From assembly GCA_045543615.1 (NCBI GenBank), contig JAZPXL010000018.1, forward strand, positions 19,837 through 83,836: 64,000 nt of DNA, in the 5' to 3' direction. Within the stretch, counting starts at the first letter, position 1; each line of letters starts with the position of its first letter. The notes under the pieces are model-generated. The model was not told where the DNA came from and ran no database searches. It was given only the letters and a program-made list of their open reading frames with translations. Positions 1 through 64,000 of the stretch are shown here, piece after piece. This stretch comes from Eubacteriales bacterium (GTDB lineage: Bacteria > Bacillota > Clostridia > Oscillospirales > CAG-272). The position numbers and the translations under genes are program-made.

Positions 1-2
1 CA

Positions 3-566
3 AAGATAAAAGCTTTTGTCGGAGAGCTTGTGAAGAATGGAATTGAAGGCTACAAAGAACTTTATCCCGGCGTTCTTGTCGGACCGGAGACAACAATTCA
101 CCCATCGGCAACCATTGTTGGTCCTGCTGTTATCGGCGCAAATTGTGAAATCCGTCCATCTGCTTTTATAAGAGGTAATGTTTATATCGGCGACGGTAGC
201 GTTATTGGAAACTCAACTGAGCTTAAAAACGCCATTTTAATTCGCAAAGCACAAGTGCCGCATTTCAATTATGTCGGTGACTCGATTCTTGGTAGCTTTT
301 CGCATATGGGAGCAGGCAGTATTTGTTCTAACCTCAAATCAGACCAGAGTAATGTAATAGTCAGAGCGTCTACTCCAATTGACACAGGTATGAGAAAGCT
401 TGGCGCAATACTCGGCGACCACGTTGAGGTGGGTTGCAACTGCGTACTCAATCCCGGGTGTGTAATCTGTGGGGGTACTCGAGTTTATCCTCTCAATTCA
501 CTTCGAGGTGTTTTCCCCAAAAACTCTATTGTTAAATCCCTTACAGATGTAGTTGAGATCAATTAA
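3..566 (+). CDS. Hexapeptide-repeat (left-handed beta-helix) acetyltransferase, GlmU C-terminal-like; probably 5'-truncated by the window edge
   Basis: Frame is open from base 3; hexapeptide repeats; motifs HFNYVGDSILG and N.KSD...DTGMRKLGAILGD. Confidence 0.8.
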   Translation, partial: KIKAFVGELVKNGIEGYKELYPGVLVGPETTIHPSATIVGPAVIGANCEIRPSAFIRGNVYIGDGSVIGNSTELKNAILIRKAQVPHFNYVGDSILGSFSHMGAGSICSNLKSDQSNVIVRASTPIDTGMRKLGAILGDHVEVGCNCVLNPGCVICGGTRVYPLNSLRGVFPKNSIVKSLTDVVEIN

Positions 567-570
567 TACC

Positions 571-606
571 AAAACTCCGTTGACCGCAAGGTCAACGGAG
601 TTTTTT
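571..606. terminator. Bidirectional intrinsic terminator
   Basis: AAAACTCCGTTGAC-CGCAAG-GTCAACGGAGTTTTTT between convergent genes. Confidence 0.85.
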
Positions 607-609
607 CTA

Positions 610-1554
610 TTAGTTATCAAGATACTTGCGGAGGTAGTTAAGATAGTTACCACCAACAAACTTTTCAATGAGAGTTTCCGTGTATCCTCTCTGATACATA
701 TACTCGATCATCTGGTCGTGGATGGAAATTTCTCTGTCAATAGGATAGGGGAACTTTCCACTTGTACCATCAACATCGCCACCAAAACCAATATTATCGC
801 TTCCAAAGTGATCGATACAGTAGTCAAGGTGGTCAAACAATCTCTCGACTGTTCTGTTCTCGGGATTATCATCAACAAAAGGAGGGCAGAAATTAAGTCC
901 GATCATACCGTCGGATTCAACTATCTTTCTCGCCATATCATCTGTGAGGTTTCTTGAGTGCGAGCAAAGAGAACGGAAATTGGAGTGAGTAGCTATTACA
1001 GGCTTCTTACTGATCTCAACAAGATCCCAGAAACTCTGATCAGAAAGATGAGAACAGTCAAAGATCATTCCAAGCCTGTTGCCCTCTTCTACTATCATAC
1101 GTCCGATTTCGGTAAGGCCCGTGTCCTCCTCGCCCTCTTCAAGTCTGTTACTTTTAGCAAGGTTGTTGGTGAGCCAAGCAAGACCGAATACGCGAACTCC
1201 TATGTTGTAGAAATCGTTAAGAATCTTAACAGATCCCTTAACACCTGTTCCGCCTTCAACAGTCATAAGTGCAGCGTGCTTGTTTTCAGCAATAGCTCTT
1301 TCAATATCGGCGTAGGTGCGAACCTGGATAACGTTATCCTTTTCGGTCTCCATAGCCATACAGAAATGACCTATGTAACGTACAGCTCTTTTGTAACAAT
1401 GTTCCATATCGTCACCCGGCCAGGAGCAGAACATAGCAACGAACTGAAGCTGCTTGTACTTTGCGCTATAGTTGTGAGGGTTTACGAGAGGGTGCGTGCC
1501 ATTATCAACGCACTGGATGCTGTCACAATGTGAATCAACTACAAATAAGGACAT
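610..1554 (-). CDS. Membrane dipeptidase (peptidase M19 family)
   Basis: DSHCD, EGG, DCSH, THSN and GGDVDG motifs; start placed at the ATG after a GGAGG RBS. Confidence 0.9.
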   Translation of the reverse strand: MSLFVVDSHCDSIQCVDNGTHPLVNPHNYSAKYKQLQFVAMFCSWPGDDMEHCYKRAVRYIGHFCMAMETEKDNVIQVRTYADIERAIAENKHAALMTVEGGTGVKGSVKILNDFYNIGVRVFGLAWLTNNLAKSNRLEEGEEDTGLTEIGRMIVEEGNRLGMIFDCSHLSDQSFWDLVEISKKPVIATHSNFRSLCSHSRNLTDDMARKIVESDGMIGLNFCPPFVDDNPENRTVERLFDHLDYCIDHFGSDNIGFGGDVDGTSGKFPYPIDREISIHDQMIEYMYQRGYTETLIEKFVGGNYLNYLRKYLDN

Positions 1555-1577
1555 TTTTTGTACCTCCAAATAATAAA

Positions 1578-2807
1578 TTACATTTCAATAAACTCGAAGT
1601 AACCTTCTTCTTCGAGTTTGGTTTTCTGGAAATAGACATTCTTCATCTTGGTTGTTACGAGAACTCTTGCGCCCTCAGCACGAAGTGCCGAAGCACGAGC
1701 GTACATTTCAACCATATCCTCCTCACTCATATTGCGAGAAGCGAGGAAGGCAATGCTTCTGTCGGCTGCAGGAGGAACAAATCCCGAGTCAATAAGAGCC
1801 GAAACAATTCGCTCGAAACCAAGCGAGAAACCACAGGCAGGAACTTTCTGCCCAGAAAACTTGCCAAGCATTTCGTCATATCTTCCACCACCACCAACAG
1901 AATAGCCATATCCGTCCATCTGTATCTCAAAGATAGTGCCTGTATAATATGACATTCCACGCACAAGGGTAGGATCAAACGCGATCTTGCAGCCACCAAC
2001 AGTAGCAGCTGAAGCGCAACGCATAATAGTCGAAATATCTGCAGCAATTGCTGCGCCTGCTTCGCCAAGTGTTGAAACAAATGCGTTTATATCGATAGCT
2101 CCGTCGACGTCATATAGCGAAGTATACTTCTTAACAGTTTCCTCGGAATAACCCTCGGAAAGCATTTCTTGTCTTACGCCATCAATGCCAATCTTGTCCA
2201 TCTTGTCAAGAATGATAAACACACGGTCGTGCTCCTCTGCCGGAATATTACAGCTGTCAGCGCAAAGCTTCAGTAGCCTGCGATCGTTTATGCGAATTGT
2301 AAAGTTGTCGAAGCCGAGCTTGCGCAGAACTCCCGCAGTAGATGAAATAAGTGTGATCTCGGCGGTTTTTGTAGGATCTCCGAGAATATCAATATCGCAC
2401 TGTGTAAACTGACGGTATCTTCCCTTCTGTGGTCTGTCAGCACGCCAAACATTTCCAATCTGCATCGCAAGGAACGGCGAGGGAAGCTTTGCGCAATTAT
2501 TAGCGTAGTATCTTGAAAGTGGTACTGTCAGATCGTATCTGAGGCCACTGTCGCAAAGCTCAGCATCACTTCCGGCTGCCTCGGCGAGCTTCTCACCACG
2601 CTTCATAATCTTAAATATGAGTTTTTCGTTTTCTCCACCATTCTTTCCGGTGAGATTTTCAATATGCTCAACGCAAGGAGTTTCGATCATACAAAAGCCA
2701 CCTGCGCTGTATGCTTCTATAATGACCTTTTTTACATATTCACGAACGGCGACTTCAGTAGGAAGATAGTCGTTCATTCCCTTCGTTGGTGTTTTAATAA
2801 GTTTCAT
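1578..2807 (-). CDS. hisS: Histidine--tRNA ligase
   Basis: KGMND, LRYDLTVP, RADRPQKGRYRQFTQCD, LVRGMSYYTG and GGGRYD motifs. Confidence 0.97.
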   Translation of the reverse strand: MKLIKTPTKGMNDYLPTEVAVREYVKKVIIEAYSAGGFCMIETPCVEHIENLTGKNGGENEKLIFKIMKRGEKLAEAAGSDAELCDSGLRYDLTVPLSRYYANNCAKLPSPFLAMQIGNVWRADRPQKGRYRQFTQCDIDILGDPTKTAEITLISSTAGVLRKLGFDNFTIRINDRRLLKLCADSCNIPAEEHDRVFIILDKMDKIGIDGVRQEMLSEGYSEETVKKYTSLYDVDGAIDINAFVSTLGEAGAAIAADISTIMRCASAATVGGCKIAFDPTLVRGMSYYTGTIFEIQMDGYGYSVGGGGRYDEMLGKFSGQKVPACGFSLGFERIVSALIDSGFVPPAADRSIAFLASRNMSEEDMVEMYARASALRAEGARVLVTTKMKNVYFQKTKLEEEGYFEFIEM

Positions 2808-2818
2808 TTTTACCTCTG

Positions 2819-3529
2819 TTAGTCAAACTTAATTTTTGGATCTCTGAATTCAGCAAGTCTCTGTTCGTATGCGTTCATTGCTACGCCACGGTGCGCGGCG
2901 GTTGCCGTCTCGCCTGCAAGTGATATGAGATATTCGCAGAATATTGGATTTAAAGGAAGAATTGGTCCGAGTACGCTCGTTCCAAAGAAATTGTTCTTGA
3001 CAAATCCCTCAAGTTTGCTTTGACGGTTAAGTCCTATTCCTCTTTCCATCTCAATAAAAGCACAATCGCTATTATCTCCATAAATCATTGAGAACTGTGA
3101 GCGAAAGCCTGTGATGACGATGTCTTTGAATTTTCCAAGCACCTTGCCGTTATATCTGTCAAACCAATTAACAACGACATCAAAATCGAAAAGTCCAAGA
3201 CCTGAATATTCAATTTCAAGCGTTACATTTTTTATGTTCTTGCAGAACACCTCGCAAGCATTTCCCGTTGCCAGAAAAACCACTCCATCGTCTATAAGCT
3301 CTTTAATTCTTTCTGTGTGAGGACGAAGCTTTTCAATAACTCTCATCTGTATATCGTCACTCATCGAGCCTATAAGAATAATATCAGGGCGTGCACTTGG
3401 GAAATACATCTCTCCGTCAAGAGAAGAAGAAATAAACGTCGCCGTTGGGAGAGTTTGTCTTAAATAAGTCTCGTTCTGAGGATCTCCATAGAGATTGCAA
3501 ACCTCGCCGAATAATGTCTCAACAATCAT
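2819..3529 (-). CDS. GatD/CobQ-like glutamine amidotransferase subunit, catalytic residues apparently degenerate
   Basis: N-terminal NLYGD and C-terminal GP.LP.NP as in GatD; overlaps the murT-like gene by 4 bp. Confidence 0.75.
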   Translation of the reverse strand: MIVETLFGEVCNLYGDPQNETYLRQTLPTATFISSSLDGEMYFPSARPDIILIGSMSDDIQMRVIEKLRPHTERIKELIDDGVVFLATGNACEVFCKNIKNVTLEIEYSGLGLFDFDVVVNWFDRYNGKVLGKFKDIVITGFRSQFSMIYGDNSDCAFIEMERGIGLNRQSKLEGFVKNNFFGTSVLGPILPLNPIFCEYLISLAGETATAAHRGVAMNAYEQRLAEFRDPKIKFD

Positions 3530-4899
3530 TTTTCTTCACCTCCCATACGGATAAGCTCAGCTCTTATCTTATCCTTCTCGGCAAGCAGATAAGGATCGTA
3601 AAGAACAAATATATCTTTGTATTTGTTGCCATCAACAAGAGCGAGTCCACCCATCGGAGAATCTGCAAGCTTGATTTTTGATTCATCAACTCCTGCAAGA
3701 ACTGCTCTGAGCATCTGATCCTTGCATCTTGGGCCGGCGAAAATTATCTGGCCGACACTATCATCGCAAAGCGCGCTATAATCGCAGTCATAAATCCAAC
3801 AAACGCTCTCTGAGTTGCCTGTATTGTCCGACTTATCGTCAACCATAATATAAAGCAGCTTGTCCTTAGGTGGACAGCTTACAATATAGCTGTAAGCTCT
3901 TGCACAAGCAATTGGATTTTGTCCCTTTGCAAGCTGGAAAGTAATACTCAGGTCGCCTGATTTTACGGTATCAAAACGTGTTTGTACTATCTTTTGCTTT
4001 TCCATAGAAGCCTTTATCTGCTCAAAGGAAAGACCAAACTCAGACAGTAGGGCGATCGCTCCACAACAGTTATAAATATTGACTATATTATCGTTGATTA
4101 TCTTAAACTCCTCACTCAGACCATTGTAAGTGATAGTAAAAACATTGTTTGTATAATCAATATCCGAAACCTCATAATCGGGCGTGGGTGAAGAATACGT
4201 GCAAGAAGTGCACTTAAACCTTCCGATGTGGTTGTATCGAATATATTCGGGTTCGAGTCTGCTGCCGCAAACAGGACAGTAAACTATGTCTCGTGAGCTT
4301 GGAGCCGCTATTCCCTCGGGCTTATTTGCAGTCATACCGAAATAGGTGCGCAAATCATTTTGCTCAGCTACGGAACAACAAACAAGATCGTCAGCGTTAA
4401 GAATAACGTGGGTCTTTGGAGAAAGAGCCTTGTTAATGATATAAACTATAAAATCTGTATGCGCATTTCTCTTGAGAGAATCTCTCATTATATTGTTACA
4501 AACAAGATAATCGGGCGTCAGATAAGAATAAATCCTTATAGAGCTTCTCTCGTCAACCTCTAAAACAGCAATTTGCTTTTTGGGCTTACCTGTAAGCGTT
4601 GAATCTGTCAAAAGAGCGGTTGCAACTCCCGCCTGAACATTAGAACCGTAGCTATTATTCGTTACTGTATAACCACAGTCACGGAGAATATCAGCGATTA
4701 GATTACTTGTGGTAGTCTTACCGTTTGTTCCCGTTACGCAAATTAGTTTTTCGGGCATCGTAAGACCACCCAGAAAATCGGGACATAGCTTCAAAGCAAT
4801 AAATCCCGGAGTATATGAAGCCGGCTTACCAAGGATTTTGAGCGCAATCCGAGCAAGCTGCGCAACAAGCATCGCAAACAAAAATCTGATTCTTTTCAT
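3526..4899 (-). CDS. murT: MurT-like Mur ligase (lipid II isoglutaminyl synthase subunit-like)
   Basis: VTGTNGKTTT P-loop, EVDE, NADD, CxxC...CxxC zinc finger and WIYDCD motif; adjacent GatD-like gene. Confidence 0.8.
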   Translation of the reverse strand: MKRIRFLFAMLVAQLARIALKILGKPASYTPGFIALKLCPDFLGGLTMPEKLICVTGTNGKTTTSNLIADILRDCGYTVTNNSYGSNVQAGVATALLTDSTLTGKPKKQIAVLEVDERSSIRIYSYLTPDYLVCNNIMRDSLKRNAHTDFIVYIINKALSPKTHVILNADDLVCCSVAEQNDLRTYFGMTANKPEGIAAPSSRDIVYCPVCGSRLEPEYIRYNHIGRFKCTSCTYSSPTPDYEVSDIDYTNNVFTITYNGLSEEFKIINDNIVNIYNCCGAIALLSEFGLSFEQIKASMEKQKIVQTRFDTVKSGDLSITFQLAKGQNPIACARAYSYIVSCPPKDKLLYIMVDDKSDNTGNSESVCWIYDCDYSALCDDSVGQIIFAGPRCKDQMLRAVLAGVDESKIKLADSPMGGLALVDGNKYKDIFVLYDPYLLAEKDKIRAELIRMGGEEK

Positions 4900-4957
4900 T
4901 TTTACGTCTCTATACCAAAAAATTAATTTTCATTAATAATGTTAATTATTCTATATA

Positions 4958-4986
4958 ATAATAACTCAAAAGTACTCAAAAGTCAA
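4958..4986 (-). promoter_or_regulatory. Sigma-A-type promoter for the murT-gatD-hisS run
   Basis: TTGACT-17bp-TATTAT on the minus strand. Confidence 0.6.
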
Positions 4987-5063
4987 GTAAAAATTGATAT
5001 TTCGTTTTATTTAGATGATTTTAATTTTTACCGATAATTAATTATTGACTTGTGAGTTGATAT

Positions 5064-5585
5064 TTAGCTTTTAATCCGTTTTCTTTTAAAAGTTTTCTTA
5101 AGTTCAAGTACGCGTCTCTCTTTATTTAACGAAAAGATCGCATCCCGTCCATCATCTCCAATTGCCCATACCTCAGTGCGTCTCAGAAAAAGCGCCGATG
5201 CAGGTGGAGGAACAAATCCATCTTTATTAAATACAGCCGAAAGCATCTTATGCTCAACTTGACTTGCATTTTTAATAACTGAAAAACAAATCACAAATGA
5301 TGCGATATCATTAGAAGAGAAAGTTTGTTTTATATTAAGCATCGCCTCATAAGGACTAAAACGCTCTCCCGAATAAATGCTTACATTGTATTCATTCTTA
5401 GCACTTTCAAACAAACTCCCGCTAATCAAAGACTTGATTTTTCCTGTTATTATTTCAAAATATTTTTGTATATATACGTTTTCTTCTCCTGAAACAATTT
5501 TTACTCTGTCAAGCTTGCACCTGATAACGCTCCTGCCATCAAAAGCTGACAATCTGTATCTCTCTTCCTTGATTTCGTATTCCAT
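5064..5585 (-). CDS. Hypothetical protein
   Basis: 173-codon ORF, AT-rich, with GGAGGTG RBS before the ATG at 5585. Confidence 0.65.
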   Translation of the reverse strand: MEYEIKEERYRLSAFDGRSVIRCKLDRVKIVSGEENVYIQKYFEIITGKIKSLISGSLFESAKNEYNVSIYSGERFSPYEAMLNIKQTFSSNDIASFVICFSVIKNASQVEHKMLSAVFNKDGFVPPPASALFLRRTEVWAIGDDGRDAIFSLNKERRVLELKKTFKRKRIKS

Positions 5586-5643
5586 TTTAACACCTCCAAG
5601 CATTTTAGACAGTAAAACTTACGCAAGCAATTATTTGTTTATT

Positions 5644-5676
5644 CTTAAAACAACGGCTCGCCGAAGGCGAGCCGTT
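5644..5676 (-). terminator. GC-rich hairpin, likely terminator after the 20-aa ORF
   Basis: AACGGCTCGCC-TTC-GGCGAGCCGTT followed by GTTTTAAG. Confidence 0.65.
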
Positions 5677-5687
5677 ATATTCATATA

Positions 5688-5750
5688 TTATATGTCACGG
5701 ACTGCGTACACAGTTGGATATGTCTTAAACATTTTTAGAAATCCACTCAT
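5688..5750 (-). CDS. Putative 20-aa small protein or leader peptide, MSGFLKMFKTYPTVYAVRDI
   Basis: ATG preceded by GGAG; consensus promoter upstream; hairpin immediately downstream; too short for the ORF track. Confidence 0.55.
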   Translation of the reverse strand: MSGFLKMFKTYPTVYAVRDI

Positions 5751-5776
5751 CTATATTTATCTCCGTTTTTAATTTT

Positions 5777-5836
5777 AGTATAACACGAAAGTATTTTGCT
5801 GTCAACCTTGACAAAGCTAAAAAATGATGATAGAAT
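5777..5836. promoter_or_regulatory. Back-to-back divergent sigma-A promoters
   Basis: Minus strand TTGACA(5805-5800)-17-TATACT(5782-5777); plus strand TTGACA(5808-5813)-17-TAGAAT(5831-5836). Confidence 0.8.
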
Positions 5837-5862
5837 TTAGTAAAACTGCATTAGAGGTTATT

Positions 5863-6816
5863 ATGGTTTTATTTTATATTTTAATAACAATTCTATCCGT
5901 TGCTCTCATCTTGCTTTTAGCTGCTACAATAGCTGCAAACGTACTTATAAATTTATGCTTCAAGCGTGTAAACGATGATGATCGGCTGAAATATCTTGAC
6001 GATCTTGAACAAAGCGGCGTTGACACTTCATCGATAAAAGAGGGGCAGGCTTGGCTTGGCTCGCAAGACATTGAAGAACATTACATTATTTCCCGAGATG
6101 GTCTGCGTCTTTATGCAAGCTTTCTTCGCTCAAAGGATGAAAACAGCAAAAAGCTTGCAGTTCTCGTTCACGGTTATCAAGGTTCATCCGATTCTTTTGC
6201 GAATGTTGCTCGATTCTACTACGAAAATGGCTTTTCAATTCTCTTTCCCGATGGCCGTACTCACGGAAAAAGCGAAGGGGAATATATAACCTTTGGCGCA
6301 TTTGAAAGATATGATGTCGTTGATTGGGTAAAATATGCAGATAATATGCTCGGTGGAGATTGTAAAATCTTACTGAGTGGAGTTTCTATGGGAACCACAA
6401 CTGCGCTGCTTGCGGCCGCAGAGCCGGATATGCCGCAACTCAGATATATCACAGCGGATTGTGGTTATACCGATCCAAAAGGAATATTCAAGGATGTTCT
6501 AAAAAGCAGGTACCATCTTCCTTCCTTCCCGATGATGAATATTGCAAGGGGTATATTAAAAAAGAAAGCAAGATTTGATTACTGCTCATTCTCTACCCTT
6601 GAATCAGTACGCAAACTTAAAGCTCCTGTAACATTTATTCACGGCGAAGCTGACGATTTCGTAAATATAAAAAATACTTATGAAAATTACGAAGCGTGTA
6701 ATACCGAAAAGGTATTAATCTCAGTTCCGGGAGCAGGACACGGGACAGCTTACATAACAGACAAAATACGTATTGATGCAGAACTTCAGCGTATCGTTTC
6801 GACATACTTCAATTAA
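5863..6816 (+). CDS. Membrane-anchored alpha/beta hydrolase (YqkD-like)
   Basis: N-terminal TM helix; HGY, GVSMG nucleophile, HGEADDFV and GAGH; start after GAGG. Confidence 0.9.
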   Translation: MVLFYILITILSVALILLLAATIAANVLINLCFKRVNDDDRLKYLDDLEQSGVDTSSIKEGQAWLGSQDIEEHYIISRDGLRLYASFLRSKDENSKKLAVLVHGYQGSSDSFANVARFYYENGFSILFPDGRTHGKSEGEYITFGAFERYDVVDWVKYADNMLGGDCKILLSGVSMGTTTALLAAAEPDMPQLRYITADCGYTDPKGIFKDVLKSRYHLPSFPMMNIARGILKKKARFDYCSFSTLESVRKLKAPVTFIHGEADDFVNIKNTYENYEACNTEKVLISVPGAGHGTAYITDKIRIDAELQRIVSTYFN

Positions 6817-6818
6817 AC

Positions 6819-6849
6819 AAAAAGCCTTCCGACTCGGAAGGCTTTTGTT
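6819..6849. terminator. Bidirectional intrinsic terminator
   Basis: AAAAGCCTTCCGA-C-TCGGAAGGCTTTT between convergent genes. Confidence 0.8.
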
Positions 6850-6864
6850 GTTATATCGTATATA

Positions 6865-8094
6865 TTAGAATGCCCAGTTGCCGTTTCTGAAGACGGGAAC
6901 GGTTTTACCGTCAGAGCAGATTGCGTCAATACAAAGATCCTCAGAGCCAATCATAAAGTCAACGTGGATCATAGAGTCATTGATGCCCATCTCTCTGCAC
7001 TCATCAAGTGTGTACTTGCCGTAGTCACGGATGCAATTTGCAAAGCCTGCGCCAAGAGCGAGGTGACAGCAAGCGTTCTCATCAAAGAGAGTGTTGAAGA
7101 ATGTCAGACCGGAATTGCGGATGGGTGAATCGTAGGGCACAAGAGCTACCTCACCAAGATAAGCTGCACCCTCGTCCATAGATACCATCTGCTCAAGCAG
7201 CTCTTCGTTCTTCTCTGCGTGAACCTCGACAACCTTACCGCCTTCAAATCTTACGCTGAAGTTTTCGATAAGCTGTCCACGATAAGAAAGAGGACGTGTA
7301 GCAAAAACAGTACCCTCAGCAAGTCCTCTCATAGGAGTTGTAAAGCATTCCTCGGAGGGAATATTGGGATTAAATTCAATGCCTGATCCAAGAGCTTCCT
7401 CGCTACCGCCAAGGAAGTCAGCGTTTGAAATAAGACCCACTGTAAAGTCTGTTCCGTTAGAAGATGTATAATGAAGCTCCTTGATACCAAGAGAATTGAG
7501 GTAAGCACACTTAGCCTTAAGGTTTGCGTTGTGCTCTGTCCAGCTTTCGACAGGATCATCGCCATCAGCTCTTGCGGTATAAAGAATAGCTTCCCAAAGC
7601 TTCTCGATAGCCTTGTTCTTTGTTTCGCCTGGGAACATCTTCTTAGCCCACTTTTCACCGGGAATAGCGGCAATAACCCACTGATACTTGTTTTCCATTT
7701 TGTCACGGAAGGGCTTGATGATAGGATATATAGCCTGCTGTGACTTCATCATCTTCATCTGGTTGATGCCAGCAAGTCCATCGGGATCATCAGATTCAAT
7801 ATAGATCATTACAGGAAGAGTCTCGGCTCTATGCTCAAATCTTTCAATCTGCCACTTTTCAAGTGTAGAAAGTGTGCGAATGCTACAGAAACGATAGTGA
7901 GCCTTTGTAAGAGGCTGATAGCTCCACTCAACAATTACCTTTCCTGCTCCTGCCTTATAGCATTCCTCAACAAGAATTTTTACGAATTCGGGGTTTTCTA
8001 CGGAAGCATATACCATAACTTCCTGACCCTTCTGAATGTTTGCACCCTTGACGGCAATCAAGTTTGCGTACTTTTTCATTATTGTCTTTTTCAT
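6865..8094 (-). CDS. Aminopeptidase (M29, AmpS/AmpT family)
   Basis: PNIPSEECFT, GEVALV, LFDENACCHLALG and NDSMIHVDFMIG motifs. Confidence 0.93.
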   Translation of the reverse strand: MKKTIMKKYANLIAVKGANIQKGQEVMVYASVENPEFVKILVEECYKAGAGKVIVEWSYQPLTKAHYRFCSIRTLSTLEKWQIERFEHRAETLPVMIYIESDDPDGLAGINQMKMMKSQQAIYPIIKPFRDKMENKYQWVIAAIPGEKWAKKMFPGETKNKAIEKLWEAILYTARADGDDPVESWTEHNANLKAKCAYLNSLGIKELHYTSSNGTDFTVGLISNADFLGGSEEALGSGIEFNPNIPSEECFTTPMRGLAEGTVFATRPLSYRGQLIENFSVRFEGGKVVEVHAEKNEELLEQMVSMDEGAAYLGEVALVPYDSPIRNSGLTFFNTLFDENACCHLALGAGFANCIRDYGKYTLDECREMGINDSMIHVDFMIGSEDLCIDAICSDGKTVPVFRNGNWAF

Positions 8095-8276
8095 AGTTCC
8101 AAACCTTTCGAAAAAATATTTTCTGAATAATAAAGTCATTATATCACAAAAAATTGCAGATTTCAATATCCGTGACTGTAAATAAGAGACTTTTTTATTC
8201 AATTTTTTGTTTTATACTTGAAGATAAGTATTGTTTGATGTATAATATTATCATTAAACAAAGCAGAGGAATTATT

Positions 8277-9410
8277 ATGTTAACTTATGTTGCCACTTGT
8301 ATGTTTGGGCTTGAAAAACTTCTTGGCGAAGAGATAGACGCACTTGGGCTTAAGAGAACTTTAACTATGGATGGTCGTGTTTTTTTCACAGGAAGCGAAA
8401 GTGATTGCGCACGTGCTAATGTCAATCTCAGGGTTGCTGAAAGAGTGTATATTCTTGTAGGCGAGCCATTTGAGGCCAAAACCTTTGATGAGCTTTTTGA
8501 GGGGTGCCGTGCACTCCCTTGGGATAACTTCATCAACAAAAACGACGCTTTCCCCGTAAGTGGACATTCAATAAAAAGCGCACTTACATCAATCCCGGAT
8601 TGCCAGAAGATACTGAAGAAAGCAATTGCCGTAACCATCGGAGAGAAATATGGTATTGTAAGACTTCCCGAAGACGGTTACGTGTGCAAAATAGAATTCT
8701 TCATATTCAAAGATGTAGCGCATCTTATGATTGACACGTCAGGAGTCGCTCTTCACAAAAGAGGCTATCGCCCTGTTGCTAATGCAGCTCCTCTCAGAGA
8801 AACACTCGCAGCTGCAATGGCTATGACTGCAAGAATAAGGCCTGATATCTTTTTATGGGATCCATTCTGTGGCTCAGGAACGATCTCCATCGAAGCGGCA
8901 ATGATTGCAACAAACAGAGCTCCCGGTCTAAACCGACATTTCTCAGGCGAAGGACTTGTTGCTCTGCCCGTTAACACTTGGTCAAAAGCAAAAGAAGAGG
9001 CTCAAGGAAAAATTGTTATGGATTCCGTTTACAGAGGTTACGGAACCGACATCGATCCGGATTGCATAGAAACAGCCAAAATCAATGCAAAGCGCGCAGG
9101 TGTGCTCAGTCACGTAAAATTCTTTGTCGCTGATGCCCAAAAAATTAAGAAGCCTGAGTTTAATTGTAAAGGCAGTATAATCTGCAATCCGCCTTACGGC
9201 GAGCGTATGATGAGTATGAGGGATGCAGAAAATCTGTATCGCAATATCGGCCGTTGCTTTGCTGAGTTTGAGCCGTGGCAAATTTATGTACTGACATCCT
9301 GCGAATACTTCGAGCGACTCTACGGACGACGTGCCGACAAAGTAAGGAAGCTGTACAATGGCACCATTCCTGCATTCCTCTATCAGTTTTACAAACCTCG
9401 CAATAGATAA
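8277..9410 (+). CDS. THUMP-domain rRNA m2G methyltransferase (RlmL/YpsC-like)
   Basis: LHKRGYR, APLRETLAA, DPFCGSGT and NPPYGER motifs. Confidence 0.92.
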   Translation: MLTYVATCMFGLEKLLGEEIDALGLKRTLTMDGRVFFTGSESDCARANVNLRVAERVYILVGEPFEAKTFDELFEGCRALPWDNFINKNDAFPVSGHSIKSALTSIPDCQKILKKAIAVTIGEKYGIVRLPEDGYVCKIEFFIFKDVAHLMIDTSGVALHKRGYRPVANAAPLRETLAAAMAMTARIRPDIFLWDPFCGSGTISIEAAMIATNRAPGLNRHFSGEGLVALPVNTWSKAKEEAQGKIVMDSVYRGYGTDIDPDCIETAKINAKRAGVLSHVKFFVADAQKIKKPEFNCKGSIICNPPYGERMMSMRDAENLYRNIGRCFAEFEPWQIYVLTSCEYFERLYGRRADKVRKLYNGTIPAFLYQFYKPRNR

Positions 9411-9445
9411 AAAAATGCCCTTGTCAAAAAGACAAGGGCATTTTT
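9411..9445. terminator. Bidirectional terminator between the methyltransferase gene and the tRNA
   Basis: AAAAATGCCCTTGTC-AAAAA-GACAAGGGCATTTTT. Confidence 0.85.
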
Positions 9446-9520
9446 GGAGCTGCTAGTCAGAGTCGAACTGACGACCTCATCCTTACCAAGGATGTGCTCT
9501 ACCAACTGAGCCATAGCAGC
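9445..9520 (-). tRNA. tRNA-Thr (anticodon GGT)
   Basis: 76-nt cloverleaf GCTGCTATGGCTCAGTTGGTAGAGCACATCCTTGGTAAGGATGAGGTCGTCAGTTCGACTCTGACTAGCAGCTCCA with TTCGA loop and CCA end. Confidence 0.97.
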
Positions 9521-9540
9521 ATTTATGCGACACAGTTGAT

Positions 9541-9569
9541 ATTATACCAAAACGAACTTAATTTGTCAA
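9541..9569 (-). promoter_or_regulatory. Consensus sigma-A promoter of tRNA-Thr
   Basis: TTGACA-17bp-TATAAT. Confidence 0.85.
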
Positions 9570-9636
9570 TAGCTTTTTGCAATTTTTTTAACAAAAAACA
9601 AAATACAAGTGGTAAAATTATTAGTATATTACTTAA

Positions 9637-9930
9637 TTAATCAAAGCAAAGTGGGGTTGTGTGAGTCGCGTGTCTGGGAGACGCCATATAAGACGCCACT
9701 TCATCTCTCCACGCCAGATAATGCTCTGTAAGCTTGTGCGCTGCAGCCGCCTCCTCATCGACATACACTTCGTAGAGTACAAACTGAGTGGGGTTGTCCC
9801 TTACCTCAAGAACATCAAATCTGACATTTCCACTCTCAAGGCGAGAGTTTTTATGATTGTATTCAGTAATCTTTTTGAAGGCGTCAACGCACTCAGGCTT
9901 GACATCCACATAAACAAGTGTTGCTATCAT
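9637..9930 (-). CDS. ABM-family protein (LsrG/antibiotic biosynthesis monooxygenase-like)
   Basis: 97 aa; E.GNVRFDV, FVLYEVY and AHKLTEHYLAWRD. Confidence 0.85.
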   Translation of the reverse strand: MIATLVYVDVKPECVDAFKKITEYNHKNSRLESGNVRFDVLEVRDNPTQFVLYEVYVDEEAAAAHKLTEHYLAWRDEVASYMASPRHATHTTPLCFD

Positions 9931-9940
9931 TTAGTGCTCC

Positions 9941-11443
9941 TTAGTCAAGTATCATTACATATTGAATATTGCTCAAACGGTAGCCAATCTTATAAGAAAG
10001 AGAATTTTCAAACTGCACATTCTCGCCGTCCTCGGGGTTATAAGCGGCAGAATCGCAAACCTCGAATATATACTTTGATGAGTTCTTCTCCTCGGGGTTG
10101 AGGCATTTTGTAAACACAACATAATGGTTTCCAAAAGATGTTGTAAGCTGAGCAACGATACCCTCAGGATTTTCATCAAGCAGAAGCTTTAACTGGTTTT
10201 TGGATGGATAATACACTCTTGAAAGCTCAACAGCTTTTCCGTCAACATTGAACTGACCCACAGTATAGCTCCAGTTCATATAAACGGGATTTCCATACAA
10301 AACATTTTTGGTCGAATCAGCACCAAAGTTACCACTATTAGCCAGCGCAACAGTATAGGGATCGGGTGTAAGTCCTCCCGTTTGATCCGTTCTGAAATCA
10401 TAGCCGTGTGTCTTGACTGCTCCCATATTCTTCAGCACCATAGCAGTTGCACAGTTGCCGCAACCTATGTCGATCCAAGCAGTTGCTGCGCCATATTCTT
10501 TTTCATCAATGGCGAATTTTGATAATCTTCCACCACTTGAGAAATACAAGAACTTGAGATCAGTAGCATCCCAGTCGCTTGTGTAAATATTGTTCTGGCT
10601 GTACCAGGTATATGCATTTTTGTCAGTAACGGTTACTTTGAAGGAAGTCTTTACGTCTTCGCAAGAAACAGTTACAGTTGCAGTACCAAGCCCAACAGCG
10701 CACCAGCTTCCATCGTCGCCTACAAGCAACACGTCCTCGTTACTGCTGCTCCACACAAGGTCACTTGTTATGGTGTTATAAGGATATTTTCTTGCGTAGT
10801 ATTTCCCTGTTGTATATAATCTTTCTTTAGTGCTTGTGAAAGCAACGGTAATCCTCTCGGTCTTTACAGGCTCGATTATCCAATGCTGTTTCTCGTCATC
10901 ATCAAGCTCTCCAAGGCAGGCAAAGCTTTCATTATAAATGCTCTGCTCGTCAGAAACAGCCAATACTGCACGAATATTTTCTGTCTTTGCAGGCGCAAAC
11001 ACATATCTACCGGAAGAAACTTCAATAATCTCAAAGGTATCGGGCGCATCAACCTGAGTAGCTTTAGATTTGTTTAGAAAAGTGCCTTCGCGACCACTCT
11101 TATCATAAGAGATCGCGTATTCACCGTTGTCATTCTGACAAATAAGCTTATACGTACCATCGTCATTTTTCTTGATATAGAACAACTGTCCGTAGTCCGT
11201 CTCAAGATACTTGCCAAGATAAGTCTTAGCCTTGGTATCAACCGACATCCTGTATGTATCAAGATACAATCCTGTACCGACATTTTTTATGCGGCAGATC
11301 ATATCACTGACATCGCCACTATGTGTGTAACGTTCCTCTGACTTTATATCAAGTATCAAGCTCGCCACAAGTGGCAAAAGCATCAAGAAAGCCATTATAA
11401 ACGCAAGAGGACGAACGCGCCTCTGCCGTAATAATTTCAACAT
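9941..11443 (-). CDS. Exported protein: ricin-B lectin-like, Ig-like (Big_2) and papain/C39-like C-terminal domains
   Basis: Signal/TM segment; IKNVGTGLYLD...QLFY...QHW ricin pattern; LVWSSSNEDV..V...G...AVG.GTATVTV Big_2; GCGNCATAMVL, HYVV and D.A for a C39-like catalytic set. Confidence 0.7.
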   Translation of the reverse strand: MLKLLRQRRVRPLAFIMAFLMLLPLVASLILDIKSEERYTHSGDVSDMICRIKNVGTGLYLDTYRMSVDTKAKTYLGKYLETDYGQLFYIKKNDDGTYKLICQNDNGEYAISYDKSGREGTFLNKSKATQVDAPDTFEIIEVSSGRYVFAPAKTENIRAVLAVSDEQSIYNESFACLGELDDDEKQHWIIEPVKTERITVAFTSTKERLYTTGKYYARKYPYNTITSDLVWSSSNEDVLLVGDDGSWCAVGLGTATVTVSCEDVKTSFKVTVTDKNAYTWYSQNNIYTSDWDATDLKFLYFSSGGRLSKFAIDEKEYGAATAWIDIGCGNCATAMVLKNMGAVKTHGYDFRTDQTGGLTPDPYTVALANSGNFGADSTKNVLYGNPVYMNWSYTVGQFNVDGKAVELSRVYYPSKNQLKLLLDENPEGIVAQLTTSFGNHYVVFTKCLNPEEKNSSKYIFEVCDSAAYNPEDGENVQFENSLSYKIGYRLSNIQYVMILD

Positions 11444-11476
11444 TACGTCTCCTAAGATTCTATTATTGTCAATTAT

Positions 11477-12208
11477 TTATATTTCGGTATGCTTAATTCT
11501 CTTCTTCATTTTTGCGAGATCTCTAAGCATTCTTAGTGTGTCTCGGATTACGTGAACCTTTGATTCTCCGTGATTAATTACTTTAACAGGCATCTCGCCG
11601 ATCTTGTATCCGAGCTTGTTTGCCCATAGCAAAGCTTCAAAATCAAATGCAAATCCGTTGACCTCAAGTCTTGGGAAAATATTATCCACAGCCTCGCGAC
11701 GAAATCCCTTGCAACCACATTGTGAGTCGGAAAGCTTGAAGCCACCCACAATACAAAGCACCTTAATGTATACCTTAGAAACAACCTTGCGCAAGAATGT
11801 GTAACCTGCATAACCATCTGCAGAAAGGTTTCTTGATCCGATGGTAAGCATATTTTCAGGATGCTTGTCAAACTCCTCGCACATCTGCAAAATTACATCC
11901 GTACCATAAGCAAGATCTGCGTCTGTAAACATACAAATGTCTCCACTACTTGCAAGCATCGCAGTCTTAACTGCAGCTCCCTTGCCCTTGTTATTCTCGT
12001 AACCAACAACGGTTATCCCGGGAAGCCCCAGGGAACGCACGATTTCGTCACATCCATCCTTGCTACCGTCATTGGCATAAATTATTTCATAATCTCTGAC
12101 ACCGTTTTCATCAACGAAATGATCTTCCATATAAGTCCACAGCTTTTTCGCGTTTTCGGCAATCACAGCCGCCTCGTTATACATAGGAATACAAACAGAA
12201 ATTTTCAA
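11477..12208 (-). CDS. Glycosyltransferase family 2 (dolichyl-phosphate glucosyltransferase-like)
   Basis: IPMYNE, NDGSKD, GKGAAV, DADL, DSQCGCK and FAFDFE; probable TTG start. Confidence 0.9.
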   Translation of the reverse strand: MKISVCIPMYNEAAVIAENAKKLWTYMEDHFVDENGVRDYEIIYANDGSKDGCDEIVRSLGLPGITVVGYENNKGKGAAVKTAMLASSGDICMFTDADLAYGTDVILQMCEEFDKHPENMLTIGSRNLSADGYAGYTFLRKVVSKVYIKVLCIVGGFKLSDSQCGCKGFRREAVDNIFPRLEVNGFAFDFEALLWANKLGYKIGEMPVKVINHGESKVHVIRDTLRMLRDLAKMKKRIKHTEI

Positions 12209-12230
12209 TTTACAAATACCTTTCCAAAGC

Positions 12231-13064
12231 TTATCGTTTTTGGTATACTCTGAATTCAACGTCAACGTCGACGTCGATACTGTCTAAAGCGCAAAGCCTT
12301 GAATACGAGCTCTCGCTTGTTCTGAATCTGTACGGCGTCATACCAAACAGAGTCATAATATCTTTGGTGTTATTAATCAGCACTGAATAAGAAATATTCG
12401 CCGTCTCAAGAAGAGTCATACTATTCGGGAGATCGGCACGTTCCTCATTAAGATAAACCTCGTCATATATAGCTTCTTTCAGCTTATAGAGATGTCTTGG
12501 TGCTGCACATCCAACAATCAACACACCACCGTCAACAAGGACTCTGGAGAATTCTGCCTCACAGACAGGCGCAAACATAGAAATGCACCCGTCAGCACAT
12601 CCGTCTGCAAGTGGCAGCTCAAAAACAGACGCCACAGCATAAAAAGAGTTGTTAAGACCCGATGTGTTCCGTCTCACGGACGCTCTGTGAACTGCGTGCT
12701 TTGACAGATCAGCTCCGAAAAGAAAACCATTTGGATATAGAAGAGCTATATGCTGTGAATAATATCCCTCGCCACAACCAGCATCAACTATAAAGGAAGT
12801 GGGGGTCAGGTATTTCAAGCAAAGCCTGCCAATCTCATCGGCGAGTGGCGCATAATAACCTTTATTCAGAAACTCTGTTCTGTCACTAACTGCACCCTTG
12901 GGATCGCCTCCACCACCACTTCTATGTGACAAATCGGCATAGCCCGATCTTGAGAGGTCAAAGCAATGCTTCTTTCCTGTTGTTGCATCGCAAACAAGGC
13001 TGTGTCCCTCTGTGCTTATTTTGCCTCGGCATATGGGGCAAACAAGAAAATCGGTTGTGTCCAT
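12231..13064 (-). CDS. rlmA: 23S rRNA m1G methyltransferase, RlmA-like
   Basis: CPIC...C...HCFD zinc finger, DAGCGEGYY and MTPY. Confidence 0.8.
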   Translation of the reverse strand: MDTTDFLVCPICRGKISTEGHSLVCDATTGKKHCFDLSRSGYADLSHRSGGGGDPKGAVSDRTEFLNKGYYAPLADEIGRLCLKYLTPTSFIVDAGCGEGYYSQHIALLYPNGFLFGADLSKHAVHRASVRRNTSGLNNSFYAVASVFELPLADGCADGCISMFAPVCEAEFSRVLVDGGVLIVGCAAPRHLYKLKEAIYDEVYLNEERADLPNSMTLLETANISYSVLINNTKDIMTLFGMTPYRFRTSESSYSRLCALDSIDVDVDVEFRVYQKR

Positions 13065-13065
13065 C

Positions 13066-14085
13066 TTAGGTCTCTACCTTTATGAGCTTTGCGTGAACAG
13101 CGTATCTGCCATCGGGATTACCCGTAATACAGGTCGAGAAAGTAATAATTGTATCTTCGGGGGTGAAAGTAATACCTTCCTTAACATAGAGGGATCTCGC
13201 TCTTCTCTTCTCGCAGAACTGCATAAACATTTCATCATTTATAAAATGTGTGCTGAAATAGTCATCATACTTTGTTGTAGGGTATGCAGAAAAGACCTGG
13301 AACGTATAAAGTCCGTCAAAAGTAGTAATCTCTACAATATCATTATTATAGAAGAAATCCTCTGACATATACTTTGTCACATCATAAAACATCGAGCCGT
13401 TCATCATATTATGTCCGTAGATTACGATGTTTTGATTGTGTTCAACATTGTCTGCGTTTCGAAAGTCTACATAGATAGCACCGGAATTAAGCTCAGTTCC
13501 GTAGAAGCTGTGATTAAGATAATAATTATTATCGGTGCTTTGAACAAGCGGGTATGCTATCTTGGAATTAGGAATATAAATGTAACCGTAAGTATCAGGG
13601 TTTTCAACTTTAAGGCCTTCAATAAAAGTAAGTAGCTTTCTGAACCTTAAGCTTGTGTTAACTCTGTCAACGCCCTGGTTTGGATATACAGGAATATTTC
13701 CACTAAGAATATCAGCGTAGTTATGCATAGGTCTGTCGGACGGAGCGAGAACCATCTGCTCTACCGGCGACGCATAAAGACCGTTAATAAGATCAAAGAA
13801 CTTATCCTTAATAGGATCATAAATGTCATCACCTCTTTGGTAGTCCTCAAATATCTGCGCAAGCTCCGAGAAGCAGAGCGCAAAAACTGCAACACAAACA
13901 AGAATAACAAGGACACGCATCAAATCCCAAGTAGAAATGAGCTTTTTCTTTGACTTTCTTCTCTCAGGAGAAACAACATCTTCTACGCTGAGCTCGTCAA
14001 GGGATTGCAAAAACAGATTGTTTTCTTCAGTTTGTACAATCGTTGTTCTGTTATTCTGCTTTGAGCTTTTTGAAACTATTGCCAT
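13066..14085 (-). CDS. srtB: Class B sortase
   Basis: TM helix; YPLVQSTDNNYYL, IYGHNM.NGSMF, TFSTC and catalytic Arg (GRY). Confidence 0.9.
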   Translation of the reverse strand: MAIVSKSSKQNNRTTIVQTEENNLFLQSLDELSVEDVVSPERRKSKKKLISTWDLMRVLVILVCVAVFALCFSELAQIFEDYQRGDDIYDPIKDKFFDLINGLYASPVEQMVLAPSDRPMHNYADILSGNIPVYPNQGVDRVNTSLRFRKLLTFIEGLKVENPDTYGYIYIPNSKIAYPLVQSTDNNYYLNHSFYGTELNSGAIYVDFRNADNVEHNQNIVIYGHNMMNGSMFYDVTKYMSEDFFYNNDIVEITTFDGLYTFQVFSAYPTTKYDDYFSTHFINDEMFMQFCEKRRARSLYVKEGITFTPEDTIITFSTCITGNPDGRYAVHAKLIKVET

Positions 14086-14217
14086 TGTTTTCTCCTTTCT
14101 CAGTTTAAATTTAATATGCGTGTGTTGTATATTACCAAACACATTATATAATATTTTTTATTAATAAACAAGCGTTGTTCTTCTTTTTTTAAGAAAATGA
14201 TACATTTAGTACACAAA

Positions 14218-14243
14218 ATCCTCGGCACAATTGTGCCGAGGAT
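14218..14243 (-). terminator. Palindromic hairpin after the histidine kinase gene
   Basis: ATCCTCGGCACAATTGTGCCGAGGAT flanked by A/T tracts. Confidence 0.7.
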
Positions 14244-14249
14244 CATTTT

Positions 14250-15821
14250 TTAATCAACTATTGGCAATTCAAACCAGAAAGATGAGCCCTTTGAGGGCGT
14301 GCTCTCAACTCCAAATGATGAGTTGTGTGCTACCAAAATATTTTTTACTATCGAAAGTCCAAGTCCACTTCCACTCAAAGATCGCCTGTGTGTTTTATCG
14401 ACCTTGTAATAGCGATCCCATATATAAGGAATATCTTCTTGCGAGATTCCTTCGCCGGTGTCTGTAATCGTTATTCTAACAGTTTTGCCATCAATAATGC
14501 TTTGATTGATAACAACCCGTTTGTCAGGGCCTGTGTAGTTTATGGCATTGTTTGTCAGATTGTAAAGAACCTGAAGGATCATACTTTCGTCTGCCTCAAC
14601 CACGGCGTCTTCACTCTCCTCAAAAACTATCACAAAGCCATCGTGCTTGACAAGCTCCGTGTATCGGTTTATTGTCTTGCGAACTATGTCTGTCAGATTG
14701 AAGCGAGTAGGTTTAAGCTCTCTATGATCCGAATAACGAGAAACATCAAGGAGATCGTTCACGAGTGTGGTAAGACGGGTTGCCTCATCAATGATGACTT
14801 GTGTATTCTCAGGCGTGTTTTCACCCGGTATGTCACGCATCATCTCTGCGTACCCTGTTATAAGCGTCAGGGGGGTTCGCAAATCGTGAGAAACATTTGC
14901 AATCAGCTCTTGCTTGAGCTTGTCTGTTTTTGAAACCTCCTCGGCTGCGTAGTTAAGCGTTTCAGCAAGCCGTCGCATTTCTGCATACCCCTCAACATCA
15001 AATTGCACGCTGTAATCCCCTGCTGCAAATCGCTCAGCGGACCGTGTGATTTTTTCAAGTGGTTTGGCAATTCGCTTGGAAATCAGAAGAGCAAGAATTA
15101 TTGTGGAGATTACCAAAGCTATCGCAATATAAATATATTGCTGTATCCTTGTTATCTCAACAGCAGGCATAGGAGAAAAGCCGATGTTAGTAAACACAAC
15201 AAATTCGTTGCCGTCGTGATCACGGATTGCCTTTACAGATACTGCAACAACCATAGCTCTTTGTGGCTTATCGGGATTTGGGGGTGCTTTTACTTTTGAT
15301 TCAAAAGCTCCGTCTCCCTCGCTTATTTCCCCCGAAGGTCTTCTGTTACCTTCAACGCCATCACCTCTGCCAAGCGTAAACGGTTGAGTGAAGTACCCAT
15401 CGTTTTGCATAGCTTTATCGTAAAAAGCGTTCAAAGTATCTTTGTCTGCATAATGAATAACGCAGGTCGGGGACACCTCCTTGCTTATATAAAGATCTCC
15501 GATATCACCGTTTTCAATTCGATAAATACAAATGCAAATGTCATGTGCCGATGCAAGCTCTGCACATATTTCATCAAAATCTTCCTTTCCTATGCTGTAT
15601 TCAATACTCGAATGAACAGCGGAAAGCTCGGTTTTCTTTGCCTCTTGAAAGAAATAATCTAAAAGAAATACCTGAAAGATCAAGACAATAACAAGCACAA
15701 CTATTACAAAGGATGTAAATCCTAAAACAAGCTGTCCACGAATTCCCCATCCACGCTTTCTTCTCGCGCTATCATCTCTTGAAGCTTGAGACGTGGGAGG
15801 AGATGTGCTTTCTTTTCTCAT
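14250..15821 (-). CDS. Sensor histidine kinase (HAMP-HisKA-HATPase)
   Basis: Two TM helices, SHDLRTPLT H-box, and N, G1, F and G2 boxes. Confidence 0.95.
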   Translation of the reverse strand: MRKESTSPPTSQASRDDSARRKRGWGIRGQLVLGFTSFVIVVLVIVLIFQVFLLDYFFQEAKKTELSAVHSSIEYSIGKEDFDEICAELASAHDICICIYRIENGDIGDLYISKEVSPTCVIHYADKDTLNAFYDKAMQNDGYFTQPFTLGRGDGVEGNRRPSGEISEGDGAFESKVKAPPNPDKPQRAMVVAVSVKAIRDHDGNEFVVFTNIGFSPMPAVEITRIQQYIYIAIALVISTIILALLISKRIAKPLEKITRSAERFAAGDYSVQFDVEGYAEMRRLAETLNYAAEEVSKTDKLKQELIANVSHDLRTPLTLITGYAEMMRDIPGENTPENTQVIIDEATRLTTLVNDLLDVSRYSDHRELKPTRFNLTDIVRKTINRYTELVKHDGFVIVFEESEDAVVEADESMILQVLYNLTNNAINYTGPDKRVVINQSIIDGKTVRITITDTGEGISQEDIPYIWDRYYKVDKTHRRSLSGSGLGLSIVKNILVAHNSSFGVESTPSKGSSFWFELPIVD

Positions 15822-15838
15822 AATATGTCCTTTCGCTT

Positions 15839-16546
15839 TTATTTATCCGGTGTACATTCAAATCTGTAACCAATCCCACGCAAGGTTACAATAAGTGAAG
15901 AATATCTGCCAAGCGACTTTCTCAAAAGCTTTATATGAGTATCAAGCGTTCTTGCGTCGCCGTAGAAATCATAACCCCAAACCTCGCAAATCAATTTTTC
16001 CCGAGAAAGCGCAATATTTCTGTTGTTGAGCATATAGAAGAACAGCTCATACTCCTTAGGCGACATTTCAACTCGTTCTCCGTCGAGGAATACTAGTCTG
16101 GCAGTCAAATCCACCTTAAGTCCACCTTTATCTATAACAATCTCTTCGTGTTCTTCCTGTGTCTTGAATAAGGTGTTGTCCACGCTTTTGATTCTGCTCA
16201 TAACAGCCTCAATTCTAAGCATAAGCTCCCTTGGTGAAAATGGCTTAACAACATAATCATCAACTCCAAGGCTAAAGCCATTGATCTTATCGTATTCTTC
16301 ACCTCTTGCCGAGAGCATAATAATCGGCACTCTGCTTGTTTTTCGTATTTCTCTTACTGCAGAAAATCCATCAAGCTCAGGCATCATTATATCCATAATG
16401 ACAATATCATAATTTCCTGAACGAAAAAGCACGAGAGCCTCCATACCGTCAGAAGCCTCAGTAACATTGTGCCCGTCGAACTCTGCGTATTTTCTGATGA
16501 TTGATCTTATACCGATCTCATCATCAACAACCAAAATATTATACAT
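15839..16546 (-). CDS. OmpR-family response regulator
   Basis: VVDDE, DIMMP, KPFS receiver domain plus winged-helix TLRGIGY. Confidence 0.95.
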   Translation of the reverse strand: MYNILVVDDEIGIRSIIRKYAEFDGHNVTEASDGMEALVLFRSGNYDIVIMDIMMPELDGFSAVREIRKTSRVPIIMLSARGEEYDKINGFSLGVDDYVVKPFSPRELMLRIEAVMSRIKSVDNTLFKTQEEHEEIVIDKGGLKVDLTARLVFLDGERVEMSPKEYELFFYMLNNRNIALSREKLICEVWGYDFYGDARTLDTHIKLLRKSLGRYSSLIVTLRGIGYRFECTPDK

Positions 16547-16583
16547 TTAAAAACCTCACAAACGAAAACTAAAATGTCAACTC

Positions 16584-18023
16584 TTATTCGGGTGAATACT
16601 CAACAAGCGCGATTTTTGCAGTATAATAACGTCTGCTTCGTATAACCACTACCTCAACCGTGTCACCGATCTCATAGTTTGTGATAATTTCTGTAATATC
16701 ATCTATCGAAGATATTTCGTAGCCCTCAATGCTGAGAATTCTATCTCCACTCTTAAGCCCACTTTCGGCAGAATCCTCTGAAACAAATACTGCATAGTAT
16801 TTCTCGCCTGTAACACCGTATCCATACACCTGTTCTGATACCTTTACACCTAAAACAGGTCTGCCGGAGATATATCCCTGCTCAATAAGCTCGCATGCCA
16901 CATCCCACGCTGTGTTGATTGGGATAGCAAAGCTAATGCCCTCAATGCCGTCACCTGATGACTTTGCATTAATCACACCCACAAGTCTGCCTCTCATATC
17001 AAACAATCCACCACCTGAGTTGCCGGGGCTTACTGCAGTATTTGTTTGCAAGAGATTCATCTTGCCGCTTCCTTCAATATGAACCTCACGTTCAAGACAA
17101 CTGATGATGCCATCAGTTACAGTACCACCGAGTTCTCCAAGAGGGTTTCCAATAGCAAATACTTCTTCGGCGAGCACAAGTGTGTCGCTGTTTCCGATGA
17201 TAGCAGGTTTAAGCTTTTTTTCGCCCGGATTTATCGAAATTACGGCAACATCAGTCTTAGCATCTGTTGCTATAAGCGTTGCAGGGAACTCTGCGCCGTC
17301 TGAAAGACGGACAGTTATAGCTCTTGCACCTGCTATTACGTGATTGTTTGTAATTATATAACCACCATCCGAGATAATTACTCCACTTCCCGCACCACTT
17401 ACAACATATTGAGAAAATCCGCCAAATCCACTCGTTACAGTTTCGGTTGTGATCTCCACGACAGAATCCTTAACCATATTGACTGCTTGCGTCAATGGTA
17501 AAATATCGCCCTCTTCGGCATTGACGGTATAATCGGAAAGATCCTTGCCTGTTTTGTCAACATAAATATTGCCAACATCGCCGGGAGCTTGTGTGTTATT
17601 TGTGATGTCGGTTGTATCATCCGAGTCAATAACATTAGCCAACAATCCTGCGCCAACAAAAGCGCAACCACTAAAGCACAGGCATCCCGCAAGCACTATA
17701 CACAAAGCCCAGATCCACTTCGGAACACCTCCACTATTTCTCTTTCTTCTTCCATTACCACTTCTGCTATGAGCGTCTTGCCTTTTTTTACCTTGTGGTA
17801 CTGAATAAGCAGTATATGAATAAGAATTACTCCGTCCTCTTACGTCGGTTGGAGTATAAACGCCACCAAAAGATTCCTCACTTGTGCCAAAAGCTTCTCC
17901 ACTCTCATCAGTCTCTGCTTTATCGTCATCAACGCTTGGCAATTCAATGCTGTCAACGGTTTTGGGGTCGTTTTCGGTCGGTTCCACACCAGAGTGAACA
18001 CCACTATTTTCAAAATCATTCAT
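16584..18023 (-). CDS. htrA: HtrA/DegP-family serine protease with PDZ domain
   Basis: TM helix; TNNHV, D.AV and PGNSGG catalytic triad; C-terminal PDZ. Confidence 0.93.
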   Translation of the reverse strand: MNDFENSGVHSGVEPTENDPKTVDSIELPSVDDDKAETDESGEAFGTSEESFGGVYTPTDVRGRSNSYSYTAYSVPQGKKRQDAHSRSGNGRRKRNSGGVPKWIWALCIVLAGCLCFSGCAFVGAGLLANVIDSDDTTDITNNTQAPGDVGNIYVDKTGKDLSDYTVNAEEGDILPLTQAVNMVKDSVVEITTETVTSGFGGFSQYVVSGAGSGVIISDGGYIITNNHVIAGARAITVRLSDGAEFPATLIATDAKTDVAVISINPGEKKLKPAIIGNSDTLVLAEEVFAIGNPLGELGGTVTDGIISCLEREVHIEGSGKMNLLQTNTAVSPGNSGGGLFDMRGRLVGVINAKSSGDGIEGISFAIPINTAWDVACELIEQGYISGRPVLGVKVSEQVYGYGVTGEKYYAVFVSEDSAESGLKSGDRILSIEGYEISSIDDITEIITNYEIGDTVEVVVIRSRRYYTAKIALVEYSPE

Positions 18024-18221
18024 TATGAAATGCCTCCATTTGTATTATTCCAAGCTTATTATAAGCTTTTAATGTGAAGGTTGTATGATGAAGTAATAAA
18101 AAATCTTTGAAAATATTGATTTTTCCCAAAAAATTTGTATTTTGTCGTTTTACGTTTAAAATAGTTGTAAAATATTAAATTATATGATATAATCATTGTT
18201 AATATAATCAAGGAGAATAAA

Positions 18222-19037
18222 ATGGAGAGAATACAAAAAATATTAGCCTCATGTGGGATTGTCGACTCGGCACCTATCAAATACTCTGACTGTCGAGTAA
18301 TTAATCCAAGACTTGCATCAAGACTTGACTTTGAACCCAAAAGCGTTTGCATTGGTCTTTTGCCGTATTATACAAAGTATTGCGACTCTCCTCGCTCTGT
18401 CTCCGCATATGCGCTTGCATATGATTATCACAAGCTTATTGATGCTTTAGCTCAAAGAGTTCTTCAAATTGCCAAAGAGACTATACCTGACTCTCATTTT
18501 GCTGTATTTGGAGATCACTCGCCAATTGACGAAAAGGATGCTGCGGCAAAAGCAGGACTTGGGATAATTGGAACGCACAGCCTTTTGATAACTCCCAAGT
18601 ATTCTTCGTTTGTCTTTCTCTTTGAACTGATAACAGATATTGAGTGCGACGCCGATCCCAAAGAAATAAAACATTGTGAAAACTGTGGCCTTTGCACTCT
18701 CGCCTGTCCGACTTTTCTTGCAGGCAACGGAATGTGTGTCAGCGCAATTTCTCAGAAAAAAGGCGATCTTAACTTGTTTGAAGCAAATGCGATTTTAAAA
18801 GCCCGAACTGTATGGGGATGCGATATTTGCCAGCTTGCCTGTCCTCACACTAAAAAGGCAATTGAGAACAAAACCATATATACTAACATCGATTGGTTCA
18901 CTCAGAACGTGCTACCATATCCAACCGAAGAAACCGTCGATAGCGCAGATTTCGAGATGCGTGCTTATGCGTGGAGAGGCAAAAGCACCATACTCAGAAA
19001 TATTAGCTTAATGAACCAAATTAAAGACAAAAAATAA
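18222..19037 (+). CDS. queG: Epoxyqueuosine reductase QueG-like Fe-S protein
   Basis: DYH, D.SPI.EK..A.KAGLG, CxxCxxCxxxCP and WGCDICQLACP. Confidence 0.75.
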   Translation: MERIQKILASCGIVDSAPIKYSDCRVINPRLASRLDFEPKSVCIGLLPYYTKYCDSPRSVSAYALAYDYHKLIDALAQRVLQIAKETIPDSHFAVFGDHSPIDEKDAAAKAGLGIIGTHSLLITPKYSSFVFLFELITDIECDADPKEIKHCENCGLCTLACPTFLAGNGMCVSAISQKKGDLNLFEANAILKARTVWGCDICQLACPHTKKAIENKTIYTNIDWFTQNVLPYPTEETVDSADFEMRAYAWRGKSTILRNISLMNQIKDKK

Positions 19038-19085
19038 GCGAAGAACTTCTCACTCACATTTTACTAAAGAATGGAGACGCTCAAA

Positions 19086-22000
19086 ATGATAGAACTTATT
19101 TACGGAATGCCGGGTTGTGGCAAAACTGAGTATATAATAAACGCACTAAAAGATGACGCAAAATCGGGCAAAAAAGCAATTGTAATTGTGCCGGAGCAAA
19201 TGACTGTTATGATGGAAAGACAGGCTCTCTATGCTCTGCCCACTTCAGCACAGCTTCATATTGAGGTGCTGAATTTTTCAAGACTTGCCAACAGAGTTTT
19301 CAGGCAACACGGAGGTCTTGTTTATAATTACGCATCAAAAGGCACAAAGAAGCTTATTATGTGGAGAGCTGTTAGAACAGCACTTCCTTTTTTGCGCGAA
19401 TATAGCAACTCTGCAAGAGACGATCGTTCGCTTGCTGATGCGATACTAAACACATATAAAGAGCTTCAGGCATCAGGAATATCTGCCGAGGCACTTGAGG
19501 AAAAAGCCTCGGAAATGGGTGACACCGTCCTATCCCGAAAGCTAAAAGACATATCTGCAATAATCGGCATTTACAACACTATGCTTTCCGAGAAATACAG
19601 TGACAACGACAGCGATCTTTCACGCCTTTGCAATCTACTTGATAACGTCAAATACTTTTCCGGATTCAACGTATATATTGACGGATTTACAAGCCTTACA
19701 GGTCAAGAACATTCTGTTTTGAAGTATATTTTGGAGCAAGCTGACAAAACCTGCATAACTTTTTCAATTCCGTTTCCTACTGATAAAAGCATAGATACTT
19801 TGACACTCAGAAAATGCTCCGACAGAACTCGCCGTGATATTGCTTCCCTCGGTCTTAAGAGCACAGATGTATTTCTCGAGCAGAACCACAGAACAAAGAG
19901 TCCGGAGCTTTTACGTGTTGCTGAAGTATTTTGGCAGCTTGGTAAATCCAAATATGATCCAATACCGAAAGAAAAACAGGGAGATATCGAGCTTTGGAGA
20001 GGTGTTGACATATACGATGAATGCGAGTTTGCTGCAGTTCGAGCCCGAGAGCTGATTGAACAAGGTTACCGTATGCGTGACATCGCAATAATTGCACGCA
20101 ACTCTGACAAATACAAAGGAATAATTGAACCTGCGCTTGATAATATGGATCTGGTGTACTTTGTTTCTGACAAAACGGATGCGGCACTTTGTCCCGTGGC
20201 GAGACTTATACTCTCTGCCATCCGTGTAGCCATTTACGGTTGGCGGCGTGAGGATGTTATCGCTAATCTCAAAACGGGATTATATCCTTTTTCTCCCCGT
20301 GATTGCGATATTTTTGAGAGCTATACTGCAAAGTGGAACATTACGGGAAAAAGATTCGTCTCAAAAGAGCCTTGGAATATGAATCCGGATGGATACACGC
20401 CGATCCTCTCTCACAGAGGAAAGGAAGTTCTCAGCGTTGCAAATTCTCTAAAAGACAAATTCATTCCAATTCTCCGCAACTTTATAACCTCGCTTCGTAA
20501 TGCCGAAACTGTAAAGGAGCTCTGCGCAGCTACATATGATTATCTGGAAACACTTTCTGTTTACGATTCGCTTATTGAGCTATCTACAAGATACCTCGAT
20601 TTCGGACAGATACGAGAGGCAAAAGAATGCGCTCGTATGTACGACGTTGTTCTTGATGCTCTTGACGGCGTTTGTGACGCCTTTGATGGAGAGGGTTGCC
20701 CTGATCTGCAAACCTTTGCAACTGCACTTAAAACTGTGCTTGAAGAAAGCGAGCTTGGAGCTATCCCTACGTCCGGTGACGAAATCATTATTGGATCTGC
20801 AAATATGCTCAGAGCATCGGGAGTTAAATGCGTAATTATTCTTGGTGCTTGCGACGGTGAGTTTCCGGGAAGCACTCAAAGCACAAGCTTGTTCTCCGAC
20901 AGCGAGCGTGACCTTTTGATTTCCAAAGACTTGCCACTTGTCGGTGACAGAAGCGAGAGGGCATCGGATGAGCTGTTCTATTTCCGCAGAGCCGTCTCCT
21001 CACCTACCGAAAAGCTTATTGTGTTTACACGTGCAGACTCTGAGCCATCAATTGCTTTTGCTCGTTTCAAAGCTATATTTGAGTATTTAGAGATAAACGA
21101 AACCACTGCTGATACAATTAGAAAGATCAGGACTTACAGAGCTGCCGGCGAATACATCCCCCTTTTGCAGAATACAGCCGAAGGCGAGGCACTCAGACGT
21201 TTGTTCACTGAGATTAACGACGTAACTCTACACACCTTTGATTACTCGAATTTTCCTATTGATGCGTCTTTCGATACAATATCACCAAAAACTGCAGAGG
21301 CTGTCATCGGACGAAGACTTGAGATTAGCCAATCGAAGATTGAGGCATATATGGGTTGCAAATTTGCCTACGCTTGCAAATACTTTTTGAGGCTTGACGA
21401 TGGCAAAAAAGTAAGCTTTGCTTATGACAGTATAGGTACATTCATTCACTATATAATTGAGAAATTCTTGTTGCGTGTATATCTCGACCTTGACGGACAT
21501 CTTCCTGATAATGAAAATTTTGACAAGCTCCTTGACGAAATAATCAGGGATTATCTTGAAGGTGCAATTCCTCTTGAGGATGGCAAACAAAGCTCACGTC
21601 TTTTGCATCTTGCCACAAGACTTCGCAAAATATCCAAGATAGTTCTCCGTGATATATTTGATGAGCTTGCTGACAGCAAATTTACACCTACATTCTTTGA
21701 ATTACCAATCGGCACTAAGGACATTCCGTCATTCGAGATAACGCTTAATGACGGCACCAAAATGTCTCTTGGTGGAAAGGTTGACAGGGTTGACACTTAT
21801 CGTTTGAATGGTAAAACATACATAAGAGTTGTTGACTACAAAACCGGAACAAAAGAATTTTCACTAAAGGACATAGAAAAGGGACTGAATCTTCAGTTGC
21901 TCCTATATATCTATGCGCTGACAAACAAACCAACGGGTGCATTTGCTGAGTCAATCGGAGGAACTCCCACTGCTGCATCAATAGCTTATCTGTCGGCTGT

Positions 22001-22343
22001 CCCCGGAAAAGTCAAAGCTCTTTCTATGAGCTCTACTGATTTCACGGAAAACATCTTCCGTTCTGAAATCAGTCGGACGGGACTTATAGTTAATGAGCCG
22101 GAGATAATTGATGCAATCAGTGTTTCAGGGAACAACAGACACTTGATGATAAAGCCCCGGTCAAACTCTTTCATAGAAAATGATAACCTGCATCTCCTAT
22201 ATGGACAGATAGAAACCATTCTACGAGAGATTGGCGACGAAATGATCGGTGGACATACGGAAGCACGTCCGATGGAAAAAAGCGGACGATGCAAATTCTG
22301 CCGATATGCGCAGATTTGCAGAGCTGCAAAGCACGAAAGATGA
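19086..22343 (+). CDS. addB: ATP-dependent helicase/nuclease subunit B
   Basis: GxxGxGKT, VPEQ, IDGF and a RecB-type nuclease (GKVDRVD, VVDYKTG, QL..Y) with Fe-S cysteines. Confidence 0.92.
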   Translation: MIELIYGMPGCGKTEYIINALKDDAKSGKKAIVIVPEQMTVMMERQALYALPTSAQLHIEVLNFSRLANRVFRQHGGLVYNYASKGTKKLIMWRAVRTALPFLREYSNSARDDRSLADAILNTYKELQASGISAEALEEKASEMGDTVLSRKLKDISAIIGIYNTMLSEKYSDNDSDLSRLCNLLDNVKYFSGFNVYIDGFTSLTGQEHSVLKYILEQADKTCITFSIPFPTDKSIDTLTLRKCSDRTRRDIASLGLKSTDVFLEQNHRTKSPELLRVAEVFWQLGKSKYDPIPKEKQGDIELWRGVDIYDECEFAAVRARELIEQGYRMRDIAIIARNSDKYKGIIEPALDNMDLVYFVSDKTDAALCPVARLILSAIRVAIYGWRREDVIANLKTGLYPFSPRDCDIFESYTAKWNITGKRFVSKEPWNMNPDGYTPILSHRGKEVLSVANSLKDKFIPILRNFITSLRNAETVKELCAATYDYLETLSVYDSLIELSTRYLDFGQIREAKECARMYDVVLDALDGVCDAFDGEGCPDLQTFATALKTVLEESELGAIPTSGDEIIIGSANMLRASGVKCVIILGACDGEFPGSTQSTSLFSDSERDLLISKDLPLVGDRSERASDELFYFRRAVSSPTEKLIVFTRADSEPSIAFARFKAIFEYLEINETTADTIRKIRTYRAAGEYIPLLQNTAEGEALRRLFTEINDVTLHTFDYSNFPIDASFDTISPKTAEAVIGRRLEISQSKIEAYMGCKFAYACKYFLRLDDGKKVSFAYDSIGTFIHYIIEKFLLRVYLDLDGHLPDNENFDKLLDEIIRDYLEGAIPLEDGKQSSRLLHLATRLRKISKIVLRDIFDELADSKFTPTFFELPIGTKDIPSFEITLNDGTKMSLGGKVDRVDTYRLNGKTYIRVVDYKTGTKEFSLKDIEKGLNLQLLLYIYALTNKPTGAFAESIGGTPTAASIAYLSAVPGKVKALSMSSTDFTENIFRSEISRTGLIVNEPEIIDAISVSGNNRHLMIKPRSNSFIENDNLHLLYGQIETILREIGDEMIGGHTEARPMEKSGRCKFCRYAQICRAAKHER

Positions 22344-22359
22344 GAAAGGAGGAAGTATT

Positions 22360-25300
22360 ATGGGATTTACACCTGCACAAACACTTGCGATAGAGCTCAG
22401 AGATCACAATATTCTCGTTTCAGCCGCTGCCGGTTCAGGAAAGACACACACTTTAATTGAAAGAATATTGAGACTTATTTCGGATAAGGAAAACCCGACC
22501 GATATTAGCAAAATGCTTATAGTAACATTCACCAGAGCTGCAGCCGGAGAACTTAGGACAAGGCTCTCAAAGAAGCTTGGCGAAGCTCTCGCTCTCGATC
22601 CAACCAATGATCTTATAGCATCACAGCTTACATCACTTACAAGTGCACAGATCTGCACAATAGACTCATACTGCCTCGATCTCATTCGTTCAAACTTCCA
22701 ATTACTCTCTTTACCTGCAAACTTCAGGCTTGCCGATGAGACCGAAATCAACATCCTAAAACGTGATGTTATGAACCAGATAATAGAGCGAAGATACGAA
22801 ACAGACGAAAGCTTCGGTGAGTTTTGCGACGAAATTTCAACTGCACGAAACGAAAGCAGACTTGCCGACATTCTCCTTGAGTTCTGCCAAACACTTAACG
22901 ATTACGGACTTTATGACATACGTAGCTATGTAAAAGCTTATGAATCTGAGGTTGAGTGCGAGTTTTTTGATACTCGTGCCGGACGATGCCTGCTTCTCTC
23001 TCTTGAATACGAGCTTGATAGTTACATCAAAAGACTTGATGGAATGATCAACTGCATTTCGGAGAATCCGGAGTGCGCTCCGTATGGTGAAGCAATAGCA
23101 TCTGACAGAGACTTTGCACAAGCTCTTCGTAATTCTCTTTCAAGAAGAGATTATGCATACTCCAAAAGCATCGCAAGCTCATATTCTCCACAAGGGCTTG
23201 GTTCGATAAAGAAAGAAGATAAAACTTCTGTCTCCGTTCAGCTTGCTGCCGACAGAAAAGAAATCAAAGAAAAGCTTCTAAAATTTGCATCTGTTGTTTT
23301 TGCAACGAACGAGGATGATATACCACGAATTTGCAAGAAAACTGCCGATTTTTCAAGAAAGCTCAATGAAATAGTAGAACAGTTCTTTGATATCTACGCA
23401 GAACAAAAGCTTTCAAGAGCTATATGCGAGTTTGCAGATCTTCGCCGTATGGCCTCAAAGCTTCTAATGGACGAAAACGGAAATCCAACCCCCATCGCTT
23501 TAGGAGAGAGAGAACGTTTCGATTACATTTTTGTTGATGAGTACCAGGATACAGACTCACGCCAGGATGCAATATTCAAAACTATCTCAAGGGGCAACAA
23601 CCTTTTCTTTGTCGGTGATATTAAGCAAAGCATCTATGGCTTCAGAGGAGCTGAGCCTTCGCTCTTTTCATCTTACCGTCGTTCATATCTTCCTGCGACA
23701 ATAAAAGAAAATCTCGACAAACCATCTTTGTCGATATTTATGTCTAACAATTTCCGTTGCTCGCCCAATATCATAAAATTCACCAACACAGTCTGTGGCT
23801 ACCTTTTCAGAGAAAGCGACGGCGATGGTAGTGGAATTGGCTATTTGGCTGAGGATGACCTTGTCTTCTCAAGAACCACCAAGTCTTCACAAAATAAAGT
23901 CAAGCTCGTTATGCTTGAAAAGGGTGGCTCTGAGTCCGATGAAAGTATTGAGTACTCATACTTGATATCAGAAATCAAGAGGCTTCTCAAAGACGGCCTA
24001 ACCCCCGAAGGAAAGCCGCTCAAGGCTTCGGATATTGCGATTCTTACGAGATCTAATTATGATGCAACAAAAGTATCAGATGCTCTCGGTCGAGCAGGAA
24101 TTGCACACGCAAACAGCGCAGGAATTGACCTGTTTGAGAATCCTGAGGTCTTGCTTATGCTGTCATTGCTATCTGCAATAGACAATCCTCAGAGAGACAT
24201 TCCTCTTGCAGGCGTACTCAAGTCTTCTCTCTTTGGATTTACCCTTGATGATCTTGTAAAGGTCAGGATCGGTAGATCTGATATGTCACTTTATGATGCA
24301 ATTACCGAATGCTCTGAGGACGCATCACTCGGTGAGCTTTCGACAAAATGCTTCTGGGCAATCTCAAAGCTCATTGAATATCGTACAGACTCTGAGGCGA
24401 TGCCTGTTCACACCTTTATTCGTATGCTTTGGAGAGATACTGCCGCACTATCTTTTGCGGGATCTAATGCTGAAACCAGCAAGCGTACACCCGCTGAAAG
24501 ACGAAGAAATCTTCGCAAGCTTTACGATTACGCAAGAAGATTTGAAGCATCGGAGTTCAAGAGTCTTCACGATTTCATTGACTACTTAAACGGAATAATT
24601 GATGAAGACACAACAATTTCATCTGAGGATGGTGTAAACGAAAACACCGTTCAGGTTATGACTGTTCACAAATCCAAGGGACTCGAATTTTCCGTTGTTT
24701 TCCTCGTTGGTTGTGCTTCACACGGAAAAAATGCAGAAACGGCTCAAATGATTTATTGTGATTCAAGAGATCTTGGCGTTGCGCTTAATACTAACGATGA
24801 TAGTGGACTTGGTATTGTTCAGAGTCCGTTCAGGCTCGGCGTTTCAAAACAGCTTGCAAGAGACTCAATGGACGAAGAAATCCGTGTACTCTACGTCGCT
24901 CTGACAAGAGCCAAGGACGAGCTATATATTGTTTCTTCAGGAACGGAGGGATTTGCCGAAAAGCGTATAGCCAAAGCCAAAGCAAGAGCCGAGGTTGGTG
25001 GACTATTCACAATAATGGATTCTCGTGGTTGGCTTGACCGTATTCTTCTTGCGCTGATGGCAGAGGGAGATGTTACATCATATGAGGTGCTTAATTACAC
25101 TGCAGACGATATTCTTACCCTTGGAGACGGCGAATTGGAAACAGAACCACCGAGCGAGGACGAAATCTTGGCTTGTTACGAAAAAATACGTCCCGTTCTT
25201 GAATTTAAGTACGATTATTATCTGCAGACCGATATTCCCGCAAAACTTTCTGTATCAAGACTCTATCCCGAGGCTCTTGACGAAGAAAGCACAACCGAAG

Positions 25301-25932
25301 AGCTTCTTCGCAAAGCACACAGCTTCTCTCGCAGAACCCCAAGGTTTATGGGAGGCAAAGAAGACGCCGCAGAAAAAGGAACTGCCACACATTTGTTTAT
25401 GCAATTCTGCGACTTTAGTCGACTCGATGGGACGGTAGAGAGCGTACAAGAGGAGCTTGAGCGATTGATAGAGAATAAATTTGTCCCAAGCTCAATCCGT
25501 GCTCTTGTCAGATGTGATGAGATCGCCAAGTTTACAAACAGCGACCTTTACAGAGAGATTCTCGAGGCAACAGAAGTACACCGTGAGTTGAGATTTAATA
25601 TTTTCCTGCCGGCATCAAGTTTCACAAGTCAGCTTTCGCGAAAAGAAGCGTTTAATGATCAAGAACTAATGGTGCAAGGCGTAATTGACATCTGCTTTGT
25701 CAATAAAAACGGAGAGCTTATTCTCTGCGACTATAAGACAGATCGACTCACTCCAAGAGAGATGAGCGATATTAATACTGTTAAGTTAAAAATGAAGAAT
25801 AAACACGGTTACCAGCTATCGTATTATGCTGACGCAATTGAGCGTATGATGGGCAGACGTCCTGACAGAGTATGTATATATTCTCTCTGTCTCGGTGACA
25901 GCATTGATATTGATACAACAACAGATTTCTAA
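22360..25932 (+). CDS. addA: ATP-dependent helicase/nuclease subunit A
   Basis: SAAAGSGKT, VDEYQD, VGDIKQSIYGFR, MTVHKSKGLEF, YVALTRA and C-terminal DYKTD. Confidence 0.95.
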   Translation: MGFTPAQTLAIELRDHNILVSAAAGSGKTHTLIERILRLISDKENPTDISKMLIVTFTRAAAGELRTRLSKKLGEALALDPTNDLIASQLTSLTSAQICTIDSYCLDLIRSNFQLLSLPANFRLADETEINILKRDVMNQIIERRYETDESFGEFCDEISTARNESRLADILLEFCQTLNDYGLYDIRSYVKAYESEVECEFFDTRAGRCLLLSLEYELDSYIKRLDGMINCISENPECAPYGEAIASDRDFAQALRNSLSRRDYAYSKSIASSYSPQGLGSIKKEDKTSVSVQLAADRKEIKEKLLKFASVVFATNEDDIPRICKKTADFSRKLNEIVEQFFDIYAEQKLSRAICEFADLRRMASKLLMDENGNPTPIALGERERFDYIFVDEYQDTDSRQDAIFKTISRGNNLFFVGDIKQSIYGFRGAEPSLFSSYRRSYLPATIKENLDKPSLSIFMSNNFRCSPNIIKFTNTVCGYLFRESDGDGSGIGYLAEDDLVFSRTTKSSQNKVKLVMLEKGGSESDESIEYSYLISEIKRLLKDGLTPEGKPLKASDIAILTRSNYDATKVSDALGRAGIAHANSAGIDLFENPEVLLMLSLLSAIDNPQRDIPLAGVLKSSLFGFTLDDLVKVRIGRSDMSLYDAITECSEDASLGELSTKCFWAISKLIEYRTDSEAMPVHTFIRMLWRDTAALSFAGSNAETSKRTPAERRRNLRKLYDYARRFEASEFKSLHDFIDYLNGIIDEDTTISSEDGVNENTVQVMTVHKSKGLEFSVVFLVGCASHGKNAETAQMIYCDSRDLGVALNTNDDSGLGIVQSPFRLGVSKQLARDSMDEEIRVLYVALTRAKDELYIVSSGTEGFAEKRIAKAKARAEVGGLFTIMDSRGWLDRILLALMAEGDVTSYEVLNYTADDILTLGDGELETEPPSEDEILACYEKIRPVLEFKYDYYLQTDIPAKLSVSRLYPEALDEESTTEELLRKAHSFSRRTPRFMGGKEDAAEKGTATHLFMQFCDFSRLDGTVESVQEELERLIENKFVPSSIRALVRCDEIAKFTNSDLYREILEATEVHRELRFNIFLPASSFTSQLSRKEAFNDQELMVQGVIDICFVNKNGELILCDYKTDRLTPREMSDINTVKLKMKNKHGYQLSYYADAIERMMGRRPDRVCIYSLCLGDSIDIDTTTDF

Positions 25933-25934
25933 AC

Positions 25935-25968
25935 AAAACCCCGACCATCGATGATGGTCGGGGTTTTT
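25935..25968. terminator. Bidirectional terminator
   Basis: AAAACCCCGACCATC-GAT-GATGGTCGGGGTTTTT. Confidence 0.85.
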
Positions 25969-25981
25969 GTATAATAATTAT

Positions 25982-27151
25982 TTACAGACTTTCGCAAACG
26001 CTCATTACATAGTCACCAAATTCACGGCAACTTGCGCCATTGCTTCTACCCGTGGATTTAATAGGAGCATCGGGTGCTGTGCAAATGTCAAGAGCCTTGG
26101 AAAGCTTTGCTGCTTCCTCAACATATCCGATGTGCTTGAGCAAAAGCTCAGCGGCACGGAGCATACTGGCAGGATTTGCATAAGCACCATCGCCTCTCTC
26201 AATCATCTTGGGAGCAGAACCGTGAATAGCCTCAAACATCGCATATCTGTTGCCGATATTTGCGCTACCTGCAGTACCGACACCACCCTGAAGCTGAGCC
26301 GCTTCGTCAGTAATAATATCGCCGTAGAGATTGGGAAGCAGGAATACCTGGAAGTCTGCTCTGCCTCTTGTGTCTACAAGCTTTGCTGTCATAATATCAA
26401 TATACCAGTCGCTGACCTCAAGCGTGGGGTACTCAGCAGCAGCAATCTCTCTTGCAATTCGAGCAAACTTGCCGTCGGTCTTCTTCATAATATTCGCCTT
26501 TGTAACAACAGCAACTCTTGTCTTGTTGTTCTTTACAGCAAAATCAAATGCCATTCTTGCAATTCTTGCGCATCCTGCATCGGTTGTAACCTTAAAGTCG
26601 CAGCAAAGACTATCGGGAATTTCTACGCCACGTGAACCGAGAACATACTCGCCCTCAGTATTCTCACGGAAGAAAGTCCAATCAACGCCCTCTTCAGGAA
26701 TCGCAACGGGACGAACATTTGCAAAAAGATCAAGCTCCCTACGCATAGCTACGTTTGCGCTTTCAAGCTCTTTTGCGCCCGTTCCACCCTTGGGAGTGGT
26801 TGTCGGGCCTTTAAGAAGAACATCACATTCCTTGATAGCTGCAAGAACATCATCGGGGATAGCTTTGTCACAAGCAATTCTATTTTCTATTGTAAGTCCA
26901 TCAATATCTCTGATTTCAATTCTACCCGATGCAATAGCATCTCTGAGAAGATACTCAAGAACTCTGCGAGCCTCAGCGGTAATAATCGGTCCGATCCCAT
27001 CGCCACCACAACAGCCGATGACGATTTTGTCGAGTGCTGCATAATCTTTAGCACCTGCATCACTCTTCATTCTTTCAGCTCGTGCGTACTGCTCACGCAA
27101 AAGTGTCTCAAACTGCTCGACTGCGCTTCGGATATATGTTTCGTTATTCAT
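25982..27151 (-). CDS. Isocitrate/isopropylmalate-family dehydrogenase, likely isocitrate dehydrogenase
   Basis: GDGIGP, KGPTTTP, SANV..R, PNLYGDI and EAIHGSAP; in an operon with aconitase and citrate synthase. Confidence 0.85.
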   Translation of the reverse strand: MNNETYIRSAVEQFETLLREQYARAERMKSDAGAKDYAALDKIVIGCCGGDGIGPIITAEARRVLEYLLRDAIASGRIEIRDIDGLTIENRIACDKAIPDDVLAAIKECDVLLKGPTTTPKGGTGAKELESANVAMRRELDLFANVRPVAIPEEGVDWTFFRENTEGEYVLGSRGVEIPDSLCCDFKVTTDAGCARIARMAFDFAVKNNKTRVAVVTKANIMKKTDGKFARIAREIAAAEYPTLEVSDWYIDIMTAKLVDTRGRADFQVFLLPNLYGDIITDEAAQLQGGVGTAGSANIGNRYAMFEAIHGSAPKMIERGDGAYANPASMLRAAELLLKHIGYVEEAAKLSKALDICTAPDAPIKSTGRSNGASCREFGDYVMSVCESL

Positions 27152-27163
27152 TATTAACCTCAC

Positions 27164-29095
27164 TTATTTCTTTGCGGTTGCGGCAATAAGTCCACCTGCA
27201 AGCATAATATCTATTTGTCTATCTGAAAGCTCACAAATAAGTGGAATAATCTCGCCACTTGTTTCATTTTTGAGAGTGTATCTGCCCGTATGAACACAGG
27301 AAAGCATATCGGATATCGTTATCGTATCGCCCTCTGCAATCTTATCATAATCATCAGGATTTGCAAACACAAGCGGAAGAATTCCTGCATTGACAAGATT
27401 GTCTCTGTGGATTCTTGCAAAGCTCTTGGCAACAACAGCCTTAACACCAAGATAAAGAGGAACTAAGGCAGCGTGCTCTCTGGATGAGCCCTGACCGTAG
27501 TTGACACCACCAACAATGATGCTGTTTTTAAGGCTCTTTGCTCTGCTTGGGAACTCTGCGTCGCAAACATTGAAGCAGAACTCGCTCATCTTCGGAATGT
27601 TTGAACGATAAGGCAGTACAGCTGCGCCGGCAGGCATTATGTGGTCTGTGGTAATATTGTCTCCTACCTTAAGAGAAACTGCCACAGTAATGCTGTCTGC
27701 AAGAGGTGTTGTGTCCGGGTAGCTCTTGATGTTAGGGCCACGAACAACCTGGGCTTCCTTTGCAACCTCCGGCGAGAGAGGTGCTATTACGCCACTATCA
27801 TCAATAAGGAAGCTATTGGGGATACTAATTGCAGGATAATCTCCAAGTGTTCTTGGGTCTGTTATATAACCTGTGATTGCAGATGCGGCAGCAACCTCAG
27901 GTGAAACGAGATACACACCTGCGTCACGAGTGCCACTTCTGCCCTCAAAGTTTCTGTTAAATGTGCGAAGAGAAACACCTCCGGATTCAGGCGAGAAGCC
28001 CATTCCAATGCAAGGGCCACAAGCGCATTCGAGAATTCTCGCTCCTGCAGAAATAATATCTGTAAGCGCACCACAGTCAGAAAGCATAGCGAAAACCTGC
28101 TTTGAACCGGGTGAAACTGACATACTAACCTCTGAGGATACGTTTTTACCCTTCAAAATTGCGGCAACGGCAAGCATATCAGCAAGCGACGAGTTGGTAC
28201 AAGAACCAACGCATACCTGAGTAACGGGAGTTCCTGCAAGTTCGCTGATCTTTTTTATATTGTCAGGGCTGTGAGGACAAGCTGCCATAGGCTCAAGAGT
28301 TGAGAGATCAATATTGATCACCTTGTCATATTCTGCATCAGCATCGGCAAATACAGGTGAATAATCTGCTTCTCTACCCTGTGCTGCAAGAAACGCACGA
28401 GTAACTTCATCTGCAGGGAAAATGGAGGTTGTTGCACCAAGCTCTGCGCCCATATTTGTGATGGTTGCTCTCTGGGGAACGCTGAGTGTAGAAACGCCCT
28501 CGCCGCCCCATTCGATTATTGCACCAACACCACCCTTAACGGAGAGAATGCGAAGGATCTCAAGGCTTACATCCTTTGCACTTACCCAAGGTGAGAGCTT
28601 ACCTGTGAGGTTTACTCTGTACATCTTGGGCATAATCATAGAATATGCACCACCGCCCATAGCAACGGCAACGTCAAGTCCACCTGCACCAAATGCAAGC
28701 ATACCAATTCCGCCGGCTGTGGGGGTGTGGCTGTCCGAGCCAACCAAAGTCTTTCCCGGTACACCGAAACGCTCAAGGTTCACTTGATGGCAAATGCCGT
28801 TTCCGGGGCGGGAATAATAGATTCCATACTTAGCAGCTGCAGTTCTTATGAAACGATGGTCGTCAGCGTTCATAAAGCCGGACTGAAGCGTGTTGTGGTC
28901 GATATAGGCAACAGAAAGGTCAGTTCTTACCCTGTCAATTCCCATAGCTTCAAATTCAATGTAAGCCATAGTGCCTGTTGCATCTTGGGTGAGTGTGCGA
29001 TCAATATGTATTGATATTTCACTTCCCGGAGTCATATCACCGGAAACAAGATGAGCAGCAATGATTTTTTCTGCGATTGTTTTTGGTGTTTTCAT
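27164..29095 (-). CDS. Aconitate hydratase
   Basis: TQDATGT, IDHN, GSDSHT, GSCTN, CGPCIG, FNRNFEGR and YGQGSSREHA. Confidence 0.93.
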   Translation of the reverse strand: MKTPKTIAEKIIAAHLVSGDMTPGSEISIHIDRTLTQDATGTMAYIEFEAMGIDRVRTDLSVAYIDHNTLQSGFMNADDHRFIRTAAAKYGIYYSRPGNGICHQVNLERFGVPGKTLVGSDSHTPTAGGIGMLAFGAGGLDVAVAMGGGAYSMIMPKMYRVNLTGKLSPWVSAKDVSLEILRILSVKGGVGAIIEWGGEGVSTLSVPQRATITNMGAELGATTSIFPADEVTRAFLAAQGREADYSPVFADADAEYDKVINIDLSTLEPMAACPHSPDNIKKISELAGTPVTQVCVGSCTNSSLADMLAVAAILKGKNVSSEVSMSVSPGSKQVFAMLSDCGALTDIISAGARILECACGPCIGMGFSPESGGVSLRTFNRNFEGRSGTRDAGVYLVSPEVAAASAITGYITDPRTLGDYPAISIPNSFLIDDSGVIAPLSPEVAKEAQVVRGPNIKSYPDTTPLADSITVAVSLKVGDNITTDHIMPAGAAVLPYRSNIPKMSEFCFNVCDAEFPSRAKSLKNSIIVGGVNYGQGSSREHAALVPLYLGVKAVVAKSFARIHRDNLVNAGILPLVFANPDDYDKIAEGDTITISDMLSCVHTGRYTLKNETSGEIIPLICELSDRQIDIMLAGGLIAATAKK

Positions 29096-29098
29096 TTT

Positions 29099-30466
29099 TT
29101 AGTCCTCATCTTTTTGGAATGTAACGATAAGCCTTTCAAGCTCGGCTGTTGAAATAACCGTCTGTCTGCCCTCTGCATATTGCTCGTCTACCCAAGCTTT
29201 GATCTTTGCGACGAGAGGATCACGTTTGCTGACCATTTCGTCACCGGTCAGTCTATAATGTGAGTTAATCCAATAAGCTATACCGGCAAGACCTGATGTT
29301 GAGCTTACTGTGACGCCGGCAGGTCGATTAAGAATTGCGCCTGTATCAAATATATTATAGATTTCTTCATCCTTAAGCATACCGTCAGCGTGAATTCCTG
29401 CTCTTGTCATATTGAAATTCTCTCCAACAAATGGGGTCATCGGATGTATCTGATAGCCAATCTCATTTGTAAAGTAATCTGCAATCTCTGTAATTACGGT
29501 AGGATCCATACCATCAAGTGTGCCCCTTAAAGAAGCATATTCAAATACCATTGCTTCAAGAGGAACATTACCAGTTCTCTCACCTATGCCAAGCATAGAA
29601 CAGTTAACAGAACAAGCACCGTAGAGCCAAGCACAAGTTGCATTTGCAACACCCTTATAAAAATCATTATGTCCGTGCCATTCAAGCATTTCACTCGGAA
29701 CATCCGAATAATGCTGAAGTCCGTACACGATTCCCGGAACACTTCGAGGAAGCGCAACCTCGCTATAAGGCACGCCATAACCCATAGTATCGCAAGCACG
29801 AATCTTTACGGGAATGTCCGCCTGTCTTGCAAGCTCTTGGATAGCATTGACGAAAGGAACGACAAAGCCGTAGAAATCAGCTCTTGTGATGTCTTCAAAA
29901 TGACATCTTGGACGTATGCCCATTTCAAGCGCAGCAGATATCGTACGCAGATAATGGTCCATCGCCTGACCTCTTGACATACCAAGCTTTTTGAAAATAT
30001 GGTAGTCAGAACAGGAAACAAGTATGCCGGTCTCCTTAATTCCAAGATCCTTAACAAGCTTAAAATCTTCAAGGCTTGCACGAATCCAGGTTGTTATTTC
30101 AGGAAATTCAAGTCCAAGCTCCTGACATTCGTGCAGAGTTCTTCTGTCATTTTCGCTGTAAACAAAAAATTCAGTCGCTCTGATTATTCCCTTAGGACCA
30201 CCAAGTCTGTTCAGCATTTTATAGAGATCTACAATCTGCTTTGTGGTATATGGTGCTTGTGACTGCATTCCGTCTCTAAAAGAAGTATCGGTAATCCATA
30301 TTTCAGGTGGCATTCCAAGAGGCACTCTTCTATGGTTAAATGGCACCTTAGGAATTTCTGTATATGTATATATCTCACGGTAAAGATTAGGCTCTTCAAT
30401 ATCCTGAAGTTGATAGCGATACGATTTTTGTTCAAGTAGGTTGGATTTCTTTGATATTTCGACCAT
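29099..30466 (-). CDS. Re-citrate synthase-like DRE-TIM enzyme (isopropylmalate synthase family)
   Basis: ITDTSFRDG, EWHGHNDF, GERTGN and AGIHADG; N-terminal LQD.EEPNLYRE; no LeuA regulatory domain; upstream of aconitase and IDH. Confidence 0.8.
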   Translation of the reverse strand: MVEISKKSNLLEQKSYRYQLQDIEEPNLYREIYTYTEIPKVPFNHRRVPLGMPPEIWITDTSFRDGMQSQAPYTTKQIVDLYKMLNRLGGPKGIIRATEFFVYSENDRRTLHECQELGLEFPEITTWIRASLEDFKLVKDLGIKETGILVSCSDYHIFKKLGMSRGQAMDHYLRTISAALEMGIRPRCHFEDITRADFYGFVVPFVNAIQELARQADIPVKIRACDTMGYGVPYSEVALPRSVPGIVYGLQHYSDVPSEMLEWHGHNDFYKGVANATCAWLYGACSVNCSMLGIGERTGNVPLEAMVFEYASLRGTLDGMDPTVITEIADYFTNEIGYQIHPMTPFVGENFNMTRAGIHADGMLKDEEIYNIFDTGAILNRPAGVTVSSTSGLAGIAYWINSHYRLTGDEMVSKRDPLVAKIKAWVDEQYAEGRQTVISTAELERLIVTFQKDED

Positions 30467-30681
30467 ATTAATTCCTCCGTTCGATGTGTCGTGTGTGAAT
30501 AAATATTAATTATTATATAACATTAGAGTCGAAAAATCAATAAGATAATTGCAATTGATGCAAAAAAATAATAAAAATCGTCTTGATTTACAACTTTTTG
30601 TGATTTTTTTCGCATTTGGCTATTGATTTTTTCTCAAAAATCTGTGATAATATAAACAGTATTTATTTTGGAGGTATATCT

Positions 30682-31452
30682 ATGCTTAAAACTGATGCTC
30701 TGCAGTATCATATCAATTGCTGTCCCGGTGACGTAGGAGGCTATTGCATACTCCCCGGAGACCCCGGACGAGTTGAAAAAATTGCAGCTTATCTTACAAA
30801 CGCTACAAAAACCTCACAGAATCGTGAGTACACCATATATACAGGCACTCTGCACGGTGAAAGAGTCAGCGTTTGCTCGACAGGTATCGGTGGCCCTTCC
30901 ACAGCAATTGCCGTTGAAGAGCTTGCTGCTTGTGGCGCACATACATTTATTCGAATCGGCACTTGTGGAGGAATATCCACCCTTGTCAGAGCCGGTGATG
31001 TTGTCGTAGCTACGGGTGCTGTTCGTCAGGACGGCACGAGTGGTGAATATGCACCCTATGAATTCCCTGCAGTTTCTGACCCTGATGTTCTCTTTTCACT
31101 CGTTCAGAGTGCAAAAGAGCTGCAGTTCTCTTATCACGCAGGCGTTGTGCAGAGCAAGGATTCATTCTATGGTCAGCACAGCCCTCATCGTATGCCCACT
31201 TACAGTGCTCTTTCAGAAAAATGGGAAGCCTGGAAGAGACTTGGCGTTCTTGCCAGCGAAATGGAAGCATCAACTCTCTTTGTTGTAGGAGCAGCTCTTG
31301 GCCTTCGTACAGGTGCTGTGTTCCACGTTGTATGGAATCAGGAAAGAGCCGCACTCGGACTTGATACTGATGCTACTGAAGATCATGACACGGACAAGGC
31401 TATCAGAGTTGCAGTTCGTGCTATTGAAAATATGATAGCTGAAAATGGCTAA
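30682..31452 (+). CDS. udp: Uridine phosphorylase
   Basis: [32 protein letters not shown] and SEME. Confidence 0.92.
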
Positions 31453-31948
31453 TAAAGCAAAATCCACCATCGACAAGCCCAAAGGCAACGCAAACTCTAA
31501 TAAGGTTACGCTTATCATCTGTGCTTCTGTAATTCTGTTTGCGCTCGTTGTTGCAGCTTTAGTTCTTTTTTATCACACACTACAAGCTAAGAACGAATTT
31601 GCGACATTTGGAAATTCACTAAGCCAAGGTGCAAGCGAAATCCTCGTTTCTTTCCCTTCTCAATCGAATTATGTTACAGATATAAATGACGAGAAACTCT
31701 ACACAGATAATGAGGCTGTCGCGCTTGGCGAAATTCTCAAAGATTGCGTCTCGTCCGCTCAGTACTCCCATAAAAATAATTCTGAGAGTGGAAATTGGGA
31801 CACACGCATTCGCATAAAAACCCGGGATGGAAATAGCTTTACGCTCTATTTGACAAAAGAAGGAGAACTCTATTTCAGCAAAGGGAAGACAAGATTTTTC
31901 TTCACTCCCAAAGACACCTCTCTCTTAACGTCTTATCTTGGTTTATAA
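31445..31948 (+). CDS. Hypothetical membrane-anchored protein
   Basis: 167 aa, single N-terminal TM helix, overlaps the udp stop. Confidence 0.7.
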
Positions 31949-31954
31949 AAACAG

Positions 31955-31984
31955 AAAAACAGCGACAATTTGTCGCTGTTTTTT
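31955..31984. terminator. Bidirectional terminator
   Basis: AAAAACAGCGACA-ATT-TGTCGCTGTTTTTT. Confidence 0.8.
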
Positions 31985-31985
31985 A

Positions 31986-32939
31986 TCAGTCAATATCTTC
32001 AACGATAGACTCAGGACGCTCCTCGAGAACCTCTGGGTGCTCAACAAGTCTCCTAAAATACTTGAACGCCGATGCAAAGTAATGACCGTCGCATATTCTC
32101 TCGTCAGTAACGGCCTTAAGATCAATATATCTATGTCTTACAAGATTGCCCTTTTTGTCATATTCGTGAACGGTGCGCTTTGTTCCATATGAAATAAACA
32201 CAGGAAGATTGCCAAAGTCATAAATATGGTGATAAATCGGCTTGATACCGAGCGAGCCCATACTTGTGACGATCATTGAGCCGAAGAATGGCATAACCTC
32301 TGTAAATGCTCTTGGAAGCCAACCGACATAATCAAGGCCATAGAGAATCTTGACAATAAGTCTTAAAACAAATCCGGGAATATAATTGAAAGCACCTGTG
32401 AATTTATCAAACGAAGTAGGGTTATCCATAGATGCTATCGCCTCCGTGGCAACCACATTGAACTTCTCATAGACCTCGTCAAGAGTATCATCCGGGGCGA
32501 ATTTTACCTTTATCAGAGTTTCGGGAGCGTTCAATGACATTTCCTTTTTTACTGTCATAACAACGCTGATTTCATTTCTCGCATAAATCTTCTGACCACT
32601 GATAAATCTGTTTACCCCGGGACGCTGTGATATGGTGCGAACATAAGCAGCTATAAGAATGTGTAAAAACGAGAAATTCGTTTTTCCTTCTCTGACCTTC
32701 TGTCTGCATATCTCATCGGCTCTCGAAACCTCAATTTTGTCAGAAAAAGTGTTCTGCGCATCGCTTCTTTTGCTCATAATATAGGGCATCAAGCGATGCA
32801 TAGGCTCAAGCTTACGAAGCTTTCTGCCGTCTTTTCTATCGCCAAGTCGCCATCTTCTCTTCTTGTATGTAAGTCTTGTCTGCGTTGCAGGTGTTTCTGT
32901 TGCAGGACTTTCTACAACTTCGGTTTTCTTCTTTTTCAT
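31986..32939 (-). CDS. Stand-alone 2-oxoacid dehydrogenase E2/CAT-like acyltransferase domain protein
   Basis: P..NRF, TSMGSLG and C-terminal DERICDG..FA (compare DHRxxDG). Confidence 0.75.
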   Translation of the reverse strand: MKKKKTEVVESPATETPATQTRLTYKKRRWRLGDRKDGRKLRKLEPMHRLMPYIMSKRSDAQNTFSDKIEVSRADEICRQKVREGKTNFSFLHILIAAYVRTISQRPGVNRFISGQKIYARNEISVVMTVKKEMSLNAPETLIKVKFAPDDTLDEVYEKFNVVATEAIASMDNPTSFDKFTGAFNYIPGFVLRLIVKILYGLDYVGWLPRAFTEVMPFFGSMIVTSMGSLGIKPIYHHIYDFGNLPVFISYGTKRTVHEYDKKGNLVRHRYIDLKAVTDERICDGHYFASAFKYFRRLVEHPEVLEERPESIVEDID

Positions 32940-33210
32940 AAGATCCTCTCGGTTTTAGCATTGAATAATTAAGATAGTGCTTTTTTTAATTATACAATAT
33001 TTCGCAAGCAATTGCAAGAGAAAAATCAATAAAATATAAAAAATAGGTTATTTATGGTCGATTATCAACTTTTATTGAATAATCAAACTTTTTTACAGCT
33101 GCAGATTTTCAAATTCTTACATAATTTTATGTCCCGTATTCAATAAAACTTAAGACAGATTTCTTGTTTTATTAATTATTTTATGTTATACTTAAAATGG
33201 AGGTGGTAGA

Positions 33211-33648
33211 ATGAAGGAAGTGCTTATTTATACGGATGGGGCTTGCAGAGGCAATCCCGGCCCGGGTGGTTGGGGTGCTATCATTGTTTACGGCGAGCGA
33301 GAGCTTGAGCTTTCTGACGGTGAGAGCAACACCACCAACAACAGAATGGAGCTTCTTGGAGCTATTTGTGCTCTCGAAAGACTCAAATATCCGTGCAAGG
33401 TTATCTTGACAACGGATTCCAAATATCTGTGCGACTCCGTCAATTTGCGTTGGGTTTACAGATGGCAACAAAACGGATGGATGAGGACAAAGAAAGAGCC
33501 TGCTGCGAATGTTGAGCTATGGCAACGGCTTCTCGTTCAGCTTGAAAGACACAGCGTAACATTCGTATGGGTAAAAGGACATAACGGTCATCCATATAAT
33601 GAACGATGCGACAAGCTTGCAACAACGCAAGCAGACAAATATAAATAA
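33211..33648 (+). CDS. rnhA: Ribonuclease HI
   Basis: YTDGACRGNPGPGGWG, TTNNRMEL, TDSKY and WVKGHNGHPYNERCD. Confidence 0.97.
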   Translation: MKEVLIYTDGACRGNPGPGGWGAIIVYGERELELSDGESNTTNNRMELLGAICALERLKYPCKVILTTDSKYLCDSVNLRWVYRWQQNGWMRTKKEPAANVELWQRLLVQLERHSVTFVWVKGHNGHPYNERCDKLATTQADKYK

Positions 33649-33665
33649 TTATAGGAAGGTTACGG

Positions 33666-34370
33666 ATGATTAACAAGAAAACAATACAGATTATTATTGT
33701 CGGCCTTATTGCAGTTTTAGTTTTAGGACTCGTTGTTACTATTGGATTTGTTATGAGCGACGGCTCTTCTTCCGATTCATCTGCTGACGATTCCACCACC
33801 CAGCCGACACCTGACAATACAACCGGCGGTAATGTCCCGGATTCAACAACTTCTGCCACAGATGTCACAACAACCTCTCCCGATAACGATACAACTACCT
33901 CTCTCGATTCTTCTACAACAGATGCCCCTGAGTCAACAACTACACCCGACAACACAGAAGCTCCAACAACCACTATACCTGATACAGAGCTCCCCCAGCT
34001 TTCCGGACGCTTCATATCAGAAAACGAAAGCCATCTGAAGCTTGTTGTTGACTGGAAGACGCTAAAGCGCAGCGAAACGAGCACAGAAGTTGAATTTAAG
34101 GTTATTCTCTCTCATTACAGCTTGTTTGTTGGCCCGAGAACAGCTTCAACTTTTGAGGTTGCCGGTAAGGAATTCAAGTTCAATACGGCTAATATAGATC
34201 AAGCAGAGGTCAAAAAAACAGAAACTCTGTTTGCGATTTACAAGGTCACGCTTCCTCTGGACAACGGAAACGGTGAGTTTGATCTCTCGGCTTCCTGGGT
34301 GTTCAACGGAACATACGGTGGCATAGAGCTTGGAACTCTTACGATTGACGAAAAGTTAATTATTAAATAA
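33666..34370 (+). CDS. Hypothetical membrane-anchored protein with Thr/Asp/Pro-rich linker and beta-rich C-terminal domain
   Basis: TM helix followed by a low-complexity TT.PD.T linker. Confidence 0.75.
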   Translation: MINKKTIQIIIVGLIAVLVLGLVVTIGFVMSDGSSSDSSADDSTTQPTPDNTTGGNVPDSTTSATDVTTTSPDNDTTTSLDSSTTDAPESTTTPDNTEAPTTTIPDTELPQLSGRFISENESHLKLVVDWKTLKRSETSTEVEFKVILSHYSLFVGPRTASTFEVAGKEFKFNTANIDQAEVKKTETLFAIYKVTLPLDNGNGEFDLSASWVFNGTYGGIELGTLTIDEKLIIK

Positions 34371-34380
34371 CTGTTATGCA

Positions 34381-34410
34381 AAAAGCTGTGGAGATCGCTC
34401 CACAGCTTTT
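34381..34410. terminator. Bidirectional terminator
   Basis: AAAAGCTGTGGAG-ATCG-CTCCACAGCTTTT. Confidence 0.8.
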
Positions 34411-34416
34411 ATATTT

Positions 34417-35196
34417 TCAATCGTTTTTGGAGCTCTCGAAAACAACATCGAGATCCGAGGGTTTGATCTTTGCAAGCCAAAGAAGCATAAACACAAGAGC
34501 ACATACTCCTAACACGGTGGTAACAGCAACAGTTAAAGGATCCCATATACGCCCCTGACCCAAAGTCGAGATAAAAAGTCCACCAAAATCAAATATTGCG
34601 TGGAGTGCAACGCAAATCCATATACAATGTGTATGCAAAAGCACGATAGAACACATTCCACCAATCAAAAATGAATATCCGATCTGTAAAAGCACTCCAA
34701 CGGGTGAGCCGCCCGCAAAAAGGTTCAGAAGGTGTATTCCACCAAATAACGCTGAAGAAATGACAGTTGCCCAAAATATCTCTTTCGTACTTCCTCTACG
34801 TTTTTCAAGGATAACAGGGAATATTGCCCCTCTGAACGCAAACTCCTCAAAGAGCGATATCGACAAAGACTGAACTGCAAAAATCGCAACGAAGTGTATT
34901 GGCGACGTCAAAGAAGCATTACCACTTATTAGCCCGACAAACGGAAAGTTGTTTATTACTACAGCAAACGGAACAAGACAGCAAAGCAATTTGCGCACTC
35001 TTCCCTCTTTAACAAGTCCAAACAAATGACGATTGGCAAGTGGCAGAAAAGCAAGGAATCCGATGAGGCGTGTTACAATAATATCAATCATTCCGTCAAG
35101 AACCTTGTCACTTGAGTATGTTATCGGGACAAGCTCAAGCACAATAAGTGCAACAACAAAAACTGCCGAAACTATGGCGCATTTCTTATTCTTCAT
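34417..35196 (-). CDS. CPBP (Abi/CAAX) family intramembrane metalloprotease
   Basis: EEFAFRG, FGGIH and LHAIFD motifs; multiple TM helices. Confidence 0.9.
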   Translation of the reverse strand: MKNKKCAIVSAVFVVALIVLELVPITYSSDKVLDGMIDIIVTRLIGFLAFLPLANRHLFGLVKEGRVRKLLCCLVPFAVVINNFPFVGLISGNASLTSPIHFVAIFAVQSLSISLFEEFAFRGAIFPVILEKRRGSTKEIFWATVISSALFGGIHLLNLFAGGSPVGVLLQIGYSFLIGGMCSIVLLHTHCIWICVALHAIFDFGGLFISTLGQGRIWDPLTVAVTTVLGVCALVFMLLWLAKIKPSDLDVVFESSKND

Positions 35197-35989
35197 TGTT
35201 CTCTGCTTTCTCGGTTATGTTTATCGCCTGCTCCTTTTTCTTTGAATAGAGCGAATACAAAAGAACAAAAACCGAACCTATAATCAATATAAGAGATGTA
35301 AGCTGAGATGGTGAGAGAAAATCGACAACTGTGCTTCCTCTGTCATCGGCACGAAGAAATTCAGCAAAAAATCTCCATACGCCGTAAGATGACATATAAA
35401 CAGCCATCGCACCAATCTTACCCTTACAGCACATTATCGCAAGCAGTGCACACAATGTAAACAGTACTATTGCTTCAAAGAGCTGAACCGGAACAACCTT
35501 CTGACCAATTCCGACGTGATAAATGCCATACCACGCATCAGTGATATTGCCGTGACAGCATCCGGCCATAAGACAGCCTATTCGTCCAAATCCGTGAGCA
35601 GCCGTTATTGAAACTGAAGCAATATCGAGCAATCTTGGAAAATATCTTATATTCTCTTTTTGCTTAAAGATAAAATGACCTATGCCAAAATACATAACGA
35701 TAAACACAAATGCACCACCAACAAGTCCACCGAGGAAGGTAGCACCGGTGTTTTTTGAAATCACAAAAATTCCGTTTTCTATCCAATCATATATAGCCTG
35801 AGTGAAAACTGCCGCGCAATACCCAAGTATAACAGCTGTTACTGTGGTTAAAAGAGTGAAGTTATACAGCCTTGTATCAAGATTGTCACGGTCTGACAAA
35901 AGCCTGAATGCAACAAGTGCCGCTACCACTCCTACTGCAAGCAGTATATCATAAAGGGTCATCCCAAGTATTATTTCATAAGGATACAT
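35186..35989 (-). CDS. lgt: Prolipoprotein diacylglyceryl transferase
   Basis: FLGGLVGG, GRIGC..AGCCHG, PVQLFE and YG..RF..EFLR. Confidence 0.85.
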   Translation of the reverse strand: MYPYEIILGMTLYDILLAVGVVAALVAFRLLSDRDNLDTRLYNFTLLTTVTAVILGYCAAVFTQAIYDWIENGIFVISKNTGATFLGGLVGGAFVFIVMYFGIGHFIFKQKENIRYFPRLLDIASVSITAAHGFGRIGCLMAGCCHGNITDAWYGIYHVGIGQKVVPVQLFEAIVLFTLCALLAIMCCKGKIGAMAVYMSSYGVWRFFAEFLRADDRGSTVVDFLSPSQLTSLILIIGSVFVLLYSLYSKKKEQAINITEKAENNEE

Positions 35990-36054
35990 TTCAAACTCCT
36001 TTTATACAAAACGAAAGTGTCTCTAAACACAAACGCTTATCGTACTACAAAATA

Positions 36055-36083
36055 ATTGTAGCATTGACATCAGCCTTTGTCAA
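36055..36083 (-). promoter_or_regulatory. Sigma-A promoter for lgt
   Basis: TTGACA-17bp-TACAAT, with TG preceding the -10. Confidence 0.65.
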
Positions 36084-36090
36084 TAGAAAA

Positions 36091-37143
36091 TTATTTTCTG
36101 ATGTCACCCATTACAACAGGTATATAATCTGTGGGGCTGTAATCAGTTTTGCTTGAAATAGTTCCGCCACCTGTTACATTTCCAAATATCTCGCCCCAAC
36201 CACCACTGCAATTGAGATACTCACGAAAATCGTTATAGTGATTGTTTGTATAAAACACGTACTTTTCCTGTGGTTCAACAATGTTGTTTCCATTGGCATC
36301 AAATCTCGCATAAACAATTCTTGCTGCACCACGGGTAATTCTCTGTCCATTGTTGTAAGCAACAGCGTCATATTGGGGGTCACAATCCGTACCTGTCGTT
36401 CCAATATCTATTTCATAATATTTTACTGCATTAAGGCCCTGGCTGTCGGGAAGCGCAGGCTCGTATGGATACTTTGAAATATTGCAAGTGAAATGAGAAT
36501 GATTGAGCCTCAAAAACTTGCCCCATACGCTGCTTGAGGGAGACGCACTCTTTTTTGCAAGATAATTAGGTGGTATATCTCCAAAAGCAAATACATAAGC
36601 TGCAACCTCATCAAGAGTAACATACGCTCCATCCTTGAAGATATAGTAAGCAACAGAGCCACTCGAATTGAGTACGGTATATGTGTTGCCATCCTCTGAA
36701 TAAAGCTTTGTTATGTTCTTTATGTAAGAACCGTCTTTTTTTGGCATATCGTTTGCAAAGCTTGGGTTCTGATCCTGGTCGGCAATACTACCCGACATAA
36801 ATCCGTGCTTTGTTCTGAAACCTGCGTTTATATTACAGCAGGCGGGCTTATAATCGCTGTAAAAATCATCAGCAGAAATACTTGCATATGGATCGGCCGA
36901 ACCGATGCAAGCATCGCAAGCGTTCGGAGCTATATATGCCGTGTTGTCAACAGGCTTGCCCGTTGTGCTCTCGTCATCACTTAATGAATTGCTTTCGTCT
37001 GCTCTGCTAAGCTCGCCTGATGATGTTGTGTCGTTGGAAAAAGAATAACTGTTATTGTTCCAAATCACTATACAGGCGACAACAATGATGATTACTGCTA
37101 TAAGTGCGATAATAATTAGTCTGATTAATTGTTCTTTTTTCAT
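36091..37143 (-). CDS. Membrane-anchored protein with C-terminal barnase/guanyl-specific ribonuclease-like domain
   Basis: TM helix; Y.T..EVAAY....G.IPPNY, YYEIDI, RGAARIVY and FYTNNHY..F match the barnase pattern. Confidence 0.7.
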   Translation of the reverse strand: MKKEQLIRLIIIALIAVIIIVVACIVIWNNNSYSFSNDTTSSGELSRADESNSLSDDESTTGKPVDNTAYIAPNACDACIGSADPYASISADDFYSDYKPACCNINAGFRTKHGFMSGSIADQDQNPSFANDMPKKDGSYIKNITKLYSEDGNTYTVLNSSGSVAYYIFKDGAYVTLDEVAAYVFAFGDIPPNYLAKKSASPSSSVWGKFLRLNHSHFTCNISKYPYEPALPDSQGLNAVKYYEIDIGTTGTDCDPQYDAVAYNNGQRITRGAARIVYARFDANGNNIVEPQEKYVFYTNNHYNDFREYLNCSGGWGEIFGNVTGGGTISSKTDYSPTDYIPVVMGDIRK

Positions 37144-37169
37144 AGATGAATAGTTTCCTTATGTAATAG

Positions 37170-37877
37170 TCAAAAACTTATTTCTGCAAAATGTGGTCTG
37201 TGATCCGAAACAATTATCTCGGGAATATCAGCCGTTTCTATGCGAATATCGGGCGTTACAAAAATGTAGTCAATTTTTCTGTCAGGCTTGTCCGACGGGA
37301 AACTCAGCTTCTCGCCGGCAAATACGACTGCAGTGTCACGCATAACTGCTCTAATTGGATCAAGTATGGAACTGTCAGGTGTCAGATTGAAGTCACCCAT
37401 CAATACACATTTCTCACTCTCAAGATTTGCAAGAACAGTCTTAACTGCATTTTCCTGCTCATCGGGATTGAGTCCGAAATGAATAACAAGAACAACAAGT
37501 CCACATTCAAGCCGAACCTTCAGTAAGCATCTTGTTTCATAATAGCCACTATAAGCTCTCACAATCGGATCGGGTACGGGAATGTTCTCTGCGCACACAA
37601 TCTTGCTTTTTGAAAGAATAGCATTTCCATACGGCTCAGTTCCCCGAACCTTGAACGCCTCGGCAAAATAGTAATAATCATAACCACTGAGGGTTGAGAG
37701 TATTCTTGCCTGGTCATTATAAGTATCAGAGAGTCCCTCGCCCCGTATTTCATTAAGTCCGATAAACTCAGCTCCGCTCTCTGCCATAACTTTTGCAAAG
37801 GCATCAAAATCTATTCCTCCACCTTTGCCATAGTTGTTACAATGCTGAGTGTTGTAAACCATAATTTTCATTTTCAT
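37170..37877 (-). CDS. Endonuclease/exonuclease/phosphatase (EEP) family protein
   Basis: YN, LNEI, YGNAILSK, GDFN, IDYIF and SDHRP. Confidence 0.9.
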   Translation of the reverse strand: MKMKIMVYNTQHCNNYGKGGGIDFDAFAKVMAESGAEFIGLNEIRGEGLSDTYNDQARILSTLSGYDYYYFAEAFKVRGTEPYGNAILSKSKIVCAENIPVPDPIVRAYSGYYETRCLLKVRLECGLVVLVIHFGLNPDEQENAVKTVLANLESEKCVLMGDFNLTPDSSILDPIRAVMRDTAVVFAGEKLSFPSDKPDRKIDYIFVTPDIRIETADIPEIIVSDHRPHFAEISF

Positions 37878-37885
37878 AAACCTTT

Positions 37886-38569
37886 TTACACAAAAATTTC
37901 AGTTATGTCAACCTTTTTCTTTTTGAGATATAGCTTCATCGGTAGACTCGGCCGTATTTCAAGCGCATTCTGTGGACAACTCTGCACACACCTTATGCAC
38001 CTGATGCATTTGCTGTTTGTCTTGCCGTTTACAATGCCGGAAAATCTGCAACTATTCGTGCAGGCTCCACATTCCGTACACCTTGCCGTCTTGACTATCC
38101 TGACGCCGATGCGACTTCTTATCCCAACAAAAAGACTAGCAAAAACGTTCTTGGCCGATTTGGGTATTATAACCTCTTTCGGTGCTTTAATTTTTTCTAC
38201 AAGAGCAGTCAAGGCTTCAAAATCAGCAAAAGACTTGTCGCTCTCTAAATATGAATGCTTTGTCGGCACATATGCCCCTGCAACAACAGTATGTGGATAC
38301 TTGTTTTGTATCTCATACAATACATTTCCGTGTGACATCTTTCCGTAAGTCGCAATTATGCTCAAGTTAATGACACGACATTTTGAAAGGAAATCATTAA
38401 CAACCACGGGAATATTTTGACAATGAACAGGAAAAACAAGCACGGCATCGGTATACTCGGCATTATTGGCAAAATCAATATCAAAGAGAGGAAACTGAAG
38501 TTTTTCTGCCAAAAACTCTGCTAAAGCCTTGCTCTGTCCTGTGTTGGAATAATAAATAACCGCCCTCAT
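37886..38569 (-). CDS. Flavodoxin-like plus 2x[4Fe-4S] ferredoxin fusion (EFR1-like)
   Basis: YYSNTGQS, FPVH, CTECGACTNSC and CIRCIRCVQSCP. Confidence 0.8.
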   Translation of the reverse strand: MRAVIYYSNTGQSKALAEFLAEKLQFPLFDIDFANNAEYTDAVLVFPVHCQNIPVVVNDFLSKCRVINLSIIATYGKMSHGNVLYEIQNKYPHTVVAGAYVPTKHSYLESDKSFADFEALTALVEKIKAPKEVIIPKSAKNVFASLFVGIRSRIGVRIVKTARCTECGACTNSCRFSGIVNGKTNSKCIRCIRCVQSCPQNALEIRPSLPMKLYLKKKKVDITEIFV

Positions 38570-39954
38570 TGTTGAAAATATCTTCTCATAATCTCACACT
38601 CGCAAACCTCATCAAGTGAAAACCCTAACGACTCTCTGAGTTCCAAGAGCGCATCTTCCCTTGAAAGATTTTTGTTTCTGCTTGCAATTGCAATTTCAAG
38701 TGCGCTGAATGGTATCATAGCACTTCTCATATTATAGAATCTCATAAATTGAGAATACTCCTTGCATTTCTCAATTTGACAGCTTGTGTGCAAGCCCTTA
38801 TCGGTCTGCACGGGCTCAACCCAGCCACATTCATTTATAATTATATCCTTTATTTGCCTCCAATCGTATACGCCTCCGCTTATCTCGTCAAGATCAACCT
38901 GAACGAAAGCAGGAATATTACCCGTTAGTGAAGACGAGCGGATTGCTGTTTTGAGCGGGCTTACTATGGAAGGTACTTGGCTAATCGCCACGCAAACATT
39001 ATGTATCAGCTCGTTAGGATAGCCCGCAAGGTCTTTTAGCTTATTGTCTCCGTATGCAAGCTGCTTCATTGTTGTAAGCGTGTGAAACTGCCCTCTTTTA
39101 AGTGGAGGGTGTAAAGTCAAAACTCGCCCTATATTTATTAGCAAATTCAACGCCTTGTTATCATAAAAGCTGTATGCTAGCCTTGGTGCCATATGGTTGT
39201 AATACAGTCCCAGCATTTGCGCAGGCTCGTTACCTGCAACAAAATAAGGCACTTTGTTTGCAACAAGCTCCGGGTAAAACAAAACATAGGCAAGCGATGG
39301 GCAAGCACAGGTATTTTCGTTTAGTTCATATAGCTTTTTGTATATGGTGCGCAAATCATTATTTGATACACGCCGTGTTATGAATTCAACTGTGTCAAAT
39401 GCATTCTTGGCGTTCTCGATGCTCTTTTTTGCGCATTCCGACATATAAGGTATTTCCCAGGTCAGAGCAAGAACTCGAAGCTTTTGAACCACCGAAAGAT
39501 AGTAAAGCAAATACGTCGAATCCTTGCCACCAGTATAAAATACAGCCACATCAAATCTCGACTTCTTTGAGTGTGGGAAGGTGTTCATAATCGGGACAAT
39601 GCTCTTTAGATCCCTGACGCTATCTGCAGACTGACAGATTGGACACAGTCCATCAGAATCAAATTCAATCCCCGGGATCATAAAATCGTTAGCTATGCAA
39701 GACCTGCAAAAAGTTGCTTCATCAAGTGAATTCGGCACCCTTCTCTTTTCCCGAACATCAACAATTTGCTCACCAACAAGAGATCCTAACACCTCAAGTT
39801 CGCGCTCCAAAAGTTCGCACGGCAACTTTTTAATTATGTCAATTTGCTTTGGTGTGAGCTTGCAAATATTTTTGAACATATATGGCTTATTTCTAAGTCC
39901 GTAATACCTCAAAAGCTTTCCCTCAAGCCTCCACCTACTCTGTATATCGTACAT
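38566..39954 (-). CDS. PP-loop (N-type ATP pyrophosphatase) protein of unknown function with Cys-rich N-terminal motif
   Basis: CxxC..N....PGIEFD..G.CxxC followed by YTGGKDS; C-terminal HTSC.IE; start after GAGG. Confidence 0.75.
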   Translation of the reverse strand: MYDIQSRWRLEGKLLRYYGLRNKPYMFKNICKLTPKQIDIIKKLPCELLERELEVLGSLVGEQIVDVREKRRVPNSLDEATFCRSCIANDFMIPGIEFDSDGLCPICQSADSVRDLKSIVPIMNTFPHSKKSRFDVAVFYTGGKDSTYLLYYLSVVQKLRVLALTWEIPYMSECAKKSIENAKNAFDTVEFITRRVSNNDLRTIYKKLYELNENTCACPSLAYVLFYPELVANKVPYFVAGNEPAQMLGLYYNHMAPRLAYSFYDNKALNLLINIGRVLTLHPPLKRGQFHTLTTMKQLAYGDNKLKDLAGYPNELIHNVCVAISQVPSIVSPLKTAIRSSSLTGNIPAFVQVDLDEISGGVYDWRQIKDIIINECGWVEPVQTDKGLHTSCQIEKCKEYSQFMRFYNMRSAMIPFSALEIAIASRNKNLSREDALLELRESLGFSLDEVCECEIMRRYFQQ

Positions 39955-39998
39955 AGGAAACCTCATAAACAAATCAAGTTCACAGCATTTTTCGCCAC

Positions 39999-40829
39999 TT
40001 AAAACTCATAAAAAACCGCTCTTTCGTAGCCTTTTTTATTTGGAGCGTGCAGTGAGATCATTCTCTTTCCATCAAGAGTGTAAAACAACATAGCGTGTCC
40101 ACCGTCAAAATCAAACTTGCTTCCACTATGAGTCCACTTACCTTTGATAGAATTACTTTCAGCTCCCAAAACAAGGTACCTGCCCTTGTAAAAGCTCGAC
40201 CATATCATTTTTAGTTTCCCGTCCTCACGATAGAAAAAAGGCCCATCTGTCACAAAATTTCCCGAATTGTTGTTGTCGCTAACTCCCGGATTATCGGTTG
40301 CTTTAAAAAGCATAAAAGGGGTACCGACAGGACTTGAGAGATCTTCAGCAAGCTCAACTGCCCAGATCTCACCATTTTTGACTTGAAGCCATTCGTGGCA
40401 AAATACCATATACGGCACGCCATCCTCTACCAGAAGCGTTCCGTCAAGACATTCCCAATCTAACGGAGTCGCGGGCTTTTCAGATACGGGAACAAATTCG
40501 CCATCGGGAGTGTCGCAGACAAATATTTGTGTTGCTCTGCATTTTCCCTCAGCCTTACAGCTTCCAAACAAATAGTATCTTCCGTTATATTTATGTACCT
40601 CAGGTGCCCAGAAATCTCTGTCAGCCCAAAAGCCTTGTTTCTTTGCATCAAATATTACCTTTGGAGGTTCAAAGTTTTCAAGATCGTAACTTTTGCAAAC
40701 TGAAAATGTAGCCTCAGTTGCATACGAAAATGGCACCAGATCAATAGTTCCGTACATATAGTAACAGCCCTCTTCGGTATCGGTAAGAATAAAAGGATCT
40801 CTTATTCTGAGTTCACTTCTGCTAATCAT
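39999..40829 (-). CDS. Glycoside hydrolase family 43
   Basis: IRDPFIL, FWAPEVH, CLDG, VTDGP and GGHAM. Confidence 0.88.
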   Translation of the reverse strand: MISRSELRIRDPFILTDTEEGCYYMYGTIDLVPFSYATEATFSVCKSYDLENFEPPKVIFDAKKQGFWADRDFWAPEVHKYNGRYYLFGSCKAEGKCRATQIFVCDTPDGEFVPVSEKPATPLDWECLDGTLLVEDGVPYMVFCHEWLQVKNGEIWAVELAEDLSSPVGTPFMLFKATDNPGVSDNNNSGNFVTDGPFFYREDGKLKMIWSSFYKGRYLVLGAESNSIKGKWTHSGSKFDFDGGHAMLFYTLDGKRMISLHAPNKKGYERAVFYEF

Positions 40830-40856
40830 TTGCTGTTCTCCTTTGCTTAAAGCTTT

Positions 40857-41687
40857 TTATGTAGATGATTTCTTTGAGCGTTGGATCAGCTCAATGATTT
40901 TCTTTATTGCCATAACCAAAAGAATTATGATATAGGCAGCGGCACTGAAGCCCAGGAAATAAATAAACAAGCACCAGGGATATGGTACTATACCCTGAAT
41001 TATAGAATAAACAGGCAGGGATGGTTCAAAATGAGGGCTTATGAAGAACATATTGAATACCTCACCTTCTGCCAAGATGCCGGAAGCAAATATTACCTCA
41101 TTGAGCAGAACTGCGCATATTACAGCTGTTGCGAACACTGCCATAGCCTTCAGGATAGTTCTATGTAAGCTCTTTACATATCCCGAATACCAAAGGTATA
41201 TCCCTACGCTTATCATTGTACCGTGGCATATCATTGTTTGAATGTTGATGCCGATAGTCTCAATAAAAACGGTAGTTGGGTAAAACATAACGCATATTCC
41301 GCCGAACATCGCATATGTAGCAAGAAACGCCATAAGCGCATCGTGTACCTTACCACGACGGAATATTCCTGTGAGGAGTCCTACATACATAGGCATAGAA
41401 CAGAACTGGAACGGGAAAGCGTACCATTGATAATCCGTGGCTATACCCTCTGCATTGGGAATGAATGTATAGTTAATTTGCTTATAAATTTCAAGGACAG
41501 TAACAACAATAGCAACAATAAGCACTACAAGACGAACCCTGCGATCATCACCTTTTTTATGTGTCACGCAAAGTACAATTCCAAAAATGATTGATAAGGA
41601 AAACCATAAAAGGTGAAACCAACCATAAGGCTGTGGCGTTGTCATAGACGAATTCAAAAACTCCAAAATGCTTTTCAAAACTGTCAT
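40857..41687 (-). CDS. YwaF-family integral membrane protein
   Basis: Multi-TM; YGWFH, EIYKQ, PFQFCS, H and FN.FFISP. Confidence 0.8.
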   Translation of the reverse strand: MTVLKSILEFLNSSMTTPQPYGWFHLLWFSLSIIFGIVLCVTHKKGDDRRVRLVVLIVAIVVTVLEIYKQINYTFIPNAEGIATDYQWYAFPFQFCSMPMYVGLLTGIFRRGKVHDALMAFLATYAMFGGICVMFYPTTVFIETIGINIQTMICHGTMISVGIYLWYSGYVKSLHRTILKAMAVFATAVICAVLLNEVIFASGILAEGEVFNMFFISPHFEPSLPVYSIIQGIVPYPWCLFIYFLGFSAAAYIIILLVMAIKKIIELIQRSKKSST

Positions 41688-41792
41688 TTTCTAATGCTCC
41701 TTTGATGTTTAAACTTCTGAAAATAAAAACTTTGAAACAAAAATGATTGCGTTTTAGGAATTTCTTTTATATTTGTATTTGCATTTGCAAAT

Positions 41793-42035
41793 TCATTTTA
41801 CTTTTCTTTGTGTTATGCTTTTTATAAACCGAACAATTGCGCTGACAATTGCAACCAATACGCAAAGGACAACTATTCCAAGCAAAACTATTGTGTCTCC
41901 ATCAATCTGCGGTGAATCAATTCTCACTCCAAACAGGTAAAAAACAAGTGCGCCAATGCCAAACAGTATGGCAACAATCGCAAGCTCAAGCAAGCCCTCA
42001 ATAAGCGCCTTGCCGGTTTTCTTTCCATTTTTCAT
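41793..42035 (-). CDS. Small two-TM hypothetical protein
   Basis: 80 aa with two hydrophobic helices; GGAGG RBS. Confidence 0.7.
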   Translation of the reverse strand: MKNGKKTGKALIEGLLELAIVAILFGIGALVFYLFGVRIDSPQIDGDTIVLLGIVVLCVLVAIVSAIVRFIKSITQRKVK

Positions 42036-42094
42036 ATCCTATCCCTCCCGACAATTCCTCATACTTATCATCAAACAATAGCAAAAACTCGTTT

Positions 42095-42370
42095 TTATAA
42101 AACCGAATTACCAAACCAACACTTTTTCATTGCTTCCAAGAAATCTTTAGTTATAGGATATCCACTACTTTCGCCTATTACAGAATCAACTCCACAAAAT
42201 GGGCAGAGTGCCGTTTTGCTTCTGTCTTGTATCCAGTCCGTAATCTTCGTTGGTGAAAAAATCTGCAGGCAATAAAAGCATCCGCAAACGGAGTCATTTT
42301 GCAAGATTTCTTGGTTGTTTATACTATACTTGTGCGCTTCAAGCACAGAGTAAGAATTATTCATAATCAT
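42095..42370 (-). CDS. Small Cys-rich hypothetical protein
   Basis: CGCFYC...TALCPFCGVDSVIG; GGAG RBS. Confidence 0.75.
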   Translation of the reverse strand: MIMNNSYSVLEAHKYSINNQEILQNDSVCGCFYCLQIFSPTKITDWIQDRSKTALCPFCGVDSVIGESSGYPITKDFLEAMKKCWFGNSVL

Positions 42371-42424
42371 TCTCCAATAACAATTATTATGTTCAAATCA
42401 AGAAATACGTTGGTAAAAAGCGAT

Positions 42425-43114
42425 TTATGCAATCTCAATCTGCCAAAAAATCTTTTTGCACTTGATATATGGCTCACCTATTTCGATGTCATAATCACAG
42501 CCATCGATCCAACTACCAAAACCGTCCAATACTCTGAACAAAAAGCCTTCTTCTGTCAGCTTGATTTCAGAATCCAATATCTGACCGACTTTTCCCTTGA
42601 AATCTGCTTCAACAACTCCCTCAAAAGTCACAGTAATGTAGCAATCCCAAGTTGTATCAATGCGTACTACGATACTATTTCCGTTCTCCACATACTCACT
42701 TATAAGAGAATCGTGAAAACCAAATGTCAAGCTCTGGAGATCGGCGATCTCTCTATCGTTTTTCAATTCAAACAACTTTGGAACACTTATGCGTTTGCAA
42801 TAGTCCTTAAATAAAGGGAAATCTTCTATCTTTGCGCCTTTTTTTGAACTAAGTGCTGTCAAAAGTGTTTTATCCCTTATCACCCAATCAAATCCGACAA
42901 AGTCTCCACCACTTGTATCAAAATCATTTTCAAGCACAAATACATTTCTGTGAAGCCCATCAAATACTTTTGTGTACCATATTTTTATTTTTATGATTTT
43001 CTTAAACGTTTCATCAAAGGCGATCACCTCGGAATCCCAACCTGCATATTTCAAAGCAAATATAGGTGACACATAGGTCGAACCGTCTTTGTTTTTTACA
43101 ATTCCATAAGTCAC
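42425..43114 (-). CDS. Hypothetical protein (cassette cargo 2)
   Basis: 229-aa ORF with GTG start after GAAAGGAG in the repeated leader; C-terminal FHDS.I...I.FEGV segment. Confidence 0.75.
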   Translation of the reverse strand: MTYGIVKNKDGSTYVSPIFALKYAGWDSEVIAFDETFKKIIKIKIWYTKVFDGLHRNVFVLENDFDTSGGDFVGFDWVIRDKTLLTALSSKKGAKIEDFPLFKDYCKRISVPKLFELKNDREIADLQSLTFGFHDSLISEYVENGNSIVVRIDTTWDCYITVTFEGVVEADFKGKVGQILDSEIKLTEEGFLFRVLDGFGSWIDGCDYDIEIGEPYIKCKKIFWQIEIA

Positions 43115-43122
43115 TTTGGGTA

Positions 43123-43339
43123 ATCTCCTTTCGATATGTTATACCAAACAGATGTAAATTGAAATTTCGAGTTTCGCTCGAAATCATTATTTGTCCCAAC
43201 GCAACTTGGGGCATTTTTTGTTTTTGAACACCAATTTTTCGAATTTTTATTTCTAAATCGTTCAAAACGACTTGATTTTGCCTATTTTAAGCCGATTTTG
43301 GCTCATTTTCGTGTCAGACAAACGACACTCTCGACGTGT
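43123..43339 (-). repeat. Repeat copy B: duplicated rlmD 3' end (43301-43339) plus structured leader and RBS
   Basis: 33/39 identity to 43873-43911; ATCTCCTTTCGATATGTTATA, AAACAGATGTAAAT and two hairpins shared with 43705-43825. Confidence 0.9.
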
Positions 43340-43399
43340 GTCAAGACTCCAAAAGGTCTCAAAATAGTCGAAAAACGGGGGGTGTAATACCTTAAAGTC

Positions 43400-43702
43400 T
43401 CACTTTTCGATTCGCAGTTTTTTATGTTCACGGATTTTTTTCACAACATTATCAGAAAAAGACCAAATATGATACTTGCCTATACCGCTTTCATTTGCCA
43501 AAAAGAAAACAGTTTTTTCTTTTTCCGTCACAGCGAAAATATGCGAAAATGTAGGGTTTGCGCCTTGGATTGTTTTCCCGAAGGGCAAGATAATTGGACG
43601 CAGCAAGCACTTCCATTCAAATCGCATAATCTTTATACCATCAATTTCTAAATCTCCACCTAGCGGATAGTAACCTAAATAGATTGCTTTGGCTAACATC
43701 AA
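43400..43702 (-). CDS. Hypothetical protein (cassette cargo 1)
   Basis: About 100-aa ORF directly after the GAAAGGAG RBS of the repeated leader. Confidence 0.7.
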   Translation of the reverse strand: MMLAKAIYLGYYPLGGDLEIDGIKIMRFEWKCLLRPIILPFGKTIQGANPTFSHIFAVTEKEKTVFFLANESGIGKYHIWSFSDNVVKKIREHKKLRIEK

Positions 43703-43704
43703 TT

Positions 43705-43911
43705 ATCTCCTTTCGATATGTTATATTAAACAGATGTAAATAAGGGTTTTGAGTTTTGCTCGAAACTCTCTTTTGTCCCAAGGCAAAATTGGGGCATTTT
43801 TAAATTTTTAACACCGATTTTTTAAAAAACCACTCAAAAAGGCTGAAAAATACCCATTTTAGGGTCAAAATCGCTCATTTTCTCATCAGACAAACTAAAC
43901 TTTCGACGTGT
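43705..43911 (-). repeat. Repeat copy A: functional rlmD 3' end plus structured leader and RBS
   Basis: Diverged direct repeat of 43123-43339. Confidence 0.9.
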
Positions 43912-45320
43912 CCTGTACCGGGAAAAAGATCTACCGGCTGGACTTCGCCAATGCTCCAACCAAGTGAACGCATATATGCGCAGTCTCTTGCAAGCGTTGC
44001 AGGGTTGCAAGAAATATATACTATTTTTTCGATTTTTGTGCTTCTACCGTCCTCGCCGTTCGATGATGCGTTTGTAATCGCATCAAGAAGCTGTTCGGTG
44101 CATCCCTTTCTCGGTGGATCGACTATAACGACATCCGGAAGCTCTGCATCAGCTTTATTCAACAGCTCAATCACTCCCTCACCGGAGTCAGCGCACACGA
44201 ATGTTGCATTCGCAAGTCCACTTGCTTTTGCATTACGCCTTGCGCATTCTACTGCCTCGGGTACAATTTCAACACCTATTATTCTCCGAGTCTTATTTGC
44301 CATAGAAAGACCAACTGTGCCAATTCCGCAATAAAGGTCATACAAATGCTCGCTTCCACTAAGAGAGGCGAGATTTGCGGCCTTTCTGCAAAGCAACTCT
44401 GCTGCGTCGTGGTTGACTTGATAAAATGCCGCAGGCGAGATTTCAAGTCGCACGCCACAAAAAGTATCAAATATTTCGCTTCTGCCCGACACAGTTCTGT
44501 ACTTGTCTCCGAGAATTACATTTGTGTTTCTTGTATTGGTGTTAATCGTCACCCCTACAACACACGGAAAAGCTTGCATTATCTCGCTTGCGATTTCCGC
44601 CTCTCCCGGAAGCTCGTCTCCGTTTATAACAAAACACACAGAGATTTCAGGATCATCACCACTTGATGTGCGAAGATATAGATGGCGCAAGAGTCCCTCG
44701 CCACTCTCCTCACAGTAAACGCTAAGCTGTCTTTTCTCTGCAAGCGCACACACAAATTCAACAATGTCACCAAATATTTCGGGCTGAAGTGCGCATCTCT
44801 CAACGCTTGCAATACGATGTGTTCCGCTTGCATAAAAGCCTGCACGGACGTGACCATTCATCAACGCAAACCTATATTGACCTTTGTTTCTGTAAGCAGA
44901 AATAACAGCGTTCCCGTTTTCGTCCTTTACATAATCAACAGGCAGAACAACCACATCGCCAAGCCCACATTTTTCAAATTCGCTCTCTACGTTTTGTCTC
45001 TTAAGTTCAAGCTCGTGTGTGTATTTTATGTACCTGTAAGCGCAACCCCCACAGGTAGAGGGAGCTGTGCACTTACGGGTATTGTCACGAAGAGGAGACT
45101 CTGTAATTACTTTACAAAGTCTGCCGACACAATAAGTTTTTGTGACTTTTATGATTTTTGCTTCAATTTTCTCGCCACTGACGCTACCTGAGACAAAGCA
45201 GACAACTCCATCCTCTGTGCGACCGACGCCAAAGCCGAGATTGCTGACAGCCGTAATATCAAGAACAACTATATCATTCTTCTTGGGCAGTACAGCTCTG
45301 TTTTTCTTTTTATCAGACAT
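43875..45320 (-). CDS. rlmD: 23S rRNA (uracil-5)-methyltransferase
   Basis: TRAM domain, CGGC Fe-S motif, FYQVN, DLYCGIG, VDPPRKG, YISCNPATLARD and DLFPGTGHVE. Confidence 0.95.
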   Translation of the reverse strand: MSDKKKNRAVLPKKNDIVVLDITAVSNLGFGVGRTEDGVVCFVSGSVSGEKIEAKIIKVTKTYCVGRLCKVITESPLRDNTRKCTAPSTCGGCAYRYIKYTHELELKRQNVESEFEKCGLGDVVVLPVDYVKDENGNAVISAYRNKGQYRFALMNGHVRAGFYASGTHRIASVERCALQPEIFGDIVEFVCALAEKRQLSVYCEESGEGLLRHLYLRTSSGDDPEISVCFVINGDELPGEAEIASEIMQAFPCVVGVTINTNTRNTNVILGDKYRTVSGRSEIFDTFCGVRLEISPAAFYQVNHDAAELLCRKAANLASLSGSEHLYDLYCGIGTVGLSMANKTRRIIGVEIVPEAVECARRNAKASGLANATFVCADSGEGVIELLNKADAELPDVVIVDPPRKGCTEQLLDAITNASSNGEDGRSTKIEKIVYISCNPATLARDCAYMRSLGWSIGEVQPVDLFPGTGHVESLVCLMRK

Positions 45321-45990
45321 AATACTCCCTACCGTCCTCAAGGCAGAGACAAGCAAGTCTTCCACCACGGGATGCACCACAATCTATTGCTATATATCCG
45401 TCACCGTGATATATATCGCCATCGCCCTCAAAATACACATTTGTCGGAAGATGACCACATACAACAGTATAGCCATCAATTTTTCTTGTGCAATCGTCCT
45501 CGCAGAACGCTGATTCCTCATACTCGTCAAGCTCAACATCTGCGCTATAATCCTTTATTCCCGAATGAAGCAAGAGGTAATCAGTATCATCAATTGTCAT
45601 CACCTCGTATGTTGGCAGGTCTGACAAATACTCAATTACTCCCTCGCGCATATCCTTTTCAAGAGAGCGAAAAGCATTGAGTGTAACCGCGCCACCTTTA
45701 CTCATCCACTCGTTCATTTTTGCAATATACTCCTCATCGGGAGCAGATCCGCTTGCAAGCATATTTTCAAAGCCCTCAAGCATTTGGAGAGCTAATCTGT
45801 CGTGCTCACCGGCAATAGCCCAGACATTATCTCTGAAGGAGAGATCGCAAAGGAGTTCTACGGAGTCCTCGCCATAATCAACGATATCACCGAGAACAAA
45901 CATTACATCATCTTTAGAAAAGTTAATTGTATCAAGAAGCTCAGAGAACTCCTTGAGTGCGCCGTGAAGATTTGAAACAACATAAGTCAT
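45313..45990 (-). CDS. Calcineurin-like metallophosphoesterase (PrpA-like), variant motifs
   Basis: SNLHG, GDIVD.G, GEHD, HSG, GH.P and IDCG. Confidence 0.8.
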   Translation of the reverse strand: MTYVVSNLHGALKEFSELLDTINFSKDDVMFVLGDIVDYGEDSVELLCDLSFRDNVWAIAGEHDRLALQMLEGFENMLASGSAPDEEYIAKMNEWMSKGGAVTLNAFRSLEKDMREGVIEYLSDLPTYEVMTIDDTDYLLLHSGIKDYSADVELDEYEESAFCEDDCTRKIDGYTVVCGHLPTNVYFEGDGDIYHGDGYIAIDCGASRGGRLACLCLEDGREYYV

Positions 45991-46007
45991 AATAACACCT
46001 CCAAATA

Positions 46008-46784
46008 TTATAGTACACGCGATGGATCGCAAGGTAATATGTCAATTACAATCTCACCCACAATGTCTGAAACCATCTCTGCCAGACGAGCACAGACTAT
46101 TGCTTCTGTATGATAATGCCCTGCTTCTACAAGGCAAATTCCACGTCCACCCTCAACAGCAGCGTATCCGAATGCGTGGTGCTTAAACTCGCCGCCAACA
46201 AGAGCGTCAGCTCCTGCCGCCACTGCACCTGCAAGCTCATCCGAAGCTGCGCCACCAACAACAGCAACGGTTTTTATCATTCTTGGCTCTGTAAATTCGG
46301 TATATCTTACTCTGGGAGCTTCAAGCGCAGCAGAAACAAACAAAGCAAATTCTCTTTCGGTCATCTCTTGTGAAAGCTCACCAACCCTGCCGAGTCCTGC
46401 AATTTCAGGATCGTCAAATGGTCTGATGTTCCCGAGTCCAAGCCTTTTTGCAAGAGCATCGTTAACGCCACCCTTTGCTCTATCGAGCCTGATGTGGAAC
46501 GAAAACGAAGCAACACCGGAATCTAAAAGCTTATTATACCACACCTCGGGTGGTGTGTTCGGAACAGGCTCACCCCAAAACAAAGGATGATGAGTAACAA
46601 GCAAATCGTACTTGCCACTTATAGCTTTATTAACTGCTTTTTCATAAGGATCGAGAGCTATAAGAACTCTGTTCACCTCTCTGTCAGGAAACGGCATTGT
46701 ATGGACTCCATCGCTGTCAATCCCCTCAACATCAAGAGGAGGCAGAAGTCGCTCGAGTTCTTTATATAAATCTTTAATTGTCAT
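46008..46784 (-). CDS. Nif3-like dinuclear metal centre protein
   Basis: D..G, THHP, H..LD, GVND.LA, GLGRVG and AGHY.TE. Confidence 0.9.
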   Translation of the reverse strand: MTIKDLYKELERLLPPLDVEGIDSDGVHTMPFPDREVNRVLIALDPYEKAVNKAISGKYDLLVTHHPLFWGEPVPNTPPEVWYNKLLDSGVASFSFHIRLDRAKGGVNDALAKRLGLGNIRPFDDPEIAGLGRVGELSQEMTEREFALFVSAALEAPRVRYTEFTEPRMIKTVAVVGGAASDELAGAVAAGADALVGGEFKHHAFGYAAVEGGRGICLVEAGHYHTEAIVCARLAEMVSDIVGEIVIDILPCDPSRVL

Positions 46785-47475
46785 TGTAGTCACCTCTTGC
46801 AATTTTCATAAGCTCTTCATAAAGAACCTCTGCGTCTTCATCACGAGTGCCTGACGCAGACAAGCCGTCTATTCGTTTTTTGAGCCCTCTTGCGTGAATC
46901 TCTGCAAGCAAACCAAGCTCTGAGCATCTTGTTTGCAGGTTTTTCTTTCCGAGCAAGCATTCAATTTTGCTGCCTTCCCTGCTGACGCCGTCATATTCAG
47001 CTACAATTATTTGATATATTCGCTCCCCATCACGAACCATACATTCATCAATTATATCAAAGCCGTCACGCCATAGTCCACACCTGAGATCCTGCGGATG
47101 TGTCATCGGTTGAAGTATAAGACGAACACCGTGGCGTTTGGGAAGCTCGGAGCCCGACACAATTCTGTAAATCAATTCTCCTCCCATACCAAGTATGTAA
47201 ATATCTTCAGGAGAATATTCGTCAATTCCATCAAGACCATCTGCAAGACAAGTATCGATCTTATGGCTAAGGCCTTTGAGCGCAATATTCTTTTGTGCAG
47301 ACACCAAAGGGCCCTTATTAATATCAGACGCAACAGCTCTCGAAGCTATTCCGTTTGAAACAAGATATACAGGAAGATATGCGTGATCTGTGCCGACATC
47401 TGCTACAATTGCCCCACTGCGAGCAAATGATGCTGCTGACAGAAGTCGTGGATCGCAAAGTATAGTATCTTTCAT
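46774..47475 (-). CDS. trmK: tRNA (adenine22-N1)-methyltransferase
   Basis: ADVGTDHAYLP, GMGG.LI and LILQP. Confidence 0.9.
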   Translation of the reverse strand: MKDTILCDPRLLSAASFARSGAIVADVGTDHAYLPVYLVSNGIASRAVASDINKGPLVSAQKNIALKGLSHKIDTCLADGLDGIDEYSPEDIYILGMGGELIYRIVSGSELPKRHGVRLILQPMTHPQDLRCGLWRDGFDIIDECMVRDGERIYQIIVAEYDGVSREGSKIECLLGKKNLQTRCSELGLLAEIHARGLKKRIDGLSASGTRDEDAEVLYEELMKIARGDYNDN

Positions 47476-47543
47476 TGTTTGCTAATTAATCCTTTATCTA
47501 TGTATCTGCATAGTATTATGCAAAGCTAAACTTCTAAACATAA

Positions 47544-47569
47544 GGGCTGTTGCCGAAACGCAACAGCCC
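47544..47569 (-). terminator. Hairpin downstream of the DUF1858 gene
   Basis: GGGCTGTTGC-CGAAAC-GCAACAGCCC; weak U tract. Confidence 0.5.
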
Positions 47570-47585
47570 CGGGTCTTGCCCTTGA

Positions 47586-47789
47586 TTATTTCTTGCTTGC
47601 AAGATAATCATTGATAGCCTTTACGAGTGCATCAGCATCTGTTCCGTGAACAGCGCAAGCCTCCTCGATGGTCTCTCCACGAGCTGTGGGGCATCCAAGG
47701 CAATGCATTCCGATAGCAAAGAAAAACTGTGCAAGATCTACATCGTAGTCAAGAACATCGCCAATAATGGACTTCTTTGTTACTGTCAT
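47586..47789 (-). CDS. DUF1858 family small Cys-containing protein
   Basis: GMHCLGCP...GETIEEAC.VHG. Confidence 0.9.
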   Translation of the reverse strand: MTVTKKSIIGDVLDYDVDLAQFFFAIGMHCLGCPTARGETIEEACAVHGTDADALVKAINDYLASKK

Positions 47790-47822
47790 TTTATTAACCT
47801 CCATTATATTTTTATCAATGCT

Positions 47823-47851
47823 ATTATACCCTGTTTTTGCTTTTTTGTCAA
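47823..47851 (-). promoter_or_regulatory. Consensus sigma-A promoter of the DUF1858 gene
   Basis: TTGACA-17bp-TATAAT. Confidence 0.8.
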
Positions 47852-47973
47852 GATAAAGACAATATTCTTAATCTGTTTTTAATTTATTACAATATTTTCT
47901 TATTAATTTTAGAATATATAACTGTATATTTAGCTTCTTCAGGAAAATTTTTTCAACAATTCACAAATACCTA

Positions 47974-48002
47974 TTGACAAATTGCTCTCTCTGTGTTATA
48001 AT
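47974..48002 (+). promoter_or_regulatory. Consensus sigma-A promoter of ylxM-ffh
   Basis: TTGACA-17bp-TATAAT with TG extension. Confidence 0.85.
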
Positions 48003-48045
48003 CTGTAAAGTGTTTTGCTTTACACCAATCAAAAGGAGAGTTTAT

Positions 48046-48384
48046 ATGTTTCAAAAGAATGTTGAAATAGGTTATCTGCTCGACTTTTATGGTGGACTTC
48101 TCAGCGAAAGACGCCGAGCCGTACTTGATATGTATTACAACGAAGATATGTCCCTTTCCGAGATTGCCGAGGCACTCTCTATCACAAGGCAGGGGGCAAG
48201 AGATCTTATCAAGAAAGCGGGAGACGAGCTTCTCTTGTTTGAAGAAAAGCTCGGTATGGCAAGAAAATTTCTCAGTCTTTGTGATTGTGCAGATCGTGCT
48301 GAGAGTGTCATTTCAGGCATTGAGCACGAGCAATCGCAGAACCTGCTCGATATCGTTAACGAAATCAGGCAGATAATAGAATAA
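48046..48384 (+). CDS. ylxM: YlxM (UPF0122) HTH protein
   Basis: LLDFYG.LL, D.SLSEIAE...ITRQG and EEKL; directly upstream of ffh. Confidence 0.9.
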   Translation: MFQKNVEIGYLLDFYGGLLSERRRAVLDMYYNEDMSLSEIAEALSITRQGARDLIKKAGDELLLFEEKLGMARKFLSLCDCADRAESVISGIEHEQSQNLLDIVNEIRQIIE

Positions 48385-48411
48385 CACCCTAAAAACACGG
48401 AGGTTTGAATT

Positions 48412-49749
48412 ATGTTTCAAAGTTTAAGCGACAAGCTTTCAGCAGCTTTCAAGCGTTTCCGCAATAAGGGCAAGCTCACCGAAGCAGACGTTCGTGCCGG
48501 TATGCGAGAAATCAAGCTCGCACTTCTTGAGGCCGACGTAAACTTCAAAGTCGTGCGTGAATTTATCAAGCAGGTCACAGAAAGAGCCGTCGGAGCCGAT
48601 GTTCTTGAGTCTCTTGTTCCTGCACAGCAGATAGTCAAAATAGTTAACGAGGAACTGACCACAATTATGGGTGGTTCTCAAGCCAAGCTCACTATTTCCT
48701 CTGCCCCACCGACAGTTATTATGATGGTTGGTCTTCAGGGCGCAGGCAAAACCACTCACGCCGCAAAGCTCGCCGCAATGTACAAAAAGCAAGGCAAGCG
48801 TCCACTTCTCGTTGCTTGTGACGTTTATCGTCCTGCGGCAATAAAACAGCTTCAGATACTTGGTGAGCAAACCTCAATCCCCGTTTTCACACTGGGAACT
48901 GATGTTTCGCCCGTCAAGATTGCCCAGGAAGGCATCAAATATGCAAAAGCAAACTTTTGCGATATGGTCTTTATTGATACAGCCGGTCGACTCCACATTG
49001 ACGAGGTTCTTATGGAAGAGCTTCGAGCAATCAAAGAAGCAGTATCTCCCACGGAGATTCTTCTTACAGTTGACGCTATGATAGGACAGGACGCTGTAAA
49101 TGTTGCCGAGCATTTCAACGGTTTGCTTGACGTAACAGGCGTAATCCTTACAAAGCTCGACGGTGACACAAGAGGTGGTGCTGCTCTATCTGTCAGATAT
49201 GTAACCGGTAAGCCCATCAAATTTATCGGTACGGGCGAAAAGATTGATGCTATCGAGCCATTCCACCCTGACAGAATGGCGAGTCGCATTCTCGGTATGG
49301 GAGATATTCTTTCTCTCATTGAAAAGGCAGAGGCTGCTTATGACGAAAGACAGGCAGCTGAGCTTGAGAAAAAGATGCGTGAACAGACATTCACACTTGA
49401 AGATTATCTCGAACAGTTTGAACAGCTTCGCAATATGGGCAGTATGGAGCAAATACTCGGTATGATGCCCGGAGTTAATGCATCTGCTCTCAAGGATGCT
49501 CAGATTGATGAGCGTGCTATGGACAGAGTGGAAGCTATCATTCGTTCAATGACTCCTCGTGAGCGAGCAAAACCCGATATAATCAACTATTCGAGAAAGC
49601 GCAGAATTGCTCTTGGAAGTGGAACTTCAATTGAAGAGGTAAACAAGCTGCTAAAGCAATTTGAGCAAACAAAAAAGCTGATGAAGCAATTCACTTCTCA
49701 GTCATCAGGCTCAAAACGCCGTAAAAAAGGAATGAGATTCCCGTTCTGA
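48412..49749 (+). CDS. ffh: Signal recognition particle protein
   Basis: [26 protein letters not shown] and RILGMGD; M domain. Confidence 0.98.
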
Positions 49750-49807
49750 CGGATTTCATAAAATTAAAGAAAAAATAATTTTTATTTATTTAAAGGAGAA
49801 ACAAAAA

Positions 49808-50047
49808 ATGGTCAAGATCAGACTTCGCAGAGCAGGCGCAAAGAAGCAGCCCTTCTACCGTGTTATCGTTGCTGATGAGCGTAGCCCTCGCAACGGCAGA
49901 TTCATCGATGAGATTGGTTACTACAACCCCCTCGGAAACTCCGAGATCAAAATCGATGCTACTAAGGCACAGGAGTGGATTGCAAAGGGAGCACAGCCCA
50001 CTGAGACAGTAAAGGCTCTTCTTAAGAAAGCCGGCATCACTGAGTAA
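49808..50047 (+). CDS. rpsP: 30S ribosomal protein S16
   Basis: MVKIRL.R.G.KK.PFYR...R.GRFI..IGYYNP. Confidence 0.98.
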
Positions 50048-50060
50048 TCGAGAGTAAACT

Positions 50061-50294
50061 ATGGATCTCGAGAAGCTTCTTGTTGACATCGTCAGCGCAA
50101 TCGTTGACACGCCCGATCAGGTTGTTGTCGAGCGCAACGAGACGGGCAACTGCATAGAGTTTACCCTTAGCGTAGCTCCCGATGAAATGGGTATGGTTAT
50201 CGGTCGTGGCGGTAAGATAGCAAAGGCTATTCGTACCGTCGTAAAGGCTGCCTCTGCCTCCACAGGTAAAAAAGTAACCGTTGATATTCGCTGA
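50061..50294 (+). CDS. khpA: KH-domain RNA-binding protein KhpA (YlqC)
   Basis: MG.VIGRGG.IAKAIR; follows rpsP. Confidence 0.92.
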   Translation: MDLEKLLVDIVSAIVDTPDQVVVERNETGNCIEFTLSVAPDEMGMVIGRGGKIAKAIRTVVKAASASTGKKVTVDIR

Positions 50295-50311
50295 GTGGCA
50301 ATTGCCACCAT

Positions 50312-50339
50312 TGGGGCTGGTGCATAAGCATCAGCCCCG
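50312..50339 (+). terminator. Hairpin after khpA
   Basis: GGGGCTGGTGC-ATAA-GCATCAGCCCC; weak immediate U tract. Confidence 0.55.
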
Positions 50340-50369
50340 AATTCAAATTTTTCAATTCTCACGGAGGTT

Positions 50370-51149
50370 ATGATGTCTGCAACTCTTGATACTCGCCTTA
50401 TTGCCGAACGGCTCTATCGTGAAGGAATTTGCACGAGCGCACTCGATGAACGCTCTCTTTTGATTGTCGAGAGATATATGGGTGACAGATATTGTGGTAA
50501 CGACCTGAAACGACGCTTGTCCAATGTTGAATTGAATTTCGCACAACTTAATAGTCACGCAGATAACGCAAGAACACACTCACTTAGTGCCGTAAAAAGT
50601 GTAATTATAATCTTCAGACGGCTTACTGACAATTGGCAAAGGCAAGGGCTTTTGCGTGATTTTGCTTTTTCTTTTTCTGATGAAGAATGTAACTTTATGC
50701 GTTCGTCCTTTTTGAGCGCATCTGAGGCAATAAACATCCAGACAAGAACTCTCTCAGAAAACCTTATGTTGCTTGGAGAATGTGCCGCACAAATCCGGGC
50801 GTGTTCAGCTTCATCTACGGAAATATATCACGAATCAAGGCTTGCTACCTTTGCAGCAATGCTTGACAGAGATCGGGATAACGCACTTGAATGTCAATCC
50901 ACTTCGCTACTTGCGCACGCAAGTGCAAAAGAATGCGAAAGAACATCTGCAGATTATCTTGGTATGGCAAGACAATGCACAGCTGCCATTTCTGTAATCA
51001 ACAAAACATTGATTGAAGTGCTTTCAGCACTGAGAATGGACAATGAGCGAACGGTTGCTGTTAATCTGCTTTCGCCTGTAAGAGCTGCAACAGAGATTGG
51101 TAACGCAATTTTAGCTCTTGAAGGTTTAAACTTTGACTTACGCAAATAA
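50370..51149 (+). CDS. Hypothetical alpha-helical protein
   Basis: 259-aa ORF with GGAGG RBS and downstream terminator; no recognised motif. Confidence 0.6.
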   Translation: MMSATLDTRLIAERLYREGICTSALDERSLLIVERYMGDRYCGNDLKRRLSNVELNFAQLNSHADNARTHSLSAVKSVIIIFRRLTDNWQRQGLLRDFAFSFSDEECNFMRSSFLSASEAINIQTRTLSENLMLLGECAAQIRACSASSTEIYHESRLATFAAMLDRDRDNALECQSTSLLAHASAKECERTSADYLGMARQCTAAISVINKTLIEVLSALRMDNERTVAVNLLSPVRAATEIGNAILALEGLNFDLRK

Positions 51150-51163
51150 TTTTATATTAATTC

Positions 51164-51194
51164 TCCGCATCGCTTGACGATGCGGAATTTTTTT
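51164..51194 (+). terminator. Intrinsic terminator
   Basis: TCCGCATCG-CTTGA-CGATGCGGA followed by a T tract. Confidence 0.75.
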
Positions 51195-51235
51195 GATAAA
51201 ATATATGTATAAAGTTTTTTGCGGAGGATTTACAC

Positions 51236-52732
51236 ATGTCCAGATATTTACTTGCTCTTGATGCCGGCACAACAAGCTCAAGGGCCATAGTTTTTTCAAG
51301 TGATGGAAAAATCGTTTCCATATCACAGTCAGAGTTTCCGCAGATTTTTCCCTCTGAGGGTTATGTCGAGCATAATCCTGATGACATATGGGATACTCAA
51401 ATTGCTGTTGCCAGAAAAGCTGTCGCTGAGGCAGGGTTGACCTATAAGGATATAAGTGGTATAGGAATCACCAACCAAAGAGAAACTACAATAATCTGGG
51501 ACAGAGCAACGGGCAGACCTATTTACAACGCAATCGTGTGGCAGTGCCGTCGAACCTCTGACTATTGCGACTCGCTTCGTGCATTTGGTCTAACAGATAT
51601 CATTCACAGGAAAACAGGCCTTGTTCTTGACCCGTACTTCTCTGCCACAAAAATTAAATGGATTCTTGACAACGTTGAGGGCAGCCGTGCTCGTGCACAG
51701 AAGGGTGAGCTTTGCTTTGGAACTGTTGACTCCTGGCTTATCTACAACCTGACAGGAGGGCGTGTTCACGCTACCGATTATTCTAACGCCTCAAGAACTA
51801 TGCTCTATAACATAAACACTCTTGAATGGGATGATGAACTGCTCGGAATATTTGATATACCAAAAGAACTCTTACCCGAGGTCAAACCATCTTGTGGAAT
51901 ATTCGGCTATACCGACGTCTCTCTCTTTGGTGGCGAGATTCCTGTCGCCGGCGTTGCAGGTGATCAGCAAGCTGCGCTGTTCGGACAGTGCTGTTTTACT
52001 CCGGGATCTGCTAAAAATACATACGGTACAGGTGGATTTCTGCTTATGAACACAGGCGAGAGGCCGGTGTATTCCCACAACGGCTTGATCACTACGATAG
52101 CCTGGGGAATTGACGGAAAGCTCAATTACGCCCTTGAGGGATCGGTTTTTGTATGTGGGGCTGCTGTACAATGGCTTCGCGATGGACTTGGACTTATAGC
52201 AAACGCAGCTCAAACAGAGGTAATTGCTTCAAGTGTAAAGGACAGCGGTGGAGTTTATTTTGTCCCTGCATTCGTCGGACTTGGCGCACCGTATTGGGAT
52301 CCGTATGCGCGTGGTTCTATTGTAGGTTTGACTCGTGGAACAACTCGTGCGCATATAGTTCGTGCTGTTCTTGACTCTATGGCATATCAAACCTATGACG
52401 TTCTCTCGCTTATGCAAGAGGAAGCGGGAATCACCTTTGACTCTCTTAATGTTGATGGTGGTGCATCCGCTAACAACTTGCTGTTGCAAATACAAGCCGA
52501 CATTCTTGGTGCAAAGATAATCCGTCCTGCTTGCATCGAAACAACTGCGCTTGGTGCTGCTTATCTCGCAGGGCTTGCGACAGGTGCTGTCAGCTCAACC
52601 GATGAAATTATCAAAAACAGATACATAGACAAGATAACAGAGCCAAATATGGATGACGGCGAAAGAGAGCGCATTGTCATTGAATGGCGTAGAGCTGTCG
52701 ATCGCTCACGCTCTTGGATTCAGAATAACTAA
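51236..52732 (+). CDS. glpK: Glycerol kinase
   Basis: [35 protein letters not shown] and KNTYGTG. Confidence 0.97.
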
Positions 52733-52736
52733 TAAG

Positions 52737-52776
52737 AAAGAAAAGTCAGAGGATATATCCTCTGACTTTTCTTTTT
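52737..52776. terminator. Bidirectional terminator
   Basis: AAAGAAAAGTCAGAGGATATATCCTCTGACTTTTCTTT palindrome. Confidence 0.85.
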
Positions 52777-54664
52777 ATAGATTGTTCATTTCGCATAAAA
52801 CTCTGCACACGCTTTCTGCGTCAACACCAGCAGTTTCATAAACAGTCTGTCCTTTTCTTGAAACCACAAAATCATCATCGACAGCAACAATTCTGTACTC
52901 GATGCCACAAAGCGCGCCAAGCCTTGACATCTCGTCAGCAAGGTTCATTCCAAATCCACCTGCCCGAATTTCCTCTTCAAGAAATACAATATTTCTTACT
53001 GAATCAGGCAATGATTCCTTAATAAGTTGCGCAAGCCTGTCATACGGTTTGATAAACTCGCAAAGAATTATTGCAGCTGTGCAGCCATTTTCTTCAAGCA
53101 ATCCAAGAGCGTCAAGTGCTGTTGTCGCCATTCTGCCGTGAACAATTATTATGTTTTCGGTACTCTCGCCAAGACCAAATGTTCGAATTGATAAGCCTGA
53201 TTGAGCCTGTGCTGCATAGAATGCAGCAGCAACAAGCTCATCCTCAACTGCATTAGGATACCTGATTGCCACGGGATGATCGGCTTCAAGTGCATAATCA
53301 AGTGCTCTATCAAGGCACTCGTATGTGGCAGGTGTGCATATATCAACATTTGGAGTTGATGAGAGGAATGCAACATCAAAAATACCGTGATGAGTTGCAC
53401 CATCGGAAACATTGAGTCCTGCTCTATCTATTGCAAAAATCACAGGCAAACGCTGAAGAGCTACATCGTGAACAATGCTATCATAAGCTCTCTGCAAAAA
53501 CGTAGAGTATATTGCGCAAACAGGCTTAAGCTGTCCTGCAGACAAACCTGCCGCAAATGTAACTGCGTGCTCCTCAGCAATTCCCACATCAAAGAACCTG
53601 TCAGGCATTGTAACTTCAAATTCCGAAAGACCTGTTCCTCTACCCATAGCAGCGGTAATAGCACATATTCTGCTATCTGCCCCTGCACGAGTGCAGATAT
53701 GTGAGCCGAACTCACGGGAAAATCCTCCTGCAGGCTCTGCATCCTTGGGAGGAAGCGAATGATACTTGTCGGGTTTCTCCTCAGCGGGTGTATATCCTTT
53801 ACCCTTTGTTGTCTTAACGTGAACAATAACGCTCTGACGGATCCTGCGAGCCTCAGAAAGTGTGCTTTCAAGAGCATCAATATCGTGTCCGTCAACAGGA
53901 CCGAGATAGTGAAGACCAAGATCCTCAAAGTAATTTGAACCATAGAGAAGGTTCTTAATGGATTTTTTTGCCTTAACTATCAAAGAAACAAGTGGTTTGC
54001 CAACAAGTGGGATTTTTGATATAAATCCTCTTGTCGCCGCCTTTGTTTTAAAATATCCCCTCTTGCTTCTGAGCTTTGCAAGCGTCTTAGCAACCGAACC
54101 GATATTCTTTGAAATTGACATTTCATTTTCATTAAGAATGATAACAAGTCCGATGTCCTCGGTGCGATCGCAATTATTAAGTGCTTCGTAAATCATTCCA
54201 CCCGTAAACGCACCGTCTCCAACAATGGCAACAGTTTTAGAGTCTCCACCTCTAAGGTGTTCAGCCTCGGCAATTCCGAGGGCAGCAGATATGGAAGTTG
54301 AGCTATGACCTGCACCAAATGCATCATATTCGCTTTCGTCCATCTTTGTAAAGCCTGAGAGACCACCGGGGGTGCGAAGAGATTCAAACGCTTCCCTTCT
54401 TCCTGTCAAAAGCTTATGAACATAGCTTTGGTGTCCAACATCCCAAACAAGCTTATCGTCAGGGGTATCGAAAACTCTGTGCAAAGCTATTGTAAGCTCA
54501 ACAACGCCAAGATTTGACGCCAAATGGCCACCACAAGCACTTACATTCTCGATAAGGAATTCCCTTATCTCGTCACTGAGTGCCAAAACTTCATCGGGTT
54601 CAAGAGCTTTCAAGTCCCGGGGTGAATTGATTTCGGACAACAGTAAGTATTTATTTTCCTGCAT
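52775..54664 (-). CDS. dxs: 1-deoxy-D-xylulose-5-phosphate synthase
   Basis: GGHLASNLG, WDVGHQ.Y.HK, GHSSTS, GDGA, DVGIAEEH, YSTFLQR and DG.THHG. Confidence 0.97.
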   Translation of the reverse strand: MQENKYLLLSEINSPRDLKALEPDEVLALSDEIREFLIENVSACGGHLASNLGVVELTIALHRVFDTPDDKLVWDVGHQSYVHKLLTGRREAFESLRTPGGLSGFTKMDESEYDAFGAGHSSTSISAALGIAEAEHLRGGDSKTVAIVGDGAFTGGMIYEALNNCDRTEDIGLVIILNENEMSISKNIGSVAKTLAKLRSKRGYFKTKAATRGFISKIPLVGKPLVSLIVKAKKSIKNLLYGSNYFEDLGLHYLGPVDGHDIDALESTLSEARRIRQSVIVHVKTTKGKGYTPAEEKPDKYHSLPPKDAEPAGGFSREFGSHICTRAGADSRICAITAAMGRGTGLSEFEVTMPDRFFDVGIAEEHAVTFAAGLSAGQLKPVCAIYSTFLQRAYDSIVHDVALQRLPVIFAIDRAGLNVSDGATHHGIFDVAFLSSTPNVDICTPATYECLDRALDYALEADHPVAIRYPNAVEDELVAAAFYAAQAQSGLSIRTFGLGESTENIIIVHGRMATTALDALGLLEENGCTAAIILCEFIKPYDRLAQLIKESLPDSVRNIVFLEEEIRAGGFGMNLADEMSRLGALCGIEYRIVAVDDDFVVSRKGQTVYETAGVDAESVCRVLCEMNNL

Positions 54665-54705
54665 ATTAAACTCCGATCATCCCTGATGTCTCAGAGACGG
54701 TAATT

Positions 54706-54888
54706 TTATTGTGCGTCAAATCCGAGATCATCAAGAATCTCAATTACAGCGTCTGCCTTATCTGCTGCGACAGTTACTGTCTTTGTTGCAAGATCAACAT
54801 TTGCTTCAATTCCTGCGTTTTCAAGAGCAGTAGAAATGCGCTTAACGCAATTTGCGCACATCATTGCGGGTACTTTGAGTGTTTTCAT
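54706..54888 (-). CDS. copZ: Copper chaperone (HMA domain)
   Basis: M.CANC motif, 60 aa, immediately after copA. Confidence 0.85.
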   Translation of the reverse strand: MKTLKVPAMMCANCVKRISTALENAGIEANVDLATKTVTVAADKADAVIEILDDLGFDAQ

Positions 54889-54904
54889 AATTATTTCCTC
54901 CAAA

Positions 54905-57154
54905 TTAAATTTTCTTTCTTCCAAGTCTCAGCGCATTTGTAACAACAAACAACGAACTGAGGCTCATCGCAAGAGAGCCTATCATAGGTGTAAGAGTTAT
55001 TCCAAATGGAATAAACAGAGCACCTGCGGCAACAGGGATCGCAAGAACATTATAGCAAAAAGCCCAGAACAAATTTTGCTTTATGTTTCTGATAGTGTAT
55101 CTTCCAAGTCGAACGGCACTGCAAATATCGGCAGGATCATCCCTCATAAGTACGATTCCTGCAGAATCTATTGCAATATCACTACCGCCACCAACTGCGA
55201 CACCAACGTTTGCAGACGTAAGCGCAGGTGCGTCATTTATACCATCTCCCACCATCATAACAACGCTTCCGTCTTCCTGAAGACGAGAAACAACATCTGC
55301 TTTCTCAGTAGGTAATACGTTTGATATTACCTCTCCAATGCCGGCTTTGTTGGCTATACAGCGAGCCGCAGCCTCGTTGTCACCTGTAAGAAGTACGGTG
55401 CGAATACCCATTCTTCCAAGCTCTGCGACAGTTTGCGCAACTCCGTCCTTGATTGTGTCGGATACAGTTGCAAAACCTACAAAACGATTTTCGAGAGCTA
55501 CAAACAAAAGCGTTTTACCATCAGATGCGCAAGCGTCGGCTTTGGGAGCAAACGCAGAAATATCAATCTCATACTTCTGCATAAGCTTTTCGTTACCAAC
55601 AATAAGTCTTCCTCTTCCGTCAATCTCCCCACAAAGACCAAATCCGGGGATATTGTCGATAGTCGAAACCTCAAGAGGTGACAAGCCCTTTTCTTTTGCT
55701 GCAGAATCAATTGCAGCAGCTATCGGATGATCTGATAGAGCTTCAAGCGAATAGATCAATGTAAGAAGCTCATCCTCATCAACGCCGTCTGCGCAGACAA
55801 CATCACATAACTTCATCTTGCCCTCGGTTATCGTTCCCGTTTTATCAAATACAGCAACATTTACCGAGTGAAGAATTTCAAGTGCTTCTCCACTTCTAAT
55901 GAGTATGCCGTGGGATGCTCCAAGTCCTGTGCCAACCATAATCGCAGTTGGAGTTGCAAGCCCCATAGCACAAGGACAAGCAATAACGAGCACGGATGTA
56001 AAAATCCTGAGCGCAAATCCAATATCTTTGAGCACAAAAAACCAGATAATGCCAACAATGAGTGAAACGGCTATTACTATCGGCACAAACACTCCTGCAA
56101 CCTTATCAGCCGTTTTTGAAATCGGAGCTTTTTTGCCCTGAGCATCTTCAACAAACTTAATAATTTGTGCAAGCATAGTTTCACTTCCGACCTTTGTAAC
56201 CTTTATATACAAAGCACCGTTTTGAAGAATACTACCACCGATAACTGCTGAGCCTTCTTCTTTAGCGACAGGGACGCTCTCGCCTGTAAGCATCGCTTCA
56301 TTAGCACTTCCAAAGCCTTTTGTAACCACGCCGTCAAGAGGAATCTGTTCTCCTGCTTTAACAAGGAGCGTTTGCCCAACTGTAACAGTTGACGTTGGAA
56401 CAATAACAACCTCATTTCCATTAAGCAACGCAGCTGTGTCAGGAGATAACTTGATGAGCTTTTTTAATGCCGACTTTGTTTTGGCTTCACTTCTCGATTC
56501 AAGATACTTTCCAACCGATACCAAGGCAATAACAACAGCTGACGATTCAAAATACAGCTCGTGAACAAGATGGGCATCACTCGAAATCATAAATGTAAGA
56601 ACAAGACTATATACAAGCGATGCAACAGAACTAAGTGCAACAAGCGTGTTCATATTCGGGTTGCCGTGTAACAATGAAGAAAATCCACTTGTGTAATAAT
56701 CTTTGCCGAGTATAAGCACAGGGAGAGCCAGCAAAAACTGCAATAGCGCAAAATTCTGTGGGTTTTGTTCGGGAGAGATTATTGAAGGCAACGGAAAATC
56801 TTTTATCATCATATTTCCCATAGCAACAAACAAAAGCAATCCTGCAAAGAAGCAGGAAATTATGAGAGAGATGAGTTTCTTCTTACTCTTCTTCCTCTCC
56901 TCATCATCCTCGTCTTCTTTCGTCTTTTGTTTCGGCATATCCGAATGCAAGGTTGCTCCAAAGCCGGCCTTCGCCACCTTCTCACATATCATTGCGCTTG
57001 TGGTCAAGCTCTCGTCATATGTGATGGTCAATCTCGCCATAGTTAAATTCACTTGGCTTTCACTCACTCCCGGCAGTTTACGTGTAACACGCTCAACAGC
57101 CGACGAACAAGCTGCACAATGCATTCCTGTAATATCGTAAACTTCTGTAATCAA
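54905..57154 (-). CDS. copA: Cu+-translocating P1B-type ATPase
   Basis: GMHCAAC HMA, TGES, CPC, DKTGT, HP, GDGINDAP and YN...MSLSS; TTG start. Confidence 0.93.
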   Translation of the reverse strand: MITEVYDITGMHCAACSSAVERVTRKLPGVSESQVNLTMARLTITYDESLTTSAMICEKVAKAGFGATLHSDMPKQKTKEDEDDEERKKSKKKLISLIISCFFAGLLLFVAMGNMMIKDFPLPSIISPEQNPQNFALLQFLLALPVLILGKDYYTSGFSSLLHGNPNMNTLVALSSVASLVYSLVLTFMISSDAHLVHELYFESSAVVIALVSVGKYLESRSEAKTKSALKKLIKLSPDTAALLNGNEVVIVPTSTVTVGQTLLVKAGEQIPLDGVVTKGFGSANEAMLTGESVPVAKEEGSAVIGGSILQNGALYIKVTKVGSETMLAQIIKFVEDAQGKKAPISKTADKVAGVFVPIVIAVSLIVGIIWFFVLKDIGFALRIFTSVLVIACPCAMGLATPTAIMVGTGLGASHGILIRSGEALEILHSVNVAVFDKTGTITEGKMKLCDVVCADGVDEDELLTLIYSLEALSDHPIAAAIDSAAKEKGLSPLEVSTIDNIPGFGLCGEIDGRGRLIVGNEKLMQKYEIDISAFAPKADACASDGKTLLFVALENRFVGFATVSDTIKDGVAQTVAELGRMGIRTVLLTGDNEAAARCIANKAGIGEVISNVLPTEKADVVSRLQEDGSVVMMVGDGINDAPALTSANVGVAVGGGSDIAIDSAGIVLMRDDPADICSAVRLGRYTIRNIKQNLFWAFCYNVLAIPVAAGALFIPFGITLTPMIGSLAMSLSSLFVVTNALRLGRKKI

Positions 57155-57193
57155 TTCTCACCTCAAAAATAGAAATGGTTAAATCGATGCATT

Positions 57194-59566
57194 TTAAACT
57201 CCGTAAATCTCACTGACAAACTTTACTGTATCCAAGGCAGCCGGAGCGTATTTATCAGCATTCATTGTAAGTGCATATTCTTCCGTCAGTACAGCGCCAC
57301 CAACAACTATTGCCGTAAGTGGATTATCTGCCCTCAAGAACTCAATAGTCTTTCTCATAGATGGAAGAGTTGTTGTCATCAGAGCCGAAAGACCGACAAC
57401 CTTAGCACCACTCTCCCTGACTGCCTCAACAACTTTCGTCGGAGGTACATTTCTTCCCAGATCAATAACAGTAAAGCCATAGCTTTTGAGAAGCACACCA
57501 ACAATATTTTTTCCGATATCGTGAATATCTCCCTCAACGGTAGCAAGCACAACACGTCCCTTTTCCTTACCTTCGCCTCCTTCGGCCGCAATCTTTTCAG
57601 TAAGCACCGAAAGTGCAGCAATTGCAGCTTCAGCGGATGCAAGAAGACCGGGAAGAAAGATCTTGCCGTTTTCATACTCTTCGCCAACAATTTCGAGAGA
57701 CGGAATAATATCTTTGTCAATTATCTCAGTTGCAGTGCGTGTCAGCAAATACTCCTTTGCAAATTCAACAGCCTTGCCGGACATTCCACCACAAATGCAA
57801 CCTCTAAGATCCTTGTCGCTGACTTGTGTATTGGTGGACTGATTTAAATGAGCTGTTATCTGCTCATCCGTTATGTCTGCACCATCCGTGTCGCATCTTG
57901 CAGCACTCATCATTGGTTCTGAGCAGGGATTAAGTATTGCGGCATCCAGCCCCGCCGACTTAGCGGCAAGTAAGAAATCTCTATTTATGCTTTCTCTGTT
58001 CGGAAGTCCAAACGAGATATTTGACACGCCAAGCGAAGTCGCAAGACCGAGCTTTTCCTTGATTGTGCTGACAGCTGCAAGTGTTTTCTTTGCAGCATCA
58101 GGGTCCGCACCAAGCGTAAGCGTGAGTGGATCAACGATTATATCTTCCTTATCAAGACCGTAACGTTGCGCTTCTAAAAGAATTCTCTCAGCGATTTCAA
58201 GTCTGCCATCCGGAGTTTCGGGAATGCCCGATTCGTCAAGCGTAAGAGCAACAACAACTCCACCGTACTTTGCTGCAAGTGGCAGAATAGCATCCATTGA
58301 AGCCTTGCCACCATTGACAGAATTAATAAGTGCCCGTCCGTTGTATCGTCTGAGTGCAGACTCCATAGCAACAGGGTCGGAGGTGTCAATCTGCAAAGGC
58401 AGTGATGTAACATTCTGAAGTCTCTCAACTGTCAGCGTCAGCATCGCCACCTCGTCAATTTCCGGCAATCCGGTGTTGACATCAAGTATATCTGCTCCAC
58501 AAGCAGCTTGCCTGTGTCCCTCACCTATAAGATAGTCAATATCACCTTCTCGCAGAGCAGCCTTCAGCTTGCTTTTACCGGTCGGGTTAATTCTTTCGCC
58601 TATAACAACGAATTTTGAGTCTTCAAAGATACAACATGCCGTAGCTGAACATACAACTCTCTTTGGATAACACTCCCGTTTAGTTATCTCAAGTCCACGG
58701 GTAGCTTTATATAGTTTTTCAATAAACTGTGGAGTCGTGCCACAACATCCACCAAGTAAGCTTGCGCCTGCTTTTGCCATTCTAAGCATAGAATCCACAT
58801 ATTCGTCTGCCGTAATATCGTATTCTGCCCTGCCGTCATCTGTGATTTTTGGCAGTCCTGCGTTTGGATTTACGGTAACAGGAAGTGTTGTTGATGAAAG
58901 GACGTGTGGCAGAATACTTTCCATTTGAACAGGGCCGAGCGAACAGTTCATTCCAACTGAGTCAGCTCCCATACCCTCAAGAACTCGGCAAAGGACCTCA
59001 GGACTTGAACCGGAAAACGTTCTGCCGTCAAGTGAGTAAACATTCGTTACTACAACAGGCAATTCACAATTTTCCTTGACGGCCAAAAGAGCTGCACGAA
59101 CTTCTGCAATATCACCAAAGGTTTCAAGCAAAACAAGGTCAGCTCTTGAAGCTCCGGCACGTACAGTTCTGGCAAATATGCCAACAGCCTCTTCAAAATC
59201 AAGCTCTCTACCGTAACCAACAAGCTTTCCAAGTGGGCCGATATCAAGCGCAATATAAGCATCCTTACCTGATGCCATCACAGCTTTCTCTGCGCAATCT
59301 ATTGACGCAGAGACAATCTCTTCAACGCTATATTCGCTACCATCAGGATAATGAATAACGTTTGCGCCAAAGGTATTGGTTTTTATTATATCTGCACCGG
59401 CGTTCAGATATTGCAAATGCAAGTCAGTTACTGTTTTCGGATGCGTTAAGCTCCACACCTCAGGGCGTGCGCCAACAGGGAGACCCGCTTTTTGAAGCAT
59501 AGTTCCCGAAGCACCATCAAACAACAATATTTCCTTTCCGAGACGCTGGCGAAAAGAAGTTTTCAT
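57194..59566 (-). CDS. metH: Cobalamin-dependent methionine synthase (homocysteine, pterin and B12-binding domains; no reactivation domain)
   Basis: FDGA.GT, GMNCS, GGCCGT, IGERINPTG, GVSNISFG and DIHDIGKN. Confidence 0.9.
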   Translation of the reverse strand: MKTSFRQRLGKEILLFDGASGTMLQKAGLPVGARPEVWSLTHPKTVTDLHLQYLNAGADIIKTNTFGANVIHYPDGSEYSVEEIVSASIDCAEKAVMASGKDAYIALDIGPLGKLVGYGRELDFEEAVGIFARTVRAGASRADLVLLETFGDIAEVRAALLAVKENCELPVVVTNVYSLDGRTFSGSSPEVLCRVLEGMGADSVGMNCSLGPVQMESILPHVLSSTTLPVTVNPNAGLPKITDDGRAEYDITADEYVDSMLRMAKAGASLLGGCCGTTPQFIEKLYKATRGLEITKRECYPKRVVCSATACCIFEDSKFVVIGERINPTGKSKLKAALREGDIDYLIGEGHRQAACGADILDVNTGLPEIDEVAMLTLTVERLQNVTSLPLQIDTSDPVAMESALRRYNGRALINSVNGGKASMDAILPLAAKYGGVVVALTLDESGIPETPDGRLEIAERILLEAQRYGLDKEDIIVDPLTLTLGADPDAAKKTLAAVSTIKEKLGLATSLGVSNISFGLPNRESINRDFLLAAKSAGLDAAILNPCSEPMMSAARCDTDGADITDEQITAHLNQSTNTQVSDKDLRGCICGGMSGKAVEFAKEYLLTRTATEIIDKDIIPSLEIVGEEYENGKIFLPGLLASAEAAIAALSVLTEKIAAEGGEGKEKGRVVLATVEGDIHDIGKNIVGVLLKSYGFTVIDLGRNVPPTKVVEAVRESGAKVVGLSALMTTTLPSMRKTIEFLRADNPLTAIVVGGAVLTEEYALTMNADKYAPAALDTVKFVSEIYGV

Positions 59567-59581
59567 AATAATCTCCTAAAA

Positions 59582-60436
59582 TCAGTTACAAAACTCTGCA
59601 GATAGCTCAGCAGCTATCGTTGGATTATTCATTGTATATACGTGAATATTGCGCACTCCACTTTCATAAAGTGCAGTTATCTGCTTCTTTGCAAACTCCA
59701 TTCCTGCACGTCTGAATCCATCAGCGTCCTCGCTGAATAGATCAGCGCAAGCCAAAAGCGCACTCGGAATTGGTGATCCCGACAGGAGTGCTGTTCTCTC
59801 AAATTGGCGAACACTTGTAATTGGCATAATGCCTGCAATGATTGGAACATCTATGCCGACTGCACGGCATTTATCGACGAACGAAAGATAAACATTATTA
59901 TCAAAGAAAAGCTGGGTCGTAAGATACTCGCATCCTGCCTCAACCTTCTTTTTCAAATAATAAATATCTTCTTCTTGCGAAGTAGCCTCCGGATGACAAT
60001 CCGGATAGCAAGCACCTCCAATACAAAAATCCCCTTTGGATTTTATATGCATAGCAAGCTCATTTGCGTGACTAAATGCCCACGATGATGGATCTCCATC
60101 TGCCGGTATATCTCCCCTGAGCGCGAGGATATTGTTAAGTCCACAAACACTCATCGCAGTAAGGCGATTGTTTGTCTCCTCCTCGCTCATTCCAACACAA
60201 GTCAGGTGATGGATTACCGGAACCGCAAACTTATTCTGAATATTAGCAGCAATTTCAAGGGTAAATCGCGAGCCGCTTCCACCCGCACCATAAGTAACAC
60301 TCATAAATGACGGCGACTGCGCAGCAATTTTTTCCGTCGCTTCACGAACTGAGTCGAATTTATCGGTTGTTTTTGGGGGAAAAACCTCAAAGCTCAGCGT
60401 TCTTTCGCTGCTTTTAATTATATCAATAACTTTCAT
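59582..60436 (-). CDS. metF: 5,10-methylenetetrahydrofolate reductase
   Basis: SFEVFPPK, SVTYGAGG, HLTC, LALRGD, TQLFFD and H.YTMN. Confidence 0.95.
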   Translation of the reverse strand: MKVIDIIKSSERTLSFEVFPPKTTDKFDSVREATEKIAAQSPSFMSVTYGAGGSGSRFTLEIAANIQNKFAVPVIHHLTCVGMSEEETNNRLTAMSVCGLNNILALRGDIPADGDPSSWAFSHANELAMHIKSKGDFCIGGACYPDCHPEATSQEEDIYYLKKKVEAGCEYLTTQLFFDNNVYLSFVDKCRAVGIDVPIIAGIMPITSVRQFERTALLSGSPIPSALLACADLFSEDADGFRRAGMEFAKKQITALYESGVRNIHVYTMNNPTIAAELSAEFCN

Positions 60437-60438
60437 TT

Positions 60439-61446
60439 TTATTCTATTATGCCGAGTCTGAGCTTCAATTCAAGAAGTTTGAGAACGGACTCGTCAATAC
60501 GTTCCTCGCTTATTCTTTCTTCTTCTATGGCTCTCATTATGGCAGGTATCTGCACCTTATAGGATGTGCAACACAGCAAATCGTTTCCTGAAAGAACTGC
60601 CCAAACAGCCGCAGAATCTTCTCCGACAAACTGAGTTATGCCGCCCATATCAAGAGAATCCGTCATTATTACGCCCTCAAAACCAAGGTCTTCCCTGATA
60701 ATCCTGTGCACTTCCTTTGAAAGTGAAGCCGGATACTCAGAATCCATCGCAGAAACAATATTATGAGCGACCATTACAATAGGTGCTCCTGCTTCTATTC
60801 CTGCCTTAAAGGGATGAATATCTGCATCCCAAAACTCCTCTATGGGCCTGTCATCGTGTGCAATCGAGGTGTGAGTATCTACATTGTCACCATAGCCCGG
60901 GAAATGCTTTATAGACGAGCATATTCTTGACTCATTCATCGCCTTGATAACTGCTCTGATATAATCGCAGGTTGTCTGCACATCCTGACCAAGAGTTCGG
61001 TGATATATGTAATTATCAGGGCTATATGTCATATCGCAAACAGGTGCGAAATTGAGGTTAAGTCCAAGATCTAGCAAAAAGCCGGCTTTTTCTTTTGCAT
61101 CCAGTACACAAGCTTCAATCCCACCTTCTGCAAAAAGCTCGGACGGATACTTGAATCTTTCAGGACGAAACTGTGGATACATAGAAACTCTTGTAACTCT
61201 GCCACCTTCTTCATCGACAGCCATAAACATTGGAATCTTTGCCATCTTCTGATATGAGGCAATTGTGTTTCTTATACTTTCCGGCGTCTCATTCTCAAAA
61301 TCCTTTGCGTACCAGGTAAATCCACCAAGGGCGTATTCGCATACTGCCTCCTCTATCCCATCTTCAGGATATCTTGCAACAAACATCTGCCCGACCTTTT
61401 GTCTGAGCGACATAGTTTTAAGTATTTCCTTTGCTCTTGTTCTCAT
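60439..61446 (-). CDS. GH3 beta-N-acetylhexosaminidase (NagZ-like)
   Basis: DEEGG.V.R, APVCD, KHFPGYG...DTH and TDSLDM. Confidence 0.88.
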   Translation of the reverse strand: MRTRAKEILKTMSLRQKVGQMFVARYPEDGIEEAVCEYALGGFTWYAKDFENETPESIRNTIASYQKMAKIPMFMAVDEEGGRVTRVSMYPQFRPERFKYPSELFAEGGIEACVLDAKEKAGFLLDLGLNLNFAPVCDMTYSPDNYIYHRTLGQDVQTTCDYIRAVIKAMNESRICSSIKHFPGYGDNVDTHTSIAHDDRPIEEFWDADIHPFKAGIEAGAPIVMVAHNIVSAMDSEYPASLSKEVHRIIREDLGFEGVIMTDSLDMGGITQFVGEDSAAVWAVLSGNDLLCCTSYKVQIPAIMRAIEEERISEERIDESVLKLLELKLRLGIIE

Positions 61447-61479
61447 TTCGGTCACCTCTGAATAATCGCTATATAATAA

Positions 61480-62220
61480 TTAAAATCTCATTCTAAACTC
61501 AAACGCAGGTTTTGTATCCCCGCTCTTTCTGCCAACAAACGCTAGCTCACCCGGAGTGGATGAGTCCTTGAAAACATCAAACTCGTCACCTTCTCTGAGT
61601 TCGGATACAAACCAGACATCAAGCCTTGAGAGTCTACCCATATTCGCTCTCTCGTCTTCGCTCATAGCATCATAAACAAAATCTCCGTACTTGGTATTGT
61701 TTACGTGTCCAACGCCATCTGTCATACTCGGACGCACTCTTCGGCTCTCAACAAAAAGAGGTTCTGCGTTCACCTTCAGTCTGCGCTCAAGTTTCTCAAG
61801 AATATAATCCTGTGGTGGAACAGTAATAACCGACAGTTTGTCCTTGTTCAAACAAATTCGTCTGCTCTCACTCTCAAAAAGTGTTGATACTGTTGCACCG
61901 ATAGCTACGATCTCGCCATTTTCATCTGAAAAGCAAAAATCACGCCTGAATGATGGAATTCTGCCACCCGAATGCCAGGTAGTACCCGTGAGCTTGTCGG
62001 TTGGCAAAAGCTGTTTCTTCAGCTCAATTGAACACGAAAGCAAAACCCACGAAATCCCGTGATTTTCCATCAGATATTTTTCGCCCATATCGAGCGCATC
62101 AAGGTGTTCCTCGATCATATTCATTATCATTCTCTGATAAGCAGAAGGAGTGAATACTCCTTCTGCGTTATACATGGAAATATCAATATGGATTGGATGT
62201 TTAATACTTTTTTCGTTCAT
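61480..62220 (-). CDS. Acyl-ACP thioesterase family protein
   Basis: Double hot-dog pattern; D..GHVNN.KY. Confidence 0.8.
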   Translation of the reverse strand: MNEKSIKHPIHIDISMYNAEGVFTPSAYQRMIMNMIEEHLDALDMGEKYLMENHGISWVLLSCSIELKKQLLPTDKLTGTTWHSGGRIPSFRRDFCFSDENGEIVAIGATVSTLFESESRRICLNKDKLSVITVPPQDYILEKLERRLKVNAEPLFVESRRVRPSMTDGVGHVNNTKYGDFVYDAMSEDERANMGRLSRLDVWFVSELREGDEFDVFKDSSTPGELAFVGRKSGDTKPAFEFRMRF

Positions 62221-62232
62221 TTCTATTTCAGG

Positions 62233-63906
62233 TCAAAACAGACCGCTAATCCTTCCACTTTCATCGACATCAATCTTTTCAGCGGCAGGCACTTTGGGCA
62301 GCCCCGGCATTGTCATAATGTCACCTGTGAGCGCAACAATAAATCCTGCACCTGCAGAAAGTCTGAGTCCTCTTACGGTAACGGTAAAGCCTTCGGGAGC
62401 ACCAAGCTTTGTCATATCATCCGAGAAGCTATACTGTGTCTTAGCCATACAGATGGGAAGATTTCCAAATCCGGCAGCTGTGAGTCTCTCTGCTTCCTTT
62501 TTAGCTTGAGCAGAAAGAACAACTCCGTCTCCACCATAAACTCTTCTTACTATCTTTGTAATCTTATCTTCAATTGTTCCCTCAAGCTCGTAGCTGAATG
62601 AGAAATCATTTTCCTGCTCGCACAACTCAACAACGTGCTCTGCAAGGTCAATTCCTCCCTCGCCGCCCTTTGCCCAAACATCGGACATAATGGCATTAAC
62701 TCCGAGAGATGCACACTTTTCAATTACAAGTGCAATTTCTGCATCAGTATCGGTCGGGAATCTGTTTACAGCCACCACGCAGGGCAGTTTGTAGACATTT
62801 CTTATGTTGGATACGTGACGAAGCAGATTAGGGAGCCCTGCTTCAAGTGCTTCAAGATTTTCTTCTACGAGTGCTGTCTTCGGAAGCCCACCGTGCATCT
62901 TGAGTGCACGAATTGTTGCAACAACAACAACTGCATCAGGACGAAGTGACGCATATCTGCATTTGATATCAAGGAACTTTTCAGCACCAAGGTCAGCACC
63001 AAAGCCAGCCTCAGTAACGCAATACTCGCCAAGTCGCATTGCCATCTTTGTGGCTGTGACTGTATTACATCCGTGAGCAATATTTGCAAAAGGTCCACCG
63101 TGAACAAAAGCAGGCGTACCTTCAAGTGTCTGAACAAGATTGGGACTCATAGCATCCTTAAGAAGTGCTGCCATAGCTCCTACTGCCTTAAGATCTCCTG
63201 CTGTAACAGGCTTGTCATCGTAAGTATAAGCAACAACAATTCTCGCAAGACGCTCTTTAAGGTCTGTGATGGAATCGGCAAGGCAGAATACAGCCATAAT
63301 CTCCGATGCAACTGTTATATCATATCCGTCCTCACGAGGCACGCCGTTGACTCTGCCACCCAGTCCGTCCGTTACAAAACGAAGCTGACGGTCATTCATA
63401 TCAACGCATCTTTTCCAGGTAATTCTTCTGGGATCTATTCCAAGTGCGTTGCCCTGATAAATATGATTGTCAAGCATAGCTGCGAGCAGATTATTTGCAG
63501 CACCTATTGCGTGAAAATCGCCTGTAAAATGCAGATTTATATCCTCCATTGGAACTACCTGAGCGTATCCACCACCTGCAGCTCCACCTTTTACGCCAAA
63601 AACAGGACCAAGCGAGGGCTCACGAAGTGCAGCTATGGACTTTTTGCCTATTCTGCGCAATCCATCAGCAAGACCGATGGTAGTTGTGGTCTTGCCTTCC
63701 CCCGCAGGTGTAGGCGTAATTGCAGTTACCAAAATTAGCTTACCGTTGCGTTCTTCGGTTTCTGACAGAAGATTGCGATTAACCTTTGCCTTATACTTTC
63801 CATAAAGCTCAAGGTATCTCTCATCTATACCTGCGATTTCAGCAATTTCGGTAATGGGGCGTAGTTTGGCCTGCTGGGCAATTTCGATATCAGTAAGAAA
63901 TGCCAT
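62233..63906 (-). CDS. fhs: Formate--tetrahydrofolate ligase
   Basis: [34 protein letters not shown] and MPGLPK. Confidence 0.98.
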
Positions 63907-63927
63907 TTTTGTTCTCCTTAGTTTTAA

Positions 63928-64000
63928 TTATTCGGAGGCCTCTCCGTTTTTGTTTTTATAATTGCGTATAACGCCAACAATTCCATCTAAAATCGGTTTG
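63928..64000 (-). CDS. Possible C-terminal end of an upstream gene (..KPILDGIVGVIRNYKNKNGEASE*)
   Basis: Frame is open to the window edge and ends just before the fhs RBS. Confidence 0.4.
   Translation of the reverse strand, partial: KPILDGIVGVIRNYKNKNGEASE

Follow-up and report, generated by a model that had tools for sequence, protein, structure and literature searches.

The locus studied here raises the question of why the end of a housekeeping gene should be repeated a few hundred base pairs behind it, with each copy leading into a different small gene. We analysed a window of 64,000 nt from the 2.1-Mb, 96% complete genome of a bacterium of the CAG-272 family (Clostridia, Oscillospirales). 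Its minus strand, on which all features lie unless stated otherwise, carries rlmD (rumA), encoding the 23S rRNA m5U1939 methyltransferase (43875–45317; TIGR00479, 339.5 bits, cut-off 183.55). An earlier note, made from the sequence alone, had reported that the last 39 bp of this gene recur nearby, and pairwise comparison within the window confirmed it: 43873–43911 and 43301–43339 agree at 33 of 39 positions with an offset of 572 bp. The related leaders that follow end, as that note had described, in the same 21-nt block containing the RBS (43725–43705 and 43143–43123, no mismatch). The two units of gene end plus leader are 78% identical in their mutual alignment, homology stops right behind the RBS, and unrelated ORFs of 100 and 229 aa follow, as the alignment and the ORF list both bear out. 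In the genome-wide BLASTn search that had been proposed, the 230-bp unit matched its second copy at E = 3e-28 and nothing else in the genome at better than E = 0.04, which argues against a chance repeat. Family profiles for tail, leader and core matched the genome only at the two window sites (next best E = 0.068). Each cargo ORF is AT-rich, with a GC content of 0.37 (rlmD, 0.45; whole genome, 0.46).

Reading away from rlmD, the first element is the rlmD-proximal site (43873–43932), which is attB/attL-like, with CA at 43910–43909 as the inferred exchange dinucleotide (core profile score 33.6 at 43910). Leader 1, or left arm (43705–43874, placed by alignment and profiles), holds hairpins, a half-site copy with a palindrome from 43779, TATAAC at 43725–43720 and the RBS. 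It leads into the first cargo gene (43400–43702, 100 aa, or 99 aa if started at the ATG at 43699), whose stop codon lies inside the first box of the right end, or tail. The tail (43339–43404; profile score 91 bits) contains two 22-bp half-site copies about 41 bp apart and ends at a second CA. There the second copy of the rlmD end begins (43301–43338, HVESVVCLTRK*; placed by repeat match and symmetry), forming with the tail an attP-like junction symmetric about CA at 43338–43337. The last 12 codons of rlmD itself (HVESLVCLMRK*) likely derive from the newest cassette. Leader 2 (43123–43305) is built like leader 1, as judged by alignment, profiles and the identical 21-nt block, and precedes the 229-aa cargo gene (42425–43114). 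A core and tail profile scan of the window found neither element behind this gene, so the window holds one complete cassette (43910–43339) and one with its left end alone, the right end having been lost. The unit that had been proposed, comprising rlmD end, leader with RBS, ORF and a tail of about 60 bp, therefore describes the first unit (tail at 43404–43339) and not the second.

Five genes further downstream in the window are cassette cargo in other genomes. A 91-aa gene without recognisable ends (42095–42370) is a probable older cassette whose homologue begins 51 bp past a core in locus L084, and an 80-aa membrane-type gene (41793–42035), also a probable older cassette, has homologues between or just behind cores in L101, L117, L137 and L150. 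A GH43 glycosidase gene (39999–40829; PF04616), probably older cassette cargo, lies within a complete unit in L129. The adjoining pair of 468-aa and 227-aa (flavodoxin/ferredoxin) genes (37886–39972), probably the oldest visible cassette, forms a complete 2.3–2.4-kb unit in L037, L104 and L116. From these occurrences elsewhere, the array probably once reached to about 37886.

The unit belongs to a family found in many other genomes. An 826-bp query had matches in 49 of 301 genomes of the CAG-272 family, the source genome included. The tail matched 7 of 400 genomes order-wide, every one outside the source family, and 10 of 164 genomes of one such other family; a class-wide pattern scan matched 4 of 400 other genomes, 2 of them with real cassette ends. 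In the species collection the tail pattern occurred at no fewer than 128 loci, with titles that point to gut MAGs from Clostridia, Oscillospiraceae and related groups; in metagenomes it occurred at 20. In contigs assembled from eight sequencing runs, tail and leader had many different flanks and the 100-aa gene was present at high identity; those from X20, an RNA library, were not taken as a sign of transcription. After 13 of 168 loci had been removed as duplicates (some short loci may still repeat longer ones), the census comprised 118 complete units in 69 loci, 287–3,453 bp long (median 877 bp) and up to six per locus. A wider set held 163 tails in 104 loci. The cargo falls into 71 families, 27 of them present in at least two loci, and 141 of 144 ORFs of at least 90 aa run in the direction of rlmD. 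Relatives thus carry variable numbers of units with different cargo, a point that the earlier note had suggested testing; a set of relatives sharing the same two copies and the same cargo was not what we found, since number, cargo and order all vary.

The ends of these units share a common plan. Half-site copies of 22 bp form a ladder in the tail: the first ends at CA, the next lies about 41 bp upstream, and 17 long tails have a third. The leader contains a fourth copy, with an inverted inner arm over the RBS and TATAAC, the latter being conserved. The cargo stop codon falls 59–68 or 23–25 bp ahead of CA, in the first tail box, in 63 of 106 units. The left arm of 22 units contains a gene for a four-helix bundle, which the window units lack. 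An Rfam search of 11 loci found no known structured RNA in the arms, the sole match being a tRNA.

Several loci depart from this plan. The long tails of L037, L098, L112, L136, L152 and L154 begin, about 120–140 bp before CA, with a motif resembling rlmD upstream of the site and the L494-type integrase arm described below. In L440 (about 1400–1520), L107, L134 and L149 the four-helix-bundle gene stands alone and the leader half-site runs into a long tail; these apparently empty cassettes hint at a second, internal exchange point for cargo. The left arms of L038, L039, L045, L048 and L110 carry inserted hairpin arrays and GTAG-initiated palindromes, REP-like and of no Rfam family. Rarer minimal cassettes (L041:5914, L121, L428 and L430; 5 of 273 junctions) have a GA-type right end like the last codons of an integrase gene, and in L073 and L146 an unrelated structured right end, possibly that of a group II intron, stands immediately before CA. 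Contigs of L037, L043, L051, L054, L100, L139 and others end in or just past the array, as expected if strains differ in cassettes, and L240 holds one cassette twice (at 2589 and 5085, oriented) in an array of seven junctions.

Cassettes recur in different hosts and in different positions. The complete window cassette was found at 95.5, 94.3 and 90.1% nucleotide identity in L110, L119 and L427. The rlmD of the L110 host shares 38% protein identity with that of the window and gives no nucleotide alignment with it. In L110 the 229-aa gene lies ahead of the 100-aa gene, the reverse of the window order, and both of the remaining cargo pairs shared by two loci are reversed too. The 100-aa cargo forms a leaderless 400-bp unit in L427, and the 229-aa gene is accompanied by a tail in four other genomes. 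Among 21 loci of the same genus, rlmD runs straight into the same next gene without a tail in five, is followed by tail-type cassettes in five and meets the left end of a larger element first in three; in L266 a cassette sits between rlmD and the gene that directly follows it in the five loci. In L275 the tail is joined to the left end of an older element, a junction that fits exchange and not target duplication. Pure target-site duplication was rejected on this ground and because the left and right cores of a unit are hardly more alike (23.3 of 30 positions) than random pairs (22.6). Tail scores drop with position along arrays (rho −0.30, p = 0.016, 66 junctions). The unit, its spread between hosts, its variable number and order, and empty sites are all directly visible in these loci. 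The earlier view of small cassettes with standard ends stacked at rlmD, and not full ICEs, was borne out by this recurrence in other hosts and orders and by the lack of recombinase genes within the tail-type units examined.

Three measures were used to place the point of strand exchange. Within internal cassette junctions, symmetry is greatest around CA, in the rlmD His codon (9.1 of 22 matches), and another, unexplained peak lies at +9 (8.3); junctions of vanG-type integrases peak instead at GA (10.6). Cassette sites show linkage for bases +6 and +9 (p = 5.5e-5 and 0.009). Host relatedness is tracked by −1 and −3 (p = 0.003) and not by +3, +6 and +9, these p-values being generous because kin are not independent; +12 also follows the host, which is likewise unexplained. 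Symmetry, linkage and host-tracking agree on CA, which lies in the His codon at a distance of 6 bp from the GA used by vanG/ICE-r integrases. Insertion lies within the last 11–12 codons of rlmD, and the gene end is replaced.

Taken together, we consider it fairly probable that recombinase-free gene cassettes are stacked at the 3' end of rlmD by a large serine integrase acting in trans, which inserts them in circular form at the His-codon CA. Each cassette consists of a spare copy of the last codons of rlmD, a promoter-like leader that may be absent, a single gene or a pair of genes, and the standard right end; its circle would carry tail and core as attP. Exchange at CA would give rlmD a new end and displace older cassettes outward. 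As this end is similar to its predecessor, the site would remain usable. Recombination of the rlmD site with any tail junction could then excise one or more units, and re-entry via another junction would change cassette order. Old units would be left without their ends, as ordinary genes, and duplications and mosaic ends would likely be added by homologous recombination among the repeated ends. We infer both circle formation and a recombinase acting in trans. Cross-excision by phage integrases at rum, where two integrase systems with distinct sites are described in the available part of PMC13651849, provides a precedent for action in trans.

The array itself encodes no such enzyme, in line with the earlier observation that the window lacks an integrase. 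The genome search for large serine recombinases that had been suggested found a single one, on another contig (G000:C25:40187-41839, L001; 550 aa). It follows a phage-capsid-like ORF, has no rlmD-type site nearby and is 28% identical to the L494 integrase. The five PF00589 tyrosine recombinase matches of the genome also lie on other contigs, so that no IntI gene adjoins the entry site, and a purpose-built profile found no tyrosine recombinase in 168 array loci. No recombinase was found in any tail-type unit examined (tblastn, and purpose-built serine and tyrosine profiles on the 168 loci) or by Pfam among 83 cargo representatives (of 91 listed clusters, 83 were searched and 8, likely spurious ORFs in leaders, set aside). 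Searches for an integrase joined to a tail were likewise negative with core, tail and leader profiles on serine-recombinase loci of relatives, with BLAST in phages and plasmids, among short homologues of the GA-type integrase and among 150 integrase representatives. In viral contigs the tail pattern matched once, inside a phage tail gene and by chance.

These searches bear on a second reading, in which the units are deletion scars (CIMEs), remnants of a large ICE, IME or prophage in rlmD that lost its interior, and do not move by themselves. Tandem accretion and decay at gene ends are described in the accessible part of PMC5704250, and autonomous integrase elements do occupy the site in this family, with GA-type integrases in 14 of 400 family genomes, sometimes just ahead of cassettes, and an element of 13 kb present in G255. 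At five junctions the right end is short and integrase-like, and the tail is stop-free in the gene-end frame of CA-type integrases in 122 of 168 copies, which may be compositional. No large element ends in the cassette tail (163 tails, 104 loci), and the idea that the leader might be seen solely as the terminus of large autonomous elements found no support there. No long protein ends in the tail peptide, which matched three short ORFs, and no CIME-type parent with a cassette tail was found in viral contigs, the species collection, metagenomes, array loci or serine-recombinase loci. The same small cassette at 90–96% identity in different hosts and positions, ends set tight against the ORF in the 63 units above, and the reordering of cassettes weaken the reading further, and we regard it as unlikely.

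Exchange at a single fixed point does not account for all of the data. Adjacent junctions share at least 100 bp in 9 of 140 pairs, against 0.2% between loci, and have identical cores in 6 of 140, against 0.12%; a single fixed-point exchange cannot explain the shared stretches, so local duplication or gene conversion must occur besides it. Cores and tails track cargo weakly, and tail boxes occur in mixed combinations. One could go further and dispense with a present recombinase, the repeated ends of 30–250 bp serving as homology arms through which RecA-type recombination on incoming DNA swaps, duplicates and deletes cassettes. The shared arms and mixed boxes suit this reading, as do the 8 of 30 array-bearing genomes that have no PF07508 match and, in the available part of PMC13651849, the movement of rum-integrated elements of streptococci by homologous recombination. 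Crossovers within the core would, however, keep +3 and +6 with the host, and it is −1 that follows the host and not they. The dyad and the half-site ladder are conserved, and cassettes have passed between hosts with rlmD genes that give no DNA alignment. We therefore hold this reading to be quite improbable.

If a serine integrase moves the cassettes, as we prefer, the next question is which one. The L494 integrase, a 591-aa protein encoded in a genome of the CAG-272 family, has a gene end that crosses the rlmD site out of frame. Homologues that agree with each other in the upstream residues nevertheless vary at +3 and +6, so this integrase family exchanges at the His-codon CA. By eye, a second half-site can be read in the L494 arm about 33 bp upstream; CC at −18/−17 and GAC at −4 to −2 are common to this arm and the tail. 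L494 itself was reached from a streptococcal phage integrase pair used as a probe, which gave no connection to the tail. In profile comparison the tail matches the CA-type arm at p = 0.010 and the GA-type arm, shifted by one base, at p = 0.006, and thus fits the CA-type no better. The latter match would suit a reading in which the known GA-type (vanG/ICE-r) integrase moves the cassettes and the tail is a slightly off-spaced attP arm, and GA-type integrase genes do lie directly ahead of cassettes or cassette-type arms in L150, L292 and L295. Symmetry, linkage and host-tracking nevertheless put the exchange left of +3 or +6, whereas junctions of the GA-type enzymes themselves are symmetric about GA and show no linkage across it (n = 33, p = 1.0), which makes this very unlikely. 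For the cassettes, the CA-exchanging, rlmD-targeting family of the L494 type is the best candidate. The likeness is modest, and no member joined to a tail was found; the likely enzyme class is a rumA-targeting single serine integrase, its gene end out of frame with rlmD, that would arrive on ICEs or phages.

A one-off duplication or assembly artefact in the source genome is barely credible: public runs include none that holds this strain (best share 0.18), yet the two copies differ (78% identity), each cargo has these ends in other genomes as well, and independent runs also yielded the 100-aa gene together with its flanks (in assembled X2 contigs, for example, 43378–43725 with 3 differences), so that the suspicion of an artefact raised in the earlier note is largely refuted. 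No cassette circle was seen. In run X6 a joint from 43872 to 43301, back 572 bp, was not counted as excision, because one of its sides has 31 letters and the joint could as well be an array junction of another organism.

Read-through from rlmD had been suggested as the route of expression. It is not the sole likely one, since the long leader has the conserved TATAAC 6 nt ahead of the RBS and an operator-like palindrome, and the leader is likely promoter-like; a sigma-70 scan gave 4 sites against 5.0 expected and did not call the TATAAC. Many units have their own leader with TATAAC, and others are leaderless and would need transcription from upstream. In L427:1527-1901, compared with window 43705–43725, core and RBS are joined without a leader through a short sequence common to the core end and the leader end, and by recombination at this sequence leaders may be gained or lost. 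On the plus strand, both leaders contain terminator-like hairpins (43164–43213 and 43743–43796; 8 against 1.5 expected in 42300–44000), which could stop transcription heading for rlmD.

The cargo is mixed, and most of it is without a family. The 100-aa protein had no match in Pfam, NCBIfam, PADLOC or Atlas. The 229-aa protein gave a sub-threshold DUF4085 match and an Imm50 look-alike at 0.86; the best fold match of its low-confidence model (pLDDT 52) was a 115-residue chain of a toxin–immunity complex (E = 0.011), with no fold match at E ≤ 0.001 and no solved relative. These matches give a weak immunity-like lead. Among the 83 cargo representatives, no Imm family matched at E ≤ 1e-4, and there was one DMP19-like match. 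The remaining cassettes carry, among other genes, a type II restriction system, HNH, NERD and PDC-S57 matches, a helicase and enzymes. The cassette in L106 is an HpaII-type restriction system with a DNA methylase, and cassettes in L266, L275, L082 and L113 combine a restriction endonuclease-like gene with a DNA methylase, as judged by ORF layout alone. In streptococci, resistance elements are known to enter at the rumA/rlmD site; no such element was seen among the cassette cargo.

The cassette stack is a real, widespread and integron-like system, and a reduced version of the accretion hotspot already known at rumA/rlmD. A literature search, with most subscription journals outside its scope, found no published description of minimal cassette arrays at rlmD. 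Closest in target are the rumA-targeting ICEs with a single serine integrase, whose att site, in the available part of PMC4701971, lies in the integrase gene and changes its reading frame. They replace the last codons of the same gene end, and the L494 family, with the same CA, fits them. The cassettes differ in carrying no integrase, conjugation or replication genes, in measuring about 0.3–3.5 kb and in having a right end unlike the sampled arms; the ICEs have an att arm within their own integrase gene. The vanG and ICE-r elements in rumA, of about 45 kb and exchanging at GA of a Glu codon as far as PMC4120198 is accessible, share the hotspot, tandem insertion and reconstituted gene end, and related integrases lie at rlmD in the CAG-272 family. 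Their integrase is fused in frame at the right end and uses GA, whereas the cassettes lack an integrase and use CA 6 bp upstream. Further rumA elements sharing the site appear in the accessible parts of PMC7168690 and PMC4288039.

Other systems are alike in form. CIMEs, in the available text of PMC5704250, are att-bounded, lack integration and transfer genes and are stacked at a gene end, all of which is also true of the cassettes; CIMEs are described there as decay products, in contrast to the ORF-sized cassettes, whose standard ends recur across hosts in differing orders. SCC and SCC-like cassettes lie in tandem at an rRNA-methyltransferase gene end (rlmH) and are excised in all combinations by serine recombinases (CcrAB/CcrC); they are the best functional model. 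In the accessible part of PMC11470126, SCCmec at rlmH, in another host group, is 24–68 kb long and has ccr inside the array, unlike the recombinase-free array at rlmD. The rAID-1 clusters of Bacteroidales (bioRxiv 10.1101/471110, as far as available) are low-GC, co-oriented arrays with repeated intergenic motifs in gut bacteria, and may be seen as an ecological parallel; they have an XerD-like head gene and immunity cargo, whereas the stack has no recombinase, mixed cargo and a weak immunity lead. The suggestion of an integron-like gene-capture array holds for function, in that ORF-sized, co-oriented cassettes of variable number and order share one entry site, as do those of integrons and CALINs (PMC4889954, available part). 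It does not hold for identity: IntI adjoins the array in integrons, and the stack has no IntI, an entry site in a housekeeping gene and a site like a double-stranded serine-integrase dyad. The accessible part of that study reports no complete integron found in Firmicutes.

More tentatively, and with somewhat less than an even chance in our view, the stack could be an integron analogue on serine-integrase chemistry. It would have rlmD as entry site, the tail as cassette site and a dedicated CA-type integrase on mobile elements; new cassettes would arise from ends fitted to an RBS and a stop codon, and old ones would be pushed outward and fixed, forming a long-term gene-import belt. If a serine integrase does drive the stack, it would be a second, independent solution to cassette capture. 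The system offers a concrete case for the question of how cassettes first arise, and a reusable site for repeated gene stacking. For the bacteria themselves, the finding means that cassettes of ORF size pass between genera and between families of uncultured gut Clostridia via one chromosomal site, from a pool of about 70 mobile gene families, mostly of unknown function, that includes defence genes (the type II restriction system and the HNH and PDC-S57 matches).
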